Notes under the pieces: model-generated | Told to the model about the DNA's origin: nothing | The model's input: only the letters and a program-made list of their open reading frames with translations | Databases searched by the model: none | Part shown: positions 1 through 32,000 of the stretch, piece by piece | Position numbering within the stretch: position 1 is the stretch's first letter | How the letters are laid out: the number at the start of each line of letters is the position of its first letter | Program-made: the position numbers and the translations under genes | Assembly (NCBI GenBank): GCA_003144275.1 | Contig: NJBF01000006.1 | Location: forward strand, 1-32,000 | DNA: 32,000 bases | Reading direction: 5' to 3' | Origin: Candidatus Heimdallarchaeota archaeon B3_Heim | GTDB lineage: Archaea > Asgardarchaeota > Heimdallarchaeia > Hodarchaeales > Hodarchaeaceae

Positions 1-277
1 TGTGTGCATTAAAGCACAGGCAGTTACAATATACATGTAATAAGAATGTAGTCAATGATGATTTATGTTTATACCACTGTTCTGCATTGTTTGGACGAGT
101 TTGACAATAGCTTAAGCCTCAGTTGTAAATTAAGTTTCTGGCCCACATGGGCTCACTGTTGTGTTTTCTAAGAGATCTTTGAGTTCATGTCTCTTGGAAG
201 CACATTTATTGATTGCCAGCCAACAGAATATTTCCAACAAAGCCAGCCATGTGACTCATCAGTTTATGTATTTTCAG

Positions 278-358
278 CTTATTTCATACCCAATGTTCAC
301 GTGGAAGGGAAAGCAGTCAAAACAGACAACATGGTCAGAGCACCCATGAGATCACCAG
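278..358 (+). CDS. Internal exon A of a eukaryotic xanthine dehydrogenase/aldehyde oxidase-like gene (Mo-cofactor domain)
   Basis: Acceptor tattttcag|278 and donor 358|gttgagt. Translates (x)YFIPNVHVEGKAVKTDNMVRAPMRSP and ends in phase 1. Resembles the YxIPN..G...KT......MRxP motif of XDH/AO. Confidence 0.7.
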
Positions 359-561
359 GTTGAGTTATTTTCCAATGCTAAAAGGAGTTTGAAATAAACA
401 AAAAGCACCATATTACTCAAATACTATAAATCATTACTAGTATTAGAATATGCTGTTCTTAATATGGCTGTGAAAAGGGTGCTCTGGTGAAGCAGTTTTG
501 AGAGGGGGGATATAATGGCACTGAAATAGCCATTATTATTGGTGCTCTTCACTTTTGCCAG

Positions 562-671
562 AAAACTCCCAGGTTGCCATTCTAACCGAGCAAATCATAG
601 AGAAAGTGGCCTTCCACCTGAACATGGATGCCTGGCAAGTCAAAGAGCTCAACCTCCTGTTTAGTGCAAAG
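562..671 (+). CDS. Internal exon B of the same XDH/aldehyde oxidase-like gene
   Basis: Acceptor ctcttcacttttgccag|562 and donor aag|gtatgg at 672. Phase 1 start joins exon A (G+AA=Glu) to give MRSPENSQVAILTEQIIEKVAFHLNMDAWQVKELNL, like the AO motif RxP..Q....E.IIE.VA..L..D...V...NL. The other two frames contain stops. Confidence 0.7.
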
Positions 672-982
672 GTATGGTATATGTGCACCTATTTTCAGGT
701 AACACTTACTTCTTTAACCAGTTTGATTTTGCCTGAAGTGACACAAATAGCATGACACATTTATAGCTATTGTGAAGTGTGTACTTCATTTATGATCCCA
801 CTCTTTATGGTAAATATGAACCACATTTCCTACAGCATAAATTATCATAAAGTTCCAGTAGCATGGATACATTGAACAACTGTATAGCACCATGCATACT
901 TCTATTAAAAAACATTAAAAGGATATTACAAGGATCCTTCACCCTGTTTTAAAAGCCAACATCAACAAAGATATACTGGTAC

Positions 983-1708
983 TCAGAAACGTAAATGCTG
1001 TACTTTTTCAAGGGCTTCAGTGGCATTGCCAAGAGTTTCTGATGCTTTCTTTTCAGCGGCACCAGTAATTTTTTCTGCTTCATGATCAGCAGCCAATTCG
1101 CGACTTCGTGATATCGCCATTTGTATCATCAGAGCAGCCATAGGTGCAACAATCCATGTAACTATTAATGCTAAAGGATTTACATTATTCTCCCTATCAG
1201 AAAAACTAAACCAAATAGCCATTCGAGAAACAAACATGATTGCAGTAGCAAACATCGCAGCAATAGATTGAATAAGCGTATCCCAATGTTTAACGTGGCT
1301 TAGCTCATGAGCTAGAACACCATCCAATTCATCTGACGACATCATCTCTAAAAGGCCTGTATGGACTGCAATAACAGCTTTTCCAGGCGAACGACCTGTT
1401 GCAAATGCGTTAGGAGTCGGATTTTTAACAATAGCAATACGAGGTTGGGGGATACCAGCACTTTGAGCTAATCGTGCAACGCGTGAGTATAACGCGGGTG
1501 CTTGGTGTTCATCAACAACGGTAGCTCTGGTCATCTTAAGAACCAGTGAGTCTGAAAACCAGTAAGATAAGAAGACGAATAAAGCCGAAAATATTAGGAA
1601 TACCATTGGCGAAACATTAAAGACTAGTGAAATTATATAGAATAATCCCAGTAATACTCCAAATAACATTCCAGTTTTCAATAAGTTTGTAATATCCATA
1701 TCTATCAT
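983..1708 (-). CDS. htpX: Zinc metalloprotease HtpX (M48); C-terminus abnormal or truncated
   Basis: PNAFATGRSP, VLAHELSHVKHWD (HExxH) and SRSRELAAD motifs plus N-terminal TM helices. The usual C-terminal THP..RI segment is absent. Confidence 0.9.
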   Translation of the reverse strand: MIDMDITNLLKTGMLFGVLLGLFYIISLVFNVSPMVFLIFSALFVFLSYWFSDSLVLKMTRATVVDEHQAPALYSRVARLAQSAGIPQPRIAIVKNPTPNAFATGRSPGKAVIAVHTGLLEMMSSDELDGVLAHELSHVKHWDTLIQSIAAMFATAIMFVSRMAIWFSFSDRENNVNPLALIVTWIVAPMAALMIQMAISRSRELAADHEAEKITGAAEKKASETLGNATEALEKVQHLRF

Positions 1709-1861
1709 CGTTTTTTATAGTTTTTACTTCGCTAATAATCACTTAAAACAAGAATAGTTTTCCTTAAAGTGACTAGCTTCGAGGGTCAGCATTTCAATGA
1801 GGACTTACTTCTCTGAAAAACTTATTCAATCAGAGTATTTCGGGAAAAGAAGTAACCTAGG

Positions 1862-1877
1862 AAAAAAAAGAAAGAAA
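1862..1877 (-). terminator. Possible archaeal oligo-T terminator after the 1886-2263 gene
   Basis: Minus strand reads tttctttcttttttt about 10 nt after the stop codon. Confidence 0.35.
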
Positions 1878-1885
1878 TGGTGAAA

Positions 1886-2263
1886 TTAAATAAAATTGTC
1901 AAGAAGGAGAACAATTCCACCAATTAAGACTAGGAGTCCACCAAGGCCAGCGCCTAGAATTCCCACCACGATATAAATAATTCCCCAAACGAAGAGGTCG
2001 CCTTTACCTCTACCAGCTAGCTGTTGGTATCCGTAAATAGCTACAATACCCAAAATAATCATGAGAGCAGCAGCAACTAACCAGTCATTTGATCCACCTA
2101 CGGCATCACCAACGAAGTTCATACCTAGATCAATTCCAAATTGATCAAGCTCATAAACTGCCTGATCCAACACATTATTAAGGATCTTTATAATGCCAAG
2201 GACAACCATGAGGATACCGCCAATGACACCTAATATTCTTCCTATAAATTTTAAATCTGCCAT
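1886..2263 (-). CDS. Small multi-pass membrane protein, function unknown
   Basis: Gly-rich hydrophobic helices. ATG at 2263 (MADLK) is preferred over the upstream GTG at 2272. Confidence 0.75.
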   Translation of the reverse strand: MADLKFIGRILGVIGGILMVVLGIIKILNNVLDQAVYELDQFGIDLGMNFVGDAVGGSNDWLVAAALMIILGIVAIYGYQQLAGRGKGDLFVWGIIYIVVGILGAGLGGLLVLIGGIVLLLDNFI

Positions 2264-3181
2264 TTTTATCACAGTTTGTTTTTAATCTTTCCAAATCCAA
2301 GAGATTTTAGGGATTTTGGATACGAATGTAGATTGGTCTTGAGGGAAAATATATACTTTATGCGGAATTATTTGACGTATATTTAATTAAATGAGTAATA
2401 ATGGAAATTCTTTCTTCATTCTTGTAGTCTGGAAAGCATTAACTATTATTGGATATCTTAAGGAAATTTGTTAGAAATTGGGCAAAATTACTAAGTTAGA
2501 AAATATAACCTTAACTTTGTATAAGAATCTGACAAATTTTTGGAGATTCAGGAATAAATATATACAGAACTGTTGGAAAATAATAATAAAATCATCTAGT
2601 CAAATTTTGAAGGCATTAGGTATACTGATCTAATGAATATCTATCCAGGTCTATGGTCATACTAATTTTAACAAGGAAAATGGTGGATTAATTACTGGAG
2701 CAGTTACTTTCAGTGAAGAATCTTAATTTTAAAACAAATTTATGCCTTATACAAGAGACTAGCAACACAGTATGCTATAAATTATAAGAAAGTAATTTCT
2801 GAACCCCATTATCGCGTAATTCACAAATAATTTCCTCATTTTATGTATAATAATCAAATCTACTGGCTTGAAATACAGAATAACCATGTCTAGTACGAAT
2901 TATGTTTTATCTTACCATATGAACAAAGTTCACATGTTCATATGAACTTTCATATTTGTGCATAAAAAAAAATTTTGTCACGATCAAAGTTATTTAGATC
3001 TGAATATGATTGGTGCAACGTTATCACTGGAAAGACACATCATTAAAATCATTGATAAATCACAAAAACGAGAGTTTGAGGGATTTTACCAATATAAGAA
3101 ATCACCTATCCTTTCAGTGGAAAATATTCATCCAAAGTCCCTTTTGTGATGGCCACATAATATGGCAAATTCAAGAGGCCT

Positions 3182-3803
3182 GTGATTGATGCAGTACTGA
3201 TCTTAGACCGAAATAGATCGTTTAGTCAAACAAACAAGCGTTATCTTACGATTGTAGATAGGGACTATGACTTAATGCTTGGGCGTAGGATAAGAAGCCC
3301 AAACTTACTCTATTCTGATAAACGTGATCTCGAGTGTATGCTCTACACATCAACAGCTTTAGAGAAAGTTCTTATCCAAAATGTCTCTTCAGAAAATATA
3401 TTCCGAATTCAACACAAACCAATTTCTTCCTATGCTTGAAGAATGGCAGAACTATGATTTTTTAACAGCCTTATTGATAAAATTAGATGATGGATTACTT
3501 CTTGAATGGGTTGATAAACTCCCGTTGGCACAAAAACTTTATTTTATGAATCTATTATTGGATGTAGATCATACTCGGTATGAAAAATTAATCTCTAATC
3601 TCTTTCTTCCACTAGAAGCTTCAGATTGGGAAAAGCAGATAATAGAAAATGAACATCAGGATCTATCCTGGATTTCAAAAACACATCCAAGAGTCTATCA
3701 ACAAATTAAAAAGCAAATGGCGATTAAGAAGTGCCACGAAATTATCGATTCAGGAATTTTGTATAACATTAGGGAGGATATTAATGGATTGAAAAACCCT
3801 TAG
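3182..3803 (+). pseudogene. Disrupted DUF4435 (TOPRIM-like, AriB-related) gene
   Basis: IVDRDYD...SPNLLYSDKRDLECMLYTSTALEKVL resembles the DUF4435 core. An in-frame TAA lies a few codons upstream, and the coding potential continues in a second frame (3381-3803). Confidence 0.55.
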
Positions 3804-4124
3804 AAGATTGGAGGTTGCAACATCTGTCGCGGCGTGATGAACCATATCGGGGGCATTAGCTTTGCCTGAGGCCTCTTTTTCCATAATCTTATGGTCAACA
3901 TAGGCAATGGCCCCTTCATCTAGAGAGACGGTGAAAAATACGCTGAAAGACTCGTTAAAACCCCCACAAACTGGTTTTAACCCCCAGCGTTCAAAAACTG
4001 GAAAAGACTGGAGGTTTGGATAACACTGATGTTCAGTAAAGAATCACTGGAATAATTTATATATTAAAAAAATTTTCTCTGTAGTTTACAGTTCTGGAAG
4101 TTGTTGGAAGTAGGAGATTGGAAG

Positions 4125-4538
4125 ATGTCGTCTAATGAGGAAAAAATCGAATTTACACTCGAATTGGCCAGTAAACATGAATCGAATATACCGAAACTAA
4201 GTTTTTTAAGCTCGGAATTGGAAAGTAACATCAAACAGTTAGGTGAGACGGAAGTTATCAAAGAATCAATTCCAAAGGCTAAAGGGGCCTTTGGAAAAAT
4301 TAAGGTAATATCGTTGACCAAAGGAGTCAAATATGTTCTCAGAAGAATTAGTGATACCCTTATTAACTCCATTTCGGGTCAAAGAATAAGAATCGGAACA
4401 CCTAGAGGTTGGTTCTTTGAAGGACGGGTGAAAAGAGAAGAACGTGATAAAATAGTCGATGCGCTTCTAAAAGCATTGGCTGATAAGAAAGAACTTAAAC
4501 AACCCCAATCTTTTACTATGGAGTTTGATCCTGATTAA
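4125..4538 (+). CDS. EACC1-like (effector-associated constant component 1) small protein
   Basis: AGGAG 8 nt before ATG 4125. Contains IPKAKG (cf. the P.GAKG motif), a following amphipathic helix and a C-terminal [11 protein letters not shown]. Overlaps a caspase gene, which is the established EACC1 context. Confidence 0.6.
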
Positions 4539-7218
4539 TGAAACTATAAAAGAATTTGAAGCCGAACAGAAATGCGCCATCATCGTTTACACCGCGGAAT
4601 ACGAGAAAGATTACCTCAAGCTCAGTGATACTCTGTCTAATTCCGATATTGGTGGGTACCAACAAGTATTCCCAATTAAATTTGAAAATGGGACGCAACT
4701 TACTAAATCGTTGATTAATGTCTTTCAAGGATTTCGTGATGGAAAATTAAAAAATCCTCATCTAATTGTATTCTATTTCTCTTGCCATGGAGTTCGGGGT
4801 TCAGGTACATACTTTTTATCTACAAAAGCGACTCCGGAATCCCAACATGACAAACTTCGTTTTCTAGTAATAAATGATTTATTGGATGAGTCTTGCAAGG
4901 TCTATAAGCAAGTTTTACTTATAGACAGTTGTTTTAGCAATTTAACGAAAGGAGAAATGTCGATAAGGAATAGTCATGTTCCAGTTCCAACAACAAATGA
5001 CCTCACAGGCAGAGGCCGATTTACTATCTGTTCATCTGACTCTTATCAGATTTCTGAGCATGACCCGTCTAAAAAAACCTCTGTGTTTACTGATGTCCTT
5101 GTTGACGCGTTGACTTCAGGTGAAGCCGATGAAAATGAAGATGGAATAGTCACGGCAGAGGAACTCCGTAGAACTCTCAGCATGAGAGTTAAAAAAAAAT
5201 ATGATCAAAAATCGATCAGCTGGGATTGTGATAGAGAAGGAGTCATTTACCTAGCAAAAAATCCCAATTATCTTGAAATTCCCCTCCAATTAAAGACTTT
5301 AATCCGACCTTTAGCGTGGATATTTACAGAAGACTATTTAAATCAACAACAGATTGAAAAAATACCTATGGCGTTTGAAATTAATGATTTAGTGCGACCT
5401 ATCTCTGAAACAGAAGAGCCTGATTCATGGTATTCTATCTGGTGTGAACATTGGGAACAAAAAGATTGGAAAACCCACAAACGCTGGATAAACAACCGAA
5501 TAACCTATTTTTTGAGCGGTACCAGGGGGTTGACCACAAGTTGTTTGAGTGATATTCTCTTGATGGTTCCCCCCCTCGAACGATCTGTTACTCCTTTATA
5601 TGAACAGTTGATGGACGAACAACGAACTGCCATTTTTGCGCCTTCAGGAACAGGAAAAAGTCGAAAAATGTTGTTTTTAGCGGCTTGGTGGAAGAAAAAT
5701 CATCGACAAGGGGATATTTTCATTTGTAGTAGCCCACAAGAATTGACACACCATGATTGGGCAGATCTTGTGCGGTTATCAGAGGAAAGAACCACTAAAA
5801 GAAACAGACCTGTTTTATATATTTTCGATGATCTCCATCATAACTCAACAGAAGTGCACCTACAAGTGAAATCCTTGCTTGAAAATAGAAAAAGCATGAA
5901 TTTGTTTCTCCTTGGTGGTTATACAACCACGATATATGATGATACTACAAAGCTCAAGAAAATCAGAAGAGATTGGACTGGAATAACCAGTTCACGAATT
6001 GACGCAAATCAGGAATGGAGGGATTGGAAACCGTTTTTTCAAAAATGGAGTGAATGGGTTACAAAAGTCAAGGGAGGAGAAATTACCGCTAAAATTAAAC
6101 CGCATGAGTGGGACTCAATTACATCGCCATGGGAAGTGGCTGTAATTCTGGGAGATACCGTTAAAAAAATTAAAGAATATTTTGCTGAAACAACAGATAG
6201 TAATGTATGCCAAAAATTTATTTATTGGCTACTTGCTGCACTTTTCCTCCTTACTGGAGAAAAAGCTGTGGCTGTTAGTGAAGTTGTTCATGTACTAGTG
6301 CATTCAACCGACGGATTTCAGAATTTACTAAAGCGTGTGTTTGCTTTAAGCGAAATAGGGAATATTACTGAAGAACTCTTGATTTTGTTTAAGTCATGGG
6401 AATGTCCTACTGAGGAAGGATTTCGACTAATACCTCCCCGTCCAGTCTATGACCTCGAAATGGATGAAGAAACTGTGGACTTCTTTCATCAACGGCTAGC
6501 AGATGATTTATTGAAAACGGATGATAAAATAAAACACCTTTTAGTGAAGTGTTTTGAGCAGGCATATGAAGGATTCAAAGAAGCAACCCATGCTTGGGGG
6601 TTCATTTCATCATGGAAGACTTTATCATACTGGATTAAAATTGAAAATAAGCATATAATTGAAATGTCCCTGAATGATATTCCCTATAAGATTGATAATC
6701 GTGAATGGCGTGATAATCTTGAATGGATTGGTAATCTGAAACGACTAGAACGCCTTGATTTAAGAAGTAACTACCTCTCTGCTCTGCCTGAATCGATTGG
6801 TAATCTGAAACGACTAGAACGCCTTGATTTAGATGGTAACCGCCTCTCTGCTCTGCCTGAATCGATTGGTAATCTGAAACGACTAGAACACCTTGATTTA
6901 AGAAACGACCGGTTCTATGACAATGAATCGGTTGGTAACCAACTCTCTGCTCTGCCTGAATCGATTGGCAATCTGCAAAGACTAAAAACTCTTGATTTAA
7001 AGGGTAACCAGCTCTCTACTCTGCCTGAATCGATTGGCGATCTACAACAACTAAGAACCCTTGTTTTAGGGTACAACCAGTTCTCTACTCTGCCTGAATC
7101 GATTGGCGATCTAAAAGAGTTAAGAACCCTTGATTTAGGAGGTAACCAGCTCTCTACTCTGCCTGAATCGATTGGCGATCTGAGACAACTACTAATAAAC
7201 TGTAACATAATACTATGA
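4525..7218 (+). CDS. Caspase-like (C14) protease - STAND-type P-loop NTPase - LRR protein (NLR-like)
   Basis: YFSCHG (His88) and LLIDSCFS (Cys136) dyad; SVFT..LV.AL..GEAD.NEDG.VTAEEL tail; Walker A APSGTGKS (372-379); Walker B VLYIFDD (D435/D436); FFHQRLAD at the end of a winged-helix-like region; six 23-aa LRRs. TTG start is uncertain. Confidence 0.85.
6727..7190 (+). repeat. 69-bp coding tandem repeat (six LRR units plus a partial seventh)
   Basis: Units start at 6727, 6796, 6865, 6964, 7033, 7102 and 7171. Unit 3 is 30 nt longer. The 19-mer CTCTGCCTGAATCGATTGG is identical at all six junctions. Confidence 0.95.
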
Positions 7219-7973
7219 CAAATGAGCACCAGATTGTTACTTACACTGAATATTTGATTATCTTTCTGTTCATTCCCCACTGTTTTTTTAGATGTTCCTC
7301 ATCACAACGATGAGGACGATAATATCCCCTTCTTCCCTTTCTTTTGGTGGTATGAGTTTAGATAGATTTTACTGTTTAGTATTATAGAATACTGTTTTGG
7401 TGAATCATTCATTATAAAAGCGTAAGATGATGCCTTATGTAGGTTTAATTCGTAATCTAATGTTAGTAAGCTCATGAGCCCGAAAACAAAGACTATCGAA
7501 ATCATTTTATTTTTATTCAGTTATGTCTCCACCATTCATCAGTTCATAAAGAAATCGAATATTTTCACATCGATGAATCTCCACAATCAATAGCCTATAG
7601 ACGGAATAATTGAATCTATACATGTATAAATTGTTTTATAAGAAAATGCTTTAGCAAATCTAACAATATCATATTCTTTTTAAGGTTTTTAGATGGAATC
7701 GGTGAAGATTATTTCTTTTTCTTTAATTCTATACACTGCTTCTTGACTATTACTAATAAAATTTCCCATAAATTGCAGAAATAGCCTCTGTAATCCTTCA
7801 AACTCTCTAAAAAGATGAATTATAAATCCTGAATTAAAACTTTGACTCATAAATTCCTCTATTATTTCCCATGTTTCATCTAAACATTTTTGATATTCTT
7901 TGCGATTGGATAATGATAATTTGGTTGTTTTCCCTGAATGAATGTCTTTTATCGAAATAAGTAGGCCTCCTCA

Positions 7974-9056
7974 TTAAGAAAAGGAATACTTGGATAGCAT
8001 TTGCCAAATACTCTTATAAACTTCAGAGGCTAATTCGAGTGAAAAATCGCGTTCTAGTTGAGTTTTACGGAAGAGACCGCCGTTTAAATATGGAAGTGGT
8101 TCAAACTCGTCTAACACATCTATCCGTTGTTCTGGTTCCTTGTTAAAAACTTCAAAGAATAATTTTTGGAATAGATAATGATGAAAAGTTTCTTCATGCA
8201 TCAAAATTGTATCTACTGGATCCAACGGAAGGAGTCTCCATTCTTTGAGCACTTTGACAAATAATAATCTGAAGAAAATCGTTCTATAATACGACACCAA
8301 ATTCTTGCTTTTTTCTTCAAGAGTCCATTTAGAATGAATGTTAGTGAAATAGCGTTCCGGGTCTGTTATAATGGAGTCAAAGAGCTCAATATAATCGTCG
8401 TAGAAGAGGGCAATTGTCTGTTTTTGCTGCTCAAATTGCTCAACCACATAATTCGGAATCTTACCATGATATGTCCTATATATAAGTTCTAACGCCACTT
8501 CTGGATTCAGTTTTTGCTCTATCATCCCATACCCTTCACTTTTCTTCGTATAAAGGATCCAATCTACAAAATTCGTAGCTATACCATGAAAATCCTCATA
8601 CAACCCCTCAAATTCCCGAAACCAACGAGCAACCTGTCCTAATCCGTGCTCAGGATCATCGGTTAGAGATCTCCCAATCGGTTCAACCTCAATCAGCAAT
8701 CCCTTACCTGCTTCATCCCCACTTTTAATGAGATAGTCAGGCCACTTTATAACATCCCGCGCTTCATAGCTTAGTCTTTTTCGCTGTAGAAGTGCCTCAC
8801 GCGCTAATTCTTCGCTTGGGATGCCTAAATTATTAAACAACATTTCAATAAATTGACTAGTAACCGTTTCGGGTTTGACCTTTGGATCAAACCATTTACT
8901 ATCAACATCAATATAACGATGTTCGGAGACTCTATCAAAGAGCATGCTACTGTCAATTAACTGGTCAAATCTCCCTTTAAATGCTTCTTGACAATCAAGT
9001 AGAATATCATTGTATGACTTACTAGGCAAACTCTCCACTTCTTTCTGTCTCGTCAC
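7974..9056 (-). pseudogene. N-terminal part (endonuclease plus helical domain) of a type IIG/Eco57I-like restriction-modification enzyme; methyltransferase half missing
   Basis: WPDYLI..LLIEVEP (PD-(D/E)xK-like), GIATNFVDWILY, RLLFVKVL, LFFEVFNK.PE.R and LPYLNGGLF. The ORF stops where the MTase domain normally begins. Confidence 0.7.
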
Positions 9057-9313
9057 ACCTTTAATATTTTTAATTCTTTCTATAATTAGCTAGTTTATTC
9101 CTATAAGAAAATCGTGATATCTGACCGAGTCCTAAAGAATCAGATTCAAGAAAAAAATACTGCGACGTTAAGAATAAAATTAGAACAATAGCTATGATGT
9201 AGCTACGCTTGGGAATTTTACTAAAACTAAATTAACAAAAATCTTTATTCTCATTTCCATTAAACAAAAATGTCGTACTATTTAAATAAACATTTTTTTT
9301 CATTTTTATTAGC

Positions 9314-9523
9314 TTTTTAGTTATTCTCTGAGGTTTAACTTGTCAATTTATCCTATTTTACTTTGTTTTTAAATGTTATATTTTGTATAATCTTTACTTT
9401 CATTTTCAGCAGATGCCAACCTCAGAGTAATTAAATGACTACTATTCTTAATAATATTGACGTTTTTAGTCATTTTCTGAGGTTTAATTTACTAATTTAA
9501 CCTAGTTAACTTTGTTTTTATAT
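9314..9523. repeat. Pair of imperfect 61-bp direct repeats with an internal inverted partial copy
   Basis: 9314-9374 vs 9463-9523 match at 51/61 positions. AACCTCAGAG (9418-9427) is the reverse complement of CTCTGAGGTT (9326-9335). Confidence 0.8.
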
Positions 9524-9540
9524 TTTCCATTTTTTAATCT

Positions 9541-10194
9541 TTAGTTTTTCTCTCCATCGTTATGTGTGTTCTCTACCTTATTCTTCTTTTCTATCCACGG
9601 AGGGTCTTCAGGCCAATTATTAATTATTTTTATTACCCTTCTATGAGTCCAATACATCATACCAAGTAAACTGAGTGTAAAAATGGCTAAAATTACCGGA
9701 ATAGGGAGGGGTTCTGTGTTTCTAGGAAAAATAATCTTAGTTAAATCATATACCACTGGCACAAAAAAGATCGTATAAAATACGAAATAGAAAATTGACA
9801 ACAAAGTAACAAATGTTCTCCATTGAGAAAATAATTTTGATGCTTTTCGAAAAGAAATAAGGTCTAAAGTTGAATCCAAGTTTATTGAGGCATTACCTTG
9901 CTCTGTTTTCCAATATATTTGAATTATTCTGGTTCTTTTTTCTTGAAGTTCGATTGATCGGAAAAAAAGCTCAAATACCAATACAGATAATACTAGAATA
10001 AGTGATAATAGAAAATTCATAAAGGAATCTATACTAGACTCATCTATTTTTCCATTAAAATATGCCAATATACCTCCTATACTAATTGCACTAAAAATAC
10101 TGGTTAAGGTGACCCACCAAACCTTATAGGAATCCTTCTTTTGATCTATTAGATATAATGCGTAATATAACTGTTTTTCCAAATTGAATGGCAT
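9541..10194 (-). CDS. Hypothetical membrane protein (about 4 TM helices)
   Basis: 217-aa ORF with ATG start and four hydrophobic segments. Confidence 0.7.
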   Translation of the reverse strand: MPFNLEKQLYYALYLIDQKKDSYKVWWVTLTSIFSAISIGGILAYFNGKIDESSIDSFMNFLLSLILVLSVLVFELFFRSIELQEKRTRIIQIYWKTEQGNASINLDSTLDLISFRKASKLFSQWRTFVTLLSIFYFVFYTIFFVPVVYDLTKIIFPRNTEPLPIPVILAIFTLSLLGMMYWTHRRVIKIINNWPEDPPWIEKKNKVENTHNDGEKN

Positions 10195-10298
10195 TCTGAT
10201 CTTATCTCCTTAATTGTTTCATAATTAATAACTTACGTCTAATTCCCTATTAAATCGATAATATCCCTAAAATTTCCCCTTCTGTTCTGAATTCCCCT

Positions 10299-10634
10299 CT
10301 AACCTCTTTCTTTTATTAATTTTATCTCAGAATAAATCTTAAGACTCATATTAACTTTTTTAATAAAATTATTTATCAAATCATCATTACTTTCCAAAGA
10401 AATAGTTTTCTCATTGAGTGTAAAAATTGGTTTTTTCTCATAAATGTCATTGATCCTACCATTTAAATCCAATATATTGTTCCTAATGTTCAAAAACTTT
10501 CTAATAGAAGAAATTCATTTATATTTGGAAAAAATACTAATTGAATTTTGAATAATTCTCAATTGATCTTCGTTTATGCGTTTATGCAAGGAGTGAATGC
10601 TTGGAGTGTCTTTACTCTTGTTAAATGTTCTCAT
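10299..10634 (-). pseudogene. Hypothetical gene interrupted by one in-frame TGA (10515-10517)
   Basis: ATG at 10634 reads 39 codons to TGA, then the same frame stays open to the stop at 10299. Confidence 0.35.
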
Positions 10635-10778
10635 TGTGATGGAGATTTGATGAAAATCTGAAAGTGGAGATGAGTTCAGGTTGGCGGTGGATGTATTGAT
10701 TAAAAATCTTTCTAAAGATTAAAGACCCTAGAAGAAGTATTACAACAGCTTGTTTTAATGCTCTGGTTTACGTGTTAA

Positions 10779-11530
10779 TCAATCGTTTATCCAACAGTCT
10801 GGATTATGTTTTTTTACTGCTTCCCAAAAATATTTCGTCTGAGGAAAAGAAATTTGTCTTACTGCTCGTGTTTTAGAGTTAATAACTGTGAAATCACTCC
10901 TTGGTTCACCATTTTTATTTACTGTATCAAATTTAATATCTCTAATAATGTTTATCGCTAGAGTTCTGTCAAATGGTACTCCATGCTTGAATAACATTGA
11001 TTTCTTGCTTCCTTTCCAAATTCTATATTCATTGGTATAATTATCACATCGAATGTGGTCATTATTAGCAATTTCTGAAAAATCTTCCAATATATTAGGA
11101 TCATAAACTTGTTTAAATTCAAAAAATCCTATAAAATAAAATTGACTGTCATAGGGACTTATATTTTTTTGGAAAGAAGCAAAAAAAGCTATGAAATCTC
11201 CTTTTTCAAGATTTTTTAATGCACTAATACGAGATTTTTTTATTGAATTTCCGTATGTAAAAGTATCAAATTCTGGATCATAATGAACAATAGTATCTGG
11301 GTCTCTAACATATTCCCCTAAACCAACACTCGCATACGTTCGTTCTCTCTGAATATTTACACCTTTACACGTCCGATGCAAATGATGAGATGTGTGAGCT
11401 TTTGGGCAATCATCGTTATTACACCACAAAGGAATAGGCATGTATGTAAATTGATTAATAGAGTCAATAGGAGGAAAATTCAATCCTTTTTTGCGTTCTC
11501 AATATATGCTTGATAGACTTTCGCTCGCAT
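10779..11530 (-). CDS. Nmad3-family (nucleotide-modification associated domain 3) protein, split by a -1 frameshift near its start
   Basis: FTYMPIP, VHYDPEFDTFTYG, LEKGDFIAFFASF, FYFIGFF and NNDH motifs. The ATG 11530 frame ends at GCA AAA AAG GAT TGA, and the -1 frame continues GLNFPPI. Confidence 0.65.
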
Positions 11531-11558
11531 TGTTACCCAATCCTTGAGTTTTTGACTT

Positions 11559-11855
11559 TTACAAATTCCAAAGGTAATTAATATTCTCATCAAGAAAAGT
11601 GTCGAATAATATAAAGAATCTCACCCCCAATCCAAATTCTGCATACCAAATAGAATATATCGATAGAATCGATGATAAATGCATAGCAGCTAGAATATAG
11701 ATTCCTAGAGTTATGTACATCCACTTCTGAATTGGTTTATCCTCATGTATAACTTTTTGATGGAGAAGGTTTGCCTCAAATAGTTCTCCCTCAAAAAATT
11801 CAGTGTATTTTTCTTTCTGCAAACTGAAATTCCTCCTCGTGAAAAATCCATCCAA
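11559..11855 (-). CDS. Hypothetical membrane protein (DUF5658-like); N-terminus probably frameshifted
   Basis: The frame extends upstream as LGGTLFILTILDGFFT...FEANLL, resembling the LD..LT...E.NPL pattern. Upstream ATGs (11925, 11932) are in other frames across an A6 run. Confidence 0.35.
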   Translation of the reverse strand: MDGFFTRRNFSLQKEKYTEFFEGELFEANLLHQKVIHEDKPIQKWMYITLGIYILAAMHLSSILSIYSIWYAEFGLGVRFFILFDTFLDENINYLWNL

Positions 11856-11968
11856 AATAGTTAAAATAAATAATGTTCCACCGAGCCAGCATGGGATTTT
11901 TTAACCACTGATCTAGTCCAGTCATAGTTCATTCACGTCCGATTTAGTACTATTGTTTTTTTTCCTTC

Positions 11969-12064
11969 TCACATTTCACGTATCAAAGTTCGTTCCCTTG
12001 ACAATGGTTTCCTCTCTTCTAGCAAGATCTTCTTAGCTAATTCAAGAAATGTTAATTTTGGTAT
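11969..12064 (-). pseudogene. Remnant of a HARE-type winged HTH N-terminus
   Basis: Reads IPKLTFLELAKKILLEERKPLSRE between stop codons, matching the typical MTF.E.A..VL.E...PLS start of HARE-HTH domains. Confidence 0.35.
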
Positions 12065-12701
12065 CTATTCTAACCATTCCATTTTACGTGAGTTCAAAGT
12101 TATAGATAATTATCAGGCTTAAGAACTTAATTATAATTCAGGAATCTCCCTTGAAAAGAAAAAAACAGAATATTTTTCTTCATCTTTTCTTATTGAACAA
12201 AATGGTGGCCCCTCTGGAAATTCAACATTATCTTCTGCCTTCATTTCTATCTATTAATCCATTCTAGCAAAAAATAAGAATTGGATCTTCTAGAATTAGA
12301 TACCCCTTTCTTTTTTTTCATCTGAAAATTCAATATTGGTCCCTGCTGAAATATCTATAATCTGACTCATTGAAACCAAAAATAATAGACTTCCTAATAT
12401 TATCTGATTGGAAATCTTCCTATGTATCATTTTTAACCCCTTCAAAACAAGTTATTCATTTCTGTGAAGAAATAATTTTAAAAAACTTTCTAGAAATCTG
12501 AAGTAAAATATCTAACGCTTAATTTGGAATCTAAGATTGAAATTCTGAGAGAATGTTTCGTTTGTTTGAAAATGTTTTGTAAACTGACTAAATTTTCCTT
12601 CTTCTAATAAAAATGGTAATGACAATTAATAACAAAGATATTGGTGTAATTAAAAAATCTGTTTTATTGAGTATTCCCTTCTAATGCCTTGTATTTACTC
12701 C

Positions 12702-12932
12702 TTAATCATCCAATCTTTTCTTTAAATCTCCACATCTTTCACATTTCAGAATAATTGATGCCCCAAATTTAAGGCTATTATAATAATGACCAAAAATGAG
12801 ACAAGTAACCTTTTTTACTAAAACATCAAAAAACGTTTTTGTTGAATAAATAATAACACCTACGAATCCTAAAATAATGAATAACCATACATCACTAGTT
12901 TGAATTGATATATTACCTATTTCAATTGACAA
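12702..12932 (-). CDS. Small protein with one TM helix and a Cys/His motif (DUF1660 prophage-protein-like)
   Basis: CLIFGHYY...CERCG pattern. TTG start preceded by GGGA. Confidence 0.5.
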   Translation of the reverse strand: MSIEIGNISIQTSDVWLFIILGFVGVIIYSTKTFFDVLVKKVTCLIFGHYYNSLKFGASIILKCERCGDLKKRLDD

Positions 12933-12969
12933 TCTTATTCCCTACTTAACTTTTTGAATATTTTCATGA

Positions 12970-13272
12970 TCAAACACTTTTAAAATCTGCTTTTGCTAGA
13001 ATATATCCCAACACAAGAGACATAATTAATAAAAATTGATCTCCTTGAAGAATTTGAATAGCAACTAGATATAATGTTCCAAGAATAATTATTATTACAA
13101 TAAAAGCTTGAATAGCGAATTTTTTAAATTCTAGGCTTGAACTTTCTTTACTCATTCTCTCATACATTTGATCTATTTTGGTTTTCTTGAGAAAATTTGC
13201 TATTGCATCCAACAATTCTTCCATAGTTACTTCTGGTTGTTGTTCATCCTGATTATCTTCTGTAGATGACAT
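12970..13272 (-). CDS. Hypothetical membrane protein (2 TM)
   Basis: GTGA element before the ATG, acidic N-terminus and two C-terminal hydrophobic helices. Confidence 0.65.
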   Translation of the reverse strand: MSSTEDNQDEQQPEVTMEELLDAIANFLKKTKIDQMYERMSKESSSLEFKKFAIQAFIVIIIILGTLYLVAIQILQGDQFLLIMSLVLGYILAKADFKSV

Positions 13273-13784
13273 CTTTTTTCACTTACTTATTAATCTTCTA
13301 GAAAAACTATATTATAATCTCTTCCTTCATCTAATTGAAAGAATAATAGAACTTAAGATGAATCTTTCATTTATAAATACTCTTTGCAGTCTTTGATGAT
13401 AGCTGTTATTAATGCTAATTGCTATTCTTTGGGTAATTTGTCAATAGAAAAGCCAAATAATTGTCTAAGTAAGGTTAAAATCATGTCTAATGCTTGGTGT
13501 TCTTCAAGGAGAAGAGTAGTACCTGGATACTTCAATAATTTCACATAAAACTCTTTGGGGTTAAGTATGATTAGATCACTCGTCCAGCATTTATGTGATT
13601 ACCGAATTTTCTTTTTCTTTAGAAAGCTTCTTTTTAAGTTTATTAATTTGAGCCTTCCAGTAGCCCGAATAGTCGTTTCAACAATTTTCGAACAGAAAAT
13701 ACCTTATGACTTACCTTTAATAGGTAATGGAACATTAGAATGGTATGGGGAAGAATATGACTCCTAGTTAACTTTTCTCTTCTT

Positions 13785-14420
13785 TTACCATTCTGCAATG
13801 AGTTTTTCAAAGTATTTTTTTCTCTGTTCTCCTATAGAGTCAAAAATTGCTTTTTCCTCCAAACCTTGGGTAATTCCGCTTTTGATTTCCTCGAAATACG
13901 GATAATTGGCCAAATCACGATCGTGAGCATTATAGAACATAATCCAACATTGACTATTTAAAAGCGCTATTGGAATTTGAGGTTTTGATTCCCATTCCCA
14001 TTTGCGATACGCCCCTGAATGGGACATCCATACTAATTCATGGAGCAAGGACGGTTTATATTTCCATGTAATGGCAAGTCCTTCTCGATAATTCTCTCCA
14101 AGACAATCATAAAGCATATTCTCGTAGTCATCATCTACAATTGCAGTAATATAGAAGTTCCTTTCTTCACTTACATACCACGAGACGATAGGATAGATAT
14201 GGGTGCGTTCAACTTCTTTCTTATATTCCCACTTGGGTATAATCACAGATTCAATAAAAATACGTGGAATAACATACATATAATGTTCATCTTTCGAATC
14301 TAATAATGTAATTAACTCAGATTCGGTTTTTACATTCAAAATATCCTTATCGTATTGAATAAATGTGTAAGGTGACCCAACTTTCTCATAACCATCACGA
14401 CTTTTTATATACACTATCAT
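13785..14420 (-). CDS. Hypothetical protein
   Basis: 211-aa ORF with ATG start and natural composition. No motif recognised. Confidence 0.7.
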   Translation of the reverse strand: MIVYIKSRDGYEKVGSPYTFIQYDKDILNVKTESELITLLDSKDEHYMYVIPRIFIESVIIPKWEYKKEVERTHIYPIVSWYVSEERNFYITAIVDDDYENMLYDCLGENYREGLAITWKYKPSLLHELVWMSHSGAYRKWEWESKPQIPIALLNSQCWIMFYNAHDRDLANYPYFEEIKSGITQGLEEKAIFDSIGEQRKKYFEKLIAEW

Positions 14421-14793
14421 TCATCCCAAAATTGGCGTCAGTTCAAATTATATCTTGGATTCATTCTTTTTAAGCTTTTCTTCCAACTTTATATCTTCAA
14501 AATTAGAATCTGGGAAGTTGATATCTACTCCAGAAACATTGGGTGTGAGAAAAAGGAAAGGGTACTGAATTAATGCCACACGAGAAATCCATGCTCGATT
14601 TTATTCATCATCCTTCCCCAGTCCACTCGCTTACTTTACCTCGCTGGTAAATAGGGTCAATGTCTAAGATCCAGCACGCTGTGATTGACCCCTTGCGATA
14701 ATAACCTTGTGATTTGTTCATAGAAGTTCCAGTCACTAAACCACTCATTCCCATGGAAAATTGTATCTCCGTTGAAAAGTCTGTTAAGGATAA

Positions 14794-16272
14794 TTATTCG
14801 CTTTCCCTTATACCTGTTGCTTTTCTAGCCGTTTTTTGCTTTTTATAAATATAAAAAAGTTCAGATAGTTCTTGGATCTGAGATAGCAAAGTGTTCAAGT
14901 CAATAGACACGAATTTATAATTATTTACTACTTTTTCACCGTTTGAAATGACATAGCTAATCTCATTTCCATTTGCAGCCCAAATTAAGTTTTCAACAAC
15001 GTTATCAGTCCTAGTAGGAGTGAGGTTGGGAACAGAAAGATCCACTATAGTAATATCGGCACTTTTTCCAGGAGCCAAAGAACCAGTATTATAATTCAAA
15101 ATTTGAGAGGGAATAATAGTTATCCGTTCTAAAACATCTTGAGCAGTCATCAACTTTGCATTTTTATGAAATGCTTTCTGATATTGCGCTGCTAAACGGG
15201 CGGCATTGATAATATTTTGGTTATCTGCACTCCCTGATCCATCAGTGGATATAGCAAAAGGAATGTTTCGACTTTTAAACTCTATTAATGGCGGCATTCC
15301 TGAACCTAGTATTGTGTTTGCTAAGGGGTTATGAATTACTGCAGTATTTGTTTCTGCGAGTATCTGCAAATCGTTTTCGGAATTATGAACCTGGTGTCCC
15401 ACAAATGTATTTTCATCTAAGAAGTCAATAGATTGTGCATATTCTATAGGTGTTAATCCATATTCCTTTGTAAACCATTGAGTTGTTGCAAATTCCTCAC
15501 TAGAATGAATGTGAATCATCGTTTGATGTCTATTAGCCCAGGTCTTTAATTGTTTGAGCAGTTCTGGACCGTTTGAGAAGAATTGATCAGGACCAGGAAT
15601 TATTCGGACATTGGGTTCATTTTTAAATTTCTCGAAGAGCGTATCCATTCTTTCAACTGCCACTTCTGCAGGTTTATCAAGGATTCGTGAATCATAATGT
15701 CTATCTTGTGATCCCACTGCAATGGTAATCTTAGTTTTTGCATCTCGGTTCGCCTCCACCAGTTCTGGTACATAATACTTATTGAAATTACAATGATGAA
15801 CCACTGCAGTTGTGATCCCATGTTGGAGATCATCTATACGCGCCTTTAAGTAGGTGAGGTAATAAGGGGACTGTCCAAACTTTTTAGTTAATGCCTCTTC
15901 TTCTTCATGAAGAAATCCTGTGAAATGATTCACTGCTTCATCGAGCCATGTAGTTAATGGAACATCTTTTGCTATACCGATAAGGGGAGATTCATGATCA
16001 TGCCCATGTGCTTTCACAAATCCAGGTAGGGCTACTCCATTTATCTGGGGAACATCATTACTACTTGTAATTCTTTCATCAGTAGCACCTATTACAGTTA
16101 AATCCGTACTGGAGTTACTAATGATCTTATCTATTGAATTTGGTACAAATTTTCCGACTTCTTTAATTAGATTCCCCTCTGTTAATACGTATCCATCCTC
16201 AATTCGAGTTTCTCTTCCTAAAGCGTCTGAAAGGGGAACCATCAATCTTGTGCGTACCAATATGCTCTTCAT
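14794..16272 (-). CDS. Amidohydrolase-family metal-dependent hydrolase (SsnA/MTA-SAH/guanine deaminase-like)
   Basis: PGFVKAHGH, HIHSSE, GHQVH, HNPLAN, STDGSGS and GSLAPGKSADI motifs. Confidence 0.9.
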   Translation of the reverse strand: MKSILVRTRLMVPLSDALGRETRIEDGYVLTEGNLIKEVGKFVPNSIDKIISNSSTDLTVIGATDERITSSNDVPQINGVALPGFVKAHGHDHESPLIGIAKDVPLTTWLDEAVNHFTGFLHEEEEALTKKFGQSPYYLTYLKARIDDLQHGITTAVVHHCNFNKYYVPELVEANRDAKTKITIAVGSQDRHYDSRILDKPAEVAVERMDTLFEKFKNEPNVRIIPGPDQFFSNGPELLKQLKTWANRHQTMIHIHSSEEFATTQWFTKEYGLTPIEYAQSIDFLDENTFVGHQVHNSENDLQILAETNTAVIHNPLANTILGSGMPPLIEFKSRNIPFAISTDGSGSADNQNIINAARLAAQYQKAFHKNAKLMTAQDVLERITIIPSQILNYNTGSLAPGKSADITIVDLSVPNLTPTRTDNVVENLIWAANGNEISYVISNGEKVVNNYKFVSIDLNTLLSQIQELSELFYIYKKQKTARKATGIRESE

Positions 16273-16470
16273 CTATCGATCAACTTCTACTCACGGTTAG
16301 CTAGATCTTTGTGAGGGTATCCTATTCCAATTTTTACCTCTGAGTTTACATTGAAAAAGATAGAGGCTAGTAATCAATATTATGAAGAGAGTTAGAATGA
16401 AATTTTTGGCAATAGTAATAGAAAAATCTAATAGGGATATTAGGGATGTGGTGTAAGCGTTGAAGTAAAG

Positions 16471-17853
16471 ATGTTTGATCTCTTGATTAAGAACGGAACA
16501 CTAGTAGACAGTCATGGAATGTACCATGCCAACCTTGGAATTACAGAAGGAAAGATTTCTACTATTTATCAGGGTAACAAAAGTGTTTCAGCTGAGAAAG
16601 TGATTGATGCCGCTAATAAATTAGTTTTTCCAGGCATTGTAGATACACACGTGCATTTCCAACTCCAAGACCTTGGAAAAATTATCTCCACTGATACTTT
16701 CAATTCTGGAACTCAGGCCGCGGCCTTTGGGGGAGTGACAACAATTATTGATTTCGCGGATCAAAAAAGGGGAGAGTCACCTCTTAAAGGATTTTTAGAT
16801 CGAAAGAAATCAGCAGATGGTCAGGTAGCTATTGATTATAGTCTTCATGTCTCTAAAACAGATTTGGAATATCTTGATGAGATACCTGAATTAATTAAAC
16901 GGGGTGTTACGAGCTTTAAATTTTTCACTACCTATGATTGGAGGAACCTTGACTTAACTGATACAGAGCTCGTACAGTTCTTTAAAAATGTCAGAAAAAA
17001 TCGTGGATTTGTTATAGGCCATTGTGAAAATAATTCTATGGTTAAAACGTATCGTGAGCAATTGATTCAAGATAACAAAGAAGATCCGATATACCATGCT
17101 CATTCCCGTCCTCATCTTGCTGAAGAAGAAGCCATACAACGAGTAATGCTCTTTGCACGACGAACAGGGGTGCACTTGCACATTGCACATATATCTACCA
17201 AAGAAGGGGGTGACCTTCTAGCTCAGGCAAAGCAAAATAATCTTCGAGTTACTGGTGAAACTTGTCCTCATTATTTACTACTCAATGAAAAGGCATATAC
17301 TACTCCAGATGGATACTTAAATCTTATGTCACCTCCTCTCAGGCACACAAAAGATCAACAAGCACTGATTAATCAGGTTCAATCAGGTGTTATAGATACT
17401 ATAATCACCGATCATTGTGAATTCTCTCGAGAAAGAAAAGGGAATGGCAAATTACCTTTTCATCAAGTAACCAATGGTATTCCAGGTATCGAAACTTCCC
17501 TTCCACTCATTCATGATTTTCTAGTAAATTCAAATAAAATCAGTTATCCTGGACTTGTCCAATTACTCTCCACAAACCCTGCTAAACTTTTTGGCTTGTA
17601 TCCCCAAAAAGGATCTTTACAGACTGGAACTGATGCTGATCTTGTAATTTTTGATCCTTCGGTCAGAAAAACTATCACACCAGATATTCTACATTATAAT
17701 ATAGATTGGAATCCATACACGAATTTTCAAGTAACAGGTTGGCCCTTGATTACAATTCTAAGGGGAAATGTTCTGTGTGAGGACGGAGATTTTGTCGGTG
17801 AAAGTAATGAAGGGAAATTTCTAAAAAGAGATCATCTAAACTATGGACATTAA
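16471..17853 (+). CDS. hydA: Dihydropyrimidinase / D-hydantoinase
   Basis: DTHVHF, AAAFGGVTTIIDF, SFKFFTTY (carboxy-Lys), HCEN, HIAHIS, ETCPHYL, TDHCEF and NGIPGIE motifs. Confidence 0.88.
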   Translation: MFDLLIKNGTLVDSHGMYHANLGITEGKISTIYQGNKSVSAEKVIDAANKLVFPGIVDTHVHFQLQDLGKIISTDTFNSGTQAAAFGGVTTIIDFADQKRGESPLKGFLDRKKSADGQVAIDYSLHVSKTDLEYLDEIPELIKRGVTSFKFFTTYDWRNLDLTDTELVQFFKNVRKNRGFVIGHCENNSMVKTYREQLIQDNKEDPIYHAHSRPHLAEEEAIQRVMLFARRTGVHLHIAHISTKEGGDLLAQAKQNNLRVTGETCPHYLLLNEKAYTTPDGYLNLMSPPLRHTKDQQALINQVQSGVIDTIITDHCEFSRERKGNGKLPFHQVTNGIPGIETSLPLIHDFLVNSNKISYPGLVQLLSTNPAKLFGLYPQKGSLQTGTDADLVIFDPSVRKTITPDILHYNIDWNPYTNFQVTGWPLITILRGNVLCEDGDFVGESNEGKFLKRDHLNYGH

Positions 17854-17855
17854 AA

Positions 17856-18266
17856 ATGCAAGATTTTTCAATTTTTACTGATGGAGCAGCTCGAGGGAAT
17901 CCAGGTCCTGCAGCAGCAGCCTTTCTTTTAGTACAAAATGAAAAACTTCTTCATAAACAAAATTTTTTCCTTGGAAATCGAACAAACAACCAAGCAGAGT
18001 ACCAAGCAATTATCAAGGCCTTGGAAGTCGCAAAAGGATACACGAAGGACAGTATTGTCTTATTCTCCGACAGTGAACTTGTTATTAAGCAACTAAAAGG
18101 GGAATATAAAGTCAAAAGCCCTCATCTTAGAACCCTGAACCATGAAGTGATAACACAAATCAAATACTTCTCTTCTGTCAAATTTATTCATGCTCCTCGT
18201 ACAAACTCATGGATTAAGAAAGCAGATAAGTTATGTAATGTGCTACTCAACCAACTAGAAAAATAG
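17856..18266 (+). CDS. rnhA: Ribonuclease HI (archaeal/Gram-positive type)
   Basis: FTDGAARGNPGPA, TNNQAEY, SDSELVIKQLKGEYKVK and ADKLCN motifs. Confidence 0.93.
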   Translation: MQDFSIFTDGAARGNPGPAAAAFLLVQNEKLLHKQNFFLGNRTNNQAEYQAIIKALEVAKGYTKDSIVLFSDSELVIKQLKGEYKVKSPHLRTLNHEVITQIKYFSSVKFIHAPRTNSWIKKADKLCNVLLNQLEK

Positions 18267-18400
18267 TTCCTCTTTCTGTTCATGGGAAGGATATAGAAAT
18301 TGCCATTAAATTCATTTATTTAAATGGGTCCTAATAAATCATCTTTACACTTCATTATCACTTTCTAAAGTATTTCTATGTTATTAGAGGTCAATTACTA

Positions 18401-20467
18401 ATGTTCAACGTTAAAGATGTATATAGTGAACATAATAATCCGATTATTACTAGCTACGAGGATAGTATTAGTCGAATCCTACAAATTGTTGAAGATATTC
18501 AAAATACAGCCAGTGTTTCAAAAAGGCCAATGCTTGAATTTCTCCATTCGATAGCAAAATTAGTCATTTCTATGTGTGATCTTGAGAAACAACTATCCCC
18601 TGAGTACTTTTATTCTAAATCACTTGAAAAACTCAATGAAGAGAATAATGGGTTTTATAAAGAGCTTTTTCCAGAAAATTATCAAATCTCTTATGCAAAC
18701 CCAACTTTTTGTGTCGAAATTTTTGGTGATCGTTATGGTCAACTACTCTCATATTTCTATTGCCTCTACAAAAACTATCTGAACTACATATTTTTCCATA
18801 AAATCTTTAAAATGGAAGAATACAATCAATTGTTCATTAGAGTATATGAACTTGTTGTACAATCGGAAGATGTTGACTATGATTCCTTAAAACAGTTAAT
18901 CACGAGTGTTCAAATCAAAGATAAATCTATTGAACAATATTATCGATATAAAGAAATGTATGATAAAGAGTTTGCCTTTTTTGCAAATATTGTTGAAAAT
19001 TCCGACTTAAGTGATTATAGATATCTATTTCGTGCTGGTAAATACATTAGTGAGAATGAGCTTCGAAGTGCTAAATTTTTATCCTCCTATTCCTCTGATA
19101 AATTGAATTCTTTAGCCAAAACCATTGTTAATGGTTATTTTCGAGGGTTTGAACGAGATAACAAACTCGAGCATCTTAAGAACAAATCAACAATAGGTCT
19201 CTATTATAAAATTGGATTAGAACGTTTATACAAAGAAATAATCACTGAATTTAGGAAAGAGGGATTAGAAACAGTTTTTCTGTCTGCTTATTCAACCAAA
19301 CCCAACAAACAATATGATAATGATCATAAATTTGATATTGCTCTCTATATTTCTGAAGAATTTAATGATATCGCATTATCTAGCTTGGAATCTGGGATGA
19401 AAGACAATCTTAAAGTTTTAAAACAATATTCTGGCATTCTTTACATAGAAAACTTTGGTGAGAAACTCTTTAGTCCAGAACGTAAAGAAGAAATTTTGAA
19501 ACTTAATGAGGATCAACAAAAATTGTATCAAGCATTTAACATGAAAATCTATCAACAATTAGATGAATACATTCCCCAATCTGAAACCTCCTTTTGTATC
19601 GTAGCTTTCCCAGTACCCGAAATTGGGAACGATTATGAAGCAATTTTCGAAGAAACCGTCAATTTGAATATGTTGGATTCTGAAAACTTTGAAAAGATTC
19701 AACAGATTATGATAGATGTTCTTGATCAAGCAGATTATGTTCATATTAAAGGCAAGGACAATAATAAAACTGATTTCAGGGTGAAAATACCTAATTTATT
19801 GGATCCTAGTAAGAATACGAATTTTATCAATTCAGGCGCTTCCGTTAATATACCTGCTGGTGAAGTATTCACTTCCCCCAGTCTTTCTGGTACAAATGGA
19901 ATCCTACATGTTGAAGAAACTTATCAAAACGGATTACGGTATGACAATTTAGAATTGAAGTTCGAGGACGGTTATGTAACTGATTTCTCCTGTTCGAACT
20001 TTGACTCTTTGGAAGATAATCGAAAATATATCGAAGAAAATTTATTCTTTCCCCATAAGACTTTACCTCTTGGAGAGTTTGCGATTGGTACCAATACTAT
20101 CGCCTATATGATGTCTAAAAAATTTGGTATAATGAATTTATTGCCCATCTTAATCTATGAGAAAACAGGGCCCCATTTTGCTCTAGGGGATACCTGTTTT
20201 TCTAGAGCGGAAGATTCTGTCAAATTTAATCAATTTACTCAGAAAAAATTCTGTGCGGTTGATAATGAAAAATCGATCCTGCGAAAAACTGATGTGAACG
20301 AAGCATACACAAATAAGCACCAAGACATTGTACTTGGTTTTGATTCAATTGACTACATTACCGCGGTTTTACAAAATGGCGATCACGTAGATATCATTAG
20401 AGATGGTCGTTTTACCCTGAAAGGTACTGAGGAGTTGAATATTCCTTTAGATCAGAAAAGTTCCTAA
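18401..20467 (+). CDS. M29-family (thermophilic metalloprotease-like) aminopeptidase, long form
   Basis: NIPAGEVFTSP, LGEFAIGTN, EKTGPHFALGD and HQDI metal-ligand motifs. Confidence 0.85.
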   Translation: MFNVKDVYSEHNNPIITSYEDSISRILQIVEDIQNTASVSKRPMLEFLHSIAKLVISMCDLEKQLSPEYFYSKSLEKLNEENNGFYKELFPENYQISYANPTFCVEIFGDRYGQLLSYFYCLYKNYLNYIFFHKIFKMEEYNQLFIRVYELVVQSEDVDYDSLKQLITSVQIKDKSIEQYYRYKEMYDKEFAFFANIVENSDLSDYRYLFRAGKYISENELRSAKFLSSYSSDKLNSLAKTIVNGYFRGFERDNKLEHLKNKSTIGLYYKIGLERLYKEIITEFRKEGLETVFLSAYSTKPNKQYDNDHKFDIALYISEEFNDIALSSLESGMKDNLKVLKQYSGILYIENFGEKLFSPERKEEILKLNEDQQKLYQAFNMKIYQQLDEYIPQSETSFCIVAFPVPEIGNDYEAIFEETVNLNMLDSENFEKIQQIMIDVLDQADYVHIKGKDNNKTDFRVKIPNLLDPSKNTNFINSGASVNIPAGEVFTSPSLSGTNGILHVEETYQNGLRYDNLELKFEDGYVTDFSCSNFDSLEDNRKYIEENLFFPHKTLPLGEFAIGTNTIAYMMSKKFGIMNLLPILIYEKTGPHFALGDTCFSRAEDSVKFNQFTQKKFCAVDNEKSILRKTDVNEAYTNKHQDIVLGFDSIDYITAVLQNGDHVDIIRDGRFTLKGTEELNIPLDQKSS

Positions 20468-20506
20468 AATTTTTAAGTCATACCTCAGTCGAAGATCCTG
20501 GAGTAG

Positions 20507-21754
20507 CTAGAGTTCATCCCAGTATGTTTTTCTCTCAGTATCTTGCATCAAAGCATTTCTACGATATTTAAATCCTGGATAACCAGTTGAAAGAGGATCT
20601 ATTTTCTCAATCAACCGTAAAGTACGTTTTATCTCCTCAGATGGTCGTTCTTCTGAACTTAATACTTCAACTACTTTAACATCTGATTCTAGCTCAAGAA
20701 GAAGGGCATATGAACTAATATAAGCTTTAATAAACGAATCTGCTATCATCAAAATAATTACAGCAAGTATACAAAGTATTAACAAGGACTTGTGGATGAT
20801 AGAGTTTTCTGATGTTGTGGAAAAGACGACAAGTCCGAATAATGCAAGATATAATGTGTATAAGGTGTTATGAATAATATAATAGAGATAATAGGTAAAA
20901 CGACTTTCCAATGAAAGCCAACATAATTCTCGAACGCAATAAATTAGGCTACTATCCCCTTCTGCTTGAAAATGAGCAATTTTCGAATAAGCGAGATATA
21001 CAGAATTTTCTACAGTTGTTCCTATCGCTAACTTCCCGAAATAGTTTGGAGGAAGAGCAGCCAGTCGAATTTTGACATCTTTAAATCCTAATTTTTTCCC
21101 CCAATTTTTTAATTCTTGTCTAATTTTTTCATCAGGAGTACGATCATCTAATGCCATAACTCTTTGATTATATTCATCAATGTGATTTAAATATGAATTT
21201 AATATTAGTAATACTCCTATAAATACCATAACTAAACCTAATATTTGTAAAATCCCAGTAATGGGTAGCTCATTTCCTTCATCTGCGTTACTACTAAAAA
21301 GTGAGAAAATCAATAGTAGGAAGAATATAGGAAATAGTGCAGATTGGACACGCAAACCGAATAGCTCAAGTAATCTTACCAGATCTTGAATCACCGAGCC
21401 CGTTACACGGAATTTTCTCATCCTTCGATATATTCTCTGTGTCGCTGCCACTCCAATAAGTAAGAATATACAGCTAATAATTACGACGAGAGACAAGATG
21501 AGATCTTGATCAGAAAATACTATTAATACTAAGGTTAAGCTTGTAAATATTATTGGAAGTATAATTAGGAGAATGAAAAGAACTATTTTCTCCTTCCCAA
21601 ATATCAAAAATGGGTCTAATTCTGGATCGTGAGCTTTCTTATGCATTCCTAAAGATATTTCGTATTCTCTCATTAATCTATGACCCTCATAGGTTTTAGA
21701 TAAATTTATATCAGAGTTAAAGCAAGAGATTAAAACAATATCTCCCTTTGACAA
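20507..21754 (-). CDS. Polytopic membrane protein with a degenerate M48 peptidase-like C-terminal half
   Basis: Several TM helices. CVRELC, LELESD and STGYPGFKYRRNAL sit where M48 proteases have AHELGH, E..AD and STHP....RI..L. The start may be a downstream ATG. Confidence 0.7.
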   Translation of the reverse strand: MSKGDIVLISCFNSDINLSKTYEGHRLMREYEISLGMHKKAHDPELDPFLIFGKEKIVLFILLIILPIIFTSLTLVLIVFSDQDLILSLVVIISCIFLLIGVAATQRIYRRMRKFRVTGSVIQDLVRLLELFGLRVQSALFPIFFLLLIFSLFSSNADEGNELPITGILQILGLVMVFIGVLLILNSYLNHIDEYNQRVMALDDRTPDEKIRQELKNWGKKLGFKDVKIRLAALPPNYFGKLAIGTTVENSVYLAYSKIAHFQAEGDSSLIYCVRELCWLSLESRFTYYLYYIIHNTLYTLYLALFGLVVFSTTSENSIIHKSLLILCILAVIILMIADSFIKAYISSYALLLELESDVKVVEVLSSEERPSEEIKRTLRLIEKIDPLSTGYPGFKYRRNALMQDTERKTYWDEL

Positions 21755-21862
21755 TTCTTAAAATGAATCAATATTATAGCTCTGACCCCTAACCGATCCA
21801 TATCCAATATATGTAGATTATTAAATTACTGAAAATCTACCTCACAGAGTGAAATGGATACT

Positions 21863-22933
21863 TCAAACAGAAACAATCCACTCATACGGATCTTCAATGG
21901 TACCATATTGAATGCCAATTAATTGATCATAGATTTCCCGTGTAATTTCCCCAATTTGAAAATCATTAATAATATGCTCCTTACCTTGATAACGCAGACA
22001 ACCTACTGGCGCAATACTTGCAGCTGTTCCCGCCCCAAAGCATTCTTGTAAAGATCCATTTTTTACACCCTCTACAATTTGATCCATTGAGAGAGCCTTT
22101 TCTTTGATGGAATATCCAAAATCTTTTGCCATCTGAATAACACTTTCACGAGTCAAACCAGGTAGAATCGTTCCACTATCTAATGGAGCGGTGTACAATG
22201 TTTCATTATAAACGAAAAAGATATTCATTGCTCCAACTTCTTCAACATATTTCTTATGAATAGCATCTAGCCACAAGACTTGACTGTAACCTTTTTCTAA
22301 AGCTTCTTGTCCAATAAGTAAACTCGCTGCATAATTTCCTCCAGTTTTAGCAAATCCTGTTCCACCTGGTGCTGCACGGATATATTGTTCACTTACCCAG
22401 ATTTTTATTGGTTTAAAACCTTCAGGAAAGTACGGGCCGACTGGTGAAAGGATAATATAAAATAAGTATTCACTGGAGGGAACCACTCCTAATCTTCCTT
22501 GTGTTCCTATCATGGTGGGGCGGATATAAAGAGCAGAGCCAACATTTTTTGGTGCCCAATCTCTTTCTAAATCCAGAAGTGTTTTAAGGGCATCTAAATA
22601 TATATCTGGAGCAATTTCTGGCATGGCCATTCGTTTAGCTGAATTATTGAAGCGTTTAATATTAAGGGCAGGCCTAAAGAGATTTAATTTTCCATTTTTT
22701 GTCTGATAGGCCTTTTGACCTTCAAAAATTGTTTGGCCATACTGAAGAGCTATGGCAGAAGGTTCTAAAGCAAGAGGACCGTATTTAGTAATTCTCGGAT
22801 TCTCCCACTTTCCATTACTAAAGTCAGTCTTAAACATACGATCAGTAAAATATTTTCCGAATTCCAAGGTTTTCTCAGATTCATATTTTTCCTTTAACTC
22901 ATTATCGGGAATTGTTCCTATACTAATCTCCAT
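21863..22933 (-). CDS. ilvE: Branched-chain amino acid aminotransferase
   Basis: LQYGQTIFEGQKAY, LYIRP, AKTGGNYAASL (PLP Lys), EEVGAMNIF, ILPGLTRES and GAGTAA motifs. Confidence 0.95.
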   Translation of the reverse strand: MEISIGTIPDNELKEKYESEKTLEFGKYFTDRMFKTDFSNGKWENPRITKYGPLALEPSAIALQYGQTIFEGQKAYQTKNGKLNLFRPALNIKRFNNSAKRMAMPEIAPDIYLDALKTLLDLERDWAPKNVGSALYIRPTMIGTQGRLGVVPSSEYLFYIILSPVGPYFPEGFKPIKIWVSEQYIRAAPGGTGFAKTGGNYAASLLIGQEALEKGYSQVLWLDAIHKKYVEEVGAMNIFFVYNETLYTAPLDSGTILPGLTRESVIQMAKDFGYSIKEKALSMDQIVEGVKNGSLQECFGAGTAASIAPVGCLRYQGKEHIINDFQIGEITREIYDQLIGIQYGTIEDPYEWIVSV

Positions 22934-23351
22934 TTATTCTGCCTTCTGAATTCTCTGAAAGATCTTCGAGGAAAATTGATATATAGATTATGTCAATCTA
23001 TTCGAATAATCTATTCATAAAAACCTGTTATTCGAAGCAAAAAATTGGATCATTCTTGAAGCAAAATTCACTCTCAAAAAAAATCATAATTACCCCTGTT
23101 ACAACTTAACTAAATCCTGTGTTTATTGTGAAGAAGGACTAAGAACTAAAAAAGAGAATGAATTTTTATCAAATATCAATTCTTGCCCTGTAAGAAAAAA
23201 GCAACTTATTGAGTGAACTCAAGGTTACCCAACAAGTTTCATAAAAATGAAAGAAAGAAGAAGGGGAGAGGGGCTAGAATGATAACTCATCTAGACTGGG
23301 GTTGACAACTATCTATTATTTTATGGGCAAATATGAGTAAAAATACCACGG

Positions 23352-23365
23352 AAAAGAAAAAAAAA
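23352..23365 (-). terminator. Possible archaeal oligo-T terminator after the substrate-binding protein gene
   Basis: Minus strand T9-C-T4 tract about 45 nt past the stop codon. Confidence 0.4.
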
Positions 23366-23407
23366 GAGGAACAGGTTTTTCCTCAATTCTACTGATGAAT
23401 TTTCAGC

Positions 23408-24961
23408 TCACTTACGCCATTTGCGACTGGTAATAATGACGAGGGCCGACAACAAGATACTTAGTATTCCTGGAAAAGGGCTAATACTTGGGGAAGGAGA
23501 AGTTGATGTATCTGAATCTTCTCCGGTAGTACTCGATGTATCTGAATCTTCTCCGGTAGTACTCGATGTATCTGAATCTTCTCCGGTAGTACTCGATGTA
23601 TCTGAATCTTCTCCGGTAGTACTTGACGTATCTGAATCTTCTCCATGAATACCCTTTTTTATATTTGTCACTACATTGTTGGCAATAGACCATTCTGACT
23701 CATCTTTCAAGTAGAATGCAGATGCATCATTTAGGATAGATGTTGCGGAGGTTGCTCCTGAAGGTATAGCATATTCACCAAATTTAACGTAGGTAGCATC
23801 TCTGAGTTGGACATAATCATACCGACCGGTAACTTCTCCAAGATCGTTAAACTTGATAGTTCCTGTTGCACCTTCATGTGTGACTGCATAAAGGGCAGTT
23901 AATAAGGCATCACCCTCAGTAGTTCCAGCAGCTGCCAATCCTTTGGCTGCAACATATACAGCATCATAAGCAAAGGGCGCATATGAATTGAAGGGAGTCC
24001 CAGTATCTTGACTATTCTTAGGTTTTTCTAGAAAGTTCCATACAGGATCGAACCAGGTAACATTGAAGTCAGCTAATCCTGTACCCTCTGCTGGCGCGGG
24101 ATTAGTACCGATTGAATAATTCATAGCTTCTTTGACTTGTACGTCCGTAATTGTCGCTTGAGTTGACCACCCATCAGTGGTTAACCAGACATAATCCAAC
24201 ATACTAAGCTCGTATGCTTTCTTCATAACAGTTTTTGCATCTGCATCAATAAAGTTCCCAAGAATAAACTCAGGATCTTCATCTTTAAGAGCCTGAACTT
24301 GTGCAGAAACATCAGTTGCACCACCATCGAATGATTGATCTGTAAGGATAACTCCAGCATAAGCTGATTTAAAGACATTAATTAAGCCTGCACCATAAGA
24401 ATCACTTGTATGAATTACGGCTCCTCTTGTCCATCCAAATGCTTTCACAAGCTCAGCCATAGCTAGACCTTGATCTGCATCCGAGGCAGCTACTCGCATG
24501 AAGTAAGGATATAACGTCCGATTGCTTAATATCGGTGAAGACGACGCATAGGAGATTTGAACAACTTTATTCGGAGTTAGTGTACTGGCAATTGCGGCAC
24601 TTACACTACTTCCAGAAGATCCAATAACCATATCCGCACCCCAGGCTAGAAGTGTTTCTGCAGCGGCAGTGCCTCCTGCAGCAGTGTTTAAGTCATCTTG
24701 CACATTAGGTACAAGTGTGACTCCTTCAGGTAGGATCCGGTCCATACCTGTTTGATTGTTGATTTCATAGATAGCGATCAGAAATGCATCTCGGCGATCT
24801 GGACCAGCATCGGGTCGTACCGTAATGGGAAACACACCTCCAATTTTAATCTCAGTTGGTAGAGCATGTGTTTTTTGGGGTGCTGCTCTAGCAGTAGTAG
24901 TCATTACTGAAAGAAACATTACTCCAATTAACAAAAGTGTTAGCTTTACACGGGTTTTCAT
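23408..24961 (-). CDS. Surface-anchored type I periplasmic-binding (Venus flytrap/ANF receptor/LivJ-like) substrate-binding protein
   Basis: Signal peptide; IKIGGVFP, VIGSSGSSVS, QISYASSSPILS, YPYFMRV and AYDAVY motifs; Ser/Thr/Asp linker; C-terminal PFPG + TM + RKWRK tail. Confidence 0.9.
   Translation of the reverse strand: MKTRVKLTLLLIGVMFLSVMTTTARAAPQKTHALPTEIKIGGVFPITVRPDAGPDRRDAFLIAIYEINNQTGMDRILPEGVTLVPNVQDDLNTAAGGTAAAETLLAWGADMVIGSSGSSVSAAIASTLTPNKVVQISYASSSPILSNRTLYPYFMRVAASDADQGLAMAELVKAFGWTRGAVIHTSDSYGAGLINVFKSAYAGVILTDQSFDGGATDVSAQVQALKDEDPEFILGNFIDADAKTVMKKAYELSMLDYVWLTTDGWSTQATITDVQVKEAMNYSIGTNPAPAEGTGLADFNVTWFDPVWNFLEKPKNSQDTGTPFNSYAPFAYDAVYVAAKGLAAAGTTEGDALLTALYAVTHEGATGTIKFNDLGEVTGRYDYVQLRDATYVKFGEYAIPSGATSATSILNDASAFYLKDESEWSIANNVVTNIKKGIHGEDSDTSSTTGEDSDTSSTTGEDSDTSSTTGEDSDTSSTTGEDSDTSTSPSPSISPFPGILSILLSALVIITSRKWRK
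23505..23644 (-). repeat. 30-bp coding tandem repeat, about 4.7 copies (GEDSDTSSTT stalk)
   Basis: Unit gatgtatctgaatcttctccggtagtactc repeated head-to-tail with no spacers. Confidence 0.95.
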
Positions 24962-25144
24962 ATTTTTACACCAATTAATTTCTTATATTGATCTCGGAAA
25001 TTAGTCCCCGCTTGAAGTATTTGTTCTCCAAAAAATATTGACAATCCAATGACAGTATTTCCGAGATAATTTTCTAACGAGCTCATAATGCTATTTAAAT
25101 TTATATATTGGGAAGTCATTAATCATTAAGATGGTTCTAAGCAC

Positions 25145-25384
25145 TTAAAAACAAAAGGAACTACTGTAAAGAATTACAATAGGTTTGATGTCAGTATTGG
25201 TAGGCTTTTTCACGCTAGTATTGTTAATTATTCCTACATCTCTCAGCTCTTGATGAATTCTGTCGTCACAAGTTCCACAGAGACGTTTAACGCTTGTGGA
25301 GAGGCAGTAAGACTTGCTAGTCAGCAGGCGCACGTCGGGGAAGCAGGAAGAACAACACCACTGCCGACTTGGGATATCTATTCC
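25145..25384 (-). pseudogene. Open frame with a B-box-like Cys/His motif, probably the 3' part of a frameshifted gene (5' part 25378-25659)
   Basis: CSSC-x12-C-x8-CGTCDDRIH. The frame is open from 25384 to the stop at 25145. One extra A at ~25386 would join it to the upstream ORF. Confidence 0.35.
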
Positions 25385-25622
25385 TTATTGTCCGATTTGG
25401 AAAAGCCTTTCAGAACGGGTATTGTAGTATGATTCAAGTAATTTATTTTGTCTACCTGATAATTTGCCAAATCATTAGCTAGAAATTCTTTACAACCTAC
25501 TAAATCCAACAACTCGCAACCTGATAAGTTAAAAACACGAGTAAGATCGATAGGTATCCTTTTTATGGGTCTGTATGAGAAAATCGGGTTAAAATGAATA
25601 TTAGTTTTTGAGGTAATGTATC

Positions 25623-26462
25623 TTAGATAGAAGTGACCTGTGGTGGCAAACGAATCCATTCATGATGCACGATACTCGTATGCCTAGTTCTCACATGATA
25701 GTCAGGAAGAGAGGGATTAAACTCTTCTATTTTCAGTATAACATAATTTTCTTTATGAAATCCAATGTTATTCAAAGCTAAATCTACAGGAATCCAAAAC
25801 AGAGTGGGAGAATATATTTCAGCCCAAGCATGAGCTTCTACAGACTTACCATGCTCAGTTACATAAAAACCTGTTAATCGGCGTGAAGGAATCCCTCTTA
25901 ATCTGGCAAGAGTGATAAACAAATCTGTAAATTCATCACAATCGCCAATTCCGTGGATTAAAGCTCGTTGTGCTCCGAGCCGTTCCTCTTGATTTTCACG
26001 GACTTTTATTGTATTTAATACACATAAACTTGCTTTTTTAACCCAATTCTGCATATTTTCTGTTAAAAACCATTTATTATTGACAATCTCATCCATTAAT
26101 GAACTCTGGACTGGCCAATATTGCGAGCTTTCGGTGTACTTTTGTCTTTCTTCCAAAGATATCTCAGAAATCTCCCCCCAATTATCTTGCAGAGAAATTC
26201 GTTGGCTCAATGGTTTTATTTGAACTACTCTGTCAAATGATATTGATCCACGTGAATGCACTTTTCTATTAAAGATAAAGAATGAATTGAGTTTCTTATG
26301 CTGTAGTTTGCAATCAGGTGGTGATTGGATAAGTGTTACTTCTTGACGATAAGAAGGATAATGATAAAACTTCACCCGAAAAGTCGGAGAACCAGTAGTA
26401 CGGTATTTTAATTGTTCTTGGTGATGAAATTGCCAAGTTGTTGCATTATCTAGGCCACTCAT
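25623..26462 (-). CDS. Transglutaminase-like (cysteine protease fold) protein
   Basis: GDCDEFTDLFITLARLRGIPSR, HAWAEIY and WIPVD motifs give a Cys-His-Asp triad. Confidence 0.88.
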   Translation of the reverse strand: MSGLDNATTWQFHHQEQLKYRTTGSPTFRVKFYHYPSYRQEVTLIQSPPDCKLQHKKLNSFFIFNRKVHSRGSISFDRVVQIKPLSQRISLQDNWGEISEISLEERQKYTESSQYWPVQSSLMDEIVNNKWFLTENMQNWVKKASLCVLNTIKVRENQEERLGAQRALIHGIGDCDEFTDLFITLARLRGIPSRRLTGFYVTEHGKSVEAHAWAEIYSPTLFWIPVDLALNNIGFHKENYVILKIEEFNPSLPDYHVRTRHTSIVHHEWIRLPPQVTSI

Positions 26463-26551
26463 AAAAGTAACATCAAAATTTTAGTGATTAAACATCGTAA
26501 AGTATATTGCTATAAACTTACAGGTCACAACCTGATTGATGGAGATAAAGG

Positions 26552-27034
26552 TTGAAAAGCATAGATCATCTTTTAGATTTACGAGGGACCTATATTCTTG
26601 CACTAGAAGTCTGTGAACAAATTTCATTACAGATAAAACGCTTGCAATGGAATATAAGTCCTAGAATCTATTTGTATTTTGGATCGGCAAAAGGAAGTAC
26701 TGCTACTTCCTTGGAAAATCGTCTTAGACGACATTTTAATTCGAATAAGAAAAAATTTTGGCACATCGATTATCTTACAACTCATAGCTCAGTTATACTC
26801 CATCGGGCATATGTTAATATTAATGAACAGAGCACTGAATGCCAAAACTTGACTATTTTCGCAAAAAATGTCGAATTCGAGATTGTTGTAAGATTTGGAA
26901 ATTCCGACTGTTCAGAAAAATGTGGTGGACACTTAGGATTTCTACCAGACAATAAAAATAATATTTCATGGCTCGATGACTACTTTAAATACTGGAAATG
27001 GAGTATAATTTCTGGATTCTTGGAAAAGGTGTGA
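26552..27034 (+). CDS. GIY-YIG nuclease family protein (archaeal DUF123 type)
   Basis: GTYIL, YLYFGSA, RLRRH and KKFWHIDYL motifs plus C-terminal Cys/His residues. Confidence 0.85.
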   Translation: MKSIDHLLDLRGTYILALEVCEQISLQIKRLQWNISPRIYLYFGSAKGSTATSLENRLRRHFNSNKKKFWHIDYLTTHSSVILHRAYVNINEQSTECQNLTIFAKNVEFEIVVRFGNSDCSEKCGGHLGFLPDNKNNISWLDDYFKYWKWSIISGFLEKV

Positions 27035-27247
27035 GAAAAGGAGAACCAAGAAAAGGTACAAGAATCAAGCTTAATTAGAGGAGATTTGAAGGACGAAAGA
27101 GAGGAATAACCGATTTATCTTCAAAAGCTTTTAACCGAATATAAATCATTATAAATCCCGAATCTACCAATTTATTGACGGATCCTTCTTAAGAAAAGTA
27201 AGTCTCTGCACACAAAATTAAACACCATTCACTGATGGGGTATTAAA

Positions 27248-28075
27248 TTGCCTTTGGGTTTCAGAAAAAAGAAAAAAAAGAAACAAGAATTACCCACACC
27301 TCCCGATTTATCTAAAACAGTGGATAAAAACTTCCAAAAGGTGTTGGGAGATTTGTATGCAAAGCCACCTAAAAAAAGTTCCCATCTTTCAAGGCCACCC
27401 CAACCACAGGAATCCAAAAAAACTTCCTTTTCATCCCCCCCAGAATTGCCTAGACCCAGAGAGTTTTCACCACCCCCATTCAATCAACCAAAATCATCTG
27501 AACTACCACCACCTCCATTTCAGGATAATAAGCCATCTTCTGGCAAATTACCACAATCTGAAGGTCCTCCCTCCCAAATTTTGGGAAATGAAGCCATCAC
27601 TGACGAAATTCAGAATGAATTGAGAAGTAGAAGTTTTGGGTCCAGTATCCTTGAAAAAACCCCCGCGGCCTCCACTGCTCCACGGAAATCAACAGATGAC
27701 CTTACGCGGATACATTTTCAGGAATCACGACGAGATTATATCGAAGCAGGAAATAAAAATCTAGAATTGAACTTTTTTGAATATGCGGCAACGAATTATG
27801 CCTGCGCGATCCTCTGTGATTTGATATCGAGTGGTGTGGACAAAGCTCGGCAAACCTTCACGCAATTAAGTACAGGAAAACCTTCGGGAGTTGTGGACAA
27901 TGTGATTTTTGAGAATACTCGACTTTTAGTGGAAGCAACCCGTACAAAGAATTTTACATTTTTAACTCGAGCAGAAAGGGCAATTAAAAGTAATCTCAGT
28001 CAACTATACCCTGAAGACGTGGCGATCATTGAAAGGGGTATTAAGAGTGCTAAAGCATTTTTCGGGTTGGATTAG
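27248..28075 (+). CDS. Hypothetical protein: basic N-terminus, Pro/Ser-rich linker, C-terminal helical (TPR/SNAP-like) domain
   Basis: 275-aa ORF with TTG start, KKKKKK, ELPPPPF-type motifs and a helical C-terminal ~125 aa. Confidence 0.75.
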   Translation: MPLGFRKKKKKKQELPTPPDLSKTVDKNFQKVLGDLYAKPPKKSSHLSRPPQPQESKKTSFSSPPELPRPREFSPPPFNQPKSSELPPPPFQDNKPSSGKLPQSEGPPSQILGNEAITDEIQNELRSRSFGSSILEKTPAASTAPRKSTDDLTRIHFQESRRDYIEAGNKNLELNFFEYAATNYACAILCDLISSGVDKARQTFTQLSTGKPSGVVDNVIFENTRLLVEATRTKNFTFLTRAERAIKSNLSQLYPEDVAIIERGIKSAKAFFGLD

Positions 28076-28104
28076 TCCTTTTTCCGAACTAGAATTATCC
28101 GAAA

Positions 28105-28434
28105 TTATTCTAATTTGCTTCCACAATTATCACAGAAGAGTGTAGTCCCTGTTACCAATGCTCCACAGGTAGAGCAATAATCCTCTCGAACTACTTTCGC
28201 TTCTGGTTCTACTCTATGTCGAGATAGGAAACGACCAGAGTTTATCATATTCTGTCTACCCATTTGATCCACATAAAATTCAGTATATCCGCAATCAACA
28301 CAACTATACGATTCTAATGTCGCAGTGGATAAACCTAGAAGGTCAACCTTGGAATGACCTCTATCTGCATGAACTCTATGGGGACCAGCTAATCTTGAAC
28401 TATTACATTTAGGGCAAGTTAGTGAAATTAACAT
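28105..28434 (-). CDS. Double zinc-ribbon protein
   Basis: CPKC...CVDCGYTEFY and CSTC...CDNC motifs. Confidence 0.8.
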   Translation of the reverse strand: MLISLTCPKCNSSRLAGPHRVHADRGHSKVDLLGLSTATLESYSCVDCGYTEFYVDQMGRQNMINSGRFLSRHRVEPEAKVVREDYCSTCGALVTGTTLFCDNCGSKLE

Positions 28435-28550
28435 ATTCCTTACTCACCACTTTCGTGGAATACTTTGAATAAAAGATTTAGCTTATCCGAAGAATTCTTT
28501 TTGTTTTGTGTTAATGAGTTATAGAAATTTTAAAGAGAAAAAGAAGGAAA

Positions 28551-29603
28551 TCAAAAGCCACCCATGGTCAACGCCATGATGGCCTTCTGGGCATGCAAAC
28601 GATTTTCAGCAACATCATAAATGCAGGATCGAGGACCAGAAGCGACGTCATCTGAAACTTCATGGCCCCTATCAATCGGCATGGGATGGGTAAAGATCGC
28701 ATTGTTGGTTAATGACATCTTCTTACTATCACAAATCCAATCAGGAAATTTCGATGCTTTTTCGATCTCTTGTTGTTTCAAGAGTTCCCCATTCTGATAT
28801 GCTTCTGAAGACATCCAATTACGGGAATACACAACATGGGCCCCTTCGTAACCTTTGGTTAGGTGATTGGTTGTCTCAAACTGAGCCTCATTCTCGTTAC
28901 AGTTTTCCTCTGTCCACTTAAGTACTTGAGGATCTAAATTGTATCCCTCTGGATTTGCTACGGTAACATCCATGCCATACCGAGAACCAATAAGCATTGC
29001 CTCTTGCACAGAACACCAAGAACGAGCCAACGCACCATGACCCCATGCAATAAGAAGTTTTTTATCGTTCAAAGTTTTCCAATCAGGTGGATACTGTGGC
29101 CCTTTATGGAACCATTCTGACCAGCCCATTACATCAGCAAGACCTTGACAGGGATGAAATGTATCGTGGGCCATAGAAATAACTGGAATTGATGACCACT
29201 TAGCATATTCACGAAGTAATCGTTCCCCTTGACCATACTCACTTACCTTATCTTCCAAAATACGAATACCTAATCCATGAGCATATCTACTCATGACTTG
29301 TGCTGCATCTTCAACCGTTTCTCCAGCAGTTTTTTCGGTTTTCAAGCGCATAGATTTCGGTTCTAAAAACTGCGCATGACCACCAAGTTCTGTTGCCGCA
29401 ACTTCAAAGCTCTGACGAGTTCTCACACTTGGGTTATAGAAAAACATGAAAAATGTCTTGTGTTCAAGTACGTTGGAATATGCATATCGTTCACGTTTCA
29501 TTCTTCCAGCAAGATCTAAAACTAGATCTAATTCGTGTTTTGTCCAATCTTGTGTACAAATCAAGTGTTTACCATACAAATCTGATTGTTCTATTTTTTT
29601 CAC
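28551..29603 (-). CDS. Ornithine carbamoyltransferase-superfamily enzyme (N-acylornithine/YgeW-like branch)
   Basis: FYNPSVRTR carbamoyl-phosphate motif, HPCQ and HPMP. Lacks the SMG motif of classical OTCase. Confidence 0.88.
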   Translation of the reverse strand: MKKIEQSDLYGKHLICTQDWTKHELDLVLDLAGRMKRERYAYSNVLEHKTFFMFFYNPSVRTRQSFEVAATELGGHAQFLEPKSMRLKTEKTAGETVEDAAQVMSRYAHGLGIRILEDKVSEYGQGERLLREYAKWSSIPVISMAHDTFHPCQGLADVMGWSEWFHKGPQYPPDWKTLNDKKLLIAWGHGALARSWCSVQEAMLIGSRYGMDVTVANPEGYNLDPQVLKWTEENCNENEAQFETTNHLTKGYEGAHVVYSRNWMSSEAYQNGELLKQQEIEKASKFPDWICDSKKMSLTNNAIFTHPMPIDRGHEVSDDVASGPRSCIYDVAENRLHAQKAIMALTMGGF

Positions 29604-29615
29604 CTTCTTAATTGC

Positions 29616-30602
29616 TTATGGAGTAATTGTTGTCCCTGCTTTACCCTCTAATGCATCAGCAACAAGTTCAGGGCTAGTTATAATAACTTTTTTTCCACCA
29701 TCTTTTATGAATCTTAATGCTGCTCTTAACTTAGGTCCCATGCTACCTTTCAGGCTTGTTCCGAATGCTCCCTCATCAAGATACTTCTGAACTTCAGCTC
29801 GAGTAATTGTGTTGATTCCCTCAGCATTGGGGGTATTATAATTGAGATAAACTTGATCAGTATCCGTTAAAATAGCAAATATTTCCGCATTGACATCAAC
29901 CGCTAATCTCTCTCCAGCCAGGTCTTTATCGATAACCGCTTCAACTCCCTGTACGGTACCATCTTCATTCTTGATTATCGGAATACCCCCGCCACCACCT
30001 GCTACAACAATAAAACCTGCTTCAAGTAATGTATTCACTTGATCTTTTTCATAAATTTCAGTAGGATCAGGTGAGGGAACAACTCGTCGATATCCACGAC
30101 CTGCATCTTCGATAATTGTGAACTCTGGGTGTTCTGTTCGGATTGACTCAGCTTGCTCCTTGGAGTAAAAAGGTCCAACTGGCTTTGTTGGATTTTGAAA
30201 GGCTGGATCATCCTTGGATACAACAACTTGTGTGACAAATGTTGTCACCTTAATTTTTTCTTGCGGATTCAACCTGCTTGGAGGGCCTTCCTTTAGCAAT
30301 AGATTACCTAGGATATTCTGTATTAAATACCCAATTTGTCCTTGTGTCATTGCTCCGCAGATATCCATTGGAAGTACAGGTCGGTTGAATGGAGGATGAC
30401 TACCTGCTTCCATCTGAAGCATGATATTTCCCACCTGTGGGCCATTCCCATGAGTAATTACGACTCGATTTTTTGGAACTACTTTCATTATCTGTTTCGC
30501 AGTTTCGGTAATATTCTCAATTTGTTCTTCTATTGTTCCTCTTTGTTTCCCCTTGATCATGGCATTCCCGCCAAGTGCGATTACTAGTAATGGTTTGAGC
30601 AT
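29616..30602 (-). CDS. arcC: Carbamate kinase
   Basis: VIALGGNA, THGNGPQVG, PTKPVGPFY, RRVVPSP, EAVIDKD and GSMGPK motifs. ATG 30602 is preceded by AGGT. Confidence 0.95.
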   Translation of the reverse strand: MLKPLLVIALGGNAMIKGKQRGTIEEQIENITETAKQIMKVVPKNRVVITHGNGPQVGNIMLQMEAGSHPPFNRPVLPMDICGAMTQGQIGYLIQNILGNLLLKEGPPSRLNPQEKIKVTTFVTQVVVSKDDPAFQNPTKPVGPFYSKEQAESIRTEHPEFTIIEDAGRGYRRVVPSPDPTEIYEKDQVNTLLEAGFIVVAGGGGGIPIIKNEDGTVQGVEAVIDKDLAGERLAVDVNAEIFAILTDTDQVYLNYNTPNAEGINTITRAEVQKYLDEGAFGTSLKGSMGPKLRAALRFIKDGGKKVIITSPELVADALEGKAGTTITP

Positions 30603-30763
30603 AGAATTACCTGCTTTTCTTGAAATAATAGTCGATTTGAGATAAATATGATTCATACAAAAATTTGTTTCACTAAGAATTGGTTTCTTTCTTGGGAAAA
30701 TATTACCACATTAATAATTTATTAAGAGTAAAACTTATTCTGTTTCTAAACGCGGTATTTCAA

Positions 30764-31984
30764 ATGTCTATTGATCTTTTCTCCAAAATTCAAAGTAGAT
30801 ATCCCTCTTCTTTAGACAGAAATATTAGTTTAATACTGTTAATCAATATGGTATTTACAATTCCATGGGGGTTAATTCAACCTTTTATCAGTCCGTACTT
30901 CTTTGAGCTTACTCAAGGTGATTATTATTTAACGGGATTACTCAACGGGATTCCATTAATGACGATGGTGGTGTCAGTTTTTGTATTTGGATGGATAGTA
31001 GATAAAATCGGTTCAAAAATAGTAATGATGGCAGGATTCATTATTTTCATTATCCTTTTCATAACCTTATTACTGATAAGTGATCCCCTCTTATTTTTTA
31101 TTGATTACATTATACTTTATAGTCTTTTGTCGTGTTTCAACCCTGCTGTACTGAAATATACAAGCTTATTACAGAGTAAAATTAATATATTCGGTGCACT
31201 AGCTGCTTCAACATCTTTTGGATATTTTCTTGGTTCTTATGTCGGGGGAAATTTATTTGATATATTTGGTATGGATCTCCTATATTTCCTTGGTCTACTT
31301 GTCTGTATATTCGGATTTATACTTGTTCTTTTCGTTACAGATTTACAAAATGAAGAAGCAATTACACTCCCATATTCTTCGAATCCTAATAATTCTAATT
31401 CCCAAAATATTTTATCTATTTTGTTTAACTCAAGAATTTTAGTGGTTCTATTAATAATAGGAGTGATCCAATCCCTACAAGGTTCTTTTGCAGGTATGTT
31501 TTTTTCAGTGTATTTTATTTCGGAACTTGGAGCCCCAGCATCATTATTGGGTTTGGTATTTGGTATTGCTACATTAGCTGGCACATTTGCCTCTCATTAT
31601 GCAGGTAAATTCGGTGAAAAACGTGGATATAAACCGATTCTGTTCATCTGTTATGTTGGATACTTACTAATCTGGACAACTATGTATTTTTCAGTAAATG
31701 ATTATGTATTACCAGCGCTTGCCTATACATTACCTATATACATTGGATTAATGGTTACAGGCCCAGTTATAATAACCAAGTATGTTCCAGAAAAAAGAAG
31801 AGGAACTTTCATGGGACTATTTAGTGGAAGTCAAAATTTAGGATTTGGTATTGGAACAATCCTTGGAGGAGTATATGCAGGTATACAACAAACCATCCGT
31901 TTCAATTTCGGAGTTTCCGCAATTTTGTCAGTGATATTAATTCTATTTCTATTAATTGCATTTAAAGAAGAAAAAAGAGGCTAG
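30764..31984 (+). CDS. MFS transporter
   Basis: About 12 TM helices, GWIVDKIG and GKFGEKRG loop motifs. ATG 30764 is preferred over TTG 30680. Confidence 0.9.
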   Translation: MSIDLFSKIQSRYPSSLDRNISLILLINMVFTIPWGLIQPFISPYFFELTQGDYYLTGLLNGIPLMTMVVSVFVFGWIVDKIGSKIVMMAGFIIFIILFITLLLISDPLLFFIDYIILYSLLSCFNPAVLKYTSLLQSKINIFGALAASTSFGYFLGSYVGGNLFDIFGMDLLYFLGLLVCIFGFILVLFVTDLQNEEAITLPYSSNPNNSNSQNILSILFNSRILVVLLIIGVIQSLQGSFAGMFFSVYFISELGAPASLLGLVFGIATLAGTFASHYAGKFGEKRGYKPILFICYVGYLLIWTTMYFSVNDYVLPALAYTLPIYIGLMVTGPVIITKYVPEKRRGTFMGLFSGSQNLGFGIGTILGGVYAGIQQTIRFNFGVSAILSVILILFLLIAFKEEKRG

Positions 31985-32000
31985 GCTAGTTTTAGCAGAT

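Follow-up and report, generated by a model that had tools for sequence, protein, structure and literature searches.

A CpG-depleted, intron-bearing fragment at the start of a Hodarchaeales contig is very probably an inter-genome chimera

The first kilobase of a 109,676-nt contig (NJBF01000006.1, hereafter C93) of Candidatus Heimdallarchaeota archaeon B3_Heim appears to hold part of a spliced gene of the xanthine dehydrogenase (XDH)/aldehyde oxidase (AO) family, which raises the question of whether this archaeon carries eukaryotic DNA on its chromosome or whether DNA of two genomes was joined artificially. The metagenome-assembled genome (MAG) to which C93 belongs comprises 3.95 Mb in 103 contigs, is rated 94% complete and 3.9% contaminated and serves as a GTDB species-representative Hodarchaeales genome. 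The Hodarchaeales are central to arguments on the origin of eukaryotes, and the debate over the branching point of eukaryotes has already been influenced by chimeric MAGs (PMC12222021). We analyzed the first 32,000 nt of C93 (the window, whose base 1 is contig base 1) together with the remainder of the MAG and other genomes of the genus. Read from the assembled contigs alone, the tail at positions 1-1061 is an artefactual inter-genome chimera with a probability of about 0.95.

Composition and coding content of the contig start

Base composition marks positions 1-1061 as a foreign, CpG-depleted eukaryotic, probably animal, genomic tail. The initial annotation had described CpG as nearly absent in 1-1080, and the counts agree, with five CpG dinucleotides in that stretch (observed/expected ratio, o/e, 0.13). 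Positions 1-980 contain three (o/e 0.088), which is the minimum among all 7,895 980-nt windows of the genome (mean 0.75). Over the whole tail, five CpG are observed where 28.4 are expected (o/e 0.13; Poisson P = 8e-8), together with o/e values of 1.45 for TpG and 1.65 for CWG, and the CpG o/e of the remaining window (1062-32000) is 0.71. Loss of CpG with an excess of TpG and with CWG kept is the signature of CpG-only methylation, as in animals. The tail is present as a single copy in the MAG and has no match in the 21 other genomes of the genus. Nor was it found in the JGI metagenomes, and no further assembly of this species turned up.

Two exons separated by a 203-nt GT..AG intron of matching phase had been proposed for this tail, and this gene structure was borne out by an in-frame splice to the peptide first noted. 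On the forward strand, a partial upstream intron (1-277) ends in the pyrimidine-rich acceptor TTTTCAG and is followed by exon A (278-358, 81 nt, phase 1/1), an intron (359-561) with the weak donor GTTGAG and a good acceptor, exon B (562-671, 110 nt, phase 1/0) with the donor GTATGG, and a CpG-poor partial downstream intron (672-1061) that is cut by the junction. All four splice sites occur in correct order and phase, both exons are intact, and removal of 359-561 is the sole frame-keeping, stop-free splice that yields a full-length product. The outer exon borders at 278 and 671 are plausible rather than fixed, as an acceptor at 220 and donors at 663-698 score about equally. No third exon or further Mo-hydroxylase homology was found in 1-277 or, in any frame, in 672-1061; that homology ends at the outer splice sites fits introns and not a prokaryotic pseudogene. 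A 66-aa prokaryotic gene call (P0001; 555-755, forward strand) covers exon B and part of the downstream intron and is spurious.

The two exons match adjacent stretches of the Pfam MoCoBD_1 profile (exon A, 187-211, E 0.0043; exon B, 215-244, E 0.00079), each alone falling under the gathering cut-off, and exon B also gives an Atlas feature match of 0.92 to MoCoBD_1 clusters. The spliced product does match the Mo-hydroxylases, with an ungapped 59-aa alignment to a native enzyme of this archaeon (17/59 identical, BLASTP) and 19-21 bits against a profile of four native enzymes, compared with a maximum of 5.7 among the two-exon products of 100 shuffles. By hand count, 19 of the 59 residues are identical in mouse AOX3 and 18 in a bacterial nicotinate dehydrogenase (3hrd). 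The membership of the predicted peptide in the XDH/AO (Mo-hydroxylase) family can be regarded as established, and in its donor the fragment is probably two exons of a gene of this family. The family assignment of the initial annotation is thus upheld, whereas its eukaryotic subfamily does not follow from protein similarity, as the peptide appears equally distant, at about 30% identity, from bacterial, archaeal and mouse enzymes. The eukaryotic call comes instead from the exon-intron layout and the methylation signature of CpG loss.

As in the MoCo domain of solved family members (PF02738; mouse AOX3, 3zyv; bovine XDH, 1fo4; 3hrd), the ungapped alignment spans the segment behind the conserved Y-x-x-P-N motif, with the invariant Arg in register and likewise the Gln and Glu downstream of it. 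Unlike those members, the tail holds only 63 of about 1,330 residues, the length of the fused 2Fe-2S/FAD/Moco polypeptide of eukaryotic type, has about 30% identity to all of them and reads R-S-P-E in place of R-G-F-G, its Glu being created at the splice junction. The spliced codon region (356-363 + 562-563) encodes this Glu where Mo-hydroxylases usually have Gly (R-x-x-G), which may point to a divergent paralogue as the donor gene. A different acceptor, which would bring back the conserved Gly, was rejected because it is out of frame. At this level of identity the peptide is not a mammalian XDH/AOX orthologue, and 63 residues are too few to place a subfamily or an activity. The archaeon itself has four intact native Mo-hydroxylase large subunits of 777-793 aa, encoded on contigs C49, C45, C44 and C30 (L027-L030), which are distant from the tail (24-29% for the two that align).

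Searches for the donor gave no source sequence. Exon B compared by phmmer with 1.84 billion proteins retrieved only the ORF of C93 itself and a repeat-protein artefact. Word-index searches with exon B and with an exon-like frame of contig C72 (described below) gave no match, and PDB searches with single exons gave no true match. Neither the JGI metagenomes nor the GTDB genomes contained a match to the exact and degenerate DNA patterns used, and no other assembly encodes P0001 or the truncated HtpX described below. No Rfam family, informative repeat or target-site duplication was found.

The junction within htpX

The foreign part had initially been thought to end near position 980, but orthologous htpX genes place its end at 1061. 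Nucleotide homology (blastn) ends at 1062 in six of eight orthologous loci, with 1064 and 1069 as the end points of the remaining two, so the junction (1061..1062) lies inside htpX codon 216. The retained part (1062-1708, reverse strand; codons 1-216) is the undecayed native 5' three-quarters of a Hodarchaeales htpX (Peptidase M48, PF01435), with 95% amino acid identity over residues 1-217 to the congener G013. Forty-seven of the 55 differences from G013 in this part are at third codon positions, and the retained part is under purifying selection. The complete ORF (983-1708, reverse strand) is an HtpX of 241 aa that matches eight congeners over residues 1-217 and then diverges, reading through the foreign DNA for 25 chance codons and a stop (983-1061, reverse strand) that replace about 65 native residues and have no homology to 30 orthologues. 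Over residues 1-216 the identity to homologues is 68-96%, and several of these homologues are named Hodarchaeales HtpX, which makes the host an Asgard archaeon. Unlike them, the C93 version is without the conserved C-terminal 65 residues, including F-S-T-H-P-P. The gene is intact in the eight congeners, whose proteins have 278-298 aa, and full-length orthologues measure 278-285 aa. The missing 3' end (about 65 codons) was not found in the MAG, where, at 94% completeness, such an absence is no proof of a gap. Both the 241-aa HtpX and the 66-aa ORF are NCBI/nr singletons found on C93 only.

Next to the junction, an AT-rich stretch of 12 nt is followed by a mismatch (1062-1074). The mismatch causes an Ala212Glu substitution 12 nt from the junction, in a column that is invariant in 30 of 30 homologues. 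This stretch may represent a short, imperfect homology between the two source sequences, in which case the true crossover could lie up to about 13 nt further to the right. An origin by restriction and ligation (AATT/GATC) was considered and dropped, as orthologue homology continues through the AATT at 1068-1071. The contig is contiguous, and there are no Ns at the join.

Upstream of htpX, a native 128-aa membrane-protein gene (1886-2272, reverse strand) is syntenic with htpX in congeners, and the rest of the window (1062-32000) is not implicated in the chimera. The window parts covered by contig C213 of G013 are syntenic outside an island of about 12 kb (2967-14712), which is missing from G013, whose contig links both flanks directly; G013 also does not have about 23018-25620 and about 18333-21861.

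The tail occupies the very start of C93 and has no second archaeal flank. Two source genomes are present on one contig, and they meet inside a conserved gene that is intact in eight congeners, at a terminal position, in an assembly with repeated cases of the same kind. The initial annotation had judged a chimera far likelier than a eukaryote-to-archaeon insertion, a judgment supported by the position at the contig start, by the htpX cut in mid-gene, by the absence of the tail from 21 congeners and by the other gene-cutting joins of the MAG.

Other joins and foreign contigs in the same genome

On contig C85, a HAD/NagD-like gene breaks off at 39723, where about 850 nt of animal-like DNA take over (C85:39723-40569; L039, L044, L045). 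The HAD-type gene resumes about 200 nt later in its sequence at the very end of contig C33 (C33:22616), and it is continuous in the congeners G013 and G003. The pair C85/C33 looks like a coverage gap of which one tip was capped by foreign DNA.

The GH3 gene located after htpX in G013, G018 and G003 is found on contig C35. At the far end of this contig lies a 280-nt CpG-poor and TpG-rich piece (o/e 0.33; about 18900 to about 19180), beyond which the DNA is 96-99% identical to that of three genomes of another Asgard family (2.2 kb compared), which, judging by a Rab-like gene, is probably Lokiarchaeia. In this foreign end a NurA-like gene is cut at residue 239 of 426; it has matches in 53 of 54 genomes of the other Asgard family and in none of 16 congeners. 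The same region (C35:18900-22371; L014:5401-8872) also holds a Ras-family GTPase that is liable to misattribution to the Hodarchaeales. Nearer the GH3 gene, just upstream of it, there is a decayed TnpB (IS605-type) remnant (C35:16386-16613; L014:2887-3114), which forms the boundary of a species-specific island lying between htpX and GH3. Position C35:16265 was considered as a matching second junction and rejected, as the DNA there begins with the decayed TnpB remnant of a genus-native family and is more likely a real island edge.

Contigs C13 and C40 (L017 and L016) consist entirely of Gmr1-like Ty3/gypsy retrotransposons with the integrase upstream of the reverse transcriptase, and C13 includes a SCAN domain; both contigs are mis-binned into the MAG. 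The Gmr1 layout, with the integrase before the reverse transcriptase, has been described from marine animals (PMC8220671). Two other contigs have CpG-depleted, non-native starts, C72 (1 to about 500; L038), with an exon-like frame of about 50 codons in its tail, and C90 (1 to about 1526; L018), the rest of which is bacterial-looking.

A scan of the whole genome placed the strong animal-like, non-coding segments at contig ends or close to them, and the two interior matches are coding. With a model trained on tails that we chose ourselves and evaluated by leave-one-out, 10 of 206 contig ends score as foreign (>=10), compared with 0.07% of 3,000 interior starts; this set of ten is not animal-like throughout. 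The 3' ends of C67, C71 and C10 and the 5' ends of C49 and C80 are shorter, foreign-scoring and possible further chimeric tips. One end of C98 also scores as foreign and was rejected as animal DNA, as it resembles a bacterial integrase region.

Origin of the join and its consequences

We consider it somewhat more probable than an even chance that the join was made in the assembler. The sample would have been rich in animal DNA, and the archaeal assembly path would have met a short coverage gap over the 3' end of htpX, where the tip may have been extended into an unrelated, low-coverage animal path via a short AT-rich match. Being attached to an archaeal contig of 110 kb, the tail would then have been retained in binning. 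Such a product corresponds to the misassembled, chimeric contigs described with GUNC, in which fragments of different genomes share one contig and are carried into a bin (PMC8201837). What sets C93 apart is that its foreign part is a mostly intronic eukaryotic tail of 1 kb that was seen through its CpG loss and the truncated orthologue, and a gene-based check of prokaryotic lineage would probably have little to score on it. Misassemblies are relatively rare compared with mis-binning (GUNC, PMC8201837), and this rarity counts against a chimera, although the MAG to which C93 belongs shows several joins.

A join formed earlier, in a library molecule, by template switching during amplification or by ligation of two fragments, is a substantial possibility that nevertheless falls short of even odds. 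A strand mis-primed through about 12-20 nt of imperfect homology would be expected to leave a change such as Ala to Glu at an invariant column 12 nt away from the junction, and several of the junctions lie in AT-rich tracts; the single substitution could, however, stem from a consensus error or represent a true variant. Against a library origin, an intronic tail of 1 kb present in a single copy has to have been put together from several reads, tails at short gaps on different contigs fit the extension of assembler tips, and no adapter sequences were found in the MAG.

Whichever step made the join, the donor is most likely an animal, judging by the composition of the tail. A plant, alga, fungus or protist with CpG methylation, which would be a variant of the same chimeric origin, is an unlikely donor. 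The lack of any donor match in the searches would be consistent with such a source, and R-x-P in place of R-G-F-G may also occur in plant aldehyde oxidases. Against it, CWG is not depleted in the tail, contrary to what the CHG methylation of flowering plants would leave, and the other eukaryotic contigs of the MAG are Gmr1-type elements of the kind described from marine animals (PMC8220671).

It is very improbable that the archaeal chromosome really did take up environmental animal DNA very recently, for instance through end-joining at a break, and that htpX was knocked out as a result. The contiguous join without Ns, the possible microhomology at the junction and the labile neighborhood, with its 12-kb island upstream and the TnpB remnant before the GH3 gene, would all be compatible with such an integration. 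A genuine insertion should, however, be flanked by host DNA left and right, with the rest of the split target gene present, and neither a second archaeal flank nor the other half of htpX is there. In addition, strongly animal-like pieces occur at contig ends or close by, the native gene interrupted on C85 carries on in C33, the tail has no counterpart in 21 congeners, and integration would also need to explain the gene-cutting join of C35 to DNA of another Asgard family. The intron in the tail is not spliceable in an archaeon. It is just as improbable, in its more specific form, that a Hodarchaeales archaeon captured intron-containing animal DNA by microhomology-mediated joining and that the other animal-like tails are further captures. 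If such captures were real, they would show directly that a lineage close to eukaryotes is still taking up DNA from animals.

A prokaryotic origin, with the tail as an xdh/coxL-type pseudogene in decay that carries an insertion of 203 nt with GT..AG ends arisen by chance, is equally hard to credit, since the similar identity to bacterial, archaeal and mouse enzymes, the bacterial origin of those Atlas look-alike clusters that have a taxon record and the weak first donor are outweighed by homology that stops at both outer splice sites (none in 277 nt upstream or 390 nt downstream), by four ordered, in-phase splice sites around two intact exons and by a CpG o/e of 0.09-0.13 with TpG excess, far outside the range of the genome.

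On the chimeric reading, the fragment would have no role in the archaeon and most likely does not exist there. The tail is almost certainly not a real archaeal feature, and it stands as a warning about data quality rather than as archaeal biology. Animal-like DNA and DNA of another Asgard family are joined to native contigs in a MAG that represents its species, and two false proteins from the C93 tail, the 66-aa ORF and the 241-aa HtpX, have already entered NCBI/nr. A eukaryote-like gene from this MAG deserves trust only when it is internal to its contig, free of introns, normal in CpG content and present in congeners.
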